In this document: positions 1 through 64,000 of the stretch, piece by piece | Numbering within the stretch: position 1 is the first letter of the stretch | How the letters are laid out: each line of letters starts with the position of its first letter | Assembly: GCA_044229975.1 (NCBI GenBank) | Contig: JBGARZ010000001.1 | Coordinates: 416,001 to 480,000, forward strand | Direction of reading: 5' to 3' | DNA from: Polyangiales bacterium | Lineage (GTDB): Bacteria > Myxococcota_A > Polyangia > Polyangiales > Ga0077539 | Length of the DNA: 64,000 nt | Made by a program: the position numbers and the translations under genes | Notes under the pieces: model-generated | Databases searched by the model: none | What the model was told of the DNA's origin: nothing | Seen by the model: the letters and a program-made list of their open reading frames with translations, nothing else

Positions 1-199
1 CGTTGCGGCCGAAGCGCGGCGGATCGAGCGCGACGGCCGAGCGACCCGCGGCCAGCGCCGGATCGGCGACCACACCGTTGCCCGCAGGCACCACACCCGG
101 AGCCACGGTGCCCTGCGCCGACGCGCCCGTCTGCGCGAAGGCGCTGGTGGAGATCGACAACCCGCCTGCGACGACCAGCGCCGCGACCCGACCGTTCAT
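1..199 (-). CDS. Secreted protein, N-terminal part (runs off window)
   Basis: ATG at 199 preceded by AAGGA; MNGRVAALVVAGGLSISTSAFAQ resembles a signal peptide; frame open to window edge. Confidence 0.6.
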   Translation of the reverse strand, partial: MNGRVAALVVAGGLSISTSAFAQTGASAQGTVAPGVVPAGNGVVADPALAAGRSAVALDPPRFGRN

Positions 200-270
200 G
201 GATGTTTCCTTGTGGTGAGAGACCTGCGACCGACCCGCCGCGCGACTCTACACACGCGCCGTCGCCGCGA

Positions 271-822
271 TCAATGAGTGGTTGGTGACCCTTGGAGCGC
301 GTCGCTGATCGTGCGCCGCACCGTCTCGTCGCGCTCCACCCGCAGCCGCTCGGCCAGCAGTCCGCGCGCGGCCGGGTTGGTCGACCGCGCCAGCGCCCAC
401 GCCGCCCCGTCGCGCACCTCGACCCGCGCGTCGCCGAGAAACCCCCGCGCCGTCGCCACGTCGTTGCAGCCCACCACCAGCGCGTCGAGCGCCGCGCGCA
501 GCACGTAGAGCCCCTGCCCCGGCACCGTCGCCAGCGCCCGCAGGTACTCCTTCACGCCGGGCCGCGCGCCGAAGAGCCGCAGCGCGTACACCGCCCGCTG
601 CCGCACGTGGGGCGCCGCCGCCGGGTCGTTGCCGATGGCCATCAGCACCGCGGGCGTGTCGCTCCCCCACTGCCGCACCGTCGCGTCGTCGGGGGCCTGC
701 TCGATGCCGCTGAGCTCGTGCTCCATCTGGGCCCGGGTCACCTGCTGCGCCGCCGCGGGACACGCCACCACGCAGGTCGAGAGCAGCACCATCACGCCCA
801 GGATTCGTCGTCGCCGTGACAC
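271..822 (-). CDS. Exported HEAT-repeat protein
   Basis: Hydrophobic signal-like N-terminus; HEAT-like motifs VRQRAVYAL, VRDGAAWALA, DETVRRTISDAL. Confidence 0.7.
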   Translation of the reverse strand: MSRRRRILGVMVLLSTCVVACPAAAQQVTRAQMEHELSGIEQAPDDATVRQWGSDTPAVLMAIGNDPAAAPHVRQRAVYALRLFGARPGVKEYLRALATVPGQGLYVLRAALDALVVGCNDVATARGFLGDARVEVRDGAAWALARSTNPAARGLLAERLRVERDETVRRTISDALQGSPTTH

Positions 823-842
823 GGCCGGTACACTACACGCGG

Positions 843-1853
843 ATGTCTGCCCCCGTCACCACCGCGGGTCCCCGCCCGCTGACCGAGACCGTCGACGGCA
901 ACCGCTCGGTCGTCGTCGAGGAGACGTCCATCACGGTCCCCGGCGCGCAGCCGCTGGGGCTCGTTCGCAAGCGCCTCGCGGGCGCCGATCGCTCGACGCC
1001 GCTGCTTCTCGTCCACGGCTTCGGTCAGAACCGCCACGCCTTCGACCTCTCGCGCCGCAGCCTCGCCAACCACCTCGCGTCCGTCGGTCACGACGTCTTC
1101 GGCCTCGACCTCCGCGGCCATGGTCGCTCGCGCGAAGTCGGCTCCCGCCCCGCTGCGAGCCTCGACCCGTACATCGACGAAGACCTCCCCGCCGCGATGG
1201 ACGCCGTCGCCGCGCTCACCGGCCTCCCCCGCGTCATCCTCGTCGGCCACTCCGCCGGCGGAACCATCGCCTACGCCGTCACCGCCTCCCGCCCCGATCG
1301 GGTGCAGGCCGTGGTCACCCTCGCGACGCCGTACGCCTGGGGACGCGACGCGCTCATCGTCGACGTCGTCGCCCGCGCCGCTGCGCTCGTCGGGCGCGGC
1401 GACCGCGGGCACACCAGCTTCCCCATGGGCGCCGTGCGCGGAATGCTCCGCGCCACGCGACCGCTCTGGGACACGCACTGGCTCCCGCTCCCCATCCGCG
1501 CGTGGGACCCCGGCGGCTTCGAGCCCGACGTGCTCGCCGAGTACCTCGACCGATCGTTTGACCGCGCCAGCTTCGGCGAGCTCGCCCACCTCATCGACGG
1601 CCGCGCGCACTCCACCGATCACCCGGCCCGGGGCTTCACCGACGTCGACGTCCCGCTGCTCGTCGTCGCGGGCGCCCACGACACCCTCGCCCGCCCCGCC
1701 GCGGTGCGCCCCGCCTTCGACCGCAGCGTCTCTCGCGATCGCACCTTCGTCACGTTCCCCAACGGCCACGGGGACCTCGTGCTGGGCCGCAAGGCCCCCT
1801 CCCTCTTGTGGCCCACCCTGAGCCGATGGCTACAACGACGCGCCTCGCCCTGA
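843..1853 (+). CDS. Alpha/beta hydrolase
   Basis: LLLVHGFG, DLRGHGRS, nucleophile elbow GHSAG, GAHD and GH catalytic Asp/His motifs. Confidence 0.9.
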   Translation: MSAPVTTAGPRPLTETVDGNRSVVVEETSITVPGAQPLGLVRKRLAGADRSTPLLLVHGFGQNRHAFDLSRRSLANHLASVGHDVFGLDLRGHGRSREVGSRPAASLDPYIDEDLPAAMDAVAALTGLPRVILVGHSAGGTIAYAVTASRPDRVQAVVTLATPYAWGRDALIVDVVARAAALVGRGDRGHTSFPMGAVRGMLRATRPLWDTHWLPLPIRAWDPGGFEPDVLAEYLDRSFDRASFGELAHLIDGRAHSTDHPARGFTDVDVPLLVVAGAHDTLARPAAVRPAFDRSVSRDRTFVTFPNGHGDLVLGRKAPSLLWPTLSRWLQRRASP

Positions 1854-2827
1854 GCCTCCTCCTCGCCGCCAGCGCGGCCCACGCCACCGACGCCGACGAC
1901 GCCCTCGCCGCGCGCTGTCGACCCGACGGTCGACTGCTCCCCGCCGCCCGCGCCGCGCTCGCGGCCGAGGCCCCCACGCCCGACGAGCAGCGCGCGCGCA
2001 CCGAGGCCGCCGGGATGTTCGCGCCCACCGTCCACACCGTGGTGCTGCCCAGCAACGACCCCGCCGCGCTCGCCGCCGCCATCGACCGCGCCCGTCACGC
2101 GACGCTCCTCCCCCGCTGCGCCGTCGCCACCGACGGAACCCGCGTCGCCCTCGCCATCGCCCCGCGCGTCGTCGAGGTGCTCACCTCTCGCGACCATGGT
2201 GCCCTCACCGTGCGCGCCGCCCTTCCGCAGTCGGTCACCGACGCGCGTCTCGCCGCCACCGATGCCGACGGCGCCGTCACGGTGCTGCCCTTCGACGCCA
2301 CCGGGTCGGCGCTGCTCCCAGTGTCGCTCACACCCGCCACGCTCCAGGTCATCGCCACCCTCGGCGACGGACCCGTTCCGCTCGCGACGTGGCACCCGGC
2401 GCCGACGGCCGTTGCGCCCGCCGAGATGCTCACCGACGGCCGCGATCTGCTCGCCGCCATCAACCGCGAGCGCTCACGCCTCGGCGCGTCGGCCCTGCGC
2501 CGTGACCCGCTGCTCGACCGCGTCGCCGCGGCGCACGCGCGCAACCTGGCGTCGCGTGGTGTGCTGGTTCACCGCCCGACGCCCGACGATGGGCCCGTCG
2601 AGCGCCTCGCCCGCGCCCGCGTGGGCGCCGAGCGCGTCGCCGAAAACCTCGCGCGCGCCCAGACGCTCACCGACGCCCACGCCCGATGGATGGCCTCGCC
2701 GTCGCACCGCGCCAACGTGCTCGACCCGGCGCTCGACGCGCTCGGACTCGGCGTGGCCACGCGCGAAGGTGAGCTCTACGTGGTGGAGCTCTTCGCGACG
2801 CACCCGACGTTGTCCGCCGGGCCGTGA
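1826..2827 (+). CDS. Exported CAP/SCP-domain protein
   Basis: Signal peptide; C-terminal INRER...LDRVAAAHA...AENLA...WMASPSHRANVL CAP motifs. Confidence 0.85.
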   Translation: MATTTRLALSLLLAASAAHATDADDALAARCRPDGRLLPAARAALAAEAPTPDEQRARTEAAGMFAPTVHTVVLPSNDPAALAAAIDRARHATLLPRCAVATDGTRVALAIAPRVVEVLTSRDHGALTVRAALPQSVTDARLAATDADGAVTVLPFDATGSALLPVSLTPATLQVIATLGDGPVPLATWHPAPTAVAPAEMLTDGRDLLAAINRERSRLGASALRRDPLLDRVAAAHARNLASRGVLVHRPTPDDGPVERLARARVGAERVAENLARAQTLTDAHARWMASPSHRANVLDPALDALGLGVATREGELYVVELFATHPTLSAGP

Positions 2828-2855
2828 TGGGTGTTGTCGGGGGTTGGTAGCTGAC

Positions 2856-3134
2856 TCAGGCCGCGGCGGGAGCGTTGAGCTTGTGCACGGCGGCCGCGAG
2901 GCGGGAGACCCGGCGCGAGGCGGTGCCGCGGACGAGCACGCCCTTGGAGACGGCGCTGTCGAGGGCCGAGATGGCCGGGGTGAGCGCGGCCTTGGCGCCG
3001 GCGGCGTCGCCCTTGGCGATGAGCTCGCGGACGGTCTTCACCAACGAACGAAACTCGGTACGAACGCTCTTGTTGCGAGCGGTGCGCTTGATGGTCTGGC
3101 GGTTGCGCTTCTCGGCGGATGCATGATTGGCCAC
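2856..3134 (-). CDS. rpsT: 30S ribosomal protein S20
   Basis: MANHASAEKRNRQ...LDSAVSKGVL...ASRRVSRL; GTG start with GGAGG SD. Confidence 0.97.
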   Translation of the reverse strand: MANHASAEKRNRQTIKRTARNKSVRTEFRSLVKTVRELIAKGDAAGAKAALTPAISALDSAVSKGVLVRGTASRRVSRLAAAVHKLNAPAAA

Positions 3135-3279
3135 GAGGAATCCTCCACTAACTACGGTCGCAGGGCGGCGGAACCTACCGGCAGCGCACCGCCCGCGTCA
3201 AGGCACCCTCCGGCGCTCCTTCGAGGCCAGTGACCCATGGACCAGAACGGGGTCAGGCAATGTTCCGAGCCGAGGGAAT

Positions 3280-3305
3280 GGAACCTCTGCGCCTCGGCGT
3301 AGTCT
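3280..3305 (+). promoter_or_regulatory. Putative ECF-sigma promoter (GGAACC-N16-GTCT)
   Basis: GGAACC at 3280-3285, GTCT at 3302-3305, upstream of GGAG SD and the ORF at 3337. Confidence 0.35.
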
Positions 3306-3336
3306 CGAAGACCTGTAACGGAGGAGACAGACCACC

Positions 3337-4368
3337 ATGCGCGACACCCCTCTCCACGAGTCCCACCTGCTCGAAGCGGTTCGGAAGAAGGTCCTCACCA
3401 GCCAGCAGATGGAGGAGGTGCTGGCCATCGCCCGCTCCACCCCGGCCGGCGGCGCGGTCCGCGATGTCGGTTGGGCCACCGTGGTCCAGGGGCTCATCGC
3501 GGGCGCCGCGGTGATGGGCTCCGGCGTTGGGATCCTCATCGACGCCCACGACCACGGCGCCAACCTCGGCATGGCGGCCTACTCCGCCCTCGGCCTCGTC
3601 GCCTCCCTCCTCATCGGCCAGTACCTGCACCGCTTCTCGTGGGGTCGCGTCCCCGGCTCCATCGTCCGCGCGGGCGCCGCGGTGTGGTCCTTCGGCCTGG
3701 TGCTTGGGCTCCTCGGCGTCGTGATGCCGCTCGATCGTTACTCCGACGTGTACGACGGTCGCTTCGTCGGCGACTCCTTCCCACACCGACTCTGCATGGC
3801 CTTCGCAATCGCCAACTTCGCGTCCCTGCTGGTGGCGATGGGCCTCTGGCACTTCAAGCGATGCGCCCCCGCGCTCGGCATCGCCACCGTCCACGCCCTC
3901 ATGCTCACCCTCCCGGCCATGGAGGGAGCGAGCTCCAGGCAGGAGGCGCTCATCCTCCTCGGCGCAGGGGCAACCCTCTTCACCATGGTCTCCCTCAGCG
4001 ACCGCCTCTCTCGCGGGGCCGTCGACGGCGGGTTCTGGGTCTACCCCGCGGCGATGTTTCCGATGGGCGTCGCCGCCCTCCTCCGCATCGACCGCGAAGA
4101 GGGCGAGGTCTTCCTCTGGCTCCCCCTCGCGCTCTTCATGGGCGGCATCGCCTACGCCAACGGCCGCCGTTTTCCGCTGCTCTTCTCGGCCATCGCGATG
4201 GTGATCTTCCCCGCCTTCGCCCTCGCCGAGTCGCACGCCTCGTCCGGGGTCGTCATCGGCGCCCTCGTCGCGAGCGCCGCCGCCGTCGCCGCCGCGGTGC
4301 AGGCCATCCGCACCCGCGACCTCTCCCGCCCCGCCCCCGCGGGCGACCCGCCCTCCATCTGGGGCTGA
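3337..4368 (+). CDS. Multi-pass membrane protein of unknown function
   Basis: Roughly ten hydrophobic segments; GGAG SD; GC3-rich codons. Confidence 0.75.
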   Translation: MRDTPLHESHLLEAVRKKVLTSQQMEEVLAIARSTPAGGAVRDVGWATVVQGLIAGAAVMGSGVGILIDAHDHGANLGMAAYSALGLVASLLIGQYLHRFSWGRVPGSIVRAGAAVWSFGLVLGLLGVVMPLDRYSDVYDGRFVGDSFPHRLCMAFAIANFASLLVAMGLWHFKRCAPALGIATVHALMLTLPAMEGASSRQEALILLGAGATLFTMVSLSDRLSRGAVDGGFWVYPAAMFPMGVAALLRIDREEGEVFLWLPLALFMGGIAYANGRRFPLLFSAIAMVIFPAFALAESHASSGVVIGALVASAAAVAAAVQAIRTRDLSRPAPAGDPPSIWG

Positions 4369-4411
4369 CGCGCCACTCCTCGCCGCGCGCGTTGGGACTA
4401 TCGTCCCGCGC

Positions 4412-6403
4412 ATGATCGTCCTCCCCGCCGCCCTGCTCACCGACCGCGACGCCCTCACCGCCCGCGAATGGATCGTCGGCAACGGCCTCGGCGCCTACGC
4501 CGCGGGGACCGCCTCGGGCATCGCCACCCGCCGCTACCACGGCCTCCTCGTCGCCGCGATGTCGCCGCCGCGCGGCCGCCGCGTGCTCGTCACGCACCTC
4601 GACGAGACCCTCACGCTCCGCTACCTCCGCGCGCCGCTCAGCGCCCACGCCTTCCCCGGGACGGTCTCCCCCGAAGGCTGGAAGCACCTCGTCGAGTTCG
4701 CGGTCGACCCGCTGCCCCGCTGGCGCTGGCGCGTCGGCGAAGCCCTCCTCGAACGCACGGTCTGCATGGCGCGCGGGCACAACACCACCGTCGTCCGATA
4801 CACGCTCATCGAGGCACCCGGCGCGGTCGCGCTCACGGTGCGCCCCTTCGCGGCGTTTCGTGATTTCCATCACCACGCGAAGCAGAACCCCGAGGCCCGC
4901 ATCGCCGCCGTCCCCGTCGACCGTCCGGGCGCCATCGCGATCAAGCCCTACGAAGCCGGGCCCACCGTGCTGATGCAGGCGCCGGGTGTCTTTCACGCAT
5001 CGCCCGACTGGTGGCACGGGTTTCAGCACGAGCTCGAAGCAGCGCGCGGCCTCGACGCGAGCGAAGACCTCTTCACGCCGGGCGAGTACGTCCTCGCGCT
5101 CGCCCCCGGCGAGACCGCCCACGTCGTGATGACCGCCGAACACCGCCTGCCCGACGACGTCGCCGCCGTCGAGCCGCGGGAGATCGCCCGCCTCCGCGCG
5201 CTCTTGCCCGAGCGCCTCACGTCACCCGACGCGCAGCAGCTCTACCGCTCGGTCGACCTCTACCGCGCCGACCTCGCCCGCCCGCCCGCCGTCATCGCGG
5301 GCTATCCGTGGTTCGAGGATTGGGGTCGCGACACGCTCATCGCGTTCACGGGGCTGTACCTCGTGCCGGGGCGCTTCACCGAGGCGCGCGAGCTGCTCGC
5401 GGCCTTCGCGAAGTACGTCGACCACGGGATGCTGCCCAACCGCTTCCCCGACGACGGCGCGGGTCACGCCGACGACAACACCGTCGACGCGCCGATGTGG
5501 TTCCTGCACGCGGCGCGGCGGTTCGTGCAGTACACGAACGACTGGGACTTCGCGCGGCGCACGCTGGTCCCCGCGATGCGCGCCATCGTCGAGGGCTTTC
5601 GCCGCGGAACCAGGTACGGCATCCACCAGCGCCCCGACGGGCTCATCGCCGCGGGCGACGCGGGCACCCAGCTCACCTGGATGGACGCGCGCCAGGGCGA
5701 CACGGCGTTCACGCCACGACATGGCTGCCCGGTGGAGATCAACGCCCTCTGGCACGCGGGGCTCCGCTCGCTCGCGTGGCTCTGCGAGAAGACCGGCGAC
5801 GAGGGTTCTGCCGAGCGCTGGCGTCGCGAGGCCGAGCACGTCCGCGCCTCCTTCCGCGAGCTCTTCTGGAACGCCGACCGCGCCTACCTCTACGACGTCG
5901 TCCGCGACGATTTCCGCGACCCCTCGGTGCGCCCCAACGCCCTCTACGCCGTCGCGCTTCCGGGCGACCTGCTCCCCATCGAGCAGTGCGAAGCGGTGCT
6001 CAAGCGAGCGCGCGAAGATCTGCTGGTCCCGATGGCCGTCCGCACCCTCTCGCCGAAGGACCCGGCTTACCGGGGACGGTATGCGGGCGATCCGTGGTCA
6101 CGCGACTCAGCGTACCACCAGGGCACGGCGTGGCCCTTCCTGCTGGGCGCGTACACCGCCGCGGTGGTGCGCGTCGGGCGTCGTCGCGGGACGGAGGCCG
6201 AGGCGCGGGCCGAGGCGGCGAAGTGCTTCGAGGGGCTGTGGCCGGCGCTGACGGCGTACGGCCTCGGGCATCTGCCGGAGATCGTGGAGGGCGACGCGCC
6301 GCATCGCCCGGTGGGCTGCTTCGCGCAGGCGTGGTCGGACGCCGAGGCGCTGCGAGGACTGGTGGAAGACGTCGCGGGCGAAGGGCCCGCGGATGAGGTG
6401 TGA
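4412..6403 (+). CDS. Glycogen debranching enzyme (amylo-alpha-1,6-glucosidase family)
   Basis: REWIVGNGLG, TRRYHGLL, IAGYPWFEDWGRDT, LTWMDA, YHQGTAWP, GCFAQAWS motifs. Confidence 0.93.
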   Translation: MIVLPAALLTDRDALTAREWIVGNGLGAYAAGTASGIATRRYHGLLVAAMSPPRGRRVLVTHLDETLTLRYLRAPLSAHAFPGTVSPEGWKHLVEFAVDPLPRWRWRVGEALLERTVCMARGHNTTVVRYTLIEAPGAVALTVRPFAAFRDFHHHAKQNPEARIAAVPVDRPGAIAIKPYEAGPTVLMQAPGVFHASPDWWHGFQHELEAARGLDASEDLFTPGEYVLALAPGETAHVVMTAEHRLPDDVAAVEPREIARLRALLPERLTSPDAQQLYRSVDLYRADLARPPAVIAGYPWFEDWGRDTLIAFTGLYLVPGRFTEARELLAAFAKYVDHGMLPNRFPDDGAGHADDNTVDAPMWFLHAARRFVQYTNDWDFARRTLVPAMRAIVEGFRRGTRYGIHQRPDGLIAAGDAGTQLTWMDARQGDTAFTPRHGCPVEINALWHAGLRSLAWLCEKTGDEGSAERWRREAEHVRASFRELFWNADRAYLYDVVRDDFRDPSVRPNALYAVALPGDLLPIEQCEAVLKRAREDLLVPMAVRTLSPKDPAYRGRYAGDPWSRDSAYHQGTAWPFLLGAYTAAVVRVGRRRGTEAEARAEAAKCFEGLWPALTAYGLGHLPEIVEGDAPHRPVGCFAQAWSDAEALRGLVEDVAGEGPADEV

Positions 6404-6406
6404 CGC

Positions 6407-9097
6407 TCAGGTCGGCGTGAAGCGACCCGCCACGCTCGACACCACCGCGATCAGCTCGCGCGGATCGACGGGCTTGGCGATGTGGTGGTTGAAGCCCGAC
6501 GCCAGCGAGCGCGTGCGATCTTCCATGCGGGCGTAGGCGGTGAGCGCGATGGCGGGCGTGCGGCCGCCGCTCTCGACCGGGAGCGCGCGGAGCTTGCGGA
6601 TGAACACGTAGCCGTCTTCGCCGGGCATCCCGATGTCGGAGATGACGACGTCGGGGCGGGCGCTCGTCACGAGGGCGAGCGCCTCCGCGGCGCCGGAGGC
6701 GGAGAGCACGTCGGCGTCGCAGTGTTCGAGGATCGAGCTCACCAGATCGCGCACGTCCTCCTCGTCGTCGACCACGAGCACCTTGAGGCCCTCCAGCGTC
6801 GGCGGACACTCCAGGCCCGTCGCCTCGGCCGCGCTCGCAGTGCGCGGCAGCGGCGTTGGCACCCGCATGGGGGCGACCGGCAACCGCAGCGTGAACGTCG
6901 ACCCGTGGCCCAGGCCGTCGCTCTCGGCGAAGATGGTCCCGCCGTGGAGCTCGGCGAGGTGACGCGCGATCGCGAGCCCCAGCCCGAGGCCGCCGCGCAT
7001 GCGCGTCGACGAGGCGTCGGCCTGCCGGAAGCGCTCGAACACATGCGGAAGAAACTCTCGCGCGATGCCCTCGCCCGTGTCCGTCACCACCAGGTCGACG
7101 GACGAGTGAACGCGCTGCAACCGCACGTACACATGGCCTCCCTTCGGGGTGAACTTCACGGCGTTGGAGAGGAGGTTCCAGACGATCTGCTGGAGGCGGT
7201 TGGCGTCGCCGTAGAGGGCGCTCGCGTCGGGGTCGAGCACCGCGTGCAGCCGCACGTTGCGCGCGTCCGCCGCGGGCCGAACGGTCTCCATCGCGCCCTC
7301 CACCACGGCGACCATCTCCGTCGGGCCCACCTGGAGGCGAAGCTTGCCCGTGGCGATGCGGGACATGTCGAGCACGTCCTCGATGAGGTCGACCTGCGCG
7401 CGGGCGTTGCGCTCCACCGTCTCCAGCGCCCGCACCCGCTTCTCCTCGGACAGGACGCCGGTGCGTAACATCCGCGCCCAGCCGAGCACGGCGGTGATGG
7501 GCGTGCGCAGCTCGTGGCTCACGGTGGCGATGAAGTCGTCCTTCGCGCGGTCGGCGGCGAGCAGGCCCTCGTTGAGCCGGCGCAGCTCGGCGGAGCGGCG
7601 GGTGACCCCCGCGAGGATGCCGCGGCGGAGGTTGGACGCCGCCTCCACCTGCCAGTCCTCCCACGGCTTCGAGCGCCCGTGCACCTGCTCGCACCACAGC
7701 TCGAACGACCCGCGCGGGCTGAGCCGCGACACGCCGTCGCTCACCATCACCTGCTTGCGGGGGTCGCCCGCCCAGCGCACCTCGCGATCCGTCGCGGGGC
7801 GAAACCACAGGACGTAGTCGCCCTGCGCCCGCGCGATCGGCACCGCGAGCACCCCGGCCGCCACGTCGTCCCAGGTCGCCGCCTCGGGCATCAGCGACGC
7901 GAGGTGATCGGTCGCCATGACGTCGTCGTCCGCCCCCTGCTGGAGCCGCTTCACCAGCGCCAGCACCCGCGGCGCGTCGGGGGTAGAGCCCACGCAGGTC
8001 ACGCGCCCCTCGAAGACCACCGCCGCGCCGGCGGCCTCGGTCACCGCCGGGAGCACCGCCGTCGCGAGCCCCTCCACGAAGTCCGACGCCACGGCCATCG
8101 CCTCGACGAGCGACGACTCCCGCACCTGCGCCAGGCGACGACGGTCGGCCAGCAGCGCCGCCTCGCGCACCGCGACGTGCCACGACAGCGCCTGCCCCAG
8201 GTACTCGGAGGTCTCGCGCACCGTGAAGGGAACGGTCCTCGGCCCCGAGTAGTGGTGACACGCGACGAGCCCCCAGAGCTGCCCCTCTCGCATCAGCGAG
8301 ATCGACATGGACGCCGTGACCCCCATGTTGGTGAGGTACTCGATGTGGATGGGCGAGACGCTGCGCAGCACCGAGAAGCTGAGGTCGAGCGGCGCCCCCG
8401 TGGCGGGCACGAGCGAGGGCACGAGCGGCGACGGGACGTAGCGCACGTCGGCGATGAGACGCAGCCAGTTGAGGCTGTAGAGGCGCCGGGCCTGCGCAGG
8501 GATGTCCGACGCGGGGTAGTGGTGGCCGAGGAAGGTCTCGAGGTCGGCGCGGCGGGCCTCGGCGATGACCTCGCCGTTCCACTCGCGGTCGAAGCGGTAG
8601 ATCATCACGCGGTCGAAGCCGGTGATGGCCCGCACCTCCTCGGCCGCGATCTGGCAGAGGCCGAGCACGTCGGTGGTGCTCTGCATCCGCGTCACGCTCG
8701 CGCGCATCCGCGGGTGAAACCCGAGCCCGACCTCGTAGCGCGGTTCGAGCTCCACCACGACGTCGGAGCCGCCGCCGGGCCGGTGCAACACCGCGTCGAA
8801 CGCAACGCCCGATGGCAGCTCGACGGGCACGGGGTTGACCTCCCGCAGCGACTCCGCGGACGCCGCCGCGACGAGCCGCGCGCCCGACTCCGCCGTCAGC
8901 AGCGACGCCATCGGGCGACCGAGCACCGCCTCCGGGGACACGCCGAGGTGCGCCGCGACGCTCGCGCTCACCTGGCTGATCTCCAGCGACGCTCCCGCGC
9001 AGGCGAAGAGCACCCCGTGCGGCTGCACGGCCCCCGGGATGTGGATGGGTTCGCGCTCGCAGTTGGTCAGGTCGACGCGAAACGGCTCGTCCGTCAT
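6407..9097 (-). CDS. bphP: Bacteriophytochrome hybrid histidine kinase (PAS-GAF-PHY-HisKA-HATPase-REC)
   Basis: Chromophore Cys in LTNCEREPIHIPG, PASDIP, SPIHIEYL, PRGSF tongue motif, SHELRTP, GLGLGL, C-terminal receiver SDIGMP. Confidence 0.93.
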   Translation of the reverse strand: MTDEPFRVDLTNCEREPIHIPGAVQPHGVLFACAGASLEISQVSASVAAHLGVSPEAVLGRPMASLLTAESGARLVAAASAESLREVNPVPVELPSGVAFDAVLHRPGGGSDVVVELEPRYEVGLGFHPRMRASVTRMQSTTDVLGLCQIAAEEVRAITGFDRVMIYRFDREWNGEVIAEARRADLETFLGHHYPASDIPAQARRLYSLNWLRLIADVRYVPSPLVPSLVPATGAPLDLSFSVLRSVSPIHIEYLTNMGVTASMSISLMREGQLWGLVACHHYSGPRTVPFTVRETSEYLGQALSWHVAVREAALLADRRRLAQVRESSLVEAMAVASDFVEGLATAVLPAVTEAAGAAVVFEGRVTCVGSTPDAPRVLALVKRLQQGADDDVMATDHLASLMPEAATWDDVAAGVLAVPIARAQGDYVLWFRPATDREVRWAGDPRKQVMVSDGVSRLSPRGSFELWCEQVHGRSKPWEDWQVEAASNLRRGILAGVTRRSAELRRLNEGLLAADRAKDDFIATVSHELRTPITAVLGWARMLRTGVLSEEKRVRALETVERNARAQVDLIEDVLDMSRIATGKLRLQVGPTEMVAVVEGAMETVRPAADARNVRLHAVLDPDASALYGDANRLQQIVWNLLSNAVKFTPKGGHVYVRLQRVHSSVDLVVTDTGEGIAREFLPHVFERFRQADASSTRMRGGLGLGLAIARHLAELHGGTIFAESDGLGHGSTFTLRLPVAPMRVPTPLPRTASAAEATGLECPPTLEGLKVLVVDDEEDVRDLVSSILEHCDADVLSASGAAEALALVTSARPDVVISDIGMPGEDGYVFIRKLRALPVESGGRTPAIALTAYARMEDRTRSLASGFNHHIAKPVDPRELIAVVSSVAGRFTPT

Positions 9098-9708
9098 CGG
9101 GTCGCGCCCACCCGACGAAAGGCCCCCTCGAAGGCTTCGAAGGTCGCGTTGGCCGCGGCGATGAGCTCGCCTCTCCCGGTCGTCGAGAGGTCCTTCGCGA
9201 AGGCGCCGAGGCCTTCGAGGAAGGTCTTCCACCGAGGGCCCACCGCGTCGCCGTAGGCGCGGAGGTACGCCGTGCCTCGCGTCGGCGAGAGGCCCAGCGC
9301 CGGCTCGATGGCGCGCGCCAGCACCACCCCACCGAGCGTCGACCCTTCGAGCACATACGCGCAGCCAAAGCCCTGCGCCACGGTCGCGATCGCGGGCACC
9401 GGCGACTCCCCGCGCGGGGCGTCGTCGCCGAGCGCGCCGAGGTCGAGCGCCAACAGGTGAGACCGCCGCCGCTCGGGCGCGTCGGGCAACGCGGCCACCC
9501 AACCGGGGAGCTGTCCCAGCGCACGCTCCAGCGGGAACAGCACCTCCGCGCTGCCCCGCAAGAACGCCACGTAGCGAGCGAGGGAGAGCGACGGCCCCGT
9601 GAGGTCGAGCGCGGCGTCGAGGCGCGCGTGCTGCTCGCGCGTGGCCCCGCGGAGCGCCGCGAGGATGTCGTGATCGGGTGGCAGTGATGCGATGCGGGGG
9701 TTCATCAA
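9094..9708 (-). CDS. bphO: Biliverdin-producing heme oxygenase
   Basis: LRGATREQHARLD, YVLEGSTLGG, AANATF motifs; stop overlaps the phytochrome start. Confidence 0.92.
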   Translation of the reverse strand: MMNPRIASLPPDHDILAALRGATREQHARLDAALDLTGPSLSLARYVAFLRGSAEVLFPLERALGQLPGWVAALPDAPERRRSHLLALDLGALGDDAPRGESPVPAIATVAQGFGCAYVLEGSTLGGVVLARAIEPALGLSPTRGTAYLRAYGDAVGPRWKTFLEGLGAFAKDLSTTGRGELIAAANATFEAFEGAFRRVGATR

Positions 9709-9766
9709 CGTCGCTCGGGGTGCAGCGTGGAGCCGACGGGGGCCTACCGGAAGCCCACCGGGGTGG

Positions 9767-11965
9767 TCAGATGCCGCCGTCGCCGACGCCGATCGGCAGC
9801 GGGAGCACGGAGAGCGAGTAGGCGCCGCGCGACTCGGAATTGAAGCCCGCCACGTTGACCCAGTAGTCGCCCGGGTCGAGCACCACGTCGAAGATCGCGG
9901 GCGATGCGCCGTCGCCGACGAGGCACCCGCCGGGCAGGCTCGACCCCGGGCACATGGGCCCCTGCGTGACCCACAGCACCGCGTTGAAGGACGTGCCCTC
10001 CAGCGAAAACTGCACCCGCTGGCGCACGTCGGAGCGGTAGCGGAACACCGCGTCTTCGCTCGTGGTGCCGAGGGTGCACGGCGCGATGTAGTCGCGGCGC
10101 AGCGTGGCGGTGTTGCCGAGGTAGTAGCCGCCGCCTGACGGAATGACCTGGGCCATCGCGCACACGTCGTTGCCGGCGGCGGTGATGGGCGCGAGCGGCG
10201 GTCGCGCGTCGAGCGTCACGCTGAACTCCGTCCCGCGATACCCGCGGATGACGAGGTAGTAGTCGCCGGGGTCGAGGCCCCGCGCGGTGAGTCGGTTGAC
10301 GGTGCCTGAGCGGCACACGGCCTCGCCCGTCGCGCTGCCGCAGGAGCGTTGGATGGCCGAGAAGAAGTAGTCCGACGCGCCGCCGCGGACGAGCGCGGTG
10401 ACGTCGAGGGTCTGATCGAGGCGGAAGCGGTACACCACGTCGCGGCTGTCGCCGCCGTAGCAGGAGATGGGCGTGTCGCTCTGGGCGCCGGCGAAGGTGC
10501 CCGCGACGGTGGTGCCCGGCGTGAGCGGGAGCGCGTTGCTGCACGAATCTCCCGCGACGGCCATGGTGGGCGCCGTGATCTCGGCTTCGAGGGCGAACTC
10601 CTGCACGCGCGTCCCTTCGACGACGACGTAGTAGGTGCCCGGCGCGAGGTTGCGCAGGCTCGCCTGGGCGGGGTTGCCCGTGGCGCAGCGCAGGCTCGCG
10701 GGCATGCGCCCGCAGGTCGAGACGACCGCGAGGGACATGTAGTCCGAGCGCCCGCCCGAGAGGCGCAGCGAGACGTCGCGGCGCTCGGTGGTGGTGAAGC
10801 GGTAGACGAGGTCGGGCGTGACGCCGCCGCAGCTCGTGATGACGTCGTCGGCGACGTCGACGAGGGTGCCGCGGAGCGTTCCGCCGGTGGCGGGGATGTC
10901 GATGGCCCCGTCGCACCCGTCGTTGACGGGGTTGGGCGTCGGGTCACCAAACTCCACGGTGAGCGCGACGTCGCCGGTGCCCACCACGGCGCTCGACGTG
11001 GCGATCTGCACGAAGTACTCGCCCGCCGGGAGCGCCCGCGCGCGATACACCGTCGGGTAACCCAGCACGCAGTCGCGGATGCCCTCGGTGCCGCCGCACG
11101 TGGTGCTGAGCTGCACCATCACCTGGGCGCCGCCGCCGTCCGTCGTGATGGCGACGTCGCGCGCCGTCTCCAGCCGGAACCGCAGCATGGCGTCGCGCGT
11201 GGGGACGGTGTTGCCGAGGCAGCGCGAGGGGTAGTCGCCGAGGGCGCCCGCGAGGGGCAGCGTGAAGCTCCCGCCGCGCGAGACGTCGAGGGTGTCGTCG
11301 CAGCGGTCGTACATGGGCCGCGAGCAGCCCGTGCGGTCGGCGGTGTCGACCTCGCCGTTGCAGTTGTTGTCGATGCCGTCGCCGCAGATCTCCGGCAGCG
11401 TCGAGTTGACCCGCGGGTTGCTGTCGTCGCAGTCGCCGCCGCGCCAGCAGGGCGGGTCGGGCACGCCCGCGTCGCACGCCTGCGCGTTGCAGCGGAAGTC
11501 GGGGTCGCCGTCGCCGTCGAAGTCGCGCGGGCGGTGCACGCAGGTGCGGGTCATCTCGTCGCAGCGGTCGATGGTGCAGGTGTAGTTGTCGTTGCAGGTG
11601 ACGGGCGTGCCGCGCACGCACCCGCGGCGCACGTCGCAGGTCTCCACGCCGTTGCAGTAGGCCGTGTCGTCGCAGCGCGACGGGTCGGCCACGCTCACGC
11701 AGCGGCCGTCGGCGGCGCAGAAGTCGGTGGTGCAGTCGACCCCGTCGTCGCACTGCGAGCTGCGGGTGCAGGCGCGGCCCCGCGCGTCGTTGACCTCGCC
11801 GACGTCGACGGCAAACACCCGGTCGATGGTCGTGATGTCGCTCGTGACGGTGGCGTCGAGCGGGCCGCCGTCGACGAAGCCCAGCGTGTCGTCGCCGCAG
11901 CCCCCGAGGAGGGCGGCGAGCGCGGCGAGCGCGAGGCATGGGGCGCGAAACCAACGGTGCGACAT
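9767..11965 (-). CDS. Cys-rich lipoprotein with MopE-like motif and repeated beta-sandwich modules
   Basis: Lipobox LLGGC; CDDGVDCTTDFC-type repeats; DCDD...EICGDGIDNNCNG; four repeats ending in L-x-[AP]-G-x-Y-[FYW]. Confidence 0.8.
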   Translation of the reverse strand: MSHRWFRAPCLALAALAALLGGCGDDTLGFVDGGPLDATVTSDITTIDRVFAVDVGEVNDARGRACTRSSQCDDGVDCTTDFCAADGRCVSVADPSRCDDTAYCNGVETCDVRRGCVRGTPVTCNDNYTCTIDRCDEMTRTCVHRPRDFDGDGDPDFRCNAQACDAGVPDPPCWRGGDCDDSNPRVNSTLPEICGDGIDNNCNGEVDTADRTGCSRPMYDRCDDTLDVSRGGSFTLPLAGALGDYPSRCLGNTVPTRDAMLRFRLETARDVAITTDGGGAQVMVQLSTTCGGTEGIRDCVLGYPTVYRARALPAGEYFVQIATSSAVVGTGDVALTVEFGDPTPNPVNDGCDGAIDIPATGGTLRGTLVDVADDVITSCGGVTPDLVYRFTTTERRDVSLRLSGGRSDYMSLAVVSTCGRMPASLRCATGNPAQASLRNLAPGTYYVVVEGTRVQEFALEAEITAPTMAVAGDSCSNALPLTPGTTVAGTFAGAQSDTPISCYGGDSRDVVYRFRLDQTLDVTALVRGGASDYFFSAIQRSCGSATGEAVCRSGTVNRLTARGLDPGDYYLVIRGYRGTEFSVTLDARPPLAPITAAGNDVCAMAQVIPSGGGYYLGNTATLRRDYIAPCTLGTTSEDAVFRYRSDVRQRVQFSLEGTSFNAVLWVTQGPMCPGSSLPGGCLVGDGASPAIFDVVLDPGDYWVNVAGFNSESRGAYSLSVLPLPIGVGDGGI

Positions 11966-12081
11966 GCGGTGTCCTCGGAGAGAGAATCTTTGAAGGGGAG
12001 CGCAGTATAGGGCCCTTTCCGGCAGCGGGCGCTTCGCAGACGTGGTGCCGCGCGGCGGGCGGGCGTAGCGTGCCGCCGATC

Positions 12082-13497
12082 ATGTTCACCCGACGCACGA
12101 AGATCGTTTGCACCCTCGGCCCGGCCTGCAACAGCCCGGAGGCCATCGACGCGCTCATCGACGCGGGCATGGACGTGGCGCGCCTCAACTTCTCCCACGG
12201 CACCCATGACGACCATCAGCGCGCGGTCACGGCCATCCGCGAGGCGAGCACGCGCCACCGCAAGGCCATCACCATCCTCGGCGACCTGTGCGGCCCGAAG
12301 ATCCGCGCGGGCCGGCTCGGCGGTTACCGCGAGGTGGTCGCGGGCGACACGCTCTGCCTCATGGCGGGCGAAGAGGCGCCTCCGGGGGTGATCCCCATCC
12401 GCTATGACACCCTCGCGGCCGACCTCCGCAGCGGCGACGCCATCCACGCCGACGACGGTCGCATCCGCCTGCGCGTGACCGAGATCGTCGGCGACCGGGT
12501 GCACGTCATCGTCGAGGAGGGCGGCCGCCTGCGCGACGCGGTGGGCATCCACCTGCCGTCGGGCAACCTCCAGCTCGACGCGCTCACCGACAAAGACCGC
12601 CTCGACCTGGAGTTTGGTCTCTCGGTGGGCATCGACTACGTGGCCGTGTCCTTCGTGCGCTCGGTCGACGACGTGCGGCGGGTGCGGGAGTTCTGCGAGG
12701 CGCGCGGCCGCTCGGTGCCGGTGTGCTCCAAGATCGAGACCCCGCAGGCCATCGACCACCTCGAAGCCATCGTCGAAGCCTCCGATGCCGTGATGGTCGC
12801 GCGCGGCGACCTGGGCGTGGAGTTTCCGCCCGAGCAGGTCCCCGTGCTCCAGCACCGGGTGCTGGTGTGCGCGGCGGCGCGGCGGCGACCGGCCATCGTG
12901 GCGACGGAGATGCTGCACTCGATGGTCACCTCGACGCGGCCGACGCGGGCCGAGGCGAGCGACGTGGCCAACGCCATCTTCGACGGCGCCGACGCGACCA
13001 TGCTCTCCGGCGAGACGGCCTCTGGCGCGCACCCCGCGCTCGCCGTCGGGATGATGGCGCGCATCATCAGCGCGGCCGAGAGCTCGCCGTACTGGCAGCC
13101 CGAGCGGCCGCCCGCGCACGCCAAGCCGATGCCCTTCCCCGAGGCGACGGCGCGCATGGCGGTGATGGCCGCCAACGACCTCGACGCGCGGCTCATCGCG
13201 GTGTTTACGCAGGGCGGCGACACGGCGCGGCTCATCTCGAAGGAGCGCCCGACGGTGCCCGTGGTGGCCTTCTCGCCGAGCGAGGTGGTGCGCCGGCGAT
13301 TGGGTCTCCTGTGGGGCGTGACGTCGCGCGTGATGGAGCCGCTCGCCGACACCGACGACATGGTCGAGGCGGTGCAGGCGCACCTCATGGCGAGCGGGAT
13401 GGTGACGCCGGGCGACCGCATCGTGGTGGTGTTTGGCGCGCCCATCGCGGTGAAGGGGCGAACCAACACCGTGCGGGTGCACCAGGTCGGGGGCTGA
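12082..13497 (+). CDS. pyk: Pyruvate kinase
   Basis: RRTKIVCTLGP, ARLNFSHG, KIET, MVARGDLGVE, MLSGETASG. Confidence 0.97.
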   Translation: MFTRRTKIVCTLGPACNSPEAIDALIDAGMDVARLNFSHGTHDDHQRAVTAIREASTRHRKAITILGDLCGPKIRAGRLGGYREVVAGDTLCLMAGEEAPPGVIPIRYDTLAADLRSGDAIHADDGRIRLRVTEIVGDRVHVIVEEGGRLRDAVGIHLPSGNLQLDALTDKDRLDLEFGLSVGIDYVAVSFVRSVDDVRRVREFCEARGRSVPVCSKIETPQAIDHLEAIVEASDAVMVARGDLGVEFPPEQVPVLQHRVLVCAAARRRPAIVATEMLHSMVTSTRPTRAEASDVANAIFDGADATMLSGETASGAHPALAVGMMARIISAAESSPYWQPERPPAHAKPMPFPEATARMAVMAANDLDARLIAVFTQGGDTARLISKERPTVPVVAFSPSEVVRRRLGLLWGVTSRVMEPLADTDDMVEAVQAHLMASGMVTPGDRIVVVFGAPIAVKGRTNTVRVHQVGG

Positions 13498-13505
13498 GCG
13501 CGGCA

Positions 13506-15065
13506 GTGGCGTCGTTGCCCGGCCAGAGCGAACCGCGGACGTCGCAGACCAACCCCACGGGGCCGTCGCAGGGGCTCGAGCTCGACAGCGTTCCGTCGGC
13601 GATGGGCGGGCTCATCGGCACCGAGGACGACGGCAACGAGCACGCGGCCGAAGTCGCGCGGATGGCGCGGGTGTGGTGGTTCGGCGCCCTGGTGTGGGGC
13701 TCGTCCATCAGCCTCGACTGGCTCACGGTGACCTTCGTCGAGCCGGGGCCGCTCGGCTGGTTCGCGGCGCTGCGCGGCGCCGAGCTGGCGGTCATCATCG
13801 CGGTCGCCTTCCGACTAGGGCGGCAGCCGGTGCTGCCCCAGCGCACGGTGGTGGCGCTCGACGTGCTGGGCAACGCGCTCGCGGCCTTCGCCGTGGCGCT
13901 GATGGCGACGCGCTACCGCGGCCTCGCGAGCCCGTACGCCCACGGGGTGTCGTGCGTGCTGGTGGCGCGCGGCATCACGCTGGCGGAGCCCTGGCGGCGC
14001 GGCGCGGTGCGCGTCGGCATCGTGGCCCTCGTCTACCCGGTGACGATGGTGCTGCTCGCCCTCGCCGGGCCGCTGCGCCCACAGCTCTCCGACCCGCGCG
14101 CCCTCGCCATCTTCGCGCAGAACTCCATCTGGATCGTCTCCACCGCTGGGCTGCTGGTGATCGGCGGGCACATCGTGTGGTCGCTGCGGAAGCAGGTGTC
14201 CGAGGCGCGCAAGGTGGGCCGCTACAGGCTGGAGAAGGTGATCGGTAGCGGGGCGATGGGGGAGGTGTGGCTCGCGCGGCACCGGGCGCTCAAGCAAGCG
14301 GTCGCGGTGAAGGTGCTCAAGCCCGGCGGGACGGAGCAGATCACCGTGGCGCGCTTCGAGCGCGAGGTGCGCGCGATGACGCTGCTGCGGCACCCCAACA
14401 CGGTGCGCGTGCTCGACTACGGGCGCACCGCCGACGGGCTCTGGTACTACGTCATGGAGTTGCTGGAGGGCGAGACGCTCTCGGCGCTCATCAAGCGCGA
14501 GGGGCCGCTGTCGCCGACGCGCGCGGTGGCGATGGTCGAGCAGGCGGCGCGGGCGCTGGGTGAGGCGCACGCGGCGGGCGTGGTGCACCGCGACCTGAAG
14601 CCCGACAACCTCTTCGTGACGAAGCTCGGCGGCGAGGCGGACTTCATCAAGGTGCTGGATTTCGGCGTCGCCAAGGTGCTCGCCGGGGAAGAGAACCCCG
14701 ACCTCACCTCGGACAACGCCCTGCTCGGGACGCCGGCGTTCATGTCGCCGGAGCAGATCGCGGGCGACGCGACCGACCCGCGGAGCGACGTGTACGCGCT
14801 GGGCGCGGTGCTCTTCTACCTGCTCACGGGGAAGAAGGTGTTCTCCGCGGCGACCATCAGCGCGCTGCTGGTGAAGCACATGCACGAGACGCCGTCAGCG
14901 CCGTCGACGCTGACGCCCACGGTGAGCCCCGGCCTCGACGCGCTGGTGCTGCGCTGCCTCGCGAAGGACCGCGACGAGCGCTTCGCCGATGGGACGAAGC
15001 TGGCCGAGGCGCTGCGGGCGGTGGACGCCACGGAGCGGGCGGTGGAGGCGACGGTCGACGCGTAG
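13506..15065 (+). CDS. Membrane-bound Ser/Thr protein kinase
   Basis: About 5-6 TM helices, then GSGAMGEV, VAVK, HRDLKPDN, DFG, GTPAFMSPE; start uncertain (GTG 13506 or ATG 13602). Confidence 0.9.
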   Translation: MASLPGQSEPRTSQTNPTGPSQGLELDSVPSAMGGLIGTEDDGNEHAAEVARMARVWWFGALVWGSSISLDWLTVTFVEPGPLGWFAALRGAELAVIIAVAFRLGRQPVLPQRTVVALDVLGNALAAFAVALMATRYRGLASPYAHGVSCVLVARGITLAEPWRRGAVRVGIVALVYPVTMVLLALAGPLRPQLSDPRALAIFAQNSIWIVSTAGLLVIGGHIVWSLRKQVSEARKVGRYRLEKVIGSGAMGEVWLARHRALKQAVAVKVLKPGGTEQITVARFEREVRAMTLLRHPNTVRVLDYGRTADGLWYYVMELLEGETLSALIKREGPLSPTRAVAMVEQAARALGEAHAAGVVHRDLKPDNLFVTKLGGEADFIKVLDFGVAKVLAGEENPDLTSDNALLGTPAFMSPEQIAGDATDPRSDVYALGAVLFYLLTGKKVFSAATISALLVKHMHETPSAPSTLTPTVSPGLDALVLRCLAKDRDERFADGTKLAEALRAVDATERAVEATVDA

Positions 15066-15246
15066 CGCGGCTGCGAGAACCGCAAGGGAAGAAGGTGTTG
15101 CTGGACCCGGCGCGACGAAGCGTCCGGCACGAGGCTGCTCATCCAGGATCAACGCCTCGAAGCCCGACCTTCACCTTGTCTGGTCCTTGCGACCCTGGCG
15201 CCCTGGCGGTTGCTTCTTCGAAGCCTGCCAGGTTCGCCCCGCCCCG

Positions 15247-16152
15247 TCAGTCCTCGTAGGCCGAGCTCGCGGTCGAGCTCAACACCAGGTCGAGCGACGA
15301 CGAACCCAGCAGGTTCTTCTCGATGGTGTCGCAGATGCGGGTGAGCGGGAGGTCGTTGGGGTCGTGCCCGAAGGGGTTGTCGAGCTCCTCTCCGAGCGCC
15401 TCGACCATCAGCACGCAGTACGCCGCCATCATCGTGACGACCGGCGCGATGAACCCGAGCTCCTTCACGATGCAGAGCGGCAGCGTCGCAAGGTAGAGCG
15501 CCGTCCCCCGGCGTAGCAGCAGCACGTACCCGAGCGGCGTCGGCGTCTTGCGGATGCGCTCGCAGCCGCCCATCAGGTTGACCAGCGCGCAGACCTCCTC
15601 CTCGGCGCGCGCGGCCATCATCGGGTCGAGGGCGCCGGTGCGCACCATCGTCGCGAGGCGGTTGGAGAGCTGCGACGCGGCGAACGAAGGCAGGTGCGGG
15701 TGCGACGCGACGGGCACCGCCGCGTCCTCGTTGAGCAGGCGGGAGATCTCCGGGTGCTCGGGCTCGTCGCGCAGCGAGCGTCGCGTCGCGTGGGCGAACA
15801 CCACCACCCAGGTCGCGAACTCGCGCGCCGCGTGGGCGTCGACCTTGGCGTGGGTGCTCACGATGCGCCCGAGGTTGCGCGACGCGTTGACGATGCCGCC
15901 CCAGAGCGTTCGCCCCTCCCAGAAGCGGTTGTAGGAGGTGTTGGTGCGAAACGCGAGGATGAGCGCGATGACGGCGCCCGCCACTTCGTAGAGCCCGACG
16001 TTGAGCACGACGTGGGCGTTGAAGTGATGCATCACGCAGACGCCGGTGGCGATGGCCCCGAAGGCGATCACCCGGCGCGGCAGCCCCGGCGAGAACGACC
16101 CGCGCGGGGACACCAGCATGTGGAACCAGTCTTGTTTGCCGTAGAGGAGCAC
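15247..16152 (-). CDS. Bestrophin-family ion channel
   Basis: FRTNTSYNRFWEGR, GGCERIRKTP, ELDNPFG-x-DPNDLP. Confidence 0.92.
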   Translation of the reverse strand: MLLYGKQDWFHMLVSPRGSFSPGLPRRVIAFGAIATGVCVMHHFNAHVVLNVGLYEVAGAVIALILAFRTNTSYNRFWEGRTLWGGIVNASRNLGRIVSTHAKVDAHAAREFATWVVVFAHATRRSLRDEPEHPEISRLLNEDAAVPVASHPHLPSFAASQLSNRLATMVRTGALDPMMAARAEEEVCALVNLMGGCERIRKTPTPLGYVLLLRRGTALYLATLPLCIVKELGFIAPVVTMMAAYCVLMVEALGEELDNPFGHDPNDLPLTRICDTIEKNLLGSSSLDLVLSSTASSAYED

Positions 16153-16193
16153 CGCCGTTGCGTCGAGCCAACGGCGGCTCCCGTCAAGCGCGG

Positions 16194-18116
16194 TCAGCCC
16201 TTCGGGGCGAGCGCCTTCTGCATCAGGTCGGTCATGCGCTTCGCGAAGCGGTGCGGGTCATCGGGCGTCGAGCCTTCGGTGAGCAACGCCTGGTCGTGGA
16301 GGAGCTCGATCCACTCGTCGAGGTCGGCGTCGCCCTCCGCGGCGCGCGCCTGGATGGCCGCGATGAGCGGGTGCGTCGGGTTGAGCTCCAGCACCCGCGA
16401 CGACGGCGGAACCTCGCGCCCGTTGGCGCGCAGCAGGCGCTCCATGGCGGGGTTCATCCCGCCCGGCGGCACCACGAGGCAGGCCGGCGAGTCCTTGAGG
16501 CGCGCCGAGCTGCGCACCTCGCGCACGCGCGAGCCGAGCACCGACTTCACCTTGTCGATGAGCGGCTTGAGGGCGCCCGCGGCGGCCTCCTCCGAGGCCT
16601 TCGCCTCGGGGCTCGCGTCGAGCTTGAGGTCGGCGTTGGCCACGTTGGCCAGCTTCTTCCCCTGGAACTCCTTGAGCCCGTCGGCCGCCAGCGTATCGAT
16701 GGGGTCGAAGAGGTAGAGCACCTCGTAGCCGCGCTCGCGCAGCGCCTCCAGGTGCGGCGAGTTGGCGGCCGCCTGACGGGTCTCGCCGATGGAGTAGTAG
16801 ATCGCCTCCTGCCCCTCCTTCATGCGCCCGACGTACTCGGCCAGCGACGTGATGCCGTCGCCGTTGGAGCTATCGAAGCGCACCAGGGTGCCCAGGCGCT
16901 CGCGGTACTCGTAGTCGAGGTGCAGCCCCTCCTTGAGCACCTTGCCGAACTGCGACCAGAACGTGGCGTAGGTCTCGGGCGAGTCCTTGGCGAGCTCGTC
17001 GAGCCGGTCGAGGGTCTTCTTGGCGACCTGGCGCTTGATGGCGCGCACCACGGCGGAGTCCTGCAAGGTCTCGCGCGACACGTTGAGCGGCAGGTCGTCG
17101 GAGTCGATGACGCCGCGCACGAAGCGCAGCCACAGCGGAACCAGCGCGTCGCAGTTGTCCATGATGAACACCCGCTTCACGAAGAGCTTCACGCCGCGGC
17201 GCCCCTCGCCCGGGGTGTCCATCTCGAAGGGCGGGCGCTTGGGGAGGTAGAGCAACCCCGCGAACTCCTGCGACCCCTCGACCTTGAAGTGCGCCCACGC
17301 CAGCGGCTCTTCCCAGTCGTTGGTGACGTGCTTGTAGAACTCCTTGTACTGCTCGTCGGTGATCTCGCTCTTCGAGCGCTGCCACAGCGCGCGGGCCTGG
17401 TTGATCACCTCGAAGTCGGGCTTCTTCTCGGCCTCCTCCTCGCCCTCCTTCTTCTCGTCCGCGTCTTCTTCCTTGTCGCGCGCGAGCTCGATGGGGTGGC
17501 CGACGAAGTCCGAGTACTTCTGGACGAGGTCCTTCAACTGCCAGGTCTGGAGGAAGTCCTTCTGGTCGTCCTTCAGGTGCAGCACCACCGAGGTGCCGCG
17601 CGCGGCGCGCGTCGCAGGCTCGATGTCGAAGCCGTCCTTCGCGTTGGACGACCACTTCCACGCGTCGTCGCTGCCCGCCGCGCGCGACACGACCTCCACC
17701 CGGTCGGCCACCAGCCACGCCGCGTAGAACCCCACGCCGAACTGCCCGATGAGCTGGAGGTCGGCCTTCTCGCCGCGCCCCTTGAGCATCTCGACGAACT
17801 TCTTCGACCCCGAGCGCGCGATGGTGCCGAGGTTTTCGATGAGCTCGTCGTGGGTCATGCCCACGCCGTTGTCCTCGATGGTGAGCGTCCCCGCCGTCGC
17901 GTCGGGGATGAGCCGGATGCCCAGCGACTCTTCGCCGTGCAGGCCCGCCTCGGTCACGCCGCGAAACTTCAGCTTGTCGATGGCGTCGGAGGCGTTGGAG
18001 ATGAGCTCCCGGAGGAAGACCTCGCGGTGGCTGTAGAGGGAGTGGATCACCAGGTCGAGGACCTGGCTCACCTCGGCTTGAAAGGAGTGGTGTTCGGGCT
18101 TGGGGTTGGTGTCCAT
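16194..18116 (-). CDS. htpG: Chaperone HtpG (Hsp90)
   Basis: FQAEV, FLRELISNASDA, IGQFGVGFY, LPLNVSRE. Confidence 0.98.
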   Translation of the reverse strand: MDTNPKPEHHSFQAEVSQVLDLVIHSLYSHREVFLRELISNASDAIDKLKFRGVTEAGLHGEESLGIRLIPDATAGTLTIEDNGVGMTHDELIENLGTIARSGSKKFVEMLKGRGEKADLQLIGQFGVGFYAAWLVADRVEVVSRAAGSDDAWKWSSNAKDGFDIEPATRAARGTSVVLHLKDDQKDFLQTWQLKDLVQKYSDFVGHPIELARDKEEDADEKKEGEEEAEKKPDFEVINQARALWQRSKSEITDEQYKEFYKHVTNDWEEPLAWAHFKVEGSQEFAGLLYLPKRPPFEMDTPGEGRRGVKLFVKRVFIMDNCDALVPLWLRFVRGVIDSDDLPLNVSRETLQDSAVVRAIKRQVAKKTLDRLDELAKDSPETYATFWSQFGKVLKEGLHLDYEYRERLGTLVRFDSSNGDGITSLAEYVGRMKEGQEAIYYSIGETRQAAANSPHLEALRERGYEVLYLFDPIDTLAADGLKEFQGKKLANVANADLKLDASPEAKASEEAAAGALKPLIDKVKSVLGSRVREVRSSARLKDSPACLVVPPGGMNPAMERLLRANGREVPPSSRVLELNPTHPLIAAIQARAAEGDADLDEWIELLHDQALLTEGSTPDDPHRFAKRMTDLMQKALAPKG

Positions 18117-18169
18117 GGCGACCGAGGCTGATAACCAGCCGTGCGCCGGGGCTCAACCCCTTTCGTCGA

Positions 18170-19555
18170 TCATTCCGCCAGGGACGGCGACACGAACGCA
18201 TCGCGCTGCGCCCACAGCTCGTCGGCGACCTCCGCCGGGAGCCCGTCGACCAACGATCCGATGGCCTGGTCGACGTCGCCGCCCTCGGCCGCCGCCCGGC
18301 CCGAGCGCCGCGCGATGTCGCTCGCCGCCTCCAACACCATCCGCGCCGTCATCCGCCCGACCATCCCGCCGAGGGTCTTGAGCGCCTCGCCCTGGGCCCG
18401 CGCCTCGGACTCCGACTCGGCGCGCATCACCCTGATCTGCTCCATCGCCGCCGCCAGCTTGCGGGCGTAGCGGTCGCGGTATCCCTGCGCTTCCTTCGCC
18501 TCGCGCAGCGCCGTCTCGACGCGCTCGGAGACGTCCGTCGCGTAGGTTCCGAGCGCCTCGCGCGTCGCTTCGAGCTCGCGCAACGCCTCGGAGTGCTCCT
18601 GCTGCAGCGCGGCCACGACGTCGAGGTGCTCGGCGCGGATGGACTCCAAGGCGACCTCCCGCGCGTCCTCCATCGAGCGCTTCAGGGCGAGCGTGGCCTC
18701 CTCCGCGGAGATGCGCGCGGCCCGCTCGGCGGCGAGCTCCTCGGCCTGCTCGTCCTCCATCGCGCGCAGGGCGATGGCGTGCGCCGCGCGGGCCGCCTCG
18801 AAGCGCGCCACCAGTGCTTCCTGCGCCCCTTCGGCCTCGGCGCGGCAGCGCTCCACCACCGTCGCGAGCTCACCGCGCAGCGCCGCGAGCTCGCGCGCGT
18901 GAACCTCCGTCGCCCGCTGCCGCTCGGCGTTGAGCGCGTGCAGCGCCGAGCGCAGCCCCTGGGCGTCGTTGGCGATCTCCTGGAGCTGGCGGCGGGCCTC
19001 GTCGCGCTCGCGGGTGCGGTCTTCGCAGTAGCGCCGCCACTCGTGGACGGTGCCGTCGGCCTGCATGAGGGCGCTGGCGGTCTGCTCGCGCTCCTGGCGC
19101 ACCGACTCGAGCGTCCGACCGAGGGTCGCGCGCTCGGCCTCGATGGCCTGGAACACCCCGTCCCGCGACCGCAGCCGCTCTTCGAGTTCGGCGCGCTCGC
19201 GGCGCATGCGCTCGACCACCTCGCGCGACTCCATCATCGCGCGGTCGCGCCCCACCTGGTGGCTCTTGAGCGCGAGGATCTCGTTGTCCTTGCGGGCGAG
19301 GGCCTCGCGCAGGAGGGCGATGCGCCGGGTGCCGCCGCCGTCGCCGTTGCGGGTGGCCTCGTCGAGCTCGCGGTGCGCGCGCTGGAGGGCCTCGACCTCG
19401 CGGCGGAGGTGGGCGTTTTCCGAGACGAGCTGATCGCGGTGCCGGGCGATCTGCTGGGCGGCGGCGTGGGCCGCGCGGTACTCCGGCTCGGGGACGAAGG
19501 ACGGGAGCTCGTTGTGCGTGTCGACCGGGCTCGGGCTCTCGTAGTTCAGCGCCAT
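18170..19555 (-). CDS. Long coiled-coil protein of unknown function
   Basis: E/R/A/L-rich heptad pattern over most of about 460 aa; no TM segment. Confidence 0.7.
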   Translation of the reverse strand: MALNYESPSPVDTHNELPSFVPEPEYRAAHAAAQQIARHRDQLVSENAHLRREVEALQRAHRELDEATRNGDGGGTRRIALLREALARKDNEILALKSHQVGRDRAMMESREVVERMRRERAELEERLRSRDGVFQAIEAERATLGRTLESVRQEREQTASALMQADGTVHEWRRYCEDRTRERDEARRQLQEIANDAQGLRSALHALNAERQRATEVHARELAALRGELATVVERCRAEAEGAQEALVARFEAARAAHAIALRAMEDEQAEELAAERAARISAEEATLALKRSMEDAREVALESIRAEHLDVVAALQQEHSEALRELEATREALGTYATDVSERVETALREAKEAQGYRDRYARKLAAAMEQIRVMRAESESEARAQGEALKTLGGMVGRMTARMVLEAASDIARRSGRAAAEGGDVDQAIGSLVDGLPAEVADELWAQRDAFVSPSLAE

Positions 19556-19662
19556 GAAGAAGACCTCCGAGTCCCCCGATGGACCAGACCGACAAGTGGG
19601 GTCCAGTTTTCTGCGCAGATGGCTTTGACGATCCAACGGCCGTGCGGTCACCCTCGACGGCG

Positions 19663-20076
19663 ATGCAGTACCCACCGCCTCCCCCGGCATCGGGCTCCAC
19701 CGCGGGTCCGAACGTTCCCTACGGCGCACCGCAGGGCTTCGGCCCGCCGCCCGGCTACGGCCAGCCCATGGGGTACGACCCGCGCCTCGCCCGCGCGGCG
19801 CAGCTCGCCGAGAGCGCCCGCAACTGGCTCATCATCTGCGCCATCGGGTGGTTCGTGGGCTTCGTGATGATCACCGGCCCGCTCGCGTGGTACCAGGCGA
19901 CCGAGATCGGCAAGGAGTTCGGCACGCTGGGCCTGGAGCCGCCGAGCGACGTCCGAAACCTCCGGCTGCTGGGCATCATCTCGACCATCTTCGTCGCGGT
20001 GGGCTTCCTCGTCGTGATCGGGATCTTCGTGCTCGTCGGCGCGGGCATGTTCGCCTCGGGCGCCTTCGCTCGCTGA
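19663..20076 (+). CDS. Small membrane protein with Pro/Gly/Tyr-rich N-terminus (DUF4190-like)
   Basis: YPPPPP...GYGQPMGY followed by two hydrophobic segments. Confidence 0.7.
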   Translation: MQYPPPPPASGSTAGPNVPYGAPQGFGPPPGYGQPMGYDPRLARAAQLAESARNWLIICAIGWFVGFVMITGPLAWYQATEIGKEFGTLGLEPPSDVRNLRLLGIISTIFVAVGFLVVIGIFVLVGAGMFASGAFAR

Positions 20077-20097
20077 CCAGCGGGCGCCGCTCCATCG

Positions 20098-20121
20098 CGG
20101 CTGACAGAGGACTGTCAGCCG
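20098..20121. terminator. Perfect 10-bp hairpin downstream of the 19663 gene
   Basis: CGGCTGACAG-AGGA-CTGTCAGCCG; no clear U-tract. Confidence 0.45.
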
Positions 20122-20257
20122 AGCGCGCCGCGAAGGATGGCGCGAGAGCAGGCAGCCTCGTCGGACACGCGATGCAGGAGGCCAACGCAGCTTCAGGCGT
20201 GGAGTCGCCACCATGGCTGGCAGCCCATCCAGCTTCGGGCCTGGATCCGTCGCCCTT

Positions 20258-20383
20258 CCTGCCTGCCAGACACGGCTCGACCCGTTCCTGGCAGCCTCCC
20301 CTGCCTGCCAGACACGGCTCGACCCGTTCCTGGCTGCCTCCCCTGCCTGCCAGACACGGCTCGACCCGTTCCTGGCTGCCTCC
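20258..20383. repeat. Tandem repeat, 3 x 42 bp
   Basis: Unit CCTGCCTGCCAGACACGGCTCGACCCGTTCCTGGC(A/T)GCCTCC at 20258, 20300, 20342; no spacers. Confidence 0.95.
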
Positions 20384-20418
20384 TGAGGCGGTGCGTCATC
20401 GCTCGCGTCACCCGGCGC

Positions 20419-23400
20419 TCACCCGTCCGCCCCGGCTGTGATCGGTACGACCAGCGTCGTCTCCCCGCCCGTCGTCGTCGGCAGCACCAGGCCCTCCATC
20501 GCCGTCATCAGCGCCGGAACCAACACCGCCCACCCCTCGTCCTCGTCCAGTGTTCGCACCCGCACGACGTGCCCATCCGCGGCGATGGTGAACTCCACCC
20601 GTGCGCGTCCGTGCAGCCCCGGGTTCTCGCGCAGCATGCGCGACACCACCGCGCGCACGCGCACCGAGAGCGCCCGCATCGCGACCTGCCGCTCGTCCTC
20701 GTGGTGCTCGTCCGGCACCGCGCTCATCGGCCTGACCACCGCCGTCGCCCTCGTCGGCGGAGCCGCCTGCACGACATCGACGACCCCGAGGCCCGCCGAC
20801 GGTCCGGCCATCGCGAGGCGACCCGCGAGGGCATACCCACCGCCGCCACCGCTCGACGCAGAGCCATCCGCAAACAGCCCCCCAGGGCGCACCGTCGCCA
20901 CACCCACCACCGCGCTCAACGGCGGCGTCGCGCTCCTCGGCTGCGCCACCCCCGGCGTCGGCGTGGGTGCCTCGTCCACCGCCACGAAGGACGTGTACTC
21001 CGTCACCAGCCCGAAGCGCATGCCCAGCGCCGTCACCTCGTCGCGCATCGCCGCGACCTCGCCCAGCAGCATCGCGCGCGTCAGCTCCTTCACCCGCGCC
21101 CGCGCCCACAGCGACGGCAGCGCGTCCCTCTCCCACGTCGACCGCACCCCCGCGTCGCCCGTCGACGCCGGCAGGTCGACCTCCACCGCGCGCTCCCACC
21201 GCCGACCGCCCACGAGCCCGCGCACCCGGATGGTCCCCCTCCCGCCGCGCGTGTACCGCGCGTGCAGCAGCACCGGCCGGTCGGCATACAGATCGGGCAT
21301 CACCCGCGGAAACGCCTCGCGCACGTCGAGGTCGCCGAAGTCCACGCTCACGTCCGTCAGGCACGGCCGGTCGATCATCGCCGCGAAGCGCGACGCCGCC
21401 ATCGCTGCGTCCTCGCCGGGCGTCACCACGCTGGCCTCCCCGCGGCCCTCCTCCGCGATGGTCTCCAACAGGTACCGATTGACCGCGCTCCCGACGCCCA
21501 GCGTGAACACCCGCGACGCCCCCAGCGCCCCTCTCACGCCCGCCAGGACCGCGCGCTCGTCGCCCACGTAGCCGTCCGACACCACGACCACCACCTTCAA
21601 GCGACCACCCGCCGCTGCGCCCGCGAGCGCCGCGTCGAGCCCCGCGCGCAGCCCCGTCGCTCCGGCCGCCTGGAGCCCGTCGATGAAGGCCAGCGCCCTC
21701 GCCCGGCTCGCGTCATCCACCGTCAACGCGTCGGCGCTCAGCGGCGTCACCACGTCCGAAAACGCCAGCACCCGAAACGCATCCCCGGCGCGCAGCCGCC
21801 GCACCGACTCGCGCAGCACCGCCTTCGCCTGCTCCATCGATCGGCCCCGCATCGAGCTCGACACGTCCACCGCAAACACCACCTCGCGCGGCGTCACCAT
21901 CGCATCAGGAACCCTCGCCTCAGGGTGGATCTGCAACGTCAGGTAGCGCCCATCGGGCCCTTCGGAGGTGAGCACCGACGGCGCGGCCACCGACACCGCC
22001 GGCGCATACCGCAGCACGTAGTCCCGATCGGCCGCGACGCGCGCCGACCGCAGCGCCACCGTGCGCGGCCCCGCTCCGCTGCCGGTGACGTTCACCTCGT
22101 GCGAGGGCGACCCGATGGAGGCGAGCGCCACCCCGAGGCCCACCGTCGCGCGCACCGACGCATCACCCACCGGCTGCGTCGCGAGCGCCCCCGTCGCGCC
22201 CGATCGCAGCGGCAGCACCAGCTCGTACTGCCCATCGCGCCACGCCACCGTCTGAACAAATCGCAGCCGCACCGACACCCGCTCGCCCGGCCGGATGTTG
22301 GCCACCGCCTGCCGAAACAGGTTGGGCCGCTCCTGCTCCAGCAGCGCCGCCGTACGACCGCGCGCCCTCGCCTGCTGGTACGTGCGCCGCGCGTCGCCTC
22401 GCGTCTGCACGCTCCCCTGGATGACCCGCGCGCCGACCCGCAGCTCCATCGCATCGACGGCCGCGTCGCCCGGCAATGGGAAGAGGTACTCCGCGTCGAT
22501 GGTCTGCGCGTGCGGATTGCCAAACTCCTGCGCCACGGTCACCCGCGCCACCGGCCCCTCGACCGTCGCCTCCATCTCCGTGTGAACCATCGGCAGCCGC
22601 TCGCCGCTCGCGCCCGTCGCGCGCAGCGTCCCGGCCGTCGGTCGCTCGTCCTCCGCGGGCGCCGCCTCGCTCGCCGTGAGCCCCGTGTGCGACGCGTTGC
22701 CGCCCCACATGTGCCAGCCGTCGAGCGAACGGTCGCCGATCTCCATCCCGACGACCTTGCCGCGTGTCGTCACCACGTAGACCCAGCCGTTGGCCACCGC
22801 GGGCTGAAACCCGATGGGCTCGCCCACGCGCACCGCCCACGTCGTCTGCCCCGAGTCGATGTCCAACCCGAAGACATCCCCGCCCCGCGTCCCGACCACG
22901 AGCTGCGAGCCCACCACCGCGGGCGACGTCACCCCGCGCACCGCGCCGCCCATCGGGTTGCGCTTGCGCCACACCACCGCGCCCGTCGACTGCGAGCGCG
23001 CCACGATCTCGTCGCCCATCGCCTGGTACACCCGACCGTCCGCCACCGCGGGCCGTGAGCCCTCCCAGGCCCAGCCTGGTTCGGTTCCGCCGGTGTCGGG
23101 TCGCTGCGCTACGTAGCCCGCCCGCACGCCCTCGCCGCGCGTCTCGACGACCCCCGTGCGCGCGTTGATCACCAGCGGCCGCTCATGCCCGCGATCGACC
23201 CGCTGCGCGAGGTAGAGCCGCTCGCCGTCCACGGCCGGGGCGCTCGTCGCCCCCGCGCGCCGCGACCACATCCGTCGGCCGTCGGTGGTGCGCCAGCGGG
23301 CGACGGTTCCGTCCATGAGCGTCGCGTACACGGCGTCGCCGACGACCACCGGCGCGGTCATCACGTCGGCCGTCACGGGCCGCGACCACAGCACCCGCCC

Positions 23401-24072
23401 GTTGCGCAGCGACAGCGCGCCAAACGCAAAGCCCCCGGCGCCCTCGCTCGGCCACGCGGTGAAGACCCGCCCGCCGCCCGACACCGGCTGCGACATCAAC
23501 GGGTCGCCCAGGTACTTCGACCACCGCTGCCTTCCCGTGCGCGTGTCGAACGCGAACAGCGTGCAGCTCTCGGTGTTGAACAGCACCGTCTTGTCGTCGA
23601 CGATGGCCCCCGACGGTCCGCCGTCGGGCGTGTCGGCCTGCCAGCGCAGGGCGCCCGTCACCGCGTCGAGCGCGTACACCGTGGTGCTCGTGAAGCCCGC
23701 GCCGACGTACACCTTGCCGTCGGCGTACGCGGGCGTGATGAGCTGCTGCCCATCGGCGAGCTGGAGCACCCACCCGCGCCGCTGGCCGTGGAAGCGAAAC
23801 GTCGCCGAGCGCCCGAGACCCACCCGCGGCATCGGGAGCTGCCGTGGCGTGACGCGCGACCCGAGGGTGTCGTCGTCGCGCGCATCGTTGGGGTGCGCGA
23901 GCGCGGGCATCGCGTGCGGTACGGCGACCGCCACACCGGGCGCCTCTCGCGGCGTCTCGGCCTGGAGCACCGGGGCAGTGGGAGACGACGGCGCGACGGA
24001 CGAACGCCCCGGGTCGCACGACCCCAGGACGCAGGCCGCCAGCGCGCCCAGAAGGCGTGCGCGGGTGGACAT
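20419..24072 (-). CDS. Lipoprotein: PQQ-like beta-propeller + VIT + vWA + C-terminal TonB/AgmX-like domain
   Basis: Lipobox VLGSC; repeated propeller motifs (ALDAVTGALRW); VIT YLFPLP; MIDAS DVSSSM and VSDG; LVTEYTSFVAVD; C-terminal GRARVEFTIAADGHV. Confidence 0.85.
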   Translation of the reverse strand: MSTRARLLGALAACVLGSCDPGRSSVAPSSPTAPVLQAETPREAPGVAVAVPHAMPALAHPNDARDDDTLGSRVTPRQLPMPRVGLGRSATFRFHGQRRGWVLQLADGQQLITPAYADGKVYVGAGFTSTTVYALDAVTGALRWQADTPDGGPSGAIVDDKTVLFNTESCTLFAFDTRTGRQRWSKYLGDPLMSQPVSGGGRVFTAWPSEGAGGFAFGALSLRNGRVLWSRPVTADVMTAPVVVGDAVYATLMDGTVARWRTTDGRRMWSRRAGATSAPAVDGERLYLAQRVDRGHERPLVINARTGVVETRGEGVRAGYVAQRPDTGGTEPGWAWEGSRPAVADGRVYQAMGDEIVARSQSTGAVVWRKRNPMGGAVRGVTSPAVVGSQLVVGTRGGDVFGLDIDSGQTTWAVRVGEPIGFQPAVANGWVYVVTTRGKVVGMEIGDRSLDGWHMWGGNASHTGLTASEAAPAEDERPTAGTLRATGASGERLPMVHTEMEATVEGPVARVTVAQEFGNPHAQTIDAEYLFPLPGDAAVDAMELRVGARVIQGSVQTRGDARRTYQQARARGRTAALLEQERPNLFRQAVANIRPGERVSVRLRFVQTVAWRDGQYELVLPLRSGATGALATQPVGDASVRATVGLGVALASIGSPSHEVNVTGSGAGPRTVALRSARVAADRDYVLRYAPAVSVAAPSVLTSEGPDGRYLTLQIHPEARVPDAMVTPREVVFAVDVSSSMRGRSMEQAKAVLRESVRRLRAGDAFRVLAFSDVVTPLSADALTVDDASRARALAFIDGLQAAGATGLRAGLDAALAGAAAGGRLKVVVVVSDGYVGDERAVLAGVRGALGASRVFTLGVGSAVNRYLLETIAEEGRGEASVVTPGEDAAMAASRFAAMIDRPCLTDVSVDFGDLDVREAFPRVMPDLYADRPVLLHARYTRGGRGTIRVRGLVGGRRWERAVEVDLPASTGDAGVRSTWERDALPSLWARARVKELTRAMLLGEVAAMRDEVTALGMRFGLVTEYTSFVAVDEAPTPTPGVAQPRSATPPLSAVVGVATVRPGGLFADGSASSGGGGGYALAGRLAMAGPSAGLGVVDVVQAAPPTRATAVVRPMSAVPDEHHEDERQVAMRALSVRVRAVVSRMLRENPGLHGRARVEFTIAADGHVVRVRTLDEDEGWAVLVPALMTAMEGLVLPTTTGGETTLVVPITAGADG

Positions 24073-24120
24073 GGCTACGCGCTATGACGCCCGACCCGGC
24101 CGAAGGTTTGCGCGAATCGC

Positions 24121-26775
24121 CTACGCCTGCGCGGGCGCGAGCATGGGCAGGCGGAGGACGAAGGTGGTGCCCTTGCCGCGCTCGCTCTCGACGGTGACGG
24201 TTCCGCCGAGGCCGTGCACCACGCGCCAGACGATGGTGAGCCCGAGGCCGAGGCCCTTGCCCGGCGCCTTCGTCGTGAAGAAGGGCGTGAAGATGCGCGC
24301 GCGGTCTTCGGGCGAGATGCCGTAGCCGTTGTCGCTCACGGAGATCACCGCCACGCCGTTGTCGCGCGACCCGCGCACCACCACGCGACCGGTCTCCTCC
24401 TCGCAGGCTTCGACGGCGTTTTGCACCAGGTTGGAGATCGCCTGATGCACCTCCTCGGGGACGCACTCGACGAAGGCTTCACCTTCCAGTTCGAGTACGA
24501 GCTCCACGGCGCGACCCGTCGACGAGGTCACCAGCGCGGCGACGTCCCTCGCGCCCGCGAAGATGTCGTGCGAGCGCGCCACCCGGGCGAAGCCCTCGCG
24601 GCTGTACCGCCGCATGAGCGCCACCGTCTCGCCGATGCGCGTGAGCCCCGACTGGGCCGTCTCGAACATCTTCAGCGTCCGTGTCTCCAGCTTCGTGATC
24701 TTGGCGCGCTCGGCGTCGGCCTCGGTCAGCGTCCCCGTCAGCTTGAACACCTCGGTCACATCGAGACGCACCCGCAGAAACGCGTTGCGCACGTAGTTGA
24801 GCGGGTTGTTGATCTCGTGCGCGAGGCCGCCCGCGATGGTCTCCAGCGAGTCCATCTGCTGGGTGAGCACCCGGTCGGCGGTGCGCTCGCTCGCCGCGGC
24901 GTGCTTCTGCACCGTCGCCAGGAGCTCGCGGTTGTTGAAGGGCTTGGTGAGGTACTCGGTGACCCCCGAGTCGATGCCGTGCAGGCGGTCGTCGACCTCG
25001 CCGCGGGCCGTGAGCATCAGCACGGGCGTGTGCCGCGTGCGCGGGTCGGCGCGGAGCTGCCGGGTCATCTCGTAGCCGTCCATCTCGGGCATCATCAGGT
25101 CGGTGATGATCACGTCGGGCAGGTGCTTGAGCGCGAGCTCCAGGCCCCGCGCACCGTTGGGCGCCGTAAACAGCCTGAACTGCTGGCGCAGCACCGTGTG
25201 GATGACCCGCACGACCTCCACGGTGTCCTCCACCACCAGCACGGTGCGACCGCGCGAGTCCTCGTCGGCGTCGCGCTCCACCACGCGGCGCTCGGTCGCG
25301 TCGGAGACGTCCAGCAGGCGAAACTCGTCGCGCTCGGCGAACTGCGCCGTCCAGTCGTTGACCGCCGGGTCCGACCGCCGCTCGTTGGGGACGTCGTTGG
25401 TGCGGTCGCGCCGCTCCAACGCGTCGGCCGGGAAGTGCGCGCGCCCCTTGTGCAACGTCACGGTGAAGGTCGCCCCCTCGCCCGGCACTCCCGCCGCCGA
25501 GATCACTCCCCCGTGGAGCTCGACGAGCTCGCGCGCGAGGGCGAGGCCGATGCCCGTGCCGCCCTGCGTGTAGCGGTTCTGCGCGGTCTCGCTGTCGACC
25601 TGGAAGAAGCGCTCGAAGAGCCGCTCGGCGAGCTCCGGGGGAAAGCCCACGCCCGTGTCGGCCACCGAGACGATCACGTCACGGTCCGTGTCGACGAGCT
25701 TGATGGTGATGGTGCCGCCCTCGGGCGTGTGCTTCGAGGCGTTGGAGAGCAGGTTGATGAAGACGCGCTCCATCCGGTCGAGGTCGCAGTACACCTCGGT
25801 GCGCTCGACGTTGCTCTCGAAGCGCAGCTCGATCTGCTTGCGCTCGGTGAGCGGCGCGATCTGCGCGGCCAGGCCCCGCAGCCACAGCACGAGGTCCTGC
25901 GGCTTCACCCGCAGCCGCAGCCGCGACTCCTCCAGCTTCGACAGGTCGAGCAGGTCGCCGATGAGCCGCAGGAGGCGAGAGCCCGACTGGTACACCGAGC
26001 GCAACGTCGCGCGCTGCGGGTCGGTGAGCGCCCCGGAGTCACCCTCGATCATCAGCTCCAGCGGCGACAGGATGAGCGCGAGCGGGGTCTTCAGCTCGTG
26101 GGTCACGTTGGCGAAGAAGCGCGACTTGAACGCGTCGAGGCGCTGGAGCTCACCGTGCGCGCGGGCGAGCGTCTCCCCGGCGGCCTCCAGCTTCACCCGG
26201 TTCTCCACCTGCTCGCGGGCGCGGCCGTAGCCGAACACCTGCGCCGTGCTCACGATGGCCGCCGTCGACACCACGAAGAAGCAGTGGATGAGCGCCTCGG
26301 GGTCGAGACGGCTCGTCAGCGCGCCGAGGTTGGAGAGCACAAACGACGCCGCGATGGACCCGTGCGTCGCGACGGCGACGGACTTCGGCCAGTGGAAGAG
26401 CATCCCCCCGCCGAGCATCACCATCATGAGCCCGGGGTAGTACGGGCTCTGCACGCCGCCCAGCACCAGGGTCATCACCGTGATGCTGAAGCCCACGAAG
26501 GCCATGTACGCGCCCGTCACGACGGTGCCGTAGCGGGGAAACGGCTCCATGCGCCGGAAGCGCGCGAGGGCCAGCGACACGAAGATGCCCGTGAAGCGCG
26601 TGCCCAGGAGCAGCGGCAGGTACCGCCGCGGAGCCGTGAGCACGTCGAGCCCGGCGAAGACGGTGTGCAGCGCGATGACGAGGATGAGCGCGAAGAGGGA
26701 GCCGCGGCGGTTGTGCTCCGTGAGCCAGGTGCGCCAGGCGCGCTCGACCTGGGCCCCTTCGACGAAGACGCTCAT
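24121..26775 (-). CDS. Membrane hybrid sensor kinase with two kinase modules (TM-HisKA-HATPase-REC-HisKA-HATPase), PhcS-like
   Basis: About 6 TM with GGVQSPYYPGL; THELKTPL; REC TDLMMP; AHEINNPL; two HATPase G-boxes. Confidence 0.88.
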   Translation of the reverse strand: MSVFVEGAQVERAWRTWLTEHNRRGSLFALILVIALHTVFAGLDVLTAPRRYLPLLLGTRFTGIFVSLALARFRRMEPFPRYGTVVTGAYMAFVGFSITVMTLVLGGVQSPYYPGLMMVMLGGGMLFHWPKSVAVATHGSIAASFVLSNLGALTSRLDPEALIHCFFVVSTAAIVSTAQVFGYGRAREQVENRVKLEAAGETLARAHGELQRLDAFKSRFFANVTHELKTPLALILSPLELMIEGDSGALTDPQRATLRSVYQSGSRLLRLIGDLLDLSKLEESRLRLRVKPQDLVLWLRGLAAQIAPLTERKQIELRFESNVERTEVYCDLDRMERVFINLLSNASKHTPEGGTITIKLVDTDRDVIVSVADTGVGFPPELAERLFERFFQVDSETAQNRYTQGGTGIGLALARELVELHGGVISAAGVPGEGATFTVTLHKGRAHFPADALERRDRTNDVPNERRSDPAVNDWTAQFAERDEFRLLDVSDATERRVVERDADEDSRGRTVLVVEDTVEVVRVIHTVLRQQFRLFTAPNGARGLELALKHLPDVIITDLMMPEMDGYEMTRQLRADPRTRHTPVLMLTARGEVDDRLHGIDSGVTEYLTKPFNNRELLATVQKHAAASERTADRVLTQQMDSLETIAGGLAHEINNPLNYVRNAFLRVRLDVTEVFKLTGTLTEADAERAKITKLETRTLKMFETAQSGLTRIGETVALMRRYSREGFARVARSHDIFAGARDVAALVTSSTGRAVELVLELEGEAFVECVPEEVHQAISNLVQNAVEACEEETGRVVVRGSRDNGVAVISVSDNGYGISPEDRARIFTPFFTTKAPGKGLGLGLTIVWRVVHGLGGTVTVESERGKGTTFVLRLPMLAPAQA

Positions 26776-28322
26776 TCGTGTCGGTGGATCGCCACGAAGG
26801 GGTTATACCCCGACGCCTCCTCCAGCGGTTCGATGTCCACATCGGCCGCGCAGTCCGCGGCGATGGAGTGGAGTTCTTCGCGGGTGCGGTAGATGACGAA
26901 CCAGTCGAGGTGGTGCTCCAGCAGCCAGCGGGTGCGCAGCTCGGGCACGACGTTGCCGACGAAGAGGGTCCCGCCCGGGGAGAGGCTCGCCACGAGGTTG
27001 GAGCACAGCGCCACCGCGTTGGGGCGAGGGAGGTAGTCGAGCAGCCCGGAGCACACCACGAGGTCGAAGGGCCCCTGCCGCGCGTACACCGTCGGCCCCT
27101 TGAGCAGCTCGCGGATGGACTCGTGGAGGAAGACCAGCTTCACCTCGCCGGGTGCGTTTTCCGCGAGCGGGCGCAGCCGCGAGAGCGAGTACGACAGGGC
27201 GTCGCGGGCCTGGTCGAAGAGCACGCAGCGCAGCGGGCGATGCCCCGGCCGCAGCCCGCGCAGAAGCTCCAGCACCTCCTCGCAGGGGCCGCTGCCCACC
27301 AGCGCGATGGAGATGGGCTTCGCCCCGGGCTCGTGCACGCGGAGGGACATCTGGTCGCGGAGGAGGTCCTTGCGGCCGCGGATCATGCGCGCGCCGTCGG
27401 TCTCCGTCGCCGCGAGATGGAGCGCGCGGGAGAAGAGGTTCGCCCCCTCGAAGCGGCTCTCGTAGATGTACTTCATGAGGATGAAGTCACCGGGGTAGCC
27501 GAGGGGCTTGCTGCGTGCGCGGTGGAAGAAGGGCGCCTGCATCAACAGCGGGTCGAGGTGCCGCTGCGAGAGGTGACGGAGCGCGACGGACTCCTCGGGG
27601 CTGGCGCCGCGGAGGGCCTCGTCGATGTGGCGTTCGAGGCCGAGGAAGTTGCGCACGAAGCCGCCGTGCAGCTCCTCGATGAGCACCTCGCGCAGGGGCG
27701 CGTCGCCGGTGCCGTTGACCACCTCGAAGGGCAGGTCGTTTTCCAGGCGCGTGAGCTGCTCGCGGGCGTCTTCGAGGAAGAGCCGCATCTCGCAGACGCC
27801 TGCCTTGTAGGTGTCGTTGCCGGGCGCCGACCAGGCCCGCGAGCGGTGGTCGAGGTCGAGCAGTCCGCCGCCGCGCGCGCTGCGCACCTGCTGGAGCGTG
27901 AGCAGGTCGTCGGTGTTGAGCAGCCCCTCCAAGAACGACCCGCCGACGATGGTCTCGGCGCCCTCCTCGCGCACCGAGATCACCTGGAGCCCGCCGCGGT
28001 ACACCTCGCGCTGGTCGACGGTGATGGTCACCGGGTCGAACACCGCGGCCACCTCCGGCACCTCCGCCTCGGGGGGCCAGTGCAGGGCCACGCCGTTTTG
28101 CGACACGTCGCGCAGCTCGCAGTCGACGGTGCGGGTCGGGTGCGGGATGTGCGCCCTCAGCTCCAGCGCCGCGAGCCGGGCCCGCGCGATGCGATCGGGA
28201 CGGAAAAACGCCGCCGCACCAGTGCCGCCGGGCAGGCTCACATAGGCCGCGCCGGGGTTGCTCGACGGCCATGACAGCCGCTGCCCGCGGTCGAGTTCCG
28301 ACCGCTCATCATCGTTGGACAC
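26772..28322 (-). CDS. PhcB-like SAM-dependent methyltransferase with N-terminal PilZ-like region
   Basis: RPDR and DVSQNG PilZ-like motifs; KPLGYPGD, VGSGP, SGLLDYL, LSPGGTLFVGN, DWFVIYR; PhcB likeness from recalled motifs. Confidence 0.7.
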   Translation of the reverse strand: MSNDDERSELDRGQRLSWPSSNPGAAYVSLPGGTGAAAFFRPDRIARARLAALELRAHIPHPTRTVDCELRDVSQNGVALHWPPEAEVPEVAAVFDPVTITVDQREVYRGGLQVISVREEGAETIVGGSFLEGLLNTDDLLTLQQVRSARGGGLLDLDHRSRAWSAPGNDTYKAGVCEMRLFLEDAREQLTRLENDLPFEVVNGTGDAPLREVLIEELHGGFVRNFLGLERHIDEALRGASPEESVALRHLSQRHLDPLLMQAPFFHRARSKPLGYPGDFILMKYIYESRFEGANLFSRALHLAATETDGARMIRGRKDLLRDQMSLRVHEPGAKPISIALVGSGPCEEVLELLRGLRPGHRPLRCVLFDQARDALSYSLSRLRPLAENAPGEVKLVFLHESIRELLKGPTVYARQGPFDLVVCSGLLDYLPRPNAVALCSNLVASLSPGGTLFVGNVVPELRTRWLLEHHLDWFVIYRTREELHSIAADCAADVDIEPLEEASGYNPFVAIHRHE

Positions 28323-28331
28323 GCTCTCTCC

Positions 28332-29528
28332 TCAGCTTCGCTTCAGCTCGATCACGAACCGCGCGCCCGTGCCCGGCGGCTCCGGTCGCACCCACCGGAT
28401 GGTGCCGCCGTGCTGCTCCATGATGAGCCGGCACATGTAGAGGCCCATGCCGAGACCCGCGACGCCCTTGGTGCTCTCGAAGGGGTCGAACAGCCGCGCC
28501 GCGATCTCCGCCGCCACGCCGGGCCCCTGGTCTTGCACCGCGATGGACACGGACGACTCCGTCGCCGACGCCTCCACGAGGATGGTCTGCGGCGCGTCGG
28601 TGGACTGCATCGCGTTGCGCAGGAGGTTGACCAGCACCTGGAGCAGCCGCGCGCGATCGCACTGCACCCGCGGGAGGCCGGCCTCGATCTGCACCTCGCA
28701 GCGCGAGCGGCGCTGCTCCATCTCCAGGCCCGCGAGGATGACGGCGTCTTGCACCACCTCGCCGAGGTCGACCGCCTCGACTTGTAGCGAGAGCCCGCCG
28801 GCCGCGAACTGATGGAGCGTGCTGAGCGTGCTCATCAGGTTGCGCGTGGCCGACACGCCGACGCGCAGCGCCGACATGAGCCGCGGCGCGACGTGCTGCG
28901 ACTCGAAGAGGCTCTCGATGAGGGTCAAGCCCCCGAGGGTGTTGCGGAGGTCGTGGGTGATGCCCGCCGTGAGCCGACCGAGGGTGCCCAGCCGCTCCAG
29001 GTGGAGCATCTTCTGCTGCGTCGCGCGCAGCTCGTCGAAGGCCGCCTTGAGCTCGTCGCTCTGCGCCGCGAGCTTCGCCAAGAGCTGCGCGTTGAGCCGC
29101 CGCTGCTGCACCATCGCGCTCGCCTGCGCGACGGCGCCGAGGAGGTCTTCCGGCTCCCAGGGCTTGTGCAGGTGGCGGAAGACCCGCGCCCGGTTGATGG
29201 CGTCGACCAGCACCGGCGTGTCGGTGAAGGCCGTGAGCAGGATGCCCGCCACGTCGGGGCTGCGGTTTTGCACCACCGTGAGCAGCTCGATGCCCGTCAT
29301 GCCGGGCATGCGCTGGTCGGCCACGATGACGTCGAACTGCACCTCGTCGAGGAGCGTGAGCGCGAGCTCCGCCGACTGCGCCTCGTGGACCACGTAGTCC
29401 GCTTCGAGAAACGCACGCAGCACGTCGAGGTTGCCCGTGTCGTCGTCGACCACGAGAACCTGTCGGGTGAGCGTCTCGCCGATCCCGTGGCGGGTGGCGA
29501 GCGCCGCGAGCACGTCGGGCTCTAGCAC
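28332..29528 (-). CDS. Hybrid response regulator/histidine kinase (REC-HisKA-HATPase), PhcR-like
   Basis: VLVVDD, DQRMPGMTG, KPW; THDLRN; NLLRNA, DQGPG, GLGMGL. Confidence 0.88.
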   Translation of the reverse strand: MLEPDVLAALATRHGIGETLTRQVLVVDDDTGNLDVLRAFLEADYVVHEAQSAELALTLLDEVQFDVIVADQRMPGMTGIELLTVVQNRSPDVAGILLTAFTDTPVLVDAINRARVFRHLHKPWEPEDLLGAVAQASAMVQQRRLNAQLLAKLAAQSDELKAAFDELRATQQKMLHLERLGTLGRLTAGITHDLRNTLGGLTLIESLFESQHVAPRLMSALRVGVSATRNLMSTLSTLHQFAAGGLSLQVEAVDLGEVVQDAVILAGLEMEQRRSRCEVQIEAGLPRVQCDRARLLQVLVNLLRNAMQSTDAPQTILVEASATESSVSIAVQDQGPGVAAEIAARLFDPFESTKGVAGLGMGLYMCRLIMEQHGGTIRWVRPEPPGTGARFVIELKRS

Positions 29529-29590
29529 CCGCGCAGTCTATGCTTCGCCCATCGGGCGCTTCAACAGCGAAGTGTCCGATTGTCGGACGG

Positions 29591-30790
29591 TCACACTTCG
29601 TCGAAGGTGCGTCGCGCGGCGACCCGATCGAGGATGCGATCGGCGACCTCGACCTTCGACAATCGCGGCAGCGCCTCGACCTCCGACGCGGTCACCAACG
29701 TGACAAGGTTGTCCTCCCCTTCGAAGCCATCGACCGCGAGGTTGGCCACCACGAGGTCACAGCCCTTGCGCTTGAGCTTGTCGCGGGCGCGCTCGACGAG
29801 CTCGCTGGTCTCGAGCGCGAAGCCCACCAGCATCGGGCCGTCGGGCGCGCGATGGGCGCCGAGCTCGGCGAGGATGTCGGGGTTCTTCACGAGGCGCACC
29901 GTGAGCTCGTCGGCGGACTTCTTGATCTTCTCCCCGGCGACGTCGGCGGGGCGGTAATCGGCGACGGCCGCGGCCATCACCACGGCGTCCGCTCCGACGC
30001 TCGCAGTCATCACCGCGTCGCGCATCTCCCTCGCACTTCGCACGGCCACCACGGTCACACCTCCCGGCGGCGTGAGAGCGCTCGGACCGCTCACCAGCAC
30101 CACGCTCGCACCACGGGCGCGCGCCCGCGCGGCGAGGGCGTAGCCCATGCGACCCGACGACCGGTTGCCGACGAAGCGCACCGGATCGATGGCTTCGTGG
30201 GTGCCGCCCGCGCTGACGACGACACGACGCCCGGCGAGGTCTTGCGGCGTGAGCGCGCGCGCGGCAGCCAGTGCGATGTCCTCGGGCTCGACCATGCGAC
30301 CGATGCCGCTCTCGCCGCTCGCGAGCGGGCCCACCGCGGGCCCCGCGAAGACGACACCACGCGCCGCGAGGAGGGCGACGTTGGCGTGCGTGGCGGGGTG
30401 TTCCCACATGCGCGGGTGCATCGCGGGGGCGACCACGACGGGGCCGCGCGCGGCGAGCAGGCAGGTGGTGGCGAGGTCGTCGGCGAGGCCGTGGACCATG
30501 CGCGCGAGGAGGTCGGCGGTGGCGGGCGCGACCACGACGAGGTCGGCCTTCGCCGTGAGCGCGATGTGCAGCTCGCCCGGGTACGACGGGTCCCAGAGGT
30601 CGACGCGCGCGGCGCGGCCCGTGATGCCCGCAAAGGTCACGCCCGAGATGAAGCGCTGCCCCGCGTGGGTGAGCACCGTCTCCACCGAGGCGCCCGCGCG
30701 CTGGAGTTCTCTCGCGACGAGGGCCGACTTGAAGGCCGCGATGCCGCCGCCGACGACGAGCAGCACCTCGCGACCGGTGAGCGCGCTCAT
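29591..30790 (-). CDS. coaBC: Phosphopantothenoylcysteine decarboxylase/ligase CoaBC
   Basis: GGIAAFK, APATAD, PAMHPRMW, DPVRFVGNRSSGRMG, AAVADY, GFALET. Confidence 0.96.
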   Translation of the reverse strand: MSALTGREVLLVVGGGIAAFKSALVARELQRAGASVETVLTHAGQRFISGVTFAGITGRAARVDLWDPSYPGELHIALTAKADLVVVAPATADLLARMVHGLADDLATTCLLAARGPVVVAPAMHPRMWEHPATHANVALLAARGVVFAGPAVGPLASGESGIGRMVEPEDIALAAARALTPQDLAGRRVVVSAGGTHEAIDPVRFVGNRSSGRMGYALAARARARGASVVLVSGPSALTPPGGVTVVAVRSAREMRDAVMTASVGADAVVMAAAVADYRPADVAGEKIKKSADELTVRLVKNPDILAELGAHRAPDGPMLVGFALETSELVERARDKLKRKGCDLVVANLAVDGFEGEDNLVTLVTASEVEALPRLSKVEVADRILDRVAARRTFDEV

Positions 30791-32391
30791 CGGGGTCGCG
30801 CCGCGGGGCGAGCCGGGGCCACTGCGCACCGAGCGCCGCCGCAGCCGGGCTGCACCACGCGACCGGCGGCACCAGCGGCGGACATGGCTTGCGCCGTGAC
30901 GGGCGGGAGCGCGCGGGTGAGGCCCTGGCGAACCATCCAGCCGGTGGTTCCGCAGAAGCCGGGGCGGCGAACCTCCTGGATGTCGTCGCTCTCCACGGGC
31001 TGCGTGAGCGCGAGGTACTGGTCGGCGGTGTACTCGGGGTGGTCGTCCTGGCGCGGGGCCGTGGCGCTGAGGGCCGCGCCGGTGCCGACGTGCCACACCT
31101 GCACCGTCGGGGGATACGCGTCCTGCCAGCGCTCGCGGATGGCCTGGTCGCCCTCGCGCACGATGCGGTAGCGCGTCACGCGGAAGCCCGGAATACCCCG
31201 CTGCGTAAGAACGCGGGTGCCGATGGGGAGGCTCGCGTCGGGCACCTCGCGCTCTTCGAAGCGGTCGACGCGCGGCATGATCTTGCGCACGAAGGTGACC
31301 GAGCGGGCGCGGCGGGCGCCGAGGAGCTCGATGCGCGCGAGGCCGTTGTTGAGCCGCGTGTGGATGACCACCGGGAAGGGCAGCGTGTTGCGCAGGCGCA
31401 GGTTGATGGACGGGTACACGACGGTCGCGTCGAGGCCCATCTTGATGTAGCCGCTGGGGCGCGAGTGGGGCGTGCGGTCGAGCACCTCCATCCCCGCGAA
31501 GAACGACGCGGCGTGCAGGCTGCCGGCGATCTGGCAGACGCCGCCGCCGACGCCGTCGATGAGCTCTCCCGCCGAGATGACGGTGGCCATGCGGAAGCCG
31601 TTGGCCTCGGAGCGGTCGCCCACGATGCCGTTGAAGTCGAGCACGGCGCCGGGCATCCAGACGTAGCCGTTGATGCGGCTCGCCGCGAGGTGGAGGTTGT
31701 ACGTGCGGTCGCGGTGGTCTTCGTTGGCGTTGTAGTTGGTCTGAAACCAGCCGACGACGGCGTTCATCTCGACGTCGCGGAGCTGGGCCGAGGTCATCGC
31801 GGGGTTGGTGTGTTCGAGCACGGCGTCGAGGCGGGGCTGCCCGCTGGTGAAGGCCGCGTCGAGCTGCGCGAGGGTGCCGAAGACGTCGAGGAAGGTTCCG
31901 CGCCGCTCGGGGATGACGCGGCGTTGCTCGACGTCGATGCGGGCGTCGACGGGCAGGTGGTCGACCTCCTCCTTCAACTGCGCGAGCAGCGGGAGCGCCA
32001 CGGCGCCTTCGAGGCGCACCGGGAGCGGGAGTTCGATCGGCCCGTGCGCGAGGGCGGCGTGGTGACGGACGAGCGCGCTCGACGGGTCGGCCGCGGCGCG
32101 CAGGAGGTGTTCGAGGAGGTGCACGTCGACGCGGGCGCCGAGGGACTCGCGGGTGCGTTCGAGGGAGTGGTCCTCGGCCACGACGGTGACGCGCTCGCGG
32201 AGGAAGGCGCGGGCGAGCGAGAGGGCCTGCGCGTGCGGGTCGTGGCTCAGCGTGACGGGCCGCCCGCGAACGCGCACCCGCGGGACACCCGCCGCCTGCG
32301 GCGCGCGCTCGGGGAGCAGGAGGTAGCCGATGCCGCCGCCCATGAGGGCGAAGGCGAGGGACAGCGCAACCAGTCGCAGCCAGCGGGTCAT
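30787..32391 (-). CDS. VanW-family membrane-anchored protein
   Basis: N-terminal TM; RTYNLHLAASRING, GVGGGVCQI, RTPHS, GLDATV. Confidence 0.88.
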   Translation of the reverse strand: MTRWLRLVALSLAFALMGGGIGYLLLPERAPQAAGVPRVRVRGRPVTLSHDPHAQALSLARAFLRERVTVVAEDHSLERTRESLGARVDVHLLEHLLRAAADPSSALVRHHAALAHGPIELPLPVRLEGAVALPLLAQLKEEVDHLPVDARIDVEQRRVIPERRGTFLDVFGTLAQLDAAFTSGQPRLDAVLEHTNPAMTSAQLRDVEMNAVVGWFQTNYNANEDHRDRTYNLHLAASRINGYVWMPGAVLDFNGIVGDRSEANGFRMATVISAGELIDGVGGGVCQIAGSLHAASFFAGMEVLDRTPHSRPSGYIKMGLDATVVYPSINLRLRNTLPFPVVIHTRLNNGLARIELLGARRARSVTFVRKIMPRVDRFEEREVPDASLPIGTRVLTQRGIPGFRVTRYRIVREGDQAIRERWQDAYPPTVQVWHVGTGAALSATAPRQDDHPEYTADQYLALTQPVESDDIQEVRRPGFCGTTGWMVRQGLTRALPPVTAQAMSAAGAAGRVVQPGCGGARCAVAPARPAARPR

Positions 32392-32509
32392 TGGGAGCTC
32401 CGACCCGGCGGTAGACCGGCGGAGCCAGCGGGTCAACATCCCGGCGCCCTCCCCCCCGGCCGGCGACCCATCGGGACCTCCCGCCCATTGGTGGCAATGG
32501 AGAGTGCGT

Positions 32510-32563
32510 TGAAAAATAATTGATCACCGTGCTTGACGGATATCGGATGTGTCGGTTATCCCT
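32510..32563 (+). promoter_or_regulatory. Putative sigma70 promoter with AT-rich UP-like element for the leader/tRNA operon
   Basis: AAAAATAATT at 32512-32521; TTGACG at 32533-32538; weak -10 (TATCCC near 32557). Confidence 0.5.
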
Positions 32564-32591
32564 TGTGGGCACTCAAGGAAGTGCCTTCGCC

Positions 32592-32720
32592 ATGAACCTC
32601 CTCTTCCTCCACTCCCGCTGCCCTTCACGATCGTCGTCCGGACCGTCATCCAGTCGGTCCAGTCGCTCGTGTTGTTGCGTCGACTGCGGGAGCAGGAGCC
32701 GCGCGCTTTCATCGGGATAA
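32592..32720 (+). CDS. Putative Ser/Cys-rich attenuator leader peptide (42 aa)
   Basis: MNLLFLHSRCPSRSSSGPSSSRSSRSCCCVDCGSRSRALSSG: 15 Ser, 5 Cys; AAGGA upstream; directly precedes a hairpin and Ser/Cys tRNA genes. Confidence 0.8.
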   Translation: MNLLFLHSRCPSRSSSGPSSSRSSRSCCCVDCGSRSRALSSG

Positions 32721-32750
32721 CAAGCCCGCAGCGCGCACGTAGGTCTCGAT

Positions 32751-32793
32751 GAGGCCGGCTCCTCCCCGACGGGAAGGGTCGGCCTCTCTCGTT
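32751..32793 (+). terminator. Attenuator terminator-like hairpin
   Basis: GAGGCCGGCTCCTCCC-CGAC-GGGAAGGGTCGGCCTC (15 of 16 positions pair, including G-U), followed by TCTCGTT. Confidence 0.75.
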
Positions 32794-32896
32794 GGGGTTC
32801 AGGCTCCGCGAACGCCACCGATCGGCGCGGCCTGACGGGGCCGACGCGAGGGCCGCGGTGCGTCCGTTGTCGACAATGATGTGGTCAATGATTCTT

Positions 32897-32969
32897 CACG
32901 CCGCTCACCAGTGTGGAGCACCGGTCTGCAAAACCGGGCGTACGGGGGCAGCACCCGTCGGCGTGTCCA
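32897..32969 (+). tRNA. Atypical tRNA-Cys(GCA)
   Basis: Acceptor CACGCCG/CGGCGTG, U73, encoded CCA; anticodon arm CCGGT-CTGCAAA-ACCGG; T-arm ACGGG-GGCAGCA-CCCGT (non-canonical loop); irregular D-arm. Confidence 0.8.
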
Positions 32970-32987
32970 GTGATGGCTGGAATCTAC

Positions 32988-33073
32988 GGAAGGGCAAGCC
33001 GATTGGTTGACGGCACCTGTCCTGAAAATAGGCGAGCGTGATTGCCTTGGGGGTTCGACTCCCTCCCCTTCCG
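32988..33073 (+). tRNA. Divergent tRNA-Ser(UGA)
   Basis: Acceptor GGAAGGG/CCCTTCC, G73; D-stem GCCG/CGGC; anticodon arm CCTGT-CCTGAAA-ATAGG (C33); long variable region; T-loop TTCGACT. Confidence 0.85.
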
Positions 33074-33137
33074 CCCACTCTTGTTCATTGAAGGAGACGA
33101 CATCATGTGACGGCATCGAGACGAGTGTGATTCCTCT

Positions 33138-33222
33138 GGAAGGGCAAGCCGATTGGCTGACGGCACCGGCTTCGAATACCGGCGAGCGATGAGCCTTGGG
33201 GGTTCGACTCCCCCTCCTTCCG
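33138..33222 (+). tRNA. Divergent tRNA-Ser(CGA)
   Basis: Acceptor GGAAGGG/TCCTTCC, G73; anticodon loop TTCGAAT (CGA at 33173-33175); T-arm GGGGG-TTCGACT-CCCCC. Confidence 0.85.
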
Positions 33223-33245
33223 CCGTTTCTCCGCGTTGTTTCTTT

Positions 33246-33331
33246 GGAGGATAGGGCATCTGGTCTGCCGAGCGGTCTGCTACAGCGTCGCCCGCGGAAG
33301 CGGGTAGTCGGTTCGATTCCGGCATCCTCCG
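33246..33331 (+). tRNA. Divergent tRNA-Ser(GCU)
   Basis: Acceptor GGAGGAT/ATCCTCC, G73; D-stem GGCA/TGCC; loop CTGCTAC; variable arm GCCCGC-GGAA-GCGGGT; T-arm GTCGG-TTCGATT-CCGGC; one G-G mismatch in the anticodon stem. Confidence 0.82.
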
Positions 33332-33350
33332 CTGTTTCCTTTGTATGTTT

Positions 33351-33438
33351 GGAGGCTACGACATCGGGTGTGTCAGACACGTTGGAAGCGTGTGGCTCGT
33401 CGCATGGCGAGCAGTCGGTTCGAGTCCGGCAACCTCCG
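33351..33438 (+). tRNA. Divergent tRNA-Ser(GGA)
   Basis: Acceptor GGAGGCT/AACCTCC (one C-A), G73; D-stem GACA/TGTC; ACACG-TTGGAAG-CGTGT; variable arm GCTCGTC-GCAT-GGCGAGC; T-loop TTCGAGT. Confidence 0.85.
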
Positions 33439-33510
33439 CCCCGCCCATGGAACCCCAGCGGCACGTCGCCGGGTCGCCTCCTCCCACGCGCTCACGAGAG
33501 GCGTCGCCTC

Positions 33511-34830
33511 TCAGCGTCGACGGCTGCTGGCCGGCCCCCGCGGACGCTTCGACGGAGCGGCGACGTAGCGACTGACTGCGGATCGTCGCGGATGCGCGCG
33601 CAGGACGCAGGTGACCCTCGCCTCGTCGGCGTCGAACTCCGGCGGCGGGCTCCCGAGGTCCGCCATGGTGCGGCGCATGGTCGGCACGCCCTGCCCCTCC
33701 CCCTGGGCCAGCTTGAGCTGGAGGAAGAACCACGCGAGCGACTGGTTGCGCCACCGCGGCGACTCGCGCCCCTCGCGCAGCGCCTCCAGCGACACGCCGC
33801 GGAGCAGCGCCCCCGGAGACACCGTCTCGACGCGGTCGACGAAGGCCGTCACGCGCGTCGGGTCATCCAGCTCGTAGTCGCGGTGCACCAGGGCGTTGAT
33901 CGCTGCCTCGTGGAGCGCCCGCCGTGGGTACGTCTCGACGTCCGGCACGTCGACGTCGGTCTTCTCGAAGAGCCGCACCACCTCGGCGTCGAGCAGCGCG
34001 AGGAGGCGACGGGCCTGCTCGACGAGCGCGCCGGTGAGCTCGTGGCGCTCCGCGGTTGATTCGGAGCGATCGACGCCCCGGTAGCGCGAGAAGAAGGTCA
34101 CGGCGCCGGGGAAGAAGCGCGTCGGGTCGCGCCCGAAGAGCAGCACCGCGAAGTTGCGTGGCCGTCGCACACCCGTGAGCGCCTCGGTCACGCACAGCGA
34201 CGGCACGAGCGCGTGCAACCGAACACCGTCACCCAGCAGGTCCTCGACGCCGAGCCCATCGTCGACGCGCCCGATGCGGAGGAGGGTGTCGCGCAACGCC
34301 AGCAGGTCGAGGTCGGCGACCGTCGCCGTCGCGCACGGGCGACGATCCCAGGGCTCCAGCGCCCCCTTCCGCGTCAGCAGCTCGCGCAGCACGCCGTTGC
34401 GCGCCTCTTCCGTGCTCGACCCGCGCCGGACGTGGTGGAGCGTGTTTCCGTCGGCGTGCCGGAACATGTGCGCGTGCGGCGTCGCGGGCTGTACGAACAC
34501 CAGCACCCGGCGGTCATCGGTGTCCGCGGGCAGCTCGTGGACGAGCGGAGTGATCGCCGGGGAGACCCGATCGCGGCAGCGCGTGAGCACCATGCCGACG
34601 ACCTCCTTCAGTCGCGTCGCCGTGAGGCCAACGCGCAGCAGCTTCGGGAAGCCGTGCTCGTCCTTCGTCTCGCTGGCGCCGCACACCACGTAGCCGCCGC
34701 CGAGGTTGGGGAGGTCATTGGCGAAGGCCGAGAGCGTCGCCACCACGCCGTCGGGGCTGGCGACGTTTTCCTTCCACTCGACCTGCTCGCTCTCGCGAGC
34801 TGCCAGCTCCCGCAGATCGATCGCGACCAT
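33511..34830 (-). CDS. Schlafen/AlbA_2-domain protein with HATPase_c_4-like C-terminal domain
   Basis: ESEQVEWKE, SAFAN...GGGYVVCG; YPRRALHEAAINALVHRDY, SPG, RN...GQG. Confidence 0.85.
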   Translation of the reverse strand: MVAIDLRELAARESEQVEWKENVASPDGVVATLSAFANDLPNLGGGYVVCGASETKDEHGFPKLLRVGLTATRLKEVVGMVLTRCRDRVSPAITPLVHELPADTDDRRVLVFVQPATPHAHMFRHADGNTLHHVRRGSSTEEARNGVLRELLTRKGALEPWDRRPCATATVADLDLLALRDTLLRIGRVDDGLGVEDLLGDGVRLHALVPSLCVTEALTGVRRPRNFAVLLFGRDPTRFFPGAVTFFSRYRGVDRSESTAERHELTGALVEQARRLLALLDAEVVRLFEKTDVDVPDVETYPRRALHEAAINALVHRDYELDDPTRVTAFVDRVETVSPGALLRGVSLEALREGRESPRWRNQSLAWFFLQLKLAQGEGQGVPTMRRTMADLGSPPPEFDADEARVTCVLRAHPRRSAVSRYVAAPSKRPRGPASSRRR

Positions 34831-35657
34831 CACGCACCCCGCCCGAGCCGGCGGTGCGCGAGCGACGGCAGCGACGCCCTCACCGACGCCGTGCGCGCCG
34901 GGTCGATGTCCGCCACCACGAAGCCTTCGCCCTCCGCCCGCTCGGCCAGCACCACGCCCCACGGGTCGACGATCATCGCGTGGCCCCACGTCGTGCGCCC
35001 GCCGGGATGCGTCCCCCACTGCGCCGCGGCCAGCACGTGCGACTGCGCCTCGATGGCCCGCGCCCGCAGCAGCAGCTCCCAGTGCGCGCGCCCTGTCGTC
35101 GCCGTGAAGGCCGCGGGCACCGCGAGCACCGTCGCGCCATCGTCCACCAGCGCGCGGTACAGCTCCGGGAAGCGAACGTCGTAACAGACGCTCAGCCCCA
35201 ACCGCCCGACGGGCGAGTCGACGGCCACCACCGTGTTACCCGGTGCCGTATTGCGCGACTCGGTCAGCACCGGCCCGCCGGGCAGGTCGATGTCGAAGAG
35301 GTGGATCTTCCGGTAGCGCGCGACCACCACACCGTCGGCATCGAGCAGCGCCGCGGTGTTGTACGTCCGCGCGTCCTCGGTGCGCGCCTCGGGGACGCCG
35401 CCCCACAGCACCCACGCGCCGGTCTCGCGCGACAGCGCCGCCATCCGCGCGCCGCACGGCCCCGACGGAACCTCTCCCACGACATACCAGCCCGCGACCG
35501 CCCCGCGGCCCTCGTCGGCGCCCATGTAGAGGGCGTTTTCGGGCATCACCACGAGCGACGCGCCCGCCGCCGCGGCCTCGCGACCGAGCGCCTCGGCCGT
35601 CGACACGTTGCGCTCGACGTCCTCGCCCGACGTGAGCTGCACCACCGCGGCCTTCAC
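34830..35657 (-). CDS. Carbon-nitrogen hydrolase (Nit1/deaminated glutathione amidase-like)
   Basis: MPEN, YRKIHLFD, SVCYDVRFPE, PAAFT...GRAHW, RARAIE, WGHAMIVDPWG. Confidence 0.92.
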   Translation of the reverse strand: MKAAVVQLTSGEDVERNVSTAEALGREAAAAGASLVVMPENALYMGADEGRGAVAGWYVVGEVPSGPCGARMAALSRETGAWVLWGGVPEARTEDARTYNTAALLDADGVVVARYRKIHLFDIDLPGGPVLTESRNTAPGNTVVAVDSPVGRLGLSVCYDVRFPELYRALVDDGATVLAVPAAFTATTGRAHWELLLRARAIEAQSHVLAAAQWGTHPGGRTTWGHAMIVDPWGVVLAERAEGEGFVVADIDPARTASVRASLPSLAHRRLGRGA

Positions 35658-36088
35658 CGCCGCGACCCTCCGGCGAAGCTCGTCACGCCCGCCCGCAGCG
35701 CGCGCCGCGTCGGCACCAGCTCGCGGCCCGTGAGCGCCGCCACGATCACCGCCACCCAGGGCTCGTGCAGCCCGCGCACCTGGTAGGTCGCGGCGCCCAC
35801 CTCGACCCGCAGCGAGTTCGCGTCGCACCTGATGCCCGTCACCCCGCGCACCCGCAGCGCCTCCAGCGGCGGCGCCCAGTTGGGCGCGCAGCGCTGCCAC
35901 CACCGCGCGGCCTCGTGCAGCAACACCAGCGGGAGCTCCTCGCGAACGGGCGCCTCCTCGCCGACGGGGATCTCCGGGTGCGTGACGCCGCGGCGCGCGC
36001 GCGGCCGACCCGTGAAGGGCAGCACCGTGAGCGGCGCGAGGCCATCGAGGGCGGCGGAGCGGAGTCGCGCGAGAGGGTCGTCGGTCAC
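35654..36088 (-). CDS. Hypothetical protein
   Basis: Stop overlaps the nitrilase-family start; plausible codon usage. Confidence 0.5.
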   Translation of the reverse strand: MTDDPLARLRSAALDGLAPLTVLPFTGRPRARRGVTHPEIPVGEEAPVREELPLVLLHEAARWWQRCAPNWAPPLEALRVRGVTGIRCDANSLRVEVGAATYQVRGLHEPWVAVIVAALTGRELVPTRRALRAGVTSFAGGSRR

Positions 36089-36186
36089 GCGGTCGACGAT
36101 AGCGCGCGCCTGCGCGGTGGGGTCAACCGCCGTGGACCAGCCTCCCCCCCTCTTGTAGGGTCCGCCCCGCCCTCGAAAGACCTCCC

Positions 36187-39100
36187 ATGCGAACCACGTC
36201 GACCTTCCTTTTCTGTGCGCTCCTGGCCGCTGGTTGCAGCCCCAACGCGGTCTCGCTCCCGAGCTCCGACACGGGCGCGGCCGACCTCCCTGTCACCAGT
36301 GACGTGACCATCACGCCCGACGACGCCGCGACCTTCGACGCGCCCGCCTTCGACACGATGGCGCCCGACGACGCCTCGCCCGACGACGGCTCCTCCGGCG
36401 ACGGCGGCGCCGCGGTCGACGCGCCGGATGTGGTGGTGGTTCCGACGGCCTGTCGGTCGTCGCGCGAGTGCGTGGGCAACGGCGTGTGCGACCCGGTCGC
36501 GCGGGTGTGCGTTCAGTGCGTGAGCGCGGCGCAGTGCGCGGGCGCGACGCCGGTGTGCGAGTCCAACCGCTGCGTGGCCGCCACCGCCTGCGCCTCGTCG
36601 CGGATGTGCCCCGGCCGGGTGTGCGACATCGCCCTGAGCCGCTGCGTCGACTGCGTCGTCAACGCCGACTGCGCCGACGGCTCGGTGTGCGTGCGCAGCA
36701 ACTGCCTGCCCGCGCCGACGCCGTGCACCTCGTCGCGGATGTGCGGCGCCACCGATCAGGTCTGCGACGCCTCCCGCGGCTACTGCGTCGACTGCGTCAT
36801 CGACGCCGACTGCGGGCTGACGGAGTTCTGCACGGCCGAGCGCACGTGCAGCCCGCGGGTGTGCACCCCCGGCGCCGTGGACTGCGCCGCGCTTCGCCTG
36901 CGCCGCACCTGCAACACCAACGGCAGCGGGTGGAACGAGGTCGCCTGCAGCGGCTCGTCGAGCTGCCTCGCCGGTCAGTGCCAGCCGTGGGTCTGCACGC
37001 CGGGCAGCGCCGACTGCTCGTCGCTCCGCGAGCGCCGCACCTGCAACCCCGACGGCCTCGGCTACTCGGCCTCCGCCTGCGGGGCCACGGAGTCGTGCGT
37101 AGGCGGCACCTGCCGCGGCTGGACCTGCACCCCCAACGCCTCCACCTGCGCGTCGAGCACCGCGGTCAGCATCTGCAACGCCGACGGCCTCGGCACGCGC
37201 AACTCGGCGTGCCCGTCGGGCGCGAGCTGCGCCGACGGTCGATGCAGCTCCTGGGTCTGCACGCCGGGGACGGCCTCGTGCGACCCGTCGGGCGCGCGAC
37301 GCACCTGCAACAGCGACGGCCTCGGGTACACCCCGGCCCCCTGCGTGGCGCCCGCCCACGCGGCGACCACCACGTGCACGGGCGGCGCGTGCACGTTCAC
37401 CTGCGAGAGCGGTTGGGGCAACTGCGACGGCGCCTCGTCCAACGGCTGCGAGACCGACCTCTCGGGCAGCGCCTCGCACTGCGGCGCCTGCGGCCGGACG
37501 TGCAGCTCCACGGCGGGCGCGAGCAGCGCGTGCGTCGCGGGCTCCTGCCAGGTGACCTGCCTGCCCAACTTCGGCGACTGCGACGCCAACCCCTCCAACG
37601 GGTGCGAGACCTCCACCACGAGCGACGCGCGCCACTGCGGAGCGTGCGGTGCGATGTGCGCCGCGCGGCCCAACAGCGTCGCGTCGTGCACGGTGGGGCG
37701 CTGCGCGTACGTGTGCCTCAGCGGGTTTGGCGACTGCGACGGCGACGCGAGCAACGGCTGCGAGCGGGCGCTGACCGCCGACGTCGCGCACTGCGGGCGC
37801 TGCAACAACGCCTGCCCCACGGGAGCCAACGCGCAGGCCACCTGCAACGCCGGGAGCTGCACCTTCGCCTGCCAGTCGGGCTTCGCGAGCTGCGACGGCA
37901 ACAACGCCAACGGCTGCGAGGTGTCGTCGGCCACCGACCTCATGAACTGCGGCGCCTGCGGTCGGCAGTGCGCGCCGGCCAACGCGACCGGGGTGTGCGC
38001 GGCGGGGGCGTGCTCGGTGGGCGCGTGCGCGTCGGGCTTCGGCAACTGCGACGCCGTCGCGACCAACGGCTGCGAGACCAACCTCAACACCAGCACCTCC
38101 AACTGCGGCGCGTGCGGCACCGTCTGCCCGGGCGTCGGCACCGCCAACACCACGGTGACCTGCACCGCGACGGTGTGCGGCTCGACCTGCGCGACGGGCT
38201 TCGGCGACTGCGACGGGCTCACGAGCAACGGCTGCGAGGCCAACCTCGCCTCCGACGCGCGCAACTGCGGCGCGTGCGGCACCGCGTGCCCGGCGGGCCA
38301 GACCTGCGTGGCGCGGGTGTGCGGGGCCGCGGCGCCCGGCTCGCTCATCGCGGCGCGCTACGGGCAGGGCCTCGCCACGGCGACCGACGGGCGCGTGTAC
38401 ACGTACGGCGGCTACAGCGGCAACTCCATCAGCTCGACGGAGATGTACGACCCGGCCACCAACGCGTGGTCCTCCCGCGCCCCGCTGCCGACCGCCCAGC
38501 GGTGGAACGCCGGCGTCGCGCTCACCGACGGGCGTGTTCTGTCCATCGGCGGCGTGAACTCGGTCGGCACCACGGTGTCGACGGTGTACGCGTACAACCC
38601 GGCGACGGACGTCTGGACCACCGTCGCCCCGATGCTCACGGCGCGGCACGCGGCCGCGGCGGCGACCGGACTCGACGGGCGGGTGTACGTCTTCGGTGGG
38701 CGCGGGGCGTCGGCCAATATCGCGTCGGCCGAGGTCTATGACCCGGTGGCCAATGGGTGGTCGCCCGTGGCGGTTCCGCCCACCACGCGAGCGGCCGCCG
38801 GAGCGGTCACCGCGGCCGACGGTCGCATCTACGTCTTCGGCGGAACCACGAACACCAGCAGCACGGGCGCCACCACGGTCGTCGAGATCTACACCCCGTC
38901 GACCGGCACCTGGCAGACGGGGCCGTCGCTGCCGAGCGTGCGTGCGTACTTCGCCTCGGGTCGCGGAACCGACGGTCGCATGTACCTCGCCGGCGGCTAC
39001 GTGAACTCCGACACCATCGGCACCGCGGTGGCCTTCACCCCGGGCGCCGGAGCCACCGGGACGTACACCACGCTGCCGGGGATGAACATCGAGCACGGAT

Positions 39101-39219
39101 ACGTCCGCGGCACCCCGCTGCTCGACGGGCGCTTCATGGTGGTGGGCGGCTACGGGTCGTCGAGCAACTTCCTCACGCGGGTCGAGGCGTACTCGCCAAG
39201 CACCAACGTCTGGCGCTGA
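36187..39219 (+). CDS. Cys-rich repeat lipoprotein with C-terminal Kelch propeller
   Basis: Lipobox LAAGC; 4x CTP...CNxxG repeats; 6x CD...NGCE repeats; six DGRxxxxGG Kelch blades. Confidence 0.88.
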   Translation: MRTTSTFLFCALLAAGCSPNAVSLPSSDTGAADLPVTSDVTITPDDAATFDAPAFDTMAPDDASPDDGSSGDGGAAVDAPDVVVVPTACRSSRECVGNGVCDPVARVCVQCVSAAQCAGATPVCESNRCVAATACASSRMCPGRVCDIALSRCVDCVVNADCADGSVCVRSNCLPAPTPCTSSRMCGATDQVCDASRGYCVDCVIDADCGLTEFCTAERTCSPRVCTPGAVDCAALRLRRTCNTNGSGWNEVACSGSSSCLAGQCQPWVCTPGSADCSSLRERRTCNPDGLGYSASACGATESCVGGTCRGWTCTPNASTCASSTAVSICNADGLGTRNSACPSGASCADGRCSSWVCTPGTASCDPSGARRTCNSDGLGYTPAPCVAPAHAATTTCTGGACTFTCESGWGNCDGASSNGCETDLSGSASHCGACGRTCSSTAGASSACVAGSCQVTCLPNFGDCDANPSNGCETSTTSDARHCGACGAMCAARPNSVASCTVGRCAYVCLSGFGDCDGDASNGCERALTADVAHCGRCNNACPTGANAQATCNAGSCTFACQSGFASCDGNNANGCEVSSATDLMNCGACGRQCAPANATGVCAAGACSVGACASGFGNCDAVATNGCETNLNTSTSNCGACGTVCPGVGTANTTVTCTATVCGSTCATGFGDCDGLTSNGCEANLASDARNCGACGTACPAGQTCVARVCGAAAPGSLIAARYGQGLATATDGRVYTYGGYSGNSISSTEMYDPATNAWSSRAPLPTAQRWNAGVALTDGRVLSIGGVNSVGTTVSTVYAYNPATDVWTTVAPMLTARHAAAAATGLDGRVYVFGGRGASANIASAEVYDPVANGWSPVAVPPTTRAAAGAVTAADGRIYVFGGTTNTSSTGATTVVEIYTPSTGTWQTGPSLPSVRAYFASGRGTDGRMYLAGGYVNSDTIGTAVAFTPGAGATGTYTTLPGMNIEHGYVRGTPLLDGRFMVVGGYGSSSNFLTRVEAYSPSTNVWR

Positions 39220-39238
39220 GGGAAGTCGAAGCGGGAGG

Positions 39239-40231
39239 TCAGTGCGAGCAGGGCGACGAGCCCGCGCACGGGGCCGACGCCGCCGACGGGTCACACGCGC
39301 CGGGGCACCACGCCGCGCGCGCGACGATGGCCACCTGGGCGCACGAGATGAGCATCAGGCCCGCGATGCCCGCGAGCACCGTGCGGCCGAGGCCGCGACG
39401 CACCAGCGCGAGGTCGCCCGGCACCACCGCCACGTCCTCGTAGGTCGACTGCGTGCGGAAGGGCGCGGTCACCGCCTGCGCCGTGGCGGACGGACGCACC
39501 AGCACGTGGTCGAGCACGGGAGCCCACACCACCGCGCCCGCGGCGTCGTGCTGGGACTCGCGCGGCGCGAGGACGAGCGAGCCGTCCTTCACGGCGTGTT
39601 CGAAGCGCGAGAGCCGGGCGGCGCGGAGCGTGGCCGCGAGGGTGAGCACCGAGGCGAACACCGTGATGCCCACCGAGGCGGCGTGCAGGACGTCGATGCG
39701 GTACTGCCAACCCGCGAAGCCGGCGGACACGCCGAGCAGCGTCGCGGCCTCGATGGTGAGGCGCTCGTAGCTGTTGGCCGACGGGGCGGTGAGGGCCGCG
39801 CGCGCCCGCAGCGACCACAGCCCGAAGAGCGCGCCGAACCCGAGGCCCACCGCGAGCCCGTACCAGACGCCGTACGCCGTCGCGATCGGCAGGAAGCGCG
39901 GGAGCGAGAAGCCCGCGCTCGACACCACGGCGACGGAGACCACCGCGCCGCCGATCGCGCCCACGAGCAACGAGCGGCTGATGGTGGCGGCCACACCGCG
40001 CGCCGCGGAGGCTTCGGCGTTGACGGCGACGCGCGCCACGAGCGCGCCGCAGAGGGCGCCCAGGACGAGCGTGGGGAGCCACCCGAAGGGCGCGGCGTGC
40101 TCGGCGCCCACCCACTGGAACATCAGCGGCGTGAGCAGCGCCCCGAGCGACGCGAAGAGGATGCGCGTGCCCCGGAGGACGGAGGCCGCGTGGACGGTGC
40201 GGAGGGGGAGCGGGAAGTCGGTGGCGTCCAT
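39239..40231 (-). CDS. Membrane protein of unknown function
   Basis: Multiple hydrophobic helices; GC3-rich frame. Confidence 0.65.
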
Positions 40232-40280
40232 AGGGGAGCGAGCATGAACCCGCCGCCCCGGGGATTCCAGCCCCCGCCCG

Positions 40281-41390
40281 TTACAAAGCCCGGCGGCGCA
40301 TGGAGACGTTCATGAGGAGGCCGACCCCGATGAGGATGGCCAGCACGCTCGACCCGCCGTACGAGAAGAACGGGAGCGTGACGCCCACCACGGGGAGGCT
40401 GCGCGTGACCATCCCGACGTTGAACACCACGTGCCAGAAGAACAGGGCCGCGACCCCGACGGCGATGGCGGCGCCGAAGCGGTCCTTGGCGAGCGAGGCG
40501 ATGCGCAGGGCCCAGAGGATGAGGAAGAGGTAGAGCGCCAGCACGAGGGCGGCCCCGAAGAAGCCCTGCTCCTGCGCCCACACCGGGAAGGGGAAGTCGG
40601 TGTACGTGTCGGGGAGAAACTTGTGCTGGTTCTGCGTGCCCTGCATGAACCCCTGGCCCGTCCAGCGACCGCTGCCGATGGCCACCATGCTCTGGTGCGC
40701 CTGCCAGCCGGTGCCCTGCACGTCGACCGACTCGCTCATGAAGGAGGTGAGGCGCTCCTTCTGGTACTGCTTCATGCCGTAGAGCCAGAGGAGCGTTCCG
40801 CCGACGCCGCCGCCCACCACCAGCACGGCGACGCTGCGCCACTTCACGCGCACGAGTGTCAGGGTGCTGACCGCGACGAGGCCCACGATGAGCGCGGTGC
40901 CCAGGTCGGGCTGCGCCATGATGAGCCCGAGCGGCAGGGCGATGAGGGCGCCCGGCGCGATGAGGTCGCGGAGGGTCCACGCCTCGGCGCGGTGGTCGCG
41001 GTGGATGTAGCGCGCGACGGCCAGCATGAGCGAGAGCTTCACGAACTCGCTCGGCTGGAAGAGGAAGCTCCCGATCTGTATCCAGCGGTGCGTCCCGCGG
41101 ATGCTCGCGCCCAGCAGGAACACCAGCACCAGCGCCACGATGGACCCGATGTACGCGCCGTACGCGTAGCGCTCGTAGACCTTGTAATCGATGGCGGCGA
41201 CGATGACCGCGACGCCGCCGCCGAGGGCGAGCCAGTAGATCTGCTGGATGTACAGCTCGGAGCGCGCCCCGGTGAGCGGGCTCGTGGCCGAGTAGAGGTT
41301 CACCACCCCCAGCGTCGCGATGACGCACACCACGAGAAACAACCCCCAGTCGAAGTCGTCGCGCAGCCGGTGCTGGATCGTTCGGGCCAT
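40281..41390 (-). CDS. rodA: Rod shape-determining protein RodA
   Basis: RWI...[35 protein letters not shown]. Confidence 0.96.
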
Positions 41391-41393
41391 CGC

Positions 41394-43304
41394 CTAGCGC
41401 CTCGGCTGGTGCGCGCGCCACGTCGCCACCGAGGGGATGGGCGCGCCCGGCCGGATGCGCGTGAAGTACTCGCGCACCACCTGGGTCATGAGCGGCGCCG
41501 CCTCGTGGCCGCCCGACCCGCCGTGCTCGACGAGAAACACCAGGGCGATCTCGGGGTTGTTGGCCGGCGCGAAGCCCGCGAACCACGCGTGGTCGCGCTG
41601 CGTCGACCAGTTGCGCCGCGGGTCGGTGGGGTCGCGCACGATGCGCGACACCTGCGCGGTGCCCGTCTTGCCGGCGATGTCGACCTCGGCGATCTGGGCC
41701 GAGTGGGCGGTGCCGTGGAGTTCGGCGATGACGCCGGCGAGCCCGCTGTTGATCATCGCGAGGTTCGCCGGGGTCACGCGCACCTGCCGACGGACGGTGG
41801 GCGGAAAGCTCTGGATGACGGCGCCGTCGGGGCCTTCGACGCGAGAGACGAGCTGCGGGACGAAGAGCGTTCCGCCGTTGGCGAGGGCGGCGTAGGCCAT
41901 GGCGAGCTGGAGCACCGTGACGCGCACGTTGCCCTGCCCGATGGCGGTGTTGAGCGTGTGGCCGGTGCGAAACTGGCCCGGGAAATTCTCCGCGTACCAG
42001 CGGTGGTCAGGGATGACGCCGGGCGTCTCCTGATTGATGCCGATGCCCGACCGGCTACCGAGACCGAACTGCCTGGCCATGTTGGCGATGGGGTCCAGCC
42101 CGATGGCCTGGGCGAGCGTGTAGAAGTACACGTTGCACGACTCGGCGATGGCGCGGTGCAGGCTCACCGGCCCGTGCACGTGCTTGCAGCGGAAGGGGCG
42201 GCTCCCGCGCCCGCGCCCGAGCACGATGCGCCCGGTGCAGTTGACCTGCGAGTTGGCGTCGATGAGCTGGGCTTCGAGGCCCGCGAGCGCCGTGAAGGGC
42301 TTGAAGGTCGAGCCCGGGAAGTAGCTCTCGTAGATGGTCTTGTCGATGCGTGGTCGGTAGGGGTTCTCGTCGATCTCGCGGTTGAGCAGCGCCGAGAGGC
42401 CCATGGTGATGCTGTTGGGGTCGATGCTGGGCTTGGAGTACAGCGCCAGCACCCGACCGGTGCGCACCTCCACCACCGCCGCGGCGCCGCTCGGCTTGCC
42501 GCGAAACACCCGATCGATGGCGCGCATGAGCTCCATGTCGAGGGTGAGCACGAGGTCCCTGCCCGGCACCGGGTCGCGGTGCATCCCGGGCCGCGCGCGC
42601 ATCAGGGCGCTGATGGGCGTCGACATGTAACGGTGGTCGCGCCGCTCGAAGCCCCTCCGTCCACGGAGGATGGACTCCCACGCCTGCTCTAGACCCGAGC
42701 GCCCGATGCGCTCGCCCGCGCGGTAGTCGCGCCCGGCGAACTCCGTGAGGTCGTCGGCGTTGACCTCGTTGAGGAAGCCCAGCGCGTGCGCCGCGAGGCC
42801 GTCGAAGGGGTACTGCCGCACGGGGGTCGCGATGACCGACACGCCCCGCAGCTCGGCGCGGTGCGTCTCGATGAGCGCGAGCGACTCGCGGTCGATGTCG
42901 GCGCGCGCGAGCATGTGCTGGAAGCGCCGCGGGCCCTCGGCGTTGCGCATGCGCGCTTCGAGTCGGTCGCGCTCGTCGCGGCTCAGGCCGATGTAGTCGG
43001 CGAAGCGCGCGAAGCCCTCCAGGCGAAACTGCCCCGGGATGACGTACACGTTGTACGCGGGTCGGTTGGCGGCGATGACCCGGCCGCGCGAGTCGCGGAT
43101 CATGCCGCGCGTCGAGGGCAGGTCGACGCGGCGCAGGACGTTGTCCTCGGCGATCTGCTGCCAGCGGGCGTTGTCGACGATCTGCACGTAGAAGAGCCGC
43201 CCGAGCAGCAGCAGCACCCCGACGAACACCACCGCGCTCATCACGCGCACGCGCTCGCGCACCTCGCCGAGCCCGGCCTTCTGCCCGAGGTCGATGGCCG
43301 CCAT
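41394..43304 (-). CDS. mrdA: Penicillin-binding protein 2
   Basis: RGMIRD, PGSTFK (SxxK), SCN, KTGTAQ; lies between mreD and rodA. Confidence 0.96.
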   Translation of the reverse strand: MAAIDLGQKAGLGEVRERVRVMSAVVFVGVLLLLGRLFYVQIVDNARWQQIAEDNVLRRVDLPSTRGMIRDSRGRVIAANRPAYNVYVIPGQFRLEGFARFADYIGLSRDERDRLEARMRNAEGPRRFQHMLARADIDRESLALIETHRAELRGVSVIATPVRQYPFDGLAAHALGFLNEVNADDLTEFAGRDYRAGERIGRSGLEQAWESILRGRRGFERRDHRYMSTPISALMRARPGMHRDPVPGRDLVLTLDMELMRAIDRVFRGKPSGAAAVVEVRTGRVLALYSKPSIDPNSITMGLSALLNREIDENPYRPRIDKTIYESYFPGSTFKPFTALAGLEAQLIDANSQVNCTGRIVLGRGRGSRPFRCKHVHGPVSLHRAIAESCNVYFYTLAQAIGLDPIANMARQFGLGSRSGIGINQETPGVIPDHRWYAENFPGQFRTGHTLNTAIGQGNVRVTVLQLAMAYAALANGGTLFVPQLVSRVEGPDGAVIQSFPPTVRRQVRVTPANLAMINSGLAGVIAELHGTAHSAQIAEVDIAGKTGTAQVSRIVRDPTDPRRNWSTQRDHAWFAGFAPANNPEIALVFLVEHGGSGGHEAAPLMTQVVREYFTRIRPGAPIPSVATWRAHQPRR

Positions 43305-43807
43305 CAGCTCGCCTCCTCGACGCGCGGCGCCGTGCCCGGCAGCGCCTGCGCGAAGCGAAACACCAGCGGCGCGAAGAGGGCCGTGGCGACCGCCTGCGAG
43401 GCGACGGTGGCAAGCGCCGGGAGCAGCGCGAGCACGCGACGGTCGAAGACCAGGAGCAGGCCCATCATCCCGACGCCCGCGACGCACGACGCCACGAAGG
43501 TGAGCACCATCTGAAACACCACCCCGTGCAGAAACAGCTTGAGCCCCGCGACGCGCGCGAGGAGGAAGACGCTGACGAGGGTGAAGGTCCAGAGCCCGAG
43601 CGAGCCGCCCGAGAAGAGGTCGGTGAGGTAGCCGAGGACGAAGGCCACCGACACGCCGCGCGCGAGGGAGAACTCGCCGACGGACATGTAGAGCACCATC
43701 GGGAGCACGAGCGACGGCGTCAGGCGGTCCCAGCGGAGAACCAGCCCGAGGGCGGTCTGCGCCATCAAGAGCAGCACGCCCGCCATGAGCAACGCGGCGT
43801 TGCGCAC
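43304..43807 (-). CDS. mreD: Rod shape-determining protein MreD
   Basis: Hydrophobic, GYLTDLFSG motif; position in the mre operon. Confidence 0.85.
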   Translation of the reverse strand: MRNAALLMAGVLLLMAQTALGLVLRWDRLTPSLVLPMVLYMSVGEFSLARGVSVAFVLGYLTDLFSGGSLGLWTFTLVSVFLLARVAGLKLFLHGVVFQMVLTFVASCVAGVGMMGLLLVFDRRVLALLPALATVASQAVATALFAPLVFRFAQALPGTAPRVEEAS

Positions 43808-43809
43808 GG

Positions 43810-44715
43810 TCAGTTGCCTCCCCGCGTCTCCGCCCGGCGCGGGCGGGCGGTGGTGCCTCCGCCCGGTCGGCAGCCCGGCCGATCGACGGCCTCGGAGGCC
43901 AGCACCAGCACCTCCGAGAGGCGTGAGAAGTCCACCGCGGGCGCGAGCTCGACCTCCTGGTAGAGCCCGAACTCCCGCCGCGTCACCGCCGCGACGCGCC
44001 CCACCAGAAGCTCGGCCGGGAAGCGACACCCGAGCCCCGAGGTCACCACCTCGTCGCCCACGCGCACGTCGTCGGTGCGCTGGAGGTACTCGACCTTCGC
44101 CGCGTAGCGGTCGTTTTCGCCGGTGCCACGCACGATGCCGCGCGCGCCCGTGCGACGGATCATCACGTCGACGGCGCTGCGCGAGTCGACGCTCATGAGC
44201 ACGTCGGCGTAGTCGCCGAACACCCGCGACACCTGCCCCACCAGCCCGTCCGGCGTGATGACCGGCTGACCTGCGCGCAGGCGCGTTCGGTCTTGCGAGG
44301 TGATCGCGAGGCGCGTGACGCGGAAGAACGGCGATGTGTCCCGCGCGATGACCTCCGCGGCGTAGGTCTCACCCGGCGTCTGGGACCGGAGCTGGAGCAG
44401 CCGCTCCAACTGCCTCACATGCGCGAACTCGCTCTGGTGCCGCGCGGCCTCCGCCTTCAGCCGGGCGTTTTCCGCCGTGAGCCGGTCGTTGTCGCGCTTC
44501 ACGCGCACCAGATAGATGTAGTCGCTCCAGATCTCGGCCGCACCGCGCACCGGCTGGTCGATGAGGTTCTGCAGCGTCGCCACCACTGGCAGCAGCAGCC
44601 GGTCGAACTCGTCGTACCGCGTCGGGTCCTTCATCGTCGTGCGCAGGAAGAAGAAGGGGATGCTCCCCAACACCACGCACAGCAACGCGTCCCGATATCT
44701 CCGCCAGAGGTTCAT
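43810..44715 (-). CDS. mreC: Rod shape-determining protein MreC
   Basis: TM, coiled coil, GLVGQV, VVTSGLG..FP, PAVDF. Confidence 0.93.
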   Translation of the reverse strand: MNLWRRYRDALLCVVLGSIPFFFLRTTMKDPTRYDEFDRLLLPVVATLQNLIDQPVRGAAEIWSDYIYLVRVKRDNDRLTAENARLKAEAARHQSEFAHVRQLERLLQLRSQTPGETYAAEVIARDTSPFFRVTRLAITSQDRTRLRAGQPVITPDGLVGQVSRVFGDYADVLMSVDSRSAVDVMIRRTGARGIVRGTGENDRYAAKVEYLQRTDDVRVGDEVVTSGLGCRFPAELLVGRVAAVTRREFGLYQEVELAPAVDFSRLSEVLVLASEAVDRPGCRPGGGTTARPRRAETRGGN

Positions 44716-44741
44716 CGGGATTGTTCAGTGGACCGGGGCTC

Positions 44742-47007
<2,266 letters not shown>

Positions 47008-47089
47008 GGATAGGCTCTGCTCTTCAAGGGATCACGAGTCGGGTGGCGCCATCAACCACCCATGTCGGACTGTCAGCCACTTCGGACGC

Positions 47090-47995
47090 TCAACCGCGCA
47101 CCGCGCGAAGCAGCGACGCGCCCACCTCGCGACCCAGGGCGCGCGCCCCGGCCGCGTCACGCACCTCGGCCCGCGACGTGGTCTGCGCCGTTCGCTCGCC
47201 GGCCGGGTCGGCGAAGAATCCCTCCAGGGTCAGCACCGCGGAAGCGATGTCGTACCGACCGAGGGCGCCCAGCGGCGTGCCGCAATCGCCCGACAACGCA
47301 CCGAGCACCGCGCGCTCGGCCTCGGTCTCCAAAGCCGTCACCTCGTCGTGCAGCAGCCCGACGATGGACCGCGCCGCGGCGTCGCCCTCGCGCGTCTGCA
47401 ACGCCAGCGCGCCCTGCGCCACCGCGGGCACCATCACTCCCGTCAGCAGCACCCGCGGCGGTGAGAGCCCTAGCCGCCGGATGCCCGCCTCGGCCAGGAT
47501 GATCGCGTCGAAGTCCCCCGCTTCCAGCCGCCGCAGCCGCGTGTCGACGTTGCCTCGCAACAGCACCACCTCCAGGTCGGGCCGTCGGGCCTTCACCGCG
47601 CGGGACCGCCGCAGCGAGCTGGTGCCGAGCCGCGCCCCCTGCGGCAGCGCGTCGAGCGCGAGGCCCTCCCGCGTCACCAGCGCGTCCCACGGGCTCTCCC
47701 GCTTCGGAACGGCCGCCAGCACCAGCCCCGCGGCCATCTCCGCGGGCAGGTCTTTCATCGAGTGCACCGCGAGGTCGGCCCGCCTGTCGAGCAGCGCCTC
47801 CTCGATCTCGCGCACGAAGAGCCCCTTGCCCCCGACCTCCGAGAGCGCGCGGTCGAGCACCCGGTCGCCCTGGGTCACCACCTGCACCTCCTCCACCCGG
47901 AGCCCGCTTACCTTCTCCTGTAAGAGCCGCCCCACCTGCCGGCTCTGCGCCAGCGCCAGGGCGCTCTTCCGGGTGGCCAGCCGAAGCATCGTCAT
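47090..47995 (-). CDS. hemC: Hydroxymethylbilane synthase
   Basis: ATRKSALALAQ, GKGLF, AVHSMKD, GTSSLRR, RGNVDTRL. Confidence 0.97.
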   Translation of the reverse strand: MTMLRLATRKSALALAQSRQVGRLLQEKVSGLRVEEVQVVTQGDRVLDRALSEVGGKGLFVREIEEALLDRRADLAVHSMKDLPAEMAAGLVLAAVPKRESPWDALVTREGLALDALPQGARLGTSSLRRSRAVKARRPDLEVVLLRGNVDTRLRRLEAGDFDAIILAEAGIRRLGLSPPRVLLTGVMVPAVAQGALALQTREGDAAARSIVGLLHDEVTALETEAERAVLGALSGDCGTPLGALGRYDIASAVLTLEGFFADPAGERTAQTTSRAEVRDAAGARALGREVGASLLRAVRG

Positions 47996-49299
47996 CGTCC
48001 GTTTCCCGCCTTCGCCTTGGGCGCCGCCGCGCCGCCCGCCTCGCCATCGAGCGCGAAGAGGCTCCGCGCCGCCTGCATCACCGCGTCGCCCTCGCAGCTC
48101 ACCGCCGCCTCCTTCAGCGCCATCGTGGGCGCGTGCAGCAGCTTGTTGGTGAGCGCGTCGAGCATCGCCTCCAACGCCGCCCGGTCGCCCTCGGGCAGGT
48201 GCCGCAGCCGCCCTCCGAGCGAGCGCTCCAGCTCGGCGGCCGCCGTCTCCTGAAACCGCTGCCGCAGCGCCACGATGGTCGGCCCCGCCCCGCGCAGCGC
48301 CCGCTCCTCCGCGCGAAACGCCGAGAGCTCCTCGGCCACCACCCGCTCGGCCTCGACCGTCGCGAGCGAGCGCCCGTGACCACCCTCGGCCACCGCGCGT
48401 TCGAGGTCGTCGACGTTGTAGAGAAAGACGCTGTCGAGGTCGCCCGCCGCCGGCTCGACGTTGCGCGGCACCGCGATGTCGATGAGGAAGAGCCCCCTGC
48501 CCCGCCGCGCCTTCATCGCCGTCGCCACGTCGTGGCGCGTGAGCAGGTACCCGGTCGCGCCGGTCGAGCACACCACCACGTCGACGTGCTGGAGCAGCAT
48601 CGCGAGGTCGGTGAGCGGGTGCGCCGTCGCGCCGTACTCCCGCGCGAGCGCGTCGGCGCGGTCGAAGCTCCGGTTGGCGATGAGCAGCGAGGCGCCCGCG
48701 TGGGAGAGCGTTCGCGCGGCGCCGAGGGCCATCTTCCCCGCGCCCACCACCAGCACCTTGCGCCCGGCGAGGTCGCCGAAGATGCCGCGCGCGAGGTCGG
48801 CCGCCACGCTCGCCACGGACACCTGCCCCGCCGCGATGCCCGTCTCCGTGCGCACCCGCTTCGCCGTCTGAAACGCCCGCGCCATCATGCGACCGAGCGC
48901 CCCGCGCACGCCGCCTGCTGCGCGCGCCGCGGCCACCGCCTCCTTCACCTGCCCGAGGATCTGCGGCTCGCCCACCACCAGCGAGTCGAGGCTCGCGCAC
49001 ACCCTGAACGCGTGCCGCACCGCCTCCTCGTCGCGGTGCTCGTAGAGCGCCACGCCCGCCCCGCCGCGCGCCGCGAAGTGCCCGCGCAGCGCCAGCGCCA
49101 CCGCGTCGACCTCGTCGCCCGTCGCGTACAGCTCGACCCGGTTGCAGGTCGCCACGACCACGGCCTCGCGCACGCCGTCGAGCGCCAGCACCTCGCGCAC
49201 CGCGTCTTCCAACCCATCGGGCGGAACGGCCAGTCCCTCCCGCGACTCCACCGGCGCCGTCCGGTGGTTGAGCCCGACCACGACCACGCCCGCGCTCAC
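47992..49299 (-). CDS. hemA: Glutamyl-tRNA reductase
   Basis: GLNHRTAP, TCNRVE, SLVVGEPQILGQ, GAGKM, DIAVPRN. Confidence 0.97.
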   Translation of the reverse strand: MSAGVVVVGLNHRTAPVESREGLAVPPDGLEDAVREVLALDGVREAVVVATCNRVELYATGDEVDAVALALRGHFAARGGAGVALYEHRDEEAVRHAFRVCASLDSLVVGEPQILGQVKEAVAAARAAGGVRGALGRMMARAFQTAKRVRTETGIAAGQVSVASVAADLARGIFGDLAGRKVLVVGAGKMALGAARTLSHAGASLLIANRSFDRADALAREYGATAHPLTDLAMLLQHVDVVVCSTGATGYLLTRHDVATAMKARRGRGLFLIDIAVPRNVEPAAGDLDSVFLYNVDDLERAVAEGGHGRSLATVEAERVVAEELSAFRAEERALRGAGPTIVALRQRFQETAAAELERSLGGRLRHLPEGDRAALEAMLDALTNKLLHAPTMALKEAAVSCEGDAVMQAARSLFALDGEAGGAAAPKAKAGNGR

Positions 49300-50105
49300 G
49301 GCCCCGCCCCCCGCACCGAGTACCCGACGAGCACCAGCACCGCGGTGGCGTAGCCCACGATGGTCCCGATGGCCGCGCGCCGCCCGCGCCAGCCCGCGAC
49401 CACCCGCAGCACCAGCACCGCCGCGAAGATGGCCCACACGGCGAGCGCGAGATAGTGGCGCCACGACAGGATGGAAACGCCCCGCCCCACCGCCTCTTGC
49501 AGCCCCGCGAAGATGCCCGTCGCGATGCCCAGCGTGAGCGGCGCGAGGCCCAGCACGATGCTGCGGAAGCTCGCCACGTCGAGCACCTCCAACGGAGGCA
49601 ACCGCAAGAACATCCCCCGCAGCCGCTTCTGCCTCACCTCGCGCTCTTGAAGGAGGTAGGCCGCCGCGAGCGCGAAGGCCACGGTGAACGCCGCCGTCCC
49701 CAGGATGGTCGACCCCACGTGCAACCCGAGCAGCGCCCCGCTGAGCGGCATCGTGGGCCGCGCGTTGACCCCGAGGGACGCCAGCAGCATGAGCAGCGCG
49801 AGCGGCGACACGAAGGCCCCGAGCGCGTCGAGTCGACGACCCAACCAGCGCAACCCGAAGGCCACGGCCGCGACCAGCAGCGCCAGGGTCGAGAGCCCTT
49901 CATGCAGCCCCGCGAAGGGACCGTGCCCGCTCGCCACCCAGCGCCCGATGTCATGCGCGAGGTGCGTCGCGACCGCCCCGCCCAACGCCAGCGTCGCGAC
50001 CTGTTGCGAGCGCTGCGCCGACCCGACGCCCACGAGGTGGGCGAGCATCAGCACGGCCGCGATGAGGTAGAGCAGCGCCGCCGCCGCGAAGAGACCGACC
50101 AGCAT
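49296..50105 (-). CDS. Cytochrome c assembly protein (CcsA/HemX-like)
   Basis: About 8 TM; LHV...YLLQER...LPPLEVLD, GWRGRRAA; upstream of hemA. Confidence 0.85.
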   Translation of the reverse strand: MLVGLFAAAALLYLIAAVLMLAHLVGVGSAQRSQQVATLALGGAVATHLAHDIGRWVASGHGPFAGLHEGLSTLALLVAAVAFGLRWLGRRLDALGAFVSPLALLMLLASLGVNARPTMPLSGALLGLHVGSTILGTAAFTVAFALAAAYLLQEREVRQKRLRGMFLRLPPLEVLDVASFRSIVLGLAPLTLGIATGIFAGLQEAVGRGVSILSWRHYLALAVWAIFAAVLVLRVVAGWRGRRAAIGTIVGYATAVLVLVGYSVRGAGP

Positions 50106-50111
50106 GAACCG

Positions 50112-50546
50112 CTACTTCACGTTGTTGAGGAAGAAGGCCTGGAGCGCGACGATGGTCTGCCGCTGCTGCTTCTGGGCCTCGGGCGGGGGCTTCGCCTCGG
50201 CCTCGGGGATGGTGATCTCCTTGGTGTGCTCGCTCACGCCGCTCGCGGGCATCGGGCGGCCGACGAAGCCCTGCTGCACCTCGTAGGCGAGCTCGCCCAG
50301 CACCACCGAGTCGGACATGTGCTCGCCCCCCATGGCCGCGAGCTGCTCCATGTCCTTCACGCAGCCGACGAGCGAGGTCGCGTCTTCGCCCCCGGAGACC
50401 TCGGACAGGAAGCGCAGACCCTCGCGGAGCTGAAACCGGCGGTTGCCGACCTTGTCGGTGAGCACGTCACCCTGGATGTCGGCGCGGCCCTCGCTGATCC
50501 AGGCGTCGAGGGACTCCTGCGAGAGGAAGAGTCGGCTGGGGTTCAT
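50112..50546 (-). CDS. Hypothetical protein
   Basis: Clean ORF with GC3-rich codons, co-oriented between pdhC and the hem genes. Confidence 0.75.
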   Translation of the reverse strand: MNPSRLFLSQESLDAWISEGRADIQGDVLTDKVGNRRFQLREGLRFLSEVSGGEDATSLVGCVKDMEQLAAMGGEHMSDSVVLGELAYEVQQGFVGRPMPASGVSEHTKEITIPEAEAKPPPEAQKQQRQTIVALQAFFLNNVK

Positions 50547-50590
50547 GGGGTTCGACGATACTCCTCACGCGCCCGGCGGGCACGCGACGA

Positions 50591-51982
50591 CTACAGCAGG
50601 ATGCGCACGGGGTTTTCGACGAGGCCACGCAGCGCCAGCAGCCACTTCGCGCCGAGGGCTCCGTCGACCACGCGGTGGTCGCACGACAGCGTGACCGCGC
50701 AGCGCTTGCCCGGCACCACCGCCCCGCCCTTCACCACCGGCACGTCGCGCACCGCGCCCACCGCGAGGATCATGCTCTCTGGCGGATTGATCACCGCCGC
50801 GAAGCGGTCGATCTGGAACATCCCGAGGTTGGACAGCGAGAACGTTCCGCCGGTCATCTCTTCGGGCGTCAGCTTGCGGGCGCGGGCCTTGGCGACGAGC
50901 TCCTTGGTGGCCTTCGCGATGGCCCCGAGGGAGAGCTTGTCAGCATCGCGCAGCACCGGCGTGAGGAGCCCGTCCTCGATGCTCACGGCCACCGAGACGT
51001 CGGCGCGGTCGTACTGCACGATCTGCCCGTCGACCCACGACGAGTTGGCCTCGGGCACCGCGCGCAGCGCCAGCGCGCACGCTCGCAGGAGCAGGTCGTT
51101 GACGGACACCTTGGTCTCCGGCGTCGCCCCCTGGTTGGCCTGCTCGCGCAGCGCCACGAGCGCCTCCACGTCCAGGTCGGCCTCCAGGTAGAAGTGCGGA
51201 ACCGTCTGCTTGGACTCCACCAGCCGCCGCGCGATGACCTTGCGCATCGACGACGCCGCCCGCGCCTTGTCGCCGGGCTTGAGCGCCAATGGCTTCGGCG
51301 CGCCGCGCGTCGCGAGGTCACCCTCCGTCACGCGACCGTGTTCACCCGAGCCGGGCACCGAGCCGAGGTCGACCGAGCGCTCCCTCGCGATGCGCCGAAC
51401 GCGCGGCGTGCTCGGCGTCAGGATCGCTCCCGCCACCCCGCGCTCGCCCTTCACCGCCGAGGCACCCGGGCCGTCGGCCGCGCGCACGGACGGCGGTCGC
51501 GTGGGCTTCTCGCTCCTGGGCACCACGGCCTCGATCTCGGCCCCCGTCGGCGCCACGGTCACCGCGGCAGAGCGCGCCGCGTCGGCGTCCAGCTTCGTGG
51601 GCTCGTCGGGTTCTGCCGGAGCTTCGGTCTTCGCCGCGGTCTCCGTCCTGGCGGGCGCCGCGGTTTCCGCCTTCGCGGGCACCGCAGTGTCCGCCTTCGC
51701 GGGCGCTACGCCCAGCTTCGCGAGCACGGCGCTGATGTCCTCGCCGGGCTCACCGAAGATCGCCACGGGCTGACCCAGCTTCGCGACGGCGCCCTCCTCG
51801 ACGAGGCGCTTGAGCAGCGTGCCCTTGTCGAAGCTGCGAAACTCCATGGTCGCCTTGTCGGTCTCGACTTCGGCCAGCAGGTCGTCGACGCCGACCGCGT
51901 CGCCCTCCTTGCGCGACCAGCGCACGAGCGTTCCCTCCTCCATGGTCGGGGAGAGCTTGGGGAGTTCGATGATCTTCGCCAC
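50591..51982 (-). CDS. pdhC: Pyruvate dehydrogenase E2
   Basis: Lipoyl domain ETDKAT, E3-binding GSGEHGRV, SNLGM, DHRVVDG. Confidence 0.96.
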   Translation of the reverse strand: MAKIIELPKLSPTMEEGTLVRWSRKEGDAVGVDDLLAEVETDKATMEFRSFDKGTLLKRLVEEGAVAKLGQPVAIFGEPGEDISAVLAKLGVAPAKADTAVPAKAETAAPARTETAAKTEAPAEPDEPTKLDADAARSAAVTVAPTGAEIEAVVPRSEKPTRPPSVRAADGPGASAVKGERGVAGAILTPSTPRVRRIARERSVDLGSVPGSGEHGRVTEGDLATRGAPKPLALKPGDKARAASSMRKVIARRLVESKQTVPHFYLEADLDVEALVALREQANQGATPETKVSVNDLLLRACALALRAVPEANSSWVDGQIVQYDRADVSVAVSIEDGLLTPVLRDADKLSLGAIAKATKELVAKARARKLTPEEMTGGTFSLSNLGMFQIDRFAAVINPPESMILAVGAVRDVPVVKGGAVVPGKRCAVTLSCDHRVVDGALGAKWLLALRGLVENPVRILL

Positions 51983-51997
51983 GGTGGACTCCTGCGC

Positions 51998-52967
51998 TTA
52001 CCAGGCGAGCACCGCGCGCACGCCGCGCACGACGGTGTCCACCGACGGAATGGTCAACTCTTCGAGGTGCTTGTTGTAGGGCATCGATGCGTCGCGCCCG
52101 GTGACCCGCAGCACGGGGCCCTTGAGCGCGCCGAAGGCTTCGCGCTGGATGCGGTCGACCACCTCGGCGCCAACACCGCCGTACGGCCACGCCTCCTGCA
52201 CCACCAGCGCGCGACCGGTCTGCTCCACGCTCGCGATGACGGGACCCATGTCCAGCGGACGCAAGCTACGCAGGTCGACGACCGCGCACTCGACGCCCTC
52301 CTTCGCGAGCTGCTCGCACGCCGGCAGCACCATGTGGAGCATCTTCCCCCATGTCACGATGGTCACCGCGTCGCCGTCGCGCCGCTTCTCGCTCACGCCG
52401 ATGGGCACGAGGTGGTCGCCGTCGGGCACTTCCCCCTTGATGCCGTAGAGCCGCTCGTCTTCGAGGATGAGCACCGGGTTGTCGTCGCGGATGGCGCTCT
52501 TCAGGAGCCCCTTCGCGTCGGCCACGGTCGCGGGCGCCACCACCTTCAGCCCCGGGATGTGCGTGTAGAAGGCCTCGAAGCACTGCGAGTGCTGCGCCCC
52601 GGTCTGTCGCGCGGCGCCGTTGGGCCCGCGGAAGACGATGGGGCACCCGAACTGCCCGCCGGACATCTGCCGGATCTTCGCCGCGTGGTTGAGGATCTGA
52701 TCGAAGGCGACGGCGGAGAAGTTCCAGGTCATGAACTCGATGATGGGTCGCAGGCCCATCATGGCGGCGCCGACGCCCACGCCCGCGAAGCCCTCTTCGG
52801 TGATGGGGGTGTCCACCACGCGACGCGTGCCGAAGCGCTCCAGCAAGCCCTCGGTGACCTTGTACGCGCCCTGGTAGTACCCGACCTCCTCGCCCATCAG
52901 GAACACGCGCTCGTCGCGCTCCATCTCCTCGGCGATGGCCTCTCGCAGGGCCTCTCGGTAGCGCAGT

Positions 52968-52975
<8 letters not shown>
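51998..52975 (-). CDS. pdhB: Pyruvate dehydrogenase E1 beta
   Basis: MGEEVG, DTPITE, FRGPNG, QHSQ, DLRSLRPLD. Confidence 0.96.
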
Positions 52976-53930
<955 letters not shown>

Positions 53931-54055
53931 CGTTCCCCTTCCGGAGGGAGGCAGCGCGCCTTTGGGCGGACCACACGGCCCGCCCGGCGGTCGCGAGCAT
54001 AGGGAAAGCGATGATGGTTGGGAAGGCGTCGCTTCGTGCGGCGACGCCGTGAGGA

Positions 54056-55168
54056 TCAGAACATGCCGAAGCGGCCGCGCGGGCTCTCGTTGCGCGTGCG
54101 GATCACGCCACCGCCGCCCTGGCTGCGACCCGAGGCGAGCTCGTAGATCTTGTCGAGAGAGAACACGGTCTGGAGGTAGAAGCGCGTGTCCTGGTTGGGG
54201 GCGTACAGCGGGTTGCCGTAGGTGCCGTCCGCATCGAGGATGTTGCGGAACACCTGGTAGCCGACTTCGGCCGTGAACCAGGGGGTGACGATCCAGTCGA
54301 CCCACGCGGCGAAGATGGTGTTGTTGCGCACCGACGTCGGGTTGTTGCTCATGAGGCCGGAGCCCGCCGAGCCCGTGTACGGGAAGATGTGCTGCATCGA
54401 GAAGAAGACGCCGGGCGAGATGTGCTCCCAGCTCTGGGCCAGGATGAGCGCCCACGAGACCGTGTTGGCCGGGTTGAAGAGCCCCGAGAGCTGGTCGGAG
54501 CACGAGCCGCCGCCGGCCGAGCCGTAACACTGCCCGCGGTACGGAGTGGGGGTGCGGATGCCGGGCGTGGTGTTTTCGTAGAGCGGGTGCGTGAACGTGC
54601 CGTTGGCGATGATGTCGAGCTCGCCGCCGAGCACGTGCTCGATGCCGTACGCGGCCTGCACCACGACGCCCGGGGTGACGATCATCGTGCGGGCGCGCGA
54701 CTCGACGGACACCGGGAAGACGAGGCGCGGGGCGACCCAGAACTTCACCGCGCCGCCCACCGGGGGAATGCCGGTGATCCAGAGGTCGAGGTTCATGTCG
54801 CCGAAGCGCGGCTCGTTAAGCGTCGTGGTGTTGTCGGCGTTGGTGAACTCGTAGCTGAACGCGATGCCCGCGCGGAGCTGGAGCATGCGGTTGAAGGTCC
54901 AGCGCGGGCGGAGCGCGAGGGACATGTCGACCGTGCGGTTGGGCGTGAGCGTGATGCTCGGGTCGATGACCGAGAGCGACATGCCGACGGTGGCGAGGAG
55001 CTGCGTCTGACGCCACGGGAGCGGTGCCGGGCGAGCGGCCGCGGGCGCCGCGGCAGTGGCGGGAGCAGCAGCGGCGGGGGCCGGCGTGGTGGTCTGCGCG
55101 GCGGCGGCGGTCGTCGCCGACAAGCCCGCGAGCAGCGCGGCGGCCTGAACCATCTTCCTCATCGACAT
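54056..55168 (-). CDS. Exported protein, probable outer-membrane beta-barrel
   Basis: Signal peptide, Ala/Pro linker, alternating amphipathic strands rich in aromatics. Confidence 0.65.
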   Translation of the reverse strand: MSMRKMVQAAALLAGLSATTAAAAQTTTPAPAAAAPATAAAPAAARPAPLPWRQTQLLATVGMSLSVIDPSITLTPNRTVDMSLALRPRWTFNRMLQLRAGIAFSYEFTNADNTTTLNEPRFGDMNLDLWITGIPPVGGAVKFWVAPRLVFPVSVESRARTMIVTPGVVVQAAYGIEHVLGGELDIIANGTFTHPLYENTTPGIRTPTPYRGQCYGSAGGGSCSDQLSGLFNPANTVSWALILAQSWEHISPGVFFSMQHIFPYTGSAGSGLMSNNPTSVRNNTIFAAWVDWIVTPWFTAEVGYQVFRNILDADGTYGNPLYAPNQDTRFYLQTVFSLDKIYELASGRSQGGGGVIRTRNESPRGRFGMF

Positions 55169-55393
55169 CGGTCGGGCTCTCCACTGGGGCGACCGCTAGA
55201 GGGTCACCGGAACATTGAGGGTTGCGGACATCACCCGTCCGTGACCGCCTTGTCAACAGCGCTCACCAACGTTGAGAGCTGGTGTGTTCAAGAAACAGAC
55301 CGGACTGATTGTGCCGCGCGTCGACGGCCTTGGGCGCACGCCGTCAGCAAGCTAACGGTCGACCGCTAGTACCGCCGGGCCGCGAGGCCCTCA

Positions 55394-55415
55394 CGAATAC
55401 CCTGGCGGGTATTCG
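55394..55415. terminator. Hairpin after the small membrane-protein gene
   Basis: CGAATACCC-TGGC-GGGTATTCG, perfect 9-bp stem. Confidence 0.55.
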
Positions 55416-55418
55416 GAG

Positions 55419-55526
55419 TCAGCCGTCGCCGCCGCGGTCGTTGGGCGGGATCTTGTTGCCGAGATAGAAGAGCCCCCCGACGAGGAGGACCACGACGAGG
55501 AGGGCGAGCAGCTTGGGCCAGAGCAT
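55419..55526 (-). CDS. Small single-TM protein (35 aa), not in the ORF track
   Basis: MLWPKLLALLVVVLLVGGLFYLGNKIPPNDRGGDG; nearly all codons end in G/C. Confidence 0.65.
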   Translation of the reverse strand: MLWPKLLALLVVVLLVGGLFYLGNKIPPNDRGGDG

Positions 55527-55570
55527 GGTGTTGTGTCGGGGGGTGAGACGACGGCGCGAGCGGCGGGCGC

Positions 55571-56155
55571 TCAGCCGTTGGTGCGGGCCTTCAGGACGAG
55601 GAGCTGGAAGCCCGCGAAGCCCGACTGACCGCAGGTGTAGAGCACCTGGAAGATGGTGCGCGAGGGGATGCCCTGGTCGGCGATGATGGCGATCTCACCG
55701 CGGAAGGGCTGGCCCGCGCGCTCGGCGACGGTGCGCGCGAGCTGCACCTGGTCACGCATGGACTCGGCGAGCGGGTTGATCATCAGGCCGGTGCCGCCGC
55801 CGCGGATGAGCGACGGGTCGACCTGACCGTTGCGGAGCGAGGCGAGCACGTGACCGTTCACGGTGATGGACACGCGCGACACGATGACCTGGAGCGCCTG
55901 CGACGGAGAGGTGGAGACCGTGGAGTGCGGCAGCCGGAGGTCGTCGCTCTGCGGCACGTTGGCCGGCGACGACGACAGCGACTTGAGGAGAAACACCAGG
56001 ATGATGGTCATCATGTCCATCATCGCGACGATGTTGAGCTCCTCGGCCGTGTGCTCGACGCGGCGCGAGCGGGTCTTGCGCGCGATCTCGCGCTTGACGT
56101 GGAGGGCGCTGGCCTTGTGCGGAGCTGCTGCGGTGGCGGCGGGCTTGTCGCTCAT
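55571..56155 (-). CDS. ExbD/TolR-family protein (AglS-like paralog)
   Basis: ELNIVAMMDMMTIILVFLL with conserved Asp; IIAD. Confidence 0.88.
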   Translation of the reverse strand: MSDKPAATAAAPHKASALHVKREIARKTRSRRVEHTAEELNIVAMMDMMTIILVFLLKSLSSSPANVPQSDDLRLPHSTVSTSPSQALQVIVSRVSITVNGHVLASLRNGQVDPSLIRGGGTGLMINPLAESMRDQVQLARTVAERAGQPFRGEIAIIADQGIPSRTIFQVLYTCGQSGFAGFQLLVLKARTNG

Positions 56156-56157
56156 GG

Positions 56158-56787
56158 TCAGTTCCTCAAGATGCCGAGGGTGACCTCGGGGAAGAGGCAG
56201 TCGGCGTTGGTGTAGACGCCGGCCTGGTTGTTCTCCGGGAGGCGGCACGCGCCGGGGCGGGACTCGCGCACGGCGTCGATGGTCTTCACCAGCACGACGT
56301 ACGGGATGTCGCCGTTGGGCGAGACGTTGATGGTGTGGTCGTCGGCCACCTCGGTCGCCCACTGCTGCCGGATCGCCTGCATGCACTGGGTGAGGCCGGC
56401 GAAGTCCTGGAGCGCGCCGTCGGAGTCGGGCGTCGAGCGATTGGGCACCGTGGTCGTCGCCGCGCCCACGACGCGGCAGCCGGGCGAGAGGAAGCCGCCG
56501 CCGGCGCCGACGATGTAGCCGGCGGGGGTGACCTTCACGGTGATGTTGAGGCGCGGGTGCGTGTCGGGCGCCGCGTTGGTGCGCGGCCCGCTCGTGGGCG
56601 CCGGCACCGGGATGGTCGCCGTAAACACCGTCGCGATGCTCGCCAGGATGAACATCAGGACGTTCATGATGATGTCGAGGAACGGGATGATGTTGAGCTC
56701 GCCGTCGCCGTCCTCCGGCCCATGGTGCTTGGGCTTGGACTTGCGGCCGATGATGGCCCGCTGCGCCGCCGTGAACTTACCGCTCAT
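56158..56787 (-). CDS. ExbD/TolR-family protein (AglQ-like paralog)
   Basis: ELNIIPFLDIIMNVLMFIL; IPYVVLVKTIDAVR. Confidence 0.88.
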   Translation of the reverse strand: MSGKFTAAQRAIIGRKSKPKHHGPEDGDGELNIIPFLDIIMNVLMFILASIATVFTATIPVPAPTSGPRTNAAPDTHPRLNITVKVTPAGYIVGAGGGFLSPGCRVVGAATTTVPNRSTPDSDGALQDFAGLTQCMQAIRQQWATEVADDHTINVSPNGDIPYVVLVKTIDAVRESRPGACRLPENNQAGVYTNADCLFPEVTLGILRN

Positions 56788-56793
56788 CGGACG

Positions 56794-57495
56794 TCAGGCC
56801 TGCGTGCGGCCGGTCGTGAGCAGGTTGGTGAGCTTCGACGAGGTGAGCTCGATGTCGGCGAGGATCTTCTTCGCCTGACCGTTGATGAGCATGTGCGCGA
56901 CCATGCAGGTCACCGCGATGCCGAGGCCGAGGGCGGTGTTGTTCATGGCTTCAGAGATGCCGCGGGCGAGGAGCTGCTGACGGCGGCCGGGGTCGGCCAC
57001 GCGGTCGAGCGCGCTGAAGGTGTGGATGAGCCCGAGGATGGTGCCGAGCAGACCGAAGAGCGTCGCGATGTTGGCAAGCGACCAGAGCGCGCCGATGCGC
57101 TTCTGCACCTGGGGCTCGATGTCCATCACCTGCTCTTCGATGGCGACGACCACCGCCTCTTCGCCGCGGTTGACCTGCATGAGCCCGGCGCGAAACACGC
57201 GGAGGATGGGCACGTCGTCGGCTTCGCAAAGCTTGATCGCGCGGTCGATGTTGTTCGCCTGCACGAGCTTGCGCACCTGGGCCAGCAGCTCCTTGCTGTT
57301 CACCCGAAACTTCGACAGCAGGAAGATCACCCGCTCCGTGATCGTGGCGAGCACCACGATGGAGATGAAGATGTTCACGAAGAAGGGCCACCCCAGCTTC
57401 TCGTAGAGCCCCGCGAGGCCCACCGCTTCTCCAGCGGCGTGATCGCCGCCTGCCTGCTGAGCCATCAGTAGCAACTGCACCAGCGCCGATTGCAT
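56794..57495 (-). CDS. MotA/TolQ/ExbB proton-channel protein (AglR-like paralog)
   Basis: ATLFGLLGTILGLI, GISEAMNNTALGL. Confidence 0.92.
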   Translation of the reverse strand: MQSALVQLLLMAQQAGGDHAAGEAVGLAGLYEKLGWPFFVNIFISIVVLATITERVIFLLSKFRVNSKELLAQVRKLVQANNIDRAIKLCEADDVPILRVFRAGLMQVNRGEEAVVVAIEEQVMDIEPQVQKRIGALWSLANIATLFGLLGTILGLIHTFSALDRVADPGRRQQLLARGISEAMNNTALGLGIAVTCMVAHMLINGQAKKILADIELTSSKLTNLLTTGRTQA

Positions 57496-57687
57496 CGTCC
57501 TCTACGCTCCTCTGCTCCGTCCTACGAGCCGCTGTCTGTCTGCGGGCGACGTCGATGGGAAGCACCGTTGTCTCGACGTCATCGTCGCAACGCCCCTCAT
57601 CATCGACACCTTCGGCCGTGGCCTACAGAACCGGGTGTTCAGGAGCAATGGCCCTCGACCCGTGTTGCCCGCAAAGCAACGCGGCGG

Positions 57688-57717
57688 ACCGTAGCCTCAC
57701 GCCAAGAGGGATGTCAA
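57688..57717 (-). promoter_or_regulatory. Putative sigma70 promoter for the minus-strand motor triad
   Basis: TTGACA (57717-57712), 18-nt spacer, TACGGT. Confidence 0.45.
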
Positions 57718-57842
57718 CGACTCAAGCGCTCGCGCAGGGGGTCGGAACTTCCCATCGGGCGCGGTGTCCAAGCGCGACATGGGACCTGCCGACCACAGCC
57801 CATCGCTTCGGTCCGATGGTCACGCGGGCGTGGTCCGAACCG

Positions 57843-57870
57843 TTGACACCAGTAGACCCCCCGGTATCAT
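57843..57870 (+). promoter_or_regulatory. Putative sigma70 promoter for aglRQS
   Basis: TTGACA-N16-TATCAT. Confidence 0.6.
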
Positions 57871-58052
57871 CGCGACCCTTCGCGGAGGAGCGATTCTCGC
57901 ACCGACGCGAAATCATGTGGCACATGACTCGACCGGTCGTGTAGACACGCTCCGCACGACCGACCATGTCGGTTCACCGGATACAACCCCACCGCCGTCC
58001 CTGACCACCGAAGCAGGCACCCGGCATTCAACGTTCTGAGGAGGATTCTGCG

Positions 58053-58733
58053 ATGTTGCAAAGTCTGGGTACGCACTTCAAGGAAGGCGGCTGGGGCATG
58101 TGGCCGATCGTCTTCTGGGCGGTCTTCGTCATTGCCATCAGCGTCGAGCGATCGATGTACCTGTTCAAGTCGTCCATCAACAAGGACGCCTTCCTGTCCA
58201 ACATCCAGAAGTGCATCCTCGCGGGTGACGTCGGCCGCGCCATCAAGCTCTGCTCCAGCGCGCAGGCCCCCCTCGCTCGCATCGTCAAGGCCGGCCTGAT
58301 GAAGGTGAACCGCCCCGACGGCGAGGTGCAGGCCGCGATGGATGAGTCGGCCCTCCGCGAGCTGCCGAAGATCGAACACCGCACCGCGTACCTCGCGCTG
58401 CTCTCCAACCTCGCGATGCTCTCCGGCCTCCTCGGCACCATCACCGGCCTCATCGCGGCGTTCGGCGCCGTCGGTGGTCACAGCGGCGAAGGCGGCCCGA
58501 CGATCGACCCGGCCCGCAAGGCCGAGCTCCTCGCCGGCGGCATCTCCGAGGCGATGAACTGCACCGCGTTCGGTCTGATGATCGCCATCCTCGGCCTCAT
58601 CGCCTTCGCGCTCCTCAACGGCAAGACCCAGCAGATCGTCGACGACATCAACGAGTCCACCGTCCAGGTGCTCAACCTCGTGGTGAACAACCGCTCGAAG
58701 ATCAACGTGGGCTCCGGCCAGCAGGCCGCCTGA
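58053..58733 (+). CDS. aglR: Gliding motor subunit AglR (TolQ-like)
   Basis: WGMWPI, SINKDAFL, EVQAAMDE, GLLGT, GISEAMNCT, DINE: close to the recalled Myxococcus AglR. Confidence 0.8.
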   Translation: MLQSLGTHFKEGGWGMWPIVFWAVFVIAISVERSMYLFKSSINKDAFLSNIQKCILAGDVGRAIKLCSSAQAPLARIVKAGLMKVNRPDGEVQAAMDESALRELPKIEHRTAYLALLSNLAMLSGLLGTITGLIAAFGAVGGHSGEGGPTIDPARKAELLAGGISEAMNCTAFGLMIAILGLIAFALLNGKTQQIVDDINESTVQVLNLVVNNRSKINVGSGQQAA

Positions 58734-58768
58734 TCCTCCTCCACGGCCGACCGCAAGGAACGTAGACC

Positions 58769-59242
58769 ATGGGTGGCGTATCAGTCGATTCCGGCGGGAA
58801 GGGCGGCAAGAAGTCCGTCGACTCGCAGGTCAACATGGTCCCGATGATCGACCTGTTGATCTGCTGCATCGCGTTCCTCCTGATGACCGCGGTGTGGGTG
58901 CAGACCGGGGCGGTGCAGGCGAGCCAGCCTCGCGCGGCGCCGTCCCCCGACACGCCCCCCAACCCGGAGCAGCAGGACCAGCTCAAGATCCAGATCTCTC
59001 CGACGGGTCTCTCGGTCGGTGTCAACGCCGCGGACATGCGCCCCATCGGTCGCACGCCGCAGCGCTTCACCGAGTTGAAGACCATGTTGCAGGCCCGCCG
59101 TCAGGCCAACCAGCAGAACCGCGAGGTCTGGCTGCAGCCTGACGGGGCCGTCGACTACCAGGAGATCATCCGCGTCATGGACGTCGTCTACGAGGTCTAC
59201 GGCCACGCGGCTCGCAACGAAGTCACCATCCGCTTCCTCTGA
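58769..59242 (+). CDS. aglQ: Gliding motor subunit AglQ (TolR-like)
   Basis: GGKGGKKS...PMIDL...FLLMTAVW. Confidence 0.75.
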   Translation: MGGVSVDSGGKGGKKSVDSQVNMVPMIDLLICCIAFLLMTAVWVQTGAVQASQPRAAPSPDTPPNPEQQDQLKIQISPTGLSVGVNAADMRPIGRTPQRFTELKTMLQARRQANQQNREVWLQPDGAVDYQEIIRVMDVVYEVYGHAARNEVTIRFL

Positions 59243-59253
59243 AGGAATGACCG

Positions 59254-59799
59254 ATGCCAGTCTCCCAGCCAGGTAAGCGCCTCCTCCACCACATCCCGCT
59301 GAGGTTCGTGCAGAAGCGCGTCTCGGGCGGCGGCCACAAGGCCGTCACCGCGGACCTCAACCTCACCTCGATGATCGACTTCCTCGTCATCACCGTGGTG
59401 TTCCTCCTGTCGCAGTTCGGGTCGCAGCAGCAGGTGCAGTCCAGCGCCGGGCTCGAGATCCCCGAGATCCACAACGTCGACGCGCTCGCGAGCGCCCCCA
59501 TCGTCTCGATCTCGCAGCAGGCGATCATGATGGACGGCGAGCGCATCGTCTCGAACCCGTCGACTTTGGCGGGTTCCAACGACCGCATCGACCGCCTCTT
59601 CGAGCGCCTGGAGCAGGCCCATCGCCAGTTTCCGGTGCTGCACCCCGACCGGCAGTTCGAGGGAGACATCGTCTTCCAGATCGACCGTCGCATCCACTGG
59701 GACGTCGTGAAGTCCGTCGCCCGCACCTGCGCCGCCGCGGGCTACGTGCGGCTCAACTTCGCCGTCACCCAGGGCAACGCCAACGCCCCCGTGGAGTGA
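59254..59799 (+). CDS. aglS: Gliding motor subunit AglS (TolR-like)
   Basis: PGKR...ADLNLTSMIDFLVITVVFLL; third gene of the triad. Confidence 0.75.
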   Translation: MPVSQPGKRLLHHIPLRFVQKRVSGGGHKAVTADLNLTSMIDFLVITVVFLLSQFGSQQQVQSSAGLEIPEIHNVDALASAPIVSISQQAIMMDGERIVSNPSTLAGSNDRIDRLFERLEQAHRQFPVLHPDRQFEGDIVFQIDRRIHWDVVKSVARTCAAAGYVRLNFAVTQGNANAPVE

Positions 59800-59817
59800 G
59801 TCCGCGGACCCTCCCCG

Positions 59818-60780
59818 ATGCCCTCCTCCCATGATCCCCCGGATGACGAGCCCCGCAGCTCACACCGGGGGATGATCCCGCGCGAAGACCTCCCCTTCCT
59901 CCCCCAAATCAAGTGGCGCTTCTGGGTGCCGGTGCTCGCGATCCTCGTCGCGTTCCCGCTGCTGTGGGGCATCAAGCGCGACCGCGAGGCGCAGCGCCGA
60001 CGCGAGCAGCTCCTGCGCGAGCACGCCTCGCTCACCGCCAGCCTCGGCCCCGACTATCGCTCCCTGCGGCGCTTCATCGACACCTCCGTCGTGGAGGCCG
60101 TCGGCCCCTACGCGGGTGACCTCCGCGACCCCGCGCTCACGATGGAAGACCTCGCCCGCGCGCCCGCCCTCTACGGCCGCGTGCGCGTCCACGAGGTGCG
60201 TCGCCCCGAGGACGTCGCCGCGTCGGTGCGCCACCGCTACCCCGACCAGCTCATGTCGTGCCTCGGCGTCGAGCCGGTGGCCGCGAGAGAGCTCCTGGAC
60301 AAGGGTGCCTTTCTGCTCCCGTCCTTCGTCGACGCCGTGCGCGCCGCGCCCTCCTCCGAGCGCCTGCACGCCCTCCGCGAAGACCTCATCTTCCGCCTCC
60401 GCCGCGACACCGGCTTCCTCGTCGGGGCCATGCGCCACCGCTACCTCGTGCTCGCCGTGGACGAGGCGCGCGCCTCCGTCGACGGGCCCACGCGGGTCTT
60501 CGTGTACGACCTCTCCGCCCGGCGCGTCGTGCTGCGGGCGCGCGGCGCGGGCACCGACGTGCGGGTGATTCCGTTTCAGATCGCGGGCCTCCCCTCGGCG
60601 CCTCCGCGGGCGCGCGCGCCGCTGTCGGGCGAGTCGGTGAGCAGCCACGACTGCTCCATCGCCAACGACGTCCGTCGCGGCCTCGGCATCGAGCCCATGG
60701 GCATGCTCAACGTCCCCGCCGCCCCGTCGCCCGCGGCCACCGACGGCGGCATTCCGGCGGCGGTCGACGCCCGTCCTTGA
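59818..60780 (+). CDS. Membrane-anchored hypothetical protein
   Basis: Single N-terminal TM; directly follows aglS; start uncertain. Confidence 0.7.
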   Translation: MPSSHDPPDDEPRSSHRGMIPREDLPFLPQIKWRFWVPVLAILVAFPLLWGIKRDREAQRRREQLLREHASLTASLGPDYRSLRRFIDTSVVEAVGPYAGDLRDPALTMEDLARAPALYGRVRVHEVRRPEDVAASVRHRYPDQLMSCLGVEPVAARELLDKGAFLLPSFVDAVRAAPSSERLHALREDLIFRLRRDTGFLVGAMRHRYLVLAVDEARASVDGPTRVFVYDLSARRVVLRARGAGTDVRVIPFQIAGLPSAPPRARAPLSGESVSSHDCSIANDVRRGLGIEPMGMLNVPAAPSPAATDGGIPAAVDARP

Positions 60781-60811
60781 CGACCCGCCGCACCTCGACG
60801 ACGTTTCCGCC

Positions 60812-61288
60812 GTGGTGACCCCTCCGGATGTCGAGTCCCTGCGATCGCGCCTGCGCGAGCACGTCGTCCGCAACAAGCTGAAGAGCTCGACGCGACGCGA
60901 GCTCATCCTGGAGACGCTGGCCACCATCGGGCGGCATGTCACCGCGGAAGAGCTGCTGCGCGACGTCCGCGTGCGCGACCCGCGCATCGGCGCGGCGACG
61001 GTGTACCGCACGCTGCGGGTGCTCCAGGACAGCGGCATCGTGGCCGAGCGGCACTTCGAGGGCGGCGCGTCGCGCTTCGAGCTGCTCGGCGACGACCACC
61101 ACGATCACCTCATCTGTACGGTTTGCGGCACCATCGTGGAGTTCGAGGACGAGGTCATCGAGCTGGAGCAGAAGCGCGTCGCCGTGGCCTACGGCTACGA
61201 GCTGGTCATGCACCGACACGAGCTCTACGGCATCTGCCCCAAGTGCCGCGCCAACAACGCCACGTCGCACCCGATGCGGCGGATGTAG
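60812..61288 (+). CDS. fur: Fur-family transcriptional regulator
   Basis: ATVYRTL, HHDHLICTVCG, YGICPKC. Confidence 0.92.
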   Translation: MVTPPDVESLRSRLREHVVRNKLKSSTRRELILETLATIGRHVTAEELLRDVRVRDPRIGAATVYRTLRVLQDSGIVAERHFEGGASRFELLGDDHHDHLICTVCGTIVEFEDEVIELEQKRVAVAYGYELVMHRHELYGICPKCRANNATSHPMRRM

Positions 61289-61289
61289 C

Positions 61290-62243
61290 TCAGCCCAGCC
61301 GCATCGGCAGCGGCATGAAGAGCAGCACGAAGAGCGCGAGGCTGAGCGCGGCGATGGCCTTGCGCGCGGGCGTGAGCTCGTCGTCGCCTGCGGGCGGGTG
61401 CTCGTCACCAGAGAGCCGCAGAACCACGCGCGTGACCAGCGCCCACGGGCCCCAGATGAGCGCCGGCTGGAAGTGGCCGAGGCTGAGCTGCCCGTGGGGC
61501 GTGGTGAGCGCGATGTACCCGCAGAGCGCGGCCGCGTAGACGAAGAGCGCGGAGATGAACCAGCGGGACCAGCGATCGGCGCGCGGCCCGAAGAGCGCGT
61601 AGGTGATGTGTCCGCCGTCGAGCTGACCCACGGGGAGCAGGTTGAGCATCGTCATGAAGAGGCCCGTCCAGCCGGCGAAGGCGACGGGGTGGAGCTGCAC
61701 GTCGTAGCCGTGGGGGATCGGGCCGCACACGACGCGCTTGAGCAGGAGGTAGAGCAGCGCGTCGCCCTCCAGCAGACCGCCGGGCGTGAGCGGCTCGACG
61801 GGAGAGAGCGCGAGGCCGACGGCCGTGATGGGGATGGCCAGGAGGAGGCCCGCGAGGGGGCCCGCGGCGCCGATGTCGACCAGCGCGTTGCGGCTGCCGA
61901 TGGGGTGCATGGAGATCACCGCGCCCATGGTCCCGAGCTGGTTGGGGAAGGGGACGAACATCGGCAGGCTCGCGGGCACCCGGTGGCGGCGCGCGAGCAC
62001 GTAGTGACCGAGCTCGTGGGTCACGAGGATCGCCAGCAACGGCACCGCGAAGCGCCAGCCCTGACCAAGCGCCCAGCCGAGCGTGCGGAGCGCGGCGACG
62101 AGGCCGTGACGGTTGTAGGCGAGGGAGACGAAGTCCTCCGGCGCGCGAGAGAGCGTCTGCGAAGCGCCCGCGTAGAAGACGCTCGCCACCGTCGCGACGA
62201 AGAGCGCCGCCGGGAGCAGCACGCGAGGGCGCTCGTCGCTCAT
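61290..62243 (-). CDS. Site-2 protease (M50 family)
   Basis: HELGH, GTMGAVI, AAGPLAG, NLLPVGQLDGGH. Confidence 0.93.
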   Translation of the reverse strand: MSDERPRVLLPAALFVATVASVFYAGASQTLSRAPEDFVSLAYNRHGLVAALRTLGWALGQGWRFAVPLLAILVTHELGHYVLARRHRVPASLPMFVPFPNQLGTMGAVISMHPIGSRNALVDIGAAGPLAGLLLAIPITAVGLALSPVEPLTPGGLLEGDALLYLLLKRVVCGPIPHGYDVQLHPVAFAGWTGLFMTMLNLLPVGQLDGGHITYALFGPRADRWSRWFISALFVYAAALCGYIALTTPHGQLSLGHFQPALIWGPWALVTRVVLRLSGDEHPPAGDDELTPARKAIAALSLALFVLLFMPLPMRLG

Positions 62244-62746
62244 CGCGACGGAGTCTCCCGGTGCCAGCGCGCGCGGGCCAGCGACAGCGACTCGGCCCAG
62301 TCGGCGACGACCCGGCCGCGCTCGGTCTCCACCGCCACGCAGCCGCGGGGAATGGAGGGGTCAGCGGCGACGTCGATCCACTCGATGGGCTCGTCGGCGG
62401 AGAGCGCGGCGGCCACGGAGCGACGCGCATCGATGACGTCGTCGGGGTGGACGCAGACGAGAAGGCGCCGCGCGCCGCGGGCTCGCGCGAGGGCCTGCGA
62501 CGTGAGCGCGTCGAGGGTCGACGGGTCGACGCGAACGGCGTGGCCGATGATTCCCTCCGCGACGTCGAAGGCCAGCGTCGCGAGCGCCTCGCGGCCGGCG
62601 ACGAGGGCGTCGTCGTAGCGAGCGCGCGCGGCCAGCTCCCACGCGACGACGGAGGCGGCGACCTCGGAGCGTGCGCGGTGGGAGAGCGATCGACGCGCGA
62701 GGGCGTCGGAGGCCCGGACGATGGTCAGGCCGCCCGCGCCGCTCAT
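62240..62746 (-). CDS. FliH/SctL-family protein
   Basis: LAFDVAEGIIG, VCVHPDD, ADPSIPRGCVAVETERG. Confidence 0.75.
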   Translation of the reverse strand: MSGAGGLTIVRASDALARRSLSHRARSEVAASVVAWELAARARYDDALVAGREALATLAFDVAEGIIGHAVRVDPSTLDALTSQALARARGARRLLVCVHPDDVIDARRSVAAALSADEPIEWIDVAADPSIPRGCVAVETERGRVVADWAESLSLARARWHRETPSR

Positions 62747-63312
62747 GGCGAACACACCGCCGCGGCCAGCGCGCGACAGTCGGCGGCGCGGTCGTTCATG
62801 CGAAGCGCGCGCTCGATGCGCGGCAGCATCGGGCCCGACAACGACGCGCGCAGCGCGAGCGACTCCAGCAGCGACGACCACTCGGGGAGCGTCAACGGGC
62901 GGCCCGCGACGTCGCGCGCACATCGCATCAGGAAGGTCGCGGTGGAGCGGCCCGCGCCGTCCAGCACCGGAGCCGTGGGGAGCGCGGTGCGAAGTGCCGA
63001 GAGAGCGGAGGGGCCGAGCTGGCGCACGAAGGGATCGCGGTCGGCCGCATCGAGCGAGCGCACCCACGCGGCGATGAAGCGGGCGCCCGTGCGATCGGAT
63101 GCGTCGGACTCGCGCGGCGGGGCGAGCAGGCGGAGCCCGGCGACGGCCAGCGAACGGGCCCGCGCGGCGCGGCTCTCGCCCGATCGGAGCGAGCGGGCGG
63201 TGGCCACGAGGCGTGTGCCCTCGGCGGCGTCGAAGACCGGGGCGAGGTGCGCGCCGTCGTCGCCCGCGAGGGCGAGGGTGAGCGCCGCGGCGTCCATGCG
63301 TCGGGAAGACAT
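62743..63312 (-). CDS. Hypothetical protein
   Basis: Stop overlaps the FliH/SctL-like start; start uncertain. Confidence 0.5.
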   Translation of the reverse strand: MSSRRMDAAALTLALAGDDGAHLAPVFDAAEGTRLVATARSLRSGESRAARARSLAVAGLRLLAPPRESDASDRTGARFIAAWVRSLDAADRDPFVRQLGPSALSALRTALPTAPVLDGAGRSTATFLMRCARDVAGRPLTLPEWSSLLESLALRASLSGPMLPRIERALRMNDRAADCRALAAAVCSP

Positions 63313-63373
63313 GGGAGGGGGAGGCGCAGCCTGACACGACGGAGGCGCCCGGCACCAGCGGTTGAAAACTCGC

Positions 63374-64000
63374 GTGACGACCCGCTGCCGCGCTATCGGC
63401 GAGAGGGTGCGGCACACGCGAGTCGGACTCCACCACTGGTTGCTCGGGCTGCTCGTCGCAGGCGCGCTCTGCCTCGCCCTGCCCCGCCTCGCCCTCGCGT
63501 GGACCGAGGCGCGGCCGGGTGATGCGGTCACGGAGTTCGAGCTCGGTGCGGATGGCAACGCCGTGGTCACCCAGCGGGTGCGCTGGCGCGTGCTCGCGGG
63601 GCGTCTCCATGAGTTCGAGCTGACGGAGCTTCCGGCCGACCTCTCGCTCATCGAGGCGACCGCCAACACCGCAACGGGAACGCCCGTCCCCATCACCGTG
63701 CGCGGCACCACGCCCGGTCGCTTGACGGTCACCCTCGGCGACCCCGGCGTCGGGCTCGCCCGCGGCTCCGTCGACGTCGTGCTGCGCTACGGCACCTCGC
63801 TGCGCGCGCAGGGCGCCATCCGTCGCACCGACGGCGACGCCATCATCGAGCTGCACGCCTGCCCCTGGGAGCGCGGGATGGAAGCCACCGAGCTGCGTGT
63901 CTCGCTACCCAGCGCCGAGCGGCGCGCCCGCTGGATCGCCGACGACGTCGACGGCGTCGACGCCACCGTCAACACCGAGCTCTCTCGCGACGTGCTCCGC
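63374..64000 (+). CDS. Exported protein, N-terminal part (runs off window)
   Basis: Open frame ...WLLGLLVAGALCLALPRLALA-WTEARPGD... to the window end; start GTG 63374 or 63407. Confidence 0.65.
   Translation, partial: MTTRCRAIGERVRHTRVGLHHWLLGLLVAGALCLALPRLALAWTEARPGDAVTEFELGADGNAVVTQRVRWRVLAGRLHEFELTELPADLSLIEATANTATGTPVPITVRGTTPGRLTVTLGDPGVGLARGSVDVVLRYGTSLRAQGAIRRTDGDAIIELHACPWERGMEATELRVSLPSAERRARWIADDVDGVDATVNTELSRDVLR

Follow-up and report, generated by a model that had tools for sequence, protein, structure and literature searches.

A Candidate Leader-Peptide Attenuator Ahead of Spare Serine and Cysteine tRNA Genes in a Polyangiales Bacterium

A short Ser/Cys-rich open reading frame (ORF), competing RNA helices, and five spare tRNA genes for cysteine and serine follow one another in a 64,000-nucleotide stretch of Polyangiales DNA (the window: contig JBGARZ010000001.1 of assembly GCA_044229975.1, positions 416,001 to 480,000 of the forward strand). 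From the anatomy of this unit, its conservation, the codon–anticodon match across modules, and the co-variation of its helices, we judge it probable (about 0.8) that the unit is a case of ribosome-dependent attenuation controlling replacement Ser/Cys tRNAs. On sequence comparison, it is likely one of a genome-wide series of modules that descend from long tRNA arrays, the leaders of which contain all 20 amino acids.

Leader-peptide attenuation is textbook biology for protein operons, with trpL, hisL, the multivalent thrL and ilvGMEDA leaders, and pheM of pheST as examples. In open-access PMC and bioRxiv, supplements aside, we found no description of leader-peptide control of tRNA genes. The source genome (G000) comprises 10.0 Mb at 71% G+C and is 93% complete; we refer below to two other species of the genus (G004 and G005) and to a member of another genus (G010).

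Anatomy of the Ser/Cys Module

The module lies on the + strand behind a predicted σ70-type promoter, TTGACG-N18-TATCCC (32533–32562), with a UP-element-like A/T tract (32511–32521) 5′ of its −35 box. We chose this promoter by conservation, TTGACG being invariant across three species (window, G004, and G005), whereas the sole promoter match of a generic scan lay at 32491–32520. The form TTGAC-N17/18-TA also occurs 36–59 nt 5′ of 20 housekeeping tRNA clusters of the source genome, and a comparable A/T tract is found in G004 and G005 and in seven module promoters of the source genome.

About 25 nt 3′ of the predicted transcription start begins a 42-codon leader ORF (32592–32720, + strand), recognized by its translation and by orthologous leaders. 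It contains 15 Ser and 5 Cys codons and only 12 amino-acid types; Ser and Cys together account for 49%, a fraction matched by 5 of 27,329 ATG-initiated ORFs of 32–56 codons in the source genome. The Ser codons (TCC 4, TCG 4, TCA 3, AGT 2, AGC 2) cover all four Ser anticodons encoded downstream. A clear Shine–Dalgarno sequence is absent before the leader; 431 of 1,843 crude long-ORF starts of the genome have one.

The predicted antiterminator strand (32688–32701, + strand) occupies codons 33–37 of the leader, as judged by duplex energy and co-variation, and is followed by a predicted terminator with a weak U-tract (32751–32794, + strand). Its hairpin (32751–32786) is strong and present in the minimum-free-energy fold (z = −3.85). 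The tail holds four U in eight positions and is degenerate relative to its orthologues, and a terminator scan made no call there. Hairpins of this family with a conserved tail also lie 3′ of a housekeeping tRNA-Met gene in the source genome and of protein genes in other bacteria. The interval from the terminator to tRNA-Cys showed no further promoter motif, and Rfam identified no known cis-regulator in the leader region.

A preliminary description of this DNA had proposed the same order on the + strand—promoter-like element, Ser/Cys-rich ORF of 42 codons, competing antiterminator and terminator helices, and five tRNA genes—and that order is confirmed at 32533–33441. Its counts of Ser and Cys codons were reproduced, the two helices are predicted to compete for the 5′ arm of the hairpin, and the amino acids enriched in the leader are indeed those of the downstream tRNAs. 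Its tRNA assignments hold as well. ARAGORN calls tRNA-Ser(UGA) (32987–33077, with C32-C33 in the anticodon loop), tRNA-Ser(CGA) (33138–33224), tRNA-Ser(GCU) (33246–33332), and tRNA-Ser(GGA) (33350–33441), all on the + strand, and homology and co-variation identify the first gene as tRNA-Cys(GCA) (32897–32969, + strand). This tRNA is atypical—it has a 4-nt D-loop, a non-canonical T-loop, U73, and an encoded CCA—and is called by neither ARAGORN nor Rfam. It is 87% identical over 70 nt to the tRNA-Cys of a relative, an ARAGORN call at a relaxed threshold; on six homologues, both sides have changed in 8 of the 21 cloverleaf pairs, a count as high as this in 0 of 500 shuffles.

All five tRNAs also have housekeeping copies elsewhere in the source genome, to which they are ~60–67% identical, and outside the anticodon itself the anticodon loop differs from the housekeeping copy in every one of the five. 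Rfam returns 69 tRNA matches in the source genome, and one of the five spare tRNAs exceeds the gathering score. A relaxed ARAGORN run on the whole genome gave 7,003 calls, mostly false, and was dropped.

Conservation and Insertion Site

Module DNA matches 16 of 61 related genomes, mostly via the tRNA bodies. The whole design (promoter, leader, antiterminator, hairpin, tRNA-Cys, and tRNA-Ser) recurs in G004 and G005 at another site. Three of the nine genomes of the genus carry the module; the other six, 81–94% complete and with 39–50 Rfam tRNA matches, gave no module match. All five metagenome contigs recovered are near-identical to G004 and encode the Cys and all four Ser tRNAs in another gene order.

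Orthologous leaders (G004, G005, and the five contigs) are 39 codons long with 6–7 Ser and 3–5 Cys codons, and in each, every one of the four Ser anticodons is matched by at least one codon, and a Cys run lies 5′ of the predicted switch point. The leader peptide diverges across orthologues; what is kept in the three species is the frame, the stop position, the Cys run, and the four Ser codon classes, with a CCC/CSCC run conserved among the leaders.

Because VanW and nitrilase genes are directly adjacent in 4 of 4 congener loci examined, we read ~32444–34826 of the window as an insertion, its bounds approximate, that carries the module and one convergent gene. The latter (33511–34830, − strand) encodes a protein with Schlafen AlbA_2 and RecG-C domains by Pfam; the flanking genes of the module are thus VanW, CoaBC, AlbA_2, and nitrilase. 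Bacterial Schlafen proteins have been reported as anti-phage tRNases (PMC13056530). An AlbA_2 homologue lies beside none of the 33 other module or array loci, and we therefore leave this gene out of the mechanism.

Energetics and Timing of the Predicted Switch

The duplex of the antiterminator (32688–32701) with the terminator 5′ arm has a predicted energy of −22.9 kcal/mol. Across 14 loci, antiterminators pair better with their own arms than with mismatched ones (−20.9 versus −17.5 kcal/mol; 0 of 100,000 permutations), a co-variation that kinship among the loci inflates. The set omits G015 and G030, close relatives of G021 and G019, and counts repeated leaders once; co-variation was scored by duplex energies because MAFFT failed to bring the antiterminators into register. 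In 12 of the 14 loci, the antiterminator site outperforms four control windows taken upstream. The leader stop and the terminator arm downstream of it are 36–47 nt apart in 13 of 16 loci, the other three (G019, L185, and L104) being script mis-assignments.

When the nascent RNA between ribosome and polymerase is folded, the antiterminator forms for ribosome positions up to codon 31 in the window and codon 27 in G004 and G005 and is lost beyond, so that the predicted switch point falls just past the Cys run in all three species. Of the 15 Ser codons in the window's leader, 11 lie in the permissive zone, as do 4 of the 5 Cys codons (15 of 20 together). At equilibrium, the full-length leader favors the terminator for nearly all ribosome positions from codon 9, so the switch must be kinetic. 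The antiterminator result for G004 and G005 depends on folding only the RNA 3′ of the ribosome; if the RNA 5′ of it is allowed to refold, both lose the antiterminator at codons 18–24 (the Cys run). With no ribosome, the nascent fold is the antiterminator in the window but not in G004 or G005. A protector (1:2) helix is not consistently predicted.

A Genome-Wide Set of Leader–tRNA Modules

Inspection of the regions upstream of all 60 ARAGORN tRNA clusters of the source genome yielded ten further modules—Glu/Arg/Asp (two), Tyr/His, Tyr, Asn/Lys/Arg, Gly, Leu, Trp/Phe/Gln, Arg, and Thr with an HNH gene—for 11 in all with that of the window, covering 15 amino acids. Leaders, initially chosen by eye, follow the rule of the first ATG 3′ of the predicted promoter. 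At the Trp/Phe/Gln cluster, a Phe/Leu/His/Gln ORF was rejected because it overlaps the promoter, and the first ATG after the promoter was preferred.

Cognate codons make up a fraction of 0.40–0.60 of the leader in four of the ten further modules (background 0.0002–0.02) and 0.23 in the Gly leader (0.016). The background value of the single-Tyr module is 0.04, and four modules are not significant singly (background values: Trp/Phe/Gln, 0.15; Leu, 0.08; Arg, 0.20; Thr, 0.18). The Leu leader has three Leu codons, CTG, CTT, and TTG, and the downstream anticodons are CAG, GAG, and CAA. Over nine non-paralogous modules, the true leader–tRNA pairing ranks best of 362,880 permutations; the compared genomes are kin, and permutation values are therefore overstated.

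A tRNA-blind scan for an A/T tract, −35 and −10 boxes, and a first short ORF, with thresholds set after the modules were known, gave nine hits in 10 Mb, of which seven are modules. Among the 33 clusters with a promoter motif, ten modules have it 117–818 nt upstream and three housekeeping clusters 79–426 nt upstream, and at the remaining 20, all housekeeping, it sits so close (36–59 nt) that a leader would not fit.

Whether the codon content of leaders co-varies with downstream anticodons had been proposed as a check, and leader codons do follow the anticodons in the source genome and in G004, G005, and G010. His/Tyr leaders match in G004 and G005 and the Glu/Arg/Asp leader in G005; by BLAST against 301 genomes of the order, the His/Tyr module is strong only in the source genome, G004, and G005. 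In G010 we found a Phe/Trp leader and a diverged Tyr/His leader, which starts with GTG and has two codons each for His and Tyr within 11 codons, as well as one misfit, a cluster that begins with tRNA-Asn behind an ORF lacking Asn codons. Used as DNA queries against 31 family genomes, the Leu, Asn/Lys/Arg, and Trp/Phe/Gln modules returned no orthologous leader by BLAST, recovering tRNA bodies or a palindromic repeat. The 20 follow-up loci were mostly leaderless housekeeping clusters and included one new Phe/Trp module; BLAST with array tRNAs of relatives gave no additional Ala, Val, Pro, Ile, or Met module.

Other features were seen in and around these modules. Palindromic repeats lie between switch and tRNA or between tRNAs (C2 9900–10350, C21 ~31790, and C19 132378–132538), and that of C19 is multicopy in congeners. 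By eye, a second internal ORF with a Shine–Dalgarno sequence and a Lys-Arg-Lys end is visible between tRNA-Asn and tRNA-Lys/Arg (C19 ~324000–324100, − strand). A release-factor-like gene with PCRF and RF-1 domains lies downstream of the Tyr/His module (L193:771–1520, on C4) and of the Tyr module (C34 ~314630–314900); its first frame stops at CTT-TAG-C or CTT-TGA-C and apparently resumes in the +1 frame, a context that we take to resemble the prfB frameshift site. A tRNA-Ile with a TAT anticodon occurs in G000 (C20:281741–281814), G005, and G010 (L040; L286). A TilS match above cut-off was found in 0 of 5 family genomes tested, and members of the family with this tRNA may decode AUA without lysidine.

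Modules Without a Terminator

Some modules have no terminator and are predicted to sequester the 5′ half of a tRNA instead; we regard these as leads, less secure than the module of the window. The three Glu/Arg/Asp modules each have an element 3′ of the stop codon whose predicted pairing partner is either the leader 3′ end or nt 1–13 of tRNA-Glu, such that the tRNA would be free with a ribosome in the Asp/Arg/Glu tract and sequestered from codon 24–25 on. Five of five His/Tyr leaders are predicted to fold onto the tRNA-Tyr 5′ end when no ribosome is present, and in cross-species duplex energies their co-variation is not clear. The anti-tRNA switch model is clean for Glu/Arg/Asp (3/3) and partial for His/Tyr, and it found no counterpart in the Leu or Asn modules.

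In two Trp/Phe modules, the leader extends into or through a tRNA gene. At L062:327–644 (C16, from 42026 on), a 105-codon leader runs through tRNA-Trp with a single Trp codon just before that gene, and it has a Gln-rich stretch and a Phe codon ahead of tRNA-Phe/Gln/Gln.

Long Arrays in Sister Genera

Sister genera carry arrays of 14–30 ARAGORN-called tRNAs with an HNH-type ORF inside and, upstream, a hairpin identical in type. The array leaders are 69–124 codons long. By the script rule, 9 of the 10 loci have a leader in which all 20 amino acids are represented; the tenth does so too when the in-register ORF is taken. Background ORFs of these lengths hold all 20 in 0.7–9.7% of cases. Within the source genome, the Arg and Thr/HNH modules have leaders with 19 amino acids (79 of 6,815 in background). 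An HNH gene is present in the Thr module of the source genome and in arrays of relatives, not at the module of the window.

A pattern scan of contigs returned at least 117 stretches. Among the matches listed, 10 are accompanied by any tRNA, 5 are arrays behind the switch, and the remainder are ordinary terminators or chance; the array loci with the switch, also among the matches listed, come from Polyangiales, Myxococcota, or delta proteobacterium records.

These comparisons make it likely that the Ser/Cys module is a specialized piece of a long tRNA array with an ancestral leader of all 20 amino acids. On the simplest reading, the amino-acid-specific cassettes would have arisen from a general stall sensor on an L-array.

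Two variants were noted among the array-type loci. Arrays L022–L026 (genus g5) have a second short ORF containing Lys and Gln codons 3′ of the terminator, just before the first tRNAs (Lys, Gln); this stretch could instead be an A/T-rich internal promoter region. At L134, the leader-switch precedes an HNH gene; the tRNA-like sequence there is all degenerate, and ARAGORN called no tRNA.

Discussion

In the attenuation model, which the preliminary description had put forward and which these comparisons support, a ribosome stalled on Ser or Cys codons would leave the antiterminator free, and transcription would continue into the Cys and Ser tRNA genes; a ribosome moving at normal speed would cover the antiterminator and allow the terminator to form. 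That the leader is translated, that transcripts end near 32790, that the unit is inducible, and that the tRNAs function are steps that we infer. Within this model, loss or inactivation of the housekeeping Ser/Cys tRNAs is the favored trigger, held with modest assurance: an extra tRNA would cure tRNA loss but not a lack of amino acid, and the anticodon loops of all five spare tRNAs are unlike those of the housekeeping copies. A charging block or starvation is a less probable trigger, perhaps half as plausible, and any other cause has a small share.

We give roughly even odds to a wider picture of codon-by-codon "spare parts," in which the ancestral array was split into mobile cassettes with rewritten leaders and the loss of one tRNA class would induce its nuclease-resistant replacements. 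In some of these cassettes, the ribosome would control folding of the first tRNA, by way of an anti-tRNA helix or of a leader overlapping the tRNA gene.

A real switch might instead be a general sensor of translation stress that responds to ribosome antibiotics or any slowdown, its Ser/Cys bias incidental. Array leaders with a matching switch do hold all 20 amino acids, two modules of the source genome keep 19-amino-acid leaders, a stall anywhere 5′ of codon 32 is predicted to antiterminate, and chloramphenicol induces the L-array of Anabaena (PMC8421152). General stalls would likely induce the module too, yet they leave the codon match unexplained: the leader uses 12 amino-acid types and is about half Ser and Cys, and across modules and species this bias follows the tRNAs encoded downstream. 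We consider the general sensor improbable, and give marginally less weight still to a decayed relic, in which a leader that has lost its regulatory function precedes pseudo-tRNAs, either silent or constitutive. Decay would suit the atypical tRNAs and their low Rfam scores, the patchy distribution within the genus (3 of 9 genomes), the degenerate hairpin tail of the window relative to its orthologues, and the palindromic repeats inserted into other modules. It is opposed by the compensatory changes in tRNA-Cys, by the retention in three species of the reading frame, the position of the stop, the Cys run, and all four classes of Ser codon, and by the full five-tRNA set retained in another species in a different order.

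The ORF might also encode a functional Ser/Cys-rich peptide, whether a RiPP precursor or a metal-binding peptide, with tRNAs that supply its synthesis or are merely adjacent. Azole-containing RiPP precursors typically have Ser/Cys-rich cores, and the CCC/CSCC run of the leader is conserved. However, the source genome, at 93% completeness, has no YcaO (PF02624) match; the neighbors are VanW, CoaBC, AlbA_2, and nitrilase genes; the peptide sequence is poorly conserved whereas the RNA helices are conserved; and sister leaders are built of other amino acids, each matching its own tRNAs. A peptide function is accordingly the least probable of these accounts, at very long odds, and we retain ribosome-dependent attenuation as the preferred reading.

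As modeled, the unit would work like a multivalent leader-peptide attenuator but departs from that family in its target. It would share with the transcription attenuators of amino-acid operons (as defined in PMC1183508 and PMC2965389) a short ORF with regulatory codons, an antiterminator overlapping the 3′ part of the ORF, a terminator just past the stop, and multivalent sensing. Unlike them, it would control five tRNAs, the sensed molecule itself, rather than biosynthesis, transport, or synthetase genes; its U-tract is weak, prediction of a protector helix is inconsistent, and sister modules pair with tRNA instead of a terminator.

The nearest likeness in gene content is to L-arrays and the trn operon of Anabaena PCC 7120 (PMC8421152), which have supernumerary, patchily distributed isodecoders and where induction is likewise expected under translational stress. 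Here, however, there are only five tRNAs and no linked HNH gene, the array content is split into amino-acid-specific cassettes of 1–5 tRNAs, and the long arrays behind this switch are those of sister genera. Control of the Anabaena array acts at initiation, through direct repeats and a repressor (PMC8421152; TrcR, PMC10272220), whereas the control predicted here is an RNA switch; the main text of PMC8421152 has 0 occurrences of "attenuat" or "leader."

T-box riboswitches (PMC7778990) also link a terminator/antiterminator choice to the state of a specific tRNA. Rfam gave no T-box match in the window at the gathering score or at E up to 10, and sensing here is predicted to run via the ribosome, such that an absent tRNA would switch the unit on, whereas a T-box needs uncharged tRNA. 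Mycobacterial polycysteine sORF attenuators (bioRxiv 10.1101/834739) similarly use a run of Cys codons in a short ORF as sensor, but theirs are leaderless and govern protein operons, whereas the ORF of the window starts downstream of its predicted transcription start and precedes tRNAs. Phage tRNAs have been proposed to evade anticodon nucleases (PMC10264068); like them, the spare tRNAs have anticodon loops unlike the housekeeping ones, but they lie in a cellular genome and not in a known phage, and the abstract of that study proposes no inducible control.

If the terminator-less cassettes are real, they would represent control of tRNA folding or processing by the ribosome, and the cassettes as a class would be ready-made codon-specific stall reporters. 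The series from all-amino-acid to single-family leaders within one bacterial family displays the specialization of a sensor. For "cryptic" tRNA arrays outside cyanobacteria, the module offers a testable explanation of how they come to be expressed and of their possible purpose, namely, replacement after a tRNA-directed attack. The predicted circuit would be a direct feedback loop on the tRNA pool that could detect the absence of a tRNA, something beyond the reach of both T-boxes and the stringent response.

Follow-up and report, generated by a model that had tools for sequence, protein, structure and literature searches.

A serine- and cysteine-rich leader ORF as the likely sensor of a transcription attenuator ahead of five redundant tRNA genes in a Polyangiales bacterium

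We analysed a 64,000-nt stretch of DNA (the window) from the 10-Mb, 71% GC genome of a Polyangiales bacterium (G000; C-numbers denote its contigs). An ORF of 42 codons upstream of five spare tRNA genes is a Ser/Cys-rich leader; it likely acts as sensor in a ribosome-coupled transcription attenuator controlling these redundant tRNAs. A promoter-like site, the leader, a hairpin and the five tRNA genes share one orientation (Table 1). The match between leader and tRNAs is well supported at the level of the amino acid, and a choice between terminator and antiterminator set by ribosome position is predicted by folding models. Most spare tRNA clusters of the genome bear a matching mini-gene; therefore, each backup set is likely made only upon slow reading of its own codons.

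Results

A compact unit of redundant tRNA genes

All five anticodons of the unit are redundant, since a housekeeping copy of each is encoded elsewhere in the genome, and just 46-61 of 73-89 positions are identical between the window genes and these copies. With tRNAs encoded in large arrays of the same family the five genes share 77-90% identity, as exemplified by tRNA-Ser(CGA), 90% identical to a large-array tRNA of the relative G019, and by tRNA-Cys(GCA), 87% identical over 70 nt to a relative's array tRNA-Cys. The latter gene was missed by both ARAGORN and Rfam; relaxed ARAGORN calls were set aside because they were swamped by false tRNAs. The Ser genes display G1-C72, G2-C71, A3-U70 and G73 together with a long variable arm; U73 is present in the Cys gene. 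We take these features to be identity elements for the cognate synthetases. The non-canonical T loop of the spare tRNA-Cys is common to its array homologs, and the tRNA-Ser(TGA) of one metagenome locus (L095) has U at position 33, where the window copy has C.

Only tRNA genes follow the leader, without any gene for amino-acid synthesis or activation, and the next protein gene is convergent. That gene encodes Schlafen-type domains, and bacterial Schlafens have been reported as tRNA-cleaving phage defences. A functional link to this neighbour was nonetheless rejected, because no homolog occurs in any fetched locus of other genomes. The relatives' fetched loci likewise contain no VanW homolog beside the module.

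Table 1. Features of the leader, the tRNA unit and the flanking genes (positions in the window)
Feature	Position	Strand	Basis or remarks
CoaBC-type flavoprotein gene	29594-30796	-	divergent neighbour
VanW/G5 protein gene	30790-32391	-	below NCBIfam cut-offs; divergent neighbour
Predicted sigma-70-type promoter	32512-32562	+	A-tract 32512-32519, -35 TTGACG 32533-32538, -10 TATCCC 32557-32562
Possible ribosome-binding site AAGGAAG	32575-32581	+	by eye; relatives purine-rich at the equivalent place
Leader ORF, 42 codons + TAA (15 Ser + 5 Cys)	32592-32720	+	codon counts, background ORFs, relatives
Predicted antiterminator strand in leader codons 33-37	32688-32701	+	core AGGAGCCG 32694-32701, complementary to the hairpin 5' arm
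Terminator-like hairpin (32751-32786) and weak pyrimidine tail UCUCGUU	32751-32793	+	folding energy, position in relatives
Spare tRNA-Cys(GCA), non-canonical T loop, encoded CCA	32897-32969	+	cloverleaf; relatives' array tRNA-Cys; housekeeping copy G000 C19:354421
Spare tRNA-Ser(TGA), C not U at position 33	32987-33077	+	ARAGORN; housekeeping copy C11:142229
Spare tRNA-Ser(CGA)	33138-33224	+	ARAGORN; housekeeping copy C32:722964
Spare tRNA-Ser(GCT)	33246-33332	+	ARAGORN; housekeeping copy C14:193817
Spare tRNA-Ser(GGA)	33350-33441	+	ARAGORN; housekeeping copy C32:722828
Schlafen AlbA_2 + HATPase_c_4 gene	33511-34827	-	convergent on the tRNA array

The leader is exceptionally rich in Ser and Cys codons

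Ser and Cys account for 20 of the 42 leader codons (48%), namely TCC 4, TCG 4, TCA 3, AGT 2, AGC 2, TCT 0, TGC 3 and TGT 2, with a TGT-TGT-TGC run at codons 27-29. This recount reproduces exactly the numbers, including the Cys run, of an initial annotation of the ORF. The leader uses 13 amino acids and lacks Lys, Trp, Tyr, Glu, Ile, Gln and Thr. The annotation had proposed a comparison of its Ser+Cys content with background ORFs, in which the leader indeed stands out: among 7,254 six-frame ATG ORFs of 35-50 codons from the same genome, a set that takes in shifted frames and averages 17% Ser+Cys, only two reach its level, and the leader itself is probably neither of them, given that its own frame enters the set at 57 codons, outside the 35-50 class. 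In the other five frames of the leader DNA, Ser+Cys amounts to 2-8 of 42. The background, frame and permutation controls (the latter described below) thus answer the caveat, raised along with the initial reading, that shifted frames of GC-rich DNA are naturally rich in Ser and Arg.

That reading further held that each of the five downstream anticodons finds cognate codons in the leader and that TCA, AGT and TGT appear uncommon in neighbouring GC3-rich genes. Both statements stand. Cognate codons for all five are present, even within codons 1-31, and TCA, AGT and TGT occur at 1.41, 0.76 and 1.14 per 1,000 codons in 3,546 long gene-like ORFs. TCA and AGT together make up 5/15 leader Ser codons versus 4% in genes (P = 2e-4). 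A or T at the third position is not specific to Ser/Cys codons (7/20, versus 5/21 of the other leader codons; Fisher p = 0.51). The codon spread as such is matched by the background: among 138 ORFs that contain 13-17 Ser and one or more Cys, 63 cover all five anticodon classes. A codon for each of the five anticodons is unremarkable once 15 Ser codons are given.

A predicted switch couples ribosome position to a downstream hairpin

The predicted promoter in Table 1 is the best site by a fixed rule, with TTGACG and TATCCC spaced by 18 nt; an alignment with relatives (A1) shows no change in TTGACG or in the TA of the -10 box. A promoter proposed by a stock scan at 32491-32520 was rejected because the site is not conserved, and the longer in-frame starts TTG 32520 and ATG 32547 were rejected because they lie upstream of or inside the conserved promoter.

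Past the leader stop, the terminator-like hairpin folds with -32.7 kcal/mol (z = -3.08), a stability reached by 0/200 shuffles. Its 5' arm finds an 8-nt Watson-Crick partner in the leader that ends 19 nt before the stop's end (matched by 7/1,000 shuffles), and the resulting antiterminator duplex has a predicted energy of -25.3 kcal/mol (4/300 shuffles as good). An equivalent hairpin occurs 33-44 nt past the leader stop in 15/15 loci examined. When the whole leader was searched for the longest stretch that pairs with the hairpin arm, this stretch ended 15-24 nt upstream of the stop in 12 of these loci, with antiterminator letters that differ between loci yet stay complementary; the remaining 3/15 fail this longest-partner test. 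Shuffled leaders also give the hairpin arm some partner (median 0.35-0.72), and duplex energy is no better than that of shuffles in two congeners, G004 and G005, and in the metagenome locus L097 (120, 100 and 164 of 300, respectively). The 7-nt antiterminator core of G004 sits at the conserved place (38/1,000 shuffles).

We then modelled stalling by setting the ribosome on each codon and folding only the RNA ahead of it, RNA behind being ignored. With the A site at codon 31 or earlier the hairpin arm was captured by the antiterminator, at codon 32 it was partly captured, and from codon 33 on it was not. The predicted boundary of this sensing zone falls 9-13 codons before the stop in 15/15 loci. 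In the window leader, the zone (codons 1-31) comprises 12 amino acids and contains 11 Ser and 4 Cys codons (TCC 4, TCG 3, TCA 2, AGT 2, TGC 2 and TGT 2); both AGC codons (34 and 36) are antiterminator letters and, together with TCA40 and TCG41, lie outside it. In the full equilibrium fold the hairpin wins wherever the ribosome sits, and the choice between terminator and antiterminator must therefore be kinetic.

The proposed sequence of events would be as follows. A ribosome held at codons 1-31 would leave the antiterminator segment free to capture the hairpin arm as it is made, so that the terminator could not form and the spare tRNAs would be transcribed; a ribosome past codon 32 would cover the segment, allowing the hairpin to close. 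Slow reading of Ser or Cys codons, owing to uncharged, cleaved or scarce tRNA, would be the trigger, and the spare tRNAs, presumably charged and helpful, the remedy, which would close a negative feedback loop. A T-box riboswitch found no support, as Rfam gave no T-box match; at the gathering threshold, its matches over the whole window amount to one tRNA.

The leader might instead sense Ser and Cys but act through Rho-dependent termination, or through folding or processing of the tRNA precursor, rather than through an intrinsic terminator. The weak U-tract at the window hairpin, where a U-tract terminator scan made no call, fits such an output. So do the other short-leader modules of the genome, which are devoid of a window-type hairpin and show hairpins over the stop codon instead, and the complementarity of Tyr/His leaders to the 5' strand of a tRNA. 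However, the equivalent hairpin of relatives is followed by better tails (UUCUGCAUUU or UUUUUC), its distance to the stop is fixed, and antiterminator complementarity covaries, all of which makes this alternative output unlikely.

Most spare tRNA modules across the genome carry matched leaders

We applied one rule, that is, the best promoter within 450 nt followed by the first ATG, to all tRNA units of the genome; the leaders had been inspected before the rule was fixed, which was accordingly not blind. Of 60 units called, 12 single low-score calls were dropped, and 3 of the remaining 48 were too near a contig end, leaving 45. Nine of these are second-copy units: Cys/Ser (window), Glu/Glu/Arg/Asp (C2), Glu/Arg/Asp (C33), Tyr/His (C4), Tyr (C34), Asn/Lys/Arg (C19), three Leu genes (C19), two Gly genes (C36) and Trp/Phe/Gln/Gln (C16). 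A short closed leader of 11-42 codons precedes eight of the nine, and cognate amino acids are enriched at P<0.01 in six; the Leu (P = 0.07) and single-Tyr (P = 0.06) units are not significant. The Trp/Phe/Gln/Gln unit fails, its ORF running through the first tRNA with 1/47 cognate codons (P = 0.92). The other 36 units divide into 20 with a promoter but no ATG between it and the tRNA, 10 in which the rule finds no promoter, and 6 with ORFs, for which P is 0.33-1.

When, after removal of the two paralogous copies, seven leaders were confronted with seven tRNA sets, the true pairing was the best of 5,040 permutations, and it was also the best of 720 permutations without the window leader. This genome-wide pattern is the strongest evidence for codon-matched leaders. 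The window unit would thus be one of several modules (Glu/Asp/Arg twice, Tyr/His twice, Asn/Lys/Arg, Gly and Leu), each with its own matched leader. As to conservation, HHPHRY ends the Tyr/His leader in all four copies, and the C2 leader with its Asp/Arg/Glu run is conserved in G005. No counterparts of the Asn/Lys, Leu, Gly and Trp/Phe/Gln modules were found in 30 family genomes, where matches were single tRNA-sized stretches or a repeat; none was found of the C33 module.

Several of these loci have peculiarities of their own. In the Tyr/His modules (L050, which is G000 C4; G000 C34:314100-314900; L061 and L058), seven bases of the His-Pro-His codons exactly complement the 5' acceptor strand of tRNA-Tyr; the G005 copy shows a compensatory change and the G004 copy a single mismatch. 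Where the ribosome sits on this leader may control tRNA folding. As a general rule, pairing of the leader with the 5' strand of the first tRNA was rejected, a perfect 7-nt match being present in 3/4 Tyr/His copies and 0/6 other modules. A release-factor-like gene, labelled by eye, follows the Tyr/His module. The Trp/Phe/Gln/Gln unit (L051, G000 C16:41900-42700) has a good promoter and a second ATG frame that includes Gln and Trp codons and stays open up to the tRNA, and is possibly preceded by a decayed leader.

Breadth of the leader goes along with breadth of the tRNA set

Other genera of the family encode homologous Cys and Ser tRNAs inside large arrays, with 11-29 ARAGORN calls per fetched locus, some loci ending at contig ends. 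Nine of these arrays, several of them close kin, have an intact upstream region, and in 9/9 the leader (69-96 codons) contains all 20 amino acids; in 8/9 all 20 lie inside the sensing zone. Three more arrays are cut by contig ends. For comparison, at lengths of 69-96 codons all 20 occur in 128/6,418 background ORFs and in 4-11% of windows taken inside genes. A further large tRNA array occurs in G025, G029 and G009 (L072, L073 and L082), outside the nine-leader count. In G000 itself, two leaders with a window-type hairpin (L056, G000 C2:9300-11000, and L057, C21:31100-33100) each contain 19/20 amino acids and head a divergent tRNA together with a gene that, judged by eye, is TROVE-like or HNH-like; they are probably general translation-stress sensors.

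Such leaders raise the question of whether the window leader is equally generic, that is, opened by any stall, for instance under an antibiotic, its Ser/Cys richness being an untuned by-product of repeat slippage. In our model, any stall within codons 1-31 indeed gives one and the same predicted fold. One relative's leader carries a TCG-repeat insertion, and that of G004 is only moderately Ser-rich (Ser+Cys 9/39, a level reached by 1,705/7,254 background ORFs), which, like the 19-amino-acid leaders just described, would agree with generic sensing. Nevertheless, the leader-to-cluster matching ranks first of 5,040, narrow clusters have narrow leaders whereas large arrays have all-20 leaders, and the Cys run is conserved although triple-Cys motifs occur in just 53/7,254 background ORFs. 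Untuned sensing is consequently rather improbable, and we favour a leader tuned to Ser and Cys.

The Cys/Ser module is kept in some relatives

The module layout was found in 2/8 congeners searched (G004 and G005) and in five metagenome loci (L095-L099), the latter representing two sequence types near G004; across 300 genomes of the order, one more match, a partial one, turned up outside the family. These relatives are kin and not independent. Their leaders have 39 codons with 6-7 Ser and an S-C-S-C-C run, and the Cys run lies 19-21 nt before the antiterminator core. All five tRNAs are carried by L095-L099; G004 has an interrupted Ser(TGA) gene, and just the Cys, Ser(CGA) and Ser(GCT) genes were found in G005. 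Contigs over the leader were obtained from 2/6 public sequencing runs, one with 9 nt more and the other with 21 nt less, both in frame. Pro-to-Ser and Cys-to-Ser replacements as well as a synonymous Ser substitution are among the changes listed for these contigs. Conservation of the frame in relatives, one of the checks proposed with the initial annotation, came out in its favour, Cys run included.

These comparisons bear on whether the ORF is a chance, untranslated one that precedes a silenced and decaying fragment of some tRNA array acquired by horizontal transfer. The divergence of the spare tRNAs from their housekeeping copies, C33 in Ser(TGA), the patchy distribution and the damaged copies in relatives would all suit decay. 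Start, length, frame and Cys run are conserved, though, indels are multiples of three, and the pattern recurs across the genome, so that we regard a decaying remnant as very improbable. Least plausible, and extremely so, is that the ORF serves to make its peptide, which might bind metal through its many Cys or undergo modification: the Cys cluster is conserved, but the remaining peptide is not, Cys is changed to Ser in two relatives, neither NCBIfam nor Pfam has a family that matches the peptide, and the four annotated flanking genes include no modifying enzyme.

Does the leader distinguish isoacceptors?

The initial annotation had proposed that loss of any one isoacceptor would stall the ribosome, the leader sensing tRNA availability as well as the level of the amino acid. 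The analysis supports a conserved, amino-acid-matched leader tied to a predicted switch; support for a sensor of individual isoacceptors, not of the amino acid alone, is modest, and we hold this part of the claim only tentatively, leaning slightly against it. On its behalf, every anticodon class is represented upstream of the switch in G004, G005 and L097, in spite of only 5 Ser codons in their sensing zones. Arg codons also vary with the Arg anticodon in the paralogous pair of modules, AGG accounting for 0/9 Arg codons before tRNA-Arg-ACG versus 3/8 before tRNA-Arg-CCT (Fisher p = 0.08). In the Leu module, the leader Leu codons are CTG, CTT and TTG and the anticodons CAG, GAG and CAA. Against it, full class cover is expected by chance in ~15% of ORFs (259/1,783 background ORFs) and the three leaders are kin, the G005 leader keeps TCA and TCC codons with no matching tRNA genes found, and the leader of the Asn/Lys/Arg-TCT module contains no AGA or AGG codon.

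Physiology may be brought to bear as well. Extra tRNA would be of little help in plain starvation but would replace tRNA that is cleaved or lost. This logic, together with the spread over all Ser classes, favours isoacceptor sensing, albeit without proof. Loss of a single isoacceptor is a real stress, as PMC10287673 describes a toxin cleaving tRNA-Ser(CGA). It is conceivable, if somewhat doubtful, that backup tRNAs are organised as separate amino-acid-specific modules, each with a leader written in the codons of its own tRNAs, in which loss of one isoacceptor, for instance to an anticodon nuclease, would induce its replacement. On this scheme the Cys/Ser module would derive from a large array with an all-20 leader, tRNA set and leader having been narrowed and the RNA switch kept.

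Discussion

Known attenuators control enzymes for amino-acid synthesis or activation, the pheST leader being one example. The ribosome-mediated attenuators of amino-acid operons, such as trpL, hisL, leuL and thrL, are treated in PMC1183508, whose section 10 describes leaders biased to the single synonymous codon most sensitive to starvation. The window leader resembles these in being short, in containing codons cognate to its output and in a choice between terminator and antiterminator set by ribosome position, here predicted. It differs in that its output consists of tRNA genes rather than enzymes, in that its codons spread over all four Ser classes instead of a single sensitive one, and in the poor U-tract of its hairpin.

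A second point of comparison is the whiB7 uORF of mycobacteria, where stalling in a longer uORF leads to antitermination and the make-up of the uORF determines the amino-acid or tRNA shortage to which it responds (10.1101/2023.06.02.543512). By analogy, the all-20 leaders of the relatives' large arrays may be likened to it. The whiB7 uORF nonetheless controls a transcription factor and senses broadly, whereas the window leader is half Ser/Cys and would directly gate the matching tRNAs; neither a long uORF with nearly all amino acids nor a whiB7/wblC target is found at the window locus.

As for the output, supernumerary tRNA arrays are induced by translational stress, and control of the Anabaena trn operon runs through direct repeats in its promoter, as stated in PMC8421152. 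Redundant anticodons, patchy distribution and a presumed role as backup under translational stress are shared with these L-arrays. They are long, however, while the window unit comprises five genes for two amino acids and a leader switch, and the main text of PMC8421152 contains 0 occurrences of 'leader', 'attenuat' or 'terminator'. A literature search conducted largely among sources other than subscription journals found no published leader-peptide or uORF attenuation of tRNA genes.

The same attenuation logic thus appears here to close a feedback loop on tRNA supply itself, which would account for the activation, outside cyanobacteria, of spare tRNA arrays that are otherwise silent. The family shows both ends of a series, all-20 leaders with large arrays and narrow leaders with small modules, with the same type of hairpin, and one chromosome makes seven natural leader-cluster pairs available.

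Additional features of the spare tRNA loci

Upstream of the window promoter, a palindrome, CATTG-N4-CAATG, lies at 32485-32499 and could be an operator; imperfect palindromes resembling it precede several other spare tRNA modules. Several spare tRNA loci (L052, L056 and L057) have a repeated element inserted inside or next to them, ~120-160 nt in size and bounded by long inverted ends, which is present in multiple copies in the relatives G001, G002, G004 and G021.

Follow-up and report, generated by a model that had tools for sequence, protein, structure and literature searches.

Classical leader-peptide attenuators include those of Escherichia coli, namely trpL, hisL, the multivalent thrL and ilvL, and pheM-pheST. 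The T-box riboswitch is an antiterminator/terminator switch that reports on a tRNA species. To our knowledge, leader-peptide attenuation is known only for protein operons (biosynthesis, synthetases, resistance). Other systems touch on accessory tRNAs or on sensory short ORFs. In the one studied L-array/trn operon, that of Anabaena PCC 7120, control is reported to lie with direct repeats in the promoter and with the TrcR repressor (PMC8421152, PMC10272220); term counts of the available text of both found neither 'attenuat' nor 'leader'. Polycysteine short-ORF attenuators of mycobacteria make up a Cys 'ribulon', whose loci, in the part of the source available, gate protein-gene translation by freeing the ribosome-binding site and all sense one amino acid (bioRxiv 10.1101/834739). 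Phage tRNAs have been proposed, in the accessible text of a further report, to evade anticodon nucleases (PMC10264068).

A stretch of 64,000 nt of the Polyangiales bacterium GCA_044229975.1 (contig JBGARZ010000001.1, 416,001-480,000, forward strand; the window) was analysed computationally. It carries a locus that is best read, with a rough probability of 0.72, as a ribosome-controlled leader-peptide transcription attenuator with tRNA as its output (Table 1). The predicted target is a tRNA-Cys/tRNA-Ser cluster and not a protein operon. No report of leader-peptide control of tRNA genes was found in the open-access literature, and an attenuator of the classical type with tRNA genes as the regulated output thus appears to be unreported.

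Table 1. Features of the leader and the accessory tRNA cluster (positions in the window).
Feature	Position	Strand	Basis
Sigma70-like promoter of the leader, TTGACG-18 nt-TATCCC	32533..32562	+	sequence, rule-based box search
Weak Shine-Dalgarno-like AAGGAAG, 10 nt 5' of the ATG	32575..32581	+	read from sequence; function inferred
Leader ORF, 42 codons	32592..32720	+	sequence; stop codon at 32718
Antiterminator 5' strand AT1, AGGAGCCG, inside the ORF, pairs with 32756-32763	32694..32701	+	sequence, masked folding, homologue motif
GCGCGCT/AGCGCGC helix, hairpin over the stop codon, nested within the antiterminator	32701..32736	+	masked folding, P 0.94 when antiterminated
Terminator-like hairpin 32751-32786 and lineage-type tail TCTCGTTGGGG	32751..32799	+	folding, shuffles, resemblance to housekeeping tRNA 3' hairpins
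Atypical tRNA-Cys(GCA)-like gene: U73, encoded CCA, T-loop GGCAGCA	32897..32969	+	similarity to array tRNA; candidate
tRNA-Ser(UGA), accessory copy	32988..33075	+	ARAGORN, Rfam RF00005; housekeeping copy on C11
tRNA-Ser(CGA), accessory copy	33138..33224	+	ARAGORN; 90% identical to G019 array tRNA
tRNA-Ser(GCU), accessory copy	33246..33332	+	ARAGORN, similarity to array tRNAs
tRNA-Ser(GGA), accessory copy	33351..33439	+	ARAGORN, similarity to array tRNAs

The locus shares with trpL, hisL, thrL, ilvL and pheM a short ORF of cognate codons, an antiterminator strand near the end of the ORF, an exclusive terminator hairpin and a predicted ribosome-position switch. Like thrL and ilvL it is multivalent, here for Ser and Cys. 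Its output is tRNA genes, whereas that of trpL, hisL and pheM-pheST is biosynthetic or synthetase proteins. Unlike in the classical attenuators, the match is at the codon/anticodon level, the tail is U-poor and, in folding, it is the antiterminator and not the terminator that forms when no ribosome is present. The T-box riboswitch has in common with it an antiterminator/terminator switch reporting on a tRNA species. However, the only Rfam matches in the window at gathering score or E<=5 were tRNA-type, with no stem I, specifier or T-box and no known leader, and sensing is predicted here to proceed via the translating ribosome. As in the Anabaena L-array, supernumerary tRNA genes stand beside a full housekeeping set, with induction on impaired translation known there and proposed here. 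The window holds five genes in place of one long array, although relatives hold long arrays with homologous genes. In contrast to the L-array, an attenuator heads the relatives' arrays, and in the source genome there are small clusters with matched leaders. The Cys 'ribulon' likewise has sensory short ORFs at a number of unlinked loci, and a Cys-rich tract; it differs in that each locus here matches different codons and the targets are non-coding.

The first ATG 3' of the TTGACG-N18-TATCCC box is that of the leader ORF (32592), and in a rule-based box search a similar box also preceded the homologous leaders of genomes G004 and G005. A consensus promoter scan chose 32491-32520 rather than this box; a promoter there would bring in an in-frame ATG at 32547, with the stop codon unchanged. 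The leader ORF is probably translated. It contains 15 Ser codons (TCC4, TCG4, TCA3, AGT2, AGC2) and 5 Cys codons, with Cys-Cys-Cys at codons 27-29. The five downstream tRNAs read 20 of the 41 codons that follow the start (binomial p 3e-9 and 8e-9 with two backgrounds), including codons that are rare in the genes of this genome (TCA 1.5, AGT 0.8, TGT 1.6 per 1000). The Pfam search gave no family matching the leader peptide. A functional peptide as the main role was rejected, as there is no Pfam family and the peptide varies in sequence and length among homologues.

The five helices proposed in the first-pass annotation are all present in the sequence. The terminator-like stem (32751-32766/32771-32786) has 13 Watson-Crick pairs, 2 G-U pairs and 1 C-A mismatch, followed by the tail. 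AT1 (32694-32701/32756-32763) is paired at 8/8 positions by Watson-Crick pairs, and a second helix, AT2 (32707-32717/32744-32754), has 8 Watson-Crick and 3 G-U pairs. Both 7-bp helices are perfect (CTGCGGG 32684-32690/CCCGCAG 32725-32731 and GCGCGCT 32701-32707/AGCGCGC 32730-32736). Since AT1 and the terminator both use the strand 32756-32763, they are mutually exclusive. The hairpin region folded with -32.7 kcal/mol (z -3.08), an energy equalled by 0/200 shuffles, and the whole leader with z -3.26. AT1 by itself was borderline in this 71% GC sequence (p about 0.053, 300 shuffles); its support comes from conservation and covariation among homologues and not from single-sequence complementarity. 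The competition among helices that had been annotated stood only for some of them. In masked folding AT1 with the nested GCGCGCT/AGCGCGC helix (P 0.94) constituted the antiterminator; probabilities of 0.04 for AT2 and 0.00 for the CTGCGGG helix led to their rejection as core elements. Among the matches listed, a T>C change at 32750 in related-strain contigs disrupts one AT2 pair.

To follow the effect of the ribosome, the leader was folded with a crude mask covering everything up to 14 nt beyond the A site, and ribosome position was found to shift the fold. In the transcript cut in the hairpin loop, AT1 formed with P 0.85-0.88 when the A site was at codons 1-30. In the full transcript the terminator was disfavoured at codons 19-30 (P<=0.28), prevailed from codon 31 (P>=0.83) and gave mixed values (0.04-0.96) at codons 4-18. 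The computed switch lies at codon 30/31, and the last permissive stretch of the A site, codons 19-30, comprises Ser19-Ser26 and Cys27-29. The earlier proposal that a stall in the main Ser tract (codons 8-26) leaves the antiterminator strand free holds for codons 19-26 of the full transcript in these calculations; with the A site at codons 5-8 or 14-15, the terminator was favoured at equilibrium (P 0.70-0.96). Because the terminator prevails from codon 31, after Cys27-29, Cys is predicted to be sensed as much as Ser. It had also been proposed that a ribosome at the stop masks the AT1 strand. The terminator does prevail from codon 31 onwards, but with a ribosome at the stop the strand trails the A site by 17-24 nt, where the ribosome footprint ends, and AT1 is more likely to be blocked by melting during codons 31-42 than by cover at the stop. 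On this reading, slow decoding of Ser or Cys codons as far as codon 30 would let AT1 form and allow read-through into the five tRNA genes, and a ribosome running on to the stop would melt AT1, so that the hairpin forms and the transcript ends near 32795.

The tail of the hairpin is U-poor. The weak U-tract remarked on in the first-pass annotation was borne out by a standard U-tract terminator scan, in which 0 terminators were found. Canonical U-tracts are rare in this genome as a whole (6/333 perfect-hairpin counts with at least 5 T in 8 nt). A like hairpin and tail stand directly 3' of housekeeping tRNA genes, i.e. fMet, Ala(GGC) and Leu(GAG) in the source genome, Glu in G015 and G021, and Gly in G001. 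This resemblance supports termination at the tail, and standard scans would miss most terminators in this lineage. The consensus tail of the homologues is TTCTGCATTTGGGG, of which the window tail is a poorer member. Tails of the TTCTGCATTTGGGG type with a split U-tract occur at 1135126-1135188 of contig C32 and at the 3' ends of other housekeeping tRNA genes. In one study an RNA contig spans 32652-32797, with its end at the tail; it was not counted, since one contig is no proof of an RNA end. The U-poor tail could also point to a ribosome-read switch whose hairpin is not an intrinsic terminator but acts by way of RNA processing, decay or Rho-type termination. This is considered unlikely: the same hairpin-plus-tail design ends housekeeping tRNA units, the homologues G023b and G027b have U-richer tails, and the hairpin lies 110 nt 5' of the first tRNA without overlapping it. 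Termination at the U-poor tail is the reading we infer.

The tRNA cluster begins 100 nt past the tail. Downstream of the leader there are only tRNA genes, the next protein gene being on the opposite strand, and a consensus scan of the window found no promoter between the hairpin and the first tRNA. The four tRNA-Ser genes together cover every Ser codon. Separate housekeeping genes for Ser UGA, CGA, GCU and GGA and for Cys exist elsewhere in the genome, and hence the five genes of the window are supernumerary. The candidate tRNA-Cys gene was missed by ARAGORN in the window. It is 87% identical to a G019 array tRNA that relaxed ARAGORN calls as Cys(GCA), is kept in 9 aligned copies and has a possible eighth acceptor pair in relatives. 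The anticodon loop differs from that of the housekeeping copy in all 4 Ser genes and in 19/27 accessory tRNAs with a housekeeping counterpart; these are raw counts, not set against the rate of loop differences between unrelated tRNA lineages. In this the genes are like the redundant phage tRNAs reported to have altered anticodon loops; unlike those, they are chromosomal and under a codon-matched switch. The Rfam family sX4 ('Proteobacterial sRNA') aligned over tRNA-Ser(UGA) at 32976-33128 (E 0.016, below the gathering score). The sX4 consensus resembles a tRNA-Ser gene, and the family may hold array-type tRNAs.

The occurrence of the unit among relatives was then surveyed. A DNA search with the locus gave matches in 16/61 genomes and in 14/30 within the family; the unit was not found in 6/8 congeneric genomes in this search, the set being 64-94% complete. 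In most relatives the Cys and Ser genes lie within long accessory tRNA arrays, one of which carries a TROVE/Ro60 gene, and the genes of the window are 80-90% alike to these array tRNAs. A covariance model trained on 12 hairpins gave 57 matches in 29/31 family genomes. Thirty-three matches were examined (32 of the top 33 and one outside the family, in G101), and 30 units, including the 12 training hairpins, were kept. Two of the matches dropped lay directly 3' of housekeeping tRNA-Glu genes, and the one in G101 had no tRNA and no matching geometry. The one remaining match of the top 33 sits 3' of a tRNA-Gly gene. All 30 kept units have an ATG ORF of at least 30 codons ending 38-50 nt 5' of the hairpin arm, an arrangement seen at 2.0% of 5000 random positions, with the 38-50 nt range derived from the same data. 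The units are followed by tRNA genes in 28/30 cases (27 by relaxed ARAGORN, G005 by BLAST). In 10 of the 13 units with a TT[G/T]AC box inside the 420 nt examined, the first ATG past the box is that of the leader ORF.

The position of the ORF stop is fixed among these units, while the peptide varies in sequence and length (39-97 codons). An antiterminator motif of the GGAG[C/T] type lies 11-32 nt 5' of the stop in 29/30 homologues, with compensatory changes. The pairs covary: with the strand anchored by the motif, 120/168 flanking cells were Watson-Crick as against 99.2 +/- 3.7 on permutation (0/20,000), a test on 29/30 anchored units, 24 of them distinct, and on seven columns, two of which are partly fixed by the motif. 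The relatives are not independent, so that these permutation tests are inflated. One column carries A-T, C-G, G-C and T-A; others carry C-G/T-A and C-G/G-C. In cut transcripts with an upstream ribosome the antiterminator formed in 28/30 units and beat shuffled leaders in 29/30 (means 0.87 vs 0.56); G010 and G017 gave no switch in this folding. The classical attenuator geometry that had been assigned to the locus therefore holds in masked folding and is conserved across the 30 homologues, with covariation.

Some of the same comparisons would suit a hairpin that is a constitutive terminator of a short transcript, either a small RNA or a Cys-rich peptide, with complementarity arising from high GC and with the tRNAs silent or separately transcribed. 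The single-sequence p of AT1 is about 0.05, and AT1 alone was unremarkable against shuffles in several homologues (e.g. G017, G018, G009, G030b). In the full-length equilibrium fold the terminator won at all or nearly all ribosome positions in 8/12 homologues, including G004 and G005. In the G019 array a second promoter-like site (L034 5359-5386), adjoining AAACAAA-type repeats, lies between the hairpin and the first tRNA; it could bypass the attenuator or give dual control. L-arrays are also described as poorly transcribed (PMC8421152). A constitutive terminator is nevertheless very improbable in view of the compensatory changes in the antiterminator, the fixed stop of a varying peptide without a Pfam family, and the codon match between leader and tRNAs. 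On the attenuator reading, the dominance of the terminator at equilibrium in 8/12 homologues means that the switch must be kinetic.

Most of the units stand at the head of long accessory tRNA arrays, and the leaders of these (about 60-97 codons) have no single-residue bias. In the orthologous leaders of Cys/Ser clusters (G004, G005 and 5 near-identical metagenome loci) a Ser-Cys-Ser-Cys-Cys block is retained within the last permissive stretch; those of G004 and G005 are poorer in Ser than the window leader (6-7 Ser of 39). The hairpin was found as well in Myxococcales, Polyangiales and Deltaproteobacteria genomes, with one case shown to precede tRNA genes (L166). This case was the only one with tRNAs among the 13 checked of 34 matches in a pattern scan of species genomes. 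An order-wide model search outside the family gave weak matches in 21/120 genomes (best 41 bits), of which the one in G101 was inspected. Pattern scans of viral contigs gave 0 matches, and those of metagenomes 0 and then 8, of which 3/8 were unrelated coding DNA.

The accessory tRNAs of the source genome sit in small clusters, and the arrangement upstream of them was compared with that of housekeeping units. A promoter and then a short ORF precede the tRNAs in 10/11 accessory units versus 1/36 housekeeping units, by a rule (nearest sigma70-like box, then first ATG) whose hexamer list and classes were fixed after viewing the loci, with three units moved to housekeeping. In the housekeeping set, 21/36 units have the box directly before the tRNA and 13/36 have no box. 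When 8 non-redundant leaders were paired with clusters by cognate codons, the true pairing ranked 1 of 40,320 permutations with two backgrounds. The leader before Tyr/His ends in His-His-Pro-His-Arg-Tyr, which is kept with synonymous changes in G004 and G005. An Asn/Lys-rich leader precedes the Asn/Lys/Arg cluster (without AGA/AGG, although the Arg anticodon is UCU), a Glu/Arg/Asp-rich leader the Glu/Arg/Asp cluster (also in G005) and a Gly-rich leader the Gly cluster; CTG/CTT/TTG codons occur in the leader before Leu CAG/GAG/CAA. Between paralogous Glu/Arg/Asp clusters, the copy with Arg-CCU has three AGG codons in its leader and that with Arg-ACG none. Taken singly, the Leu, Trp/Phe/Gln and Tyr-only leaders were not significant for cognate codons (p 0.05-0.69).

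This codon matching bears on whether the leader is a general sensor of translation stress (antibiotics, slow ribosomes) like its array-heading relatives, its Ser/Cys content being incidental or minor. The lack of single-residue bias in homologous leaders before long arrays fits such a role, as does the antiterminator that forms without a ribosome, by which read-through would follow from any block of translation. General translational stress is also reported to induce the L-array of Anabaena (PMC8421152). However, 20/41 codons are cognate, all four Ser anticodons are covered and the match of leaders to clusters ranks first, which makes a purely general sensor quite unlikely, and general induction is itself compatible with codon specificity.

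The codon-matched leaders do not all share the terminator. The terminator model matches only 2/10 leaders of the source genome, those of the Cys/Ser and Arg(GCG)/Ro60 units, and the leaders without it must act differently. Among these, folding was clear only for Tyr/His, where the 5' acceptor strand of tRNA-Tyr is paired at P 0.75-1.0 with the His-His-Pro-His-Arg-Tyr codons in 4 copies (C4 and C34 of the source genome, L057, L058), with a matching change between the source genome and G005. These leaders may thus act on the folding or processing of the tRNA and not on termination. Both the pairing and the lack of such a terminator before most other codon-matched leaders speak for the processing or Rho-type alternative weighed above.

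Several of these units have further features. On C16 (42021-42340, L051) the leader is 105 codons long: a Trp codon immediately precedes tRNA-Trp, the frame continues across this tRNA gene, and a Gln-rich tract and Phe follow ahead of tRNA-Phe, Gln, Gln. On C19 (L053) a second short ORF, ending Lys-Arg-Lys, lies between tRNA-Asn and tRNA-Lys, before tRNA-Lys and tRNA-Arg. On C2 (9630-10700, L047; also L156) tRNA-Arg(GCG) is preceded by a paralogous attenuator whose leader is rich in Arg. That unit holds in addition a TROVE/Ro60-like gene and two repeats with a GCAGTAC...GGGATACTTC motif, which may be Ro60-linked RNAs. When five congeneric genomes were searched for the other clusters, Tyr/His was found in 2/5 and Glu/Arg/Asp in 1/5; for the Leu, Asn/Lys/Arg, Gly and Trp/Phe/Gln clusters they gave only housekeeping tRNAs or repeats. 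A search with a promoter-ATG pattern had 21 matches; the 10 that were inspected included no further leader of tRNA genes.

A divergent VanW/G5-domain gene (30787-32439, minus strand) shares the upstream region with the leader. The upstream gene differs in G004 and G005, and therefore the cluster has moved as a unit. A gene for a Schlafen/AlbA_2 and HATPase_c_4 protein (33514-34830, minus strand) converges on the last tRNA-Ser. Bacterial Schlafen nucleases can cut tRNA anticodon arms, as reported in PMC13056530; the position of this gene beside the tRNA cluster may be a chance insertion.

The trigger for which the switch was selected is most likely the loss of working tRNA-Ser/Cys by cleavage or inactivation, since extra tRNA would not cure a plain amino-acid shortage but can replace a lost tRNA. 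A plain shortage of Ser or Cys would trip the switch too. The likely purpose of the unit is a back-up against the loss of particular tRNAs. It probably descends from a codon-unspecific translation-stress attenuator of the kind found in relatives at the start of their long accessory tRNA arrays; as the array broke into small clusters, the leaders would have come to match their own tRNAs. The genes whose similarity points to descent from arrays are those for Cys, Ser, Arg(GCG) and Thr alone. A wider proposal, to which we give somewhat less than an even chance, is that of a genome-wide, codon-resolved circuit of tRNA quality control, in which damage to one tRNA species (e.g. by an anticodon nuclease) would induce exactly its replacements, and which would have arisen by specialising the generic array-heading attenuator. 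If this is true, each small cluster of spare, loop-altered tRNAs has its own ribosome test track.

In such an attenuator the sensor would read decoding speed at given codons and the output would be the tRNAs that read those codons, giving a direct feedback loop on tRNA supply. The leaders could serve as in vivo reporters of the loss of single tRNAs. The locus offers a testable account of the function and induction of supernumerary 'cryptic' tRNA arrays. Both ends of their evolution are present in the family, with unspecialised leaders before whole arrays and codon-matched leaders before small clusters.

Follow-up and report, generated by a model that had tools for sequence, protein, structure and literature searches.

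The window, by which we mean the whole 64,000-nt stretch of Polyangiales DNA analysed here, belongs to a genome (G000) of 10.0 Mb and about 71% GC. It contains a small cluster of tRNA genes that is preceded by a Ser- and Cys-rich open reading frame (ORF) and followed by a convergent gene, with the following features in window coordinates:

32512..32562 (+): promoter-like site, with an A-rich upstream element, -35 TTGACG (32533-32538), 18-nt spacer and -10 TATCCC (32557-32562)
32575-32581 (+): possible Shine-Dalgarno (SD) sequence AAGGAAG, inside a small hairpin
32592..32720 (+): leader ORF of 42 codons, 15 of them Ser and 5 Cys
32686..32701 (+): predicted antiterminator strand, leader codons 32-37, complementary to the terminator 5' arm
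32751..32793 (+): terminator-like hairpin, stem 32751-32786, -29 kcal/mol, with a weak pyrimidine tail
32897..32969 (+): tRNA-Cys(GCA), with non-canonical D-arm and T-loop (GGCAGCA), U73 and encoded CCA
32988..33073 (+): tRNA-Ser(UGA), scaffold A (ARAGORN, cloverleaf parse, covariation)
33138..33222 (+): tRNA-Ser(CGA), scaffold A (same evidence)
33246..33331 (+): tRNA-Ser(GCU), scaffold B (same evidence)
33351..33438 (+): tRNA-Ser(GGA), scaffold B (same evidence; best matches in relatives are GCU genes)
33511..34870 (-), 5' end approximate: Schlafen/AlbA_2 + HATPase_c_4 gene, convergent and inside the same ~2.4 kb insert

Identity and structure of the spare tRNA genes

ARAGORN calls four tRNA-Ser genes, with anticodons UGA, CGA, GCU and GGA, between 32987 and 33441 (n=4). 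An earlier note on this DNA had described these four as a complete set; the four Ser genes stand, but the cluster consists of five genes, the tRNA-Cys(GCA) at 32897-32969 having been overlooked. The note also passed over the leader with its putative attenuator and the genome-wide pattern, both described below, which together with this gene make up the principal finding. In G000 this gene is called by neither ARAGORN nor Rfam. Homologues occur in G004, G005, G015, G019, G021 and G162, and the one in G019 is called tRNA-Cys by ARAGORN.

Cloverleaf parses agree with the earlier structural description of the Ser genes. Specifically, all four carry the SerRS identity elements G1-C72, G2-C71, A3-U70 and G73 and a long variable region of 15-20 nt. 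None has U8, position 8 being C, C, A and A in Ser(UGA), (CGA), (GCU) and (GGA), and position 38 is, in the same order, A, U, C and G. Ser(UGA) has C33, and the anticodon stems of Ser(CGA) and Ser(GCU) contain the mismatches C31-A39 and G30-G40, respectively, to which the parse adds an acceptor mismatch, C6-A67, in Ser(GGA). The missing CCA that the note had also emphasized is true of the spare Ser genes but is not distinctive, as all four housekeeping Ser genes lack it too; being ordinary in this genome, it was rejected as a special mark. All four spare genes parse with 7/5 acceptor/T stems, the 8/4 or 9/3 stems that mark serine-type allo-tRNAs being absent.

A complete canonical Ser set, with U8, lies elsewhere in G000 (C11, C14 and C32), which rules out a housekeeping role for the spare genes and upholds their reading as backups. 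The two sets also differ in score, with canonical Ser genes at 50.7-64.3 bits in the Rfam tRNA model (n=4) versus 30.1 and 26.9 bits for two of the spare genes, the other two being unlisted at E<=0.1. A search for SerRS gave a single match above the cut-off, so a second SerRS was rejected and the genome's one enzyme presumably charges the spare Ser tRNAs. Three side observations concern individual tRNA sequences. The housekeeping tRNA-Ser(UGA) (C11:142230-142314, -) has U73 in place of G73; a tRNA-Ile with a UAU anticodon, rare in bacteria, is present at C20:281741-281814 (+); and between Ser(UGA) and Ser(CGA), at window positions 33090-33110, an SD-like GAAGGAG is followed by ATG-TGA, an arrangement not seen in G004 or G005.

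Stem pairs covary in both scaffolds, which argues that the Ser genes are not pseudogenes. In scaffold A (n=13 genes) 98.5% of stem cells are paired with 32 double changes, and in scaffold B (n=11 genes) 97.3% are paired with 21 double changes; 0/500 shuffles reach as high in either scaffold and slid controls give 39-66%. Compensatory changes affect 5/5 anticodon-stem pairs in scaffold A and 4/5 in scaffold B, and acceptor-stem pairs 1-5 never vary across the genes of both scaffolds. These data bear on the view that the genes are decaying relics or non-coding nuclease decoys behind an ORF that arose by chance. Such a view would account for the low Rfam scores, the single stem mismatches in three genes, the patchy presence among congeners (2/8) and the interruption of one Ser gene in G004. 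We nevertheless hold it to be very improbable given the compensatory anticodon-stem changes, the invariant acceptor identity pairs and the leader statistics described below (P=2e-4; 0/2000 shuffles). The decoy function that the note had offered as one option is disfavoured by the same invariant identity pairs and by the position of the genes behind a codon-matched leader.

The note had also suggested duplication with anticodon switching. Across relatives, scaffold A occurs with UGA, CGA and GGA and scaffold B with GCU and GGA, so that switching holds, but the scaffolds are old array lineages and not the product of local duplication alone. Ser(GGA) of the window is likely such a switch, since in relatives it matches GCU genes best. 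Cloverleaf parses of the family's array tRNAs again show the lack of U8, the C33 and the unusual position 38, and these features were therefore not made for the window locus. An escape from anticodon nucleases is a plausible explanation of the odd Ser features.

The putative control region ahead of the genes

The -35 element and A-tract of the promoter-like site are kept in G004 and G005, and a similar promoter architecture precedes other extra tRNA clusters of G000. A consensus promoter/terminator scan reported one unrelated promoter-like site in place of this one, and 0 terminators, the U-run of the hairpin being too poor for that scan. Sequence and conservation together suggest the promoter assignment.

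The leader ORF that follows holds a cognate codon for every anticodon of the cassette. Its Ser codons are TCC (4), TCG (4), TCA (3), AGT (2) and AGC (2), and its Cys codons are TGC (3) and TGT (2), with the genomically rare TCA and AGT making up only 3.3% and 1.7% of Ser codons. Among 19,201 small ORFs of equal length in the genome, 0.02% attain the leader's Ser+Cys fraction of 0.49 (P=2e-4). No dinucleotide shuffle (0/2000) reaches 20 Ser+Cys codons, and the other two frames of the leader contain 5 and 2. Overall, the leader contains 13/20 amino acids. The genes downstream are tRNAs only, with no gene for amino-acid biosynthesis or charging among them. T-box control was rejected, as the Rfam model RF00230 has no match in the window or the genome.

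The hairpin is present 30-40 nt past the leader stop in 12/12 loci, at -26 to -35 kcal/mol and followed by a pyrimidine tail. At the window locus the leader tail forms a predicted duplex of -27.6 kcal/mol with the terminator 5' arm (2/500 shuffles as low), and in 12/12 loci the best such duplex falls within the last ~15 codons (-22.6 to -30.5 kcal/mol). This duplex beats shuffles at the 5% level in 7/12 loci, the window locus included, and is no better than shuffles in 5/12. In G016, where the hairpin arm has changed, the leader tail has changed to match.

We then modelled co-transcriptional folding with the transcript ended at the hairpin loop and a ribosome placed codon by codon. In G000 the arm is held by the leader tail with a probability of 0.44-0.63 when the ribosome is at codons 1-30 and of <=0.12 at codons 32-42. 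When the fold is restricted to RNA ahead of the ribosome, 12/12 loci show this trend, although sequence removal by itself lowers pairing. The untranslated G000 RNA is itself partly antiterminated in the co-transcriptional model (0.44), so that any slowdown may induce. The antiterminators of G004 and G005 form in this model at stalls on codons 5-18 and not at the Ser-Cys block (codons 20-24), where antitermination is restored only when RNA downstream of the ribosome alone is folded. Equilibrium folding with the full terminator shows no switch, since in the 5 modelled loci the hairpin persists for almost all positions of the ribosome; the switch must therefore be kinetic, and by analogy the mechanism is likely a kinetic attenuator.

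A codon-matched sensor might instead act after transcription, through folding, processing or stability of the precursor, or via Rho, with no intrinsic terminator involved. The poor U-tract of the window hairpin would suit such action, as would several sister cassettes that lack a comparable hairpin and U-run, Tyr leaders whose CATCCGC is complementary to the tRNA 5' end, and the array loci of one genus in which a second promoter-like site lies just before the first tRNA. The window locus and 11 relatives, however, keep the hairpin, its fixed distance past the stop, the pyrimidine tail and the complementary leader-tail strand, and we consider control after transcription or via Rho unlikely compared with an attenuator.

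Spare clusters elsewhere in the genome and in relatives

Extra clusters of divergent tRNAs were labelled by inspection of tRNA calls, and at nine of those in G000, including Cys/Ser, a promoter-like site is followed by a short ORF. The cognate fraction of the leader is 0.49 for Cys/Ser (P=0.0002), 0.40 for Tyr/His (0.0002), 0.60 for Asn/Lys/Arg (0.0015), 0.45 and 0.42 for two Glu/Arg/Asp clusters (0.009 and 0.02), 0.23 for Gly (0.017) and 0.10 for Tyr (0.043). The Leu (0.14, P=0.079) and Trp/Phe/Gln (0.09, P=0.11-0.15) leaders do not reach significance on their own. In the Leu leader CTG, CTT and TTG occur exactly once each, for anticodons CAG, GAG and CAA. Once two paralogous clusters are set aside, 7 non-redundant spare clusters remain; of the 5040 ways to assign their 7 leaders to their 7 tRNA sets, the true one ranks alone at the top.

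Two further tests relax the selection. When promoters are ignored, a cognate-rich upstream ORF is found at 7/12 extra versus 3/35 housekeeping clusters, although 2 of these 7 extra-cluster matches differ from the promoter-linked leaders; this test dropped 13 of 85 ARAGORN calls, namely 12 without Rfam support and tRNA-Sec. When the whole genome is scanned for promoter plus ATG with no tRNA filter, 13 distinct ORFs are found, 7 of them directly before extra clusters and 0 before housekeeping tRNAs, with a pattern that was taken from promoters already known and that missed three leaders.

The sister cassettes vary in their details. By inspection, the Tyr/His, Glu/Arg/Asp, Leu and Asn/Lys/Arg cassettes have no comparable hairpin with U-run, and in the Tyr cassettes the leader CATCCGC is complementary to the tRNA 5' end. 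When 30 family genomes were searched with the DNA of the Asn/Lys/Arg cassette, all matches were to housekeeping tRNAs and no orthologous cassette appeared. In this cassette (L085:1460-1630, -) inspection shows a second small ORF that lies between the Asn and Lys genes and whose last residues, Lys-Arg-Lys, come just before the Lys and Arg genes. The three tRNA-Leu genes (CAG, GAG and CAA; L084:1220-1613, -) are just 73-76 nt and lack the long variable arm. At L083:520-850 (+) the first ORF past the promoter has 105 codons, with a Trp codon before tRNA-Trp, and runs through that gene; its end, which comprises a Gln-rich block and a Phe codon, lies just ahead of tRNA-Phe and two tRNA-Gln genes, the frame assignment being uncertain throughout. 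Directly after Tyr/His cassettes (L078:1400-2000, -; L079:870-1510, +; also L028, L034 and L074) lies a release-factor-like gene (Pfam RF-1, PCRF), which is split as CTT-TAG-C in one G000 copy and as CTT-TGA-C in the other. We take these splits to resemble the prfB +1 frameshift site, and a different release factor may be what the TAG form senses. A divergent tRNA-Arg(GCG) at L080:1886-3863 (+) is followed by short repeated elements and then by a TROVE/Ro60 gene 79% identical to the one in the G021 array.

Cassette matches were found in 2/8 congeners, 14/30 family genomes and 22/400 genomes of the order, relatives that are kin and not independent samples. Six congeners without the cassette have 39-50 Rfam tRNA matches versus 69 in G000. 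The Cys/Ser cassettes of G004 and G005 lie at a different site from the window's, and their promoter, ATG context, hairpin and leader ORF position are as in the window. Their leaders have 9/38 Ser+Cys codons in G004 (75/2000 shuffles as high) and 12/38 in G005 (3/2000 as high), and BLASTP gives no alignment between the G000 and G004 leader peptides. His/Tyr leaders are kept in both congeners and a Glu/Arg/Asp leader in G005. An insertion with a direct repeat of the anticodon arm on either side breaks the third Ser gene (UGA) of G004 (L012:1190-1375, -). In contigs from two DNA runs, the cassette is found at the position it has in the window. Among the changes listed for these contigs, those in the leader cluster in its first half, with the sole second-half change turning a Cys codon into a Ser codon; among the rows listed, deletions in X2 sum to at least 21 bases.

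The VanW-like and CN-hydrolase genes on either side are direct neighbours in 6 of 7 congeners, and the cassette and the convergent Schlafen-domain gene therefore form an insert of ~2.4 kb. The Schlafen-domain gene is patchy in the family (4/30) and has an ExxxxExK-like motif, which we take to be significant for its protein. The spare tRNAs might accordingly be imagined as an antidote for the adjacent nuclease, the two having been inserted together as a toxin-antidote pair. The shared insert, absent from this site in 6/7 congeners, and the AlbA_2/Schlafen domain of the neighbour speak for such a pair, as does tRNA cleavage by prokaryotic Schlafens (PMC13056530, PMC13462974; excerpts). The former has no passage on Ser, RecG, HATPase or AlbA. 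Against a pair, the two closest homologues of the gene (64% and 58%) have no tRNA within 1.5 kb, BLASTN finds no match to it near the G004 and G005 Cys/Ser cassettes, one strain contig diverges directly past the last tRNA, and in a non-systematic look at the other eight cassettes no such gene was noticed beside them. A link of this gene to the tRNAs is not supported, and we regard the antidote explanation as highly unlikely.

In other genera of the family these tRNA types belong to long arrays that also contain an HNH gene and, in some cases, a TROVE gene. The stretches examined contain 14-22 ARAGORN calls, as against the five genes of the window cluster. Every family array with upstream DNA (9/9, which excludes G009 and G022, whose contigs end too early) is preceded by a leader of 69-96 codons that contains all 20 amino acids, with the same hairpin as at the window locus 30-40 nt later. 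The background rate of such all-20 ORFs is 0.75% at 60-72 codons and 4.1% at 80-100 codons, and shuffles reach 20 amino acids in 12-137 of 1000 cases. No leader was seen in G164 and G073, two arrays from another family, or in G168 and G288. A metagenome scan with the hairpin alone returned 2 loci. Both lie ahead of tRNA arrays, and at one of them the all-20 leader is complete, with 93 codons. With the short hairpin pattern, 6 loci were found in viruses, none with a tRNA beside it, and 2/401 class genomes were matched, a number equal to that of the reversed-pattern control; of the two class-genome loci, the one in G012 is a genuine leader locus that lacks tRNAs and the other is probably a chance match. 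A side observation in array loci with a first tRNA-Lys (L062:3850-3900, L063, L064 and L066) is a second promoter-like site, seen by inspection just before that gene and downstream of the terminator. In G019 it reads TTGAAG-16-TATAGT and includes a TTGAA-N7-TTCAA palindrome. Such a site could bypass the attenuator under a repressor.

The window's own genus has a leader of 48-52 codons ahead of its HNH gene, with 20/20 amino acids in G001, G004 and G005 (0-1/1000 shuffles), 19/20 in G000 and a version cut short in G002. No tRNA was found after the all-20 leader and HNH gene of G001 and G004, nor in G012, where the leader has 19/20; these all-20 or near-all-20 leaders with terminators before an HNH gene without tRNA are at L135, L136, L137 and L113 (G001, G004 and G012, with G002 cut short). 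In G000 the HNH gene is on another fragment (C21) and not at the window locus, and its HNH and TROVE genes match those of the family arrays at 67-74% and 62-79%, respectively. A locus at L081:355-1740 (+) combines a 19-of-20 leader and terminator with an HNH gene, a tRNA-Thr(CGU) and a YrlA-like RNA (40.5 bits, below the 69-bit cut-off), and is likely the remnant of an array. In an HNH tree, five genus-g1 genes form one group (88/94) and the family base is unresolved, so that the order from array to cassette is based on parsimony with an array-bearing outgroup. It is likely that an array under one general all-20 leader was split, in the window's genus, into amino-acid-specific operons with tailored leaders.

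The all-20 leaders, some of which persist without tRNAs, also bear on whether the window leader is an attenuator for general translational stress, such as antibiotics or initiation failure, in which Ser/Cys richness is incidental or tunes sensitivity. The co-transcriptional model predicts antitermination wherever the ribosome stands before codon 31, and in part for RNA that carries no ribosome, as such a sensor would have it, and an Anabaena tRNA array responds to all ribosome-targeting drugs tested (PMC8421152, excerpt). Yet across clusters the composition of a leader follows that of its cassette (1 of 5040), the Ser/Cys enrichment is frame-specific and above base composition, and the rare codons TCA and AGT are kept. 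A general stress sensor is thus improbable in our estimation, and an attenuator tuned to Ser and Cys decoding is preferred.

Proposed mechanism and comparison with known systems

We consider it probable that the Cys gene and the four Ser spare genes are under a ribosome-sensed transcription attenuator, formed by the Ser/Cys leader and hairpin, that turns on when Ser or Cys decoding is slow. Transcription would start near 32570 and the leader would be translated. A ribosome that reaches codons 32-42 would cover the antiterminator strand, allowing the hairpin to form and transcription to stop near 32793. A ribosome delayed on the Ser/Cys codons (8-29) would leave this strand free to pair with the hairpin 5' arm, and polymerase would read through. 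The precursor would then be processed, CCA added to the Ser tRNAs, and these charged by the single SerRS. Restored decoding would shut the operon and close a feedback loop.

Although the leader reports slow decoding from any cause, the likeliest trigger would be the loss of working housekeeping tRNA by cleavage or modification. This trigger is favoured because extra tRNA copies repair tRNA loss and do little for amino-acid starvation. In Anabaena some array tRNAs are cleaved and housekeeping ones are not (PMC8421152, excerpt), which counts against a simple 'resistant spare' view. The locus is likely to belong to a backup tRNA set of the L-array type that has been split into amino-acid-specific operons, each probably gated by ribosome-sensed attenuation. 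The broadest form of this proposal is a codon-resolved tRNA homeostat, a divergent second tRNA set whose operons are switched on by stalling on their own codons, that replaces just the species destroyed by toxins or nucleases and that evolved by subdivision of an array gated by one 20-amino-acid leader; on this form our judgement is evenly divided.

Regulation of individual bacterial tRNA genes is described as largely unknown (PMC8421152, excerpt). If the attenuator is real, it would give a simple, testable answer, namely that a tRNA gene is regulated through a leader ORF that carries the codons it reads. Attenuation would then serve the supply of tRNA as well as that of amino acids, and cryptic tRNA arrays would have a second control route besides the TrcR repressor. 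With both general all-20 and tailored sensors in one family, leader content can be compared directly with cargo, and the short cassettes could serve as ready-made reporters of codon-specific tRNA damage.

Classical leader-peptide attenuators (trpL, hisL, thrL, ilvL and pheM) use a short ORF rich in the sensed codons. The window locus likewise has a short ORF between promoter-like site and genes, it covers two amino acids as do the thr and ilv attenuators, and the predicted antiterminator in its leader tail would compete with the terminator. Unlike the classical cases, in which enzymes are regulated, its products are tRNAs that read the leader's own codons, and several operons of this kind, each for other amino acids, occur together in one genome. 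Attenuators of synthetase operons include hisS leaders (PMC2965389, excerpt). T-box riboswitches resemble the proposed system in reporting tRNA status through antitermination, whereas sensing at the window locus, where no T-box was found, would need translation.

The L-array, or trn operon, of Anabaena PCC 7120 is also a patchy set of supernumerary tRNAs beside a full housekeeping set, and it shares an HNH endonuclease gene with arrays of the window genome's relatives (PMC8421152, PMC10272220; excerpts). Its tRNAs are induced and charged under translational stress, and it is controlled by the TrcR repressor (PMC8421152, excerpt). L-arrays are normally silent, and the TrcR-type operator of Anabaena is a direct repeat over the -10 box. 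The window cluster differs in having five genes and no long same-strand run, within a system of small operons with proposed RNA-level control. For whiB7, uORF composition sets what is sensed, and the whiB7/wblC uORF of Actinobacteria, a broad stall sensor with nearly all amino acids, is comparable to the all-20 leaders of the family arrays (PMC10274678, excerpt). In contrast to whiB7/wblC, which controls a transcription factor, the window leader is narrowed to Ser/Cys and stands directly before tRNA genes. The main texts of PMC8421152 and PMC10272220 contain no mention of a leader or attenuation, and our literature search, which covered mainly open-access main texts, found no leader-peptide attenuator of tRNA genes. 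Each half of the proposal, L-array induction and uORF attenuation, has a precedent of its own.
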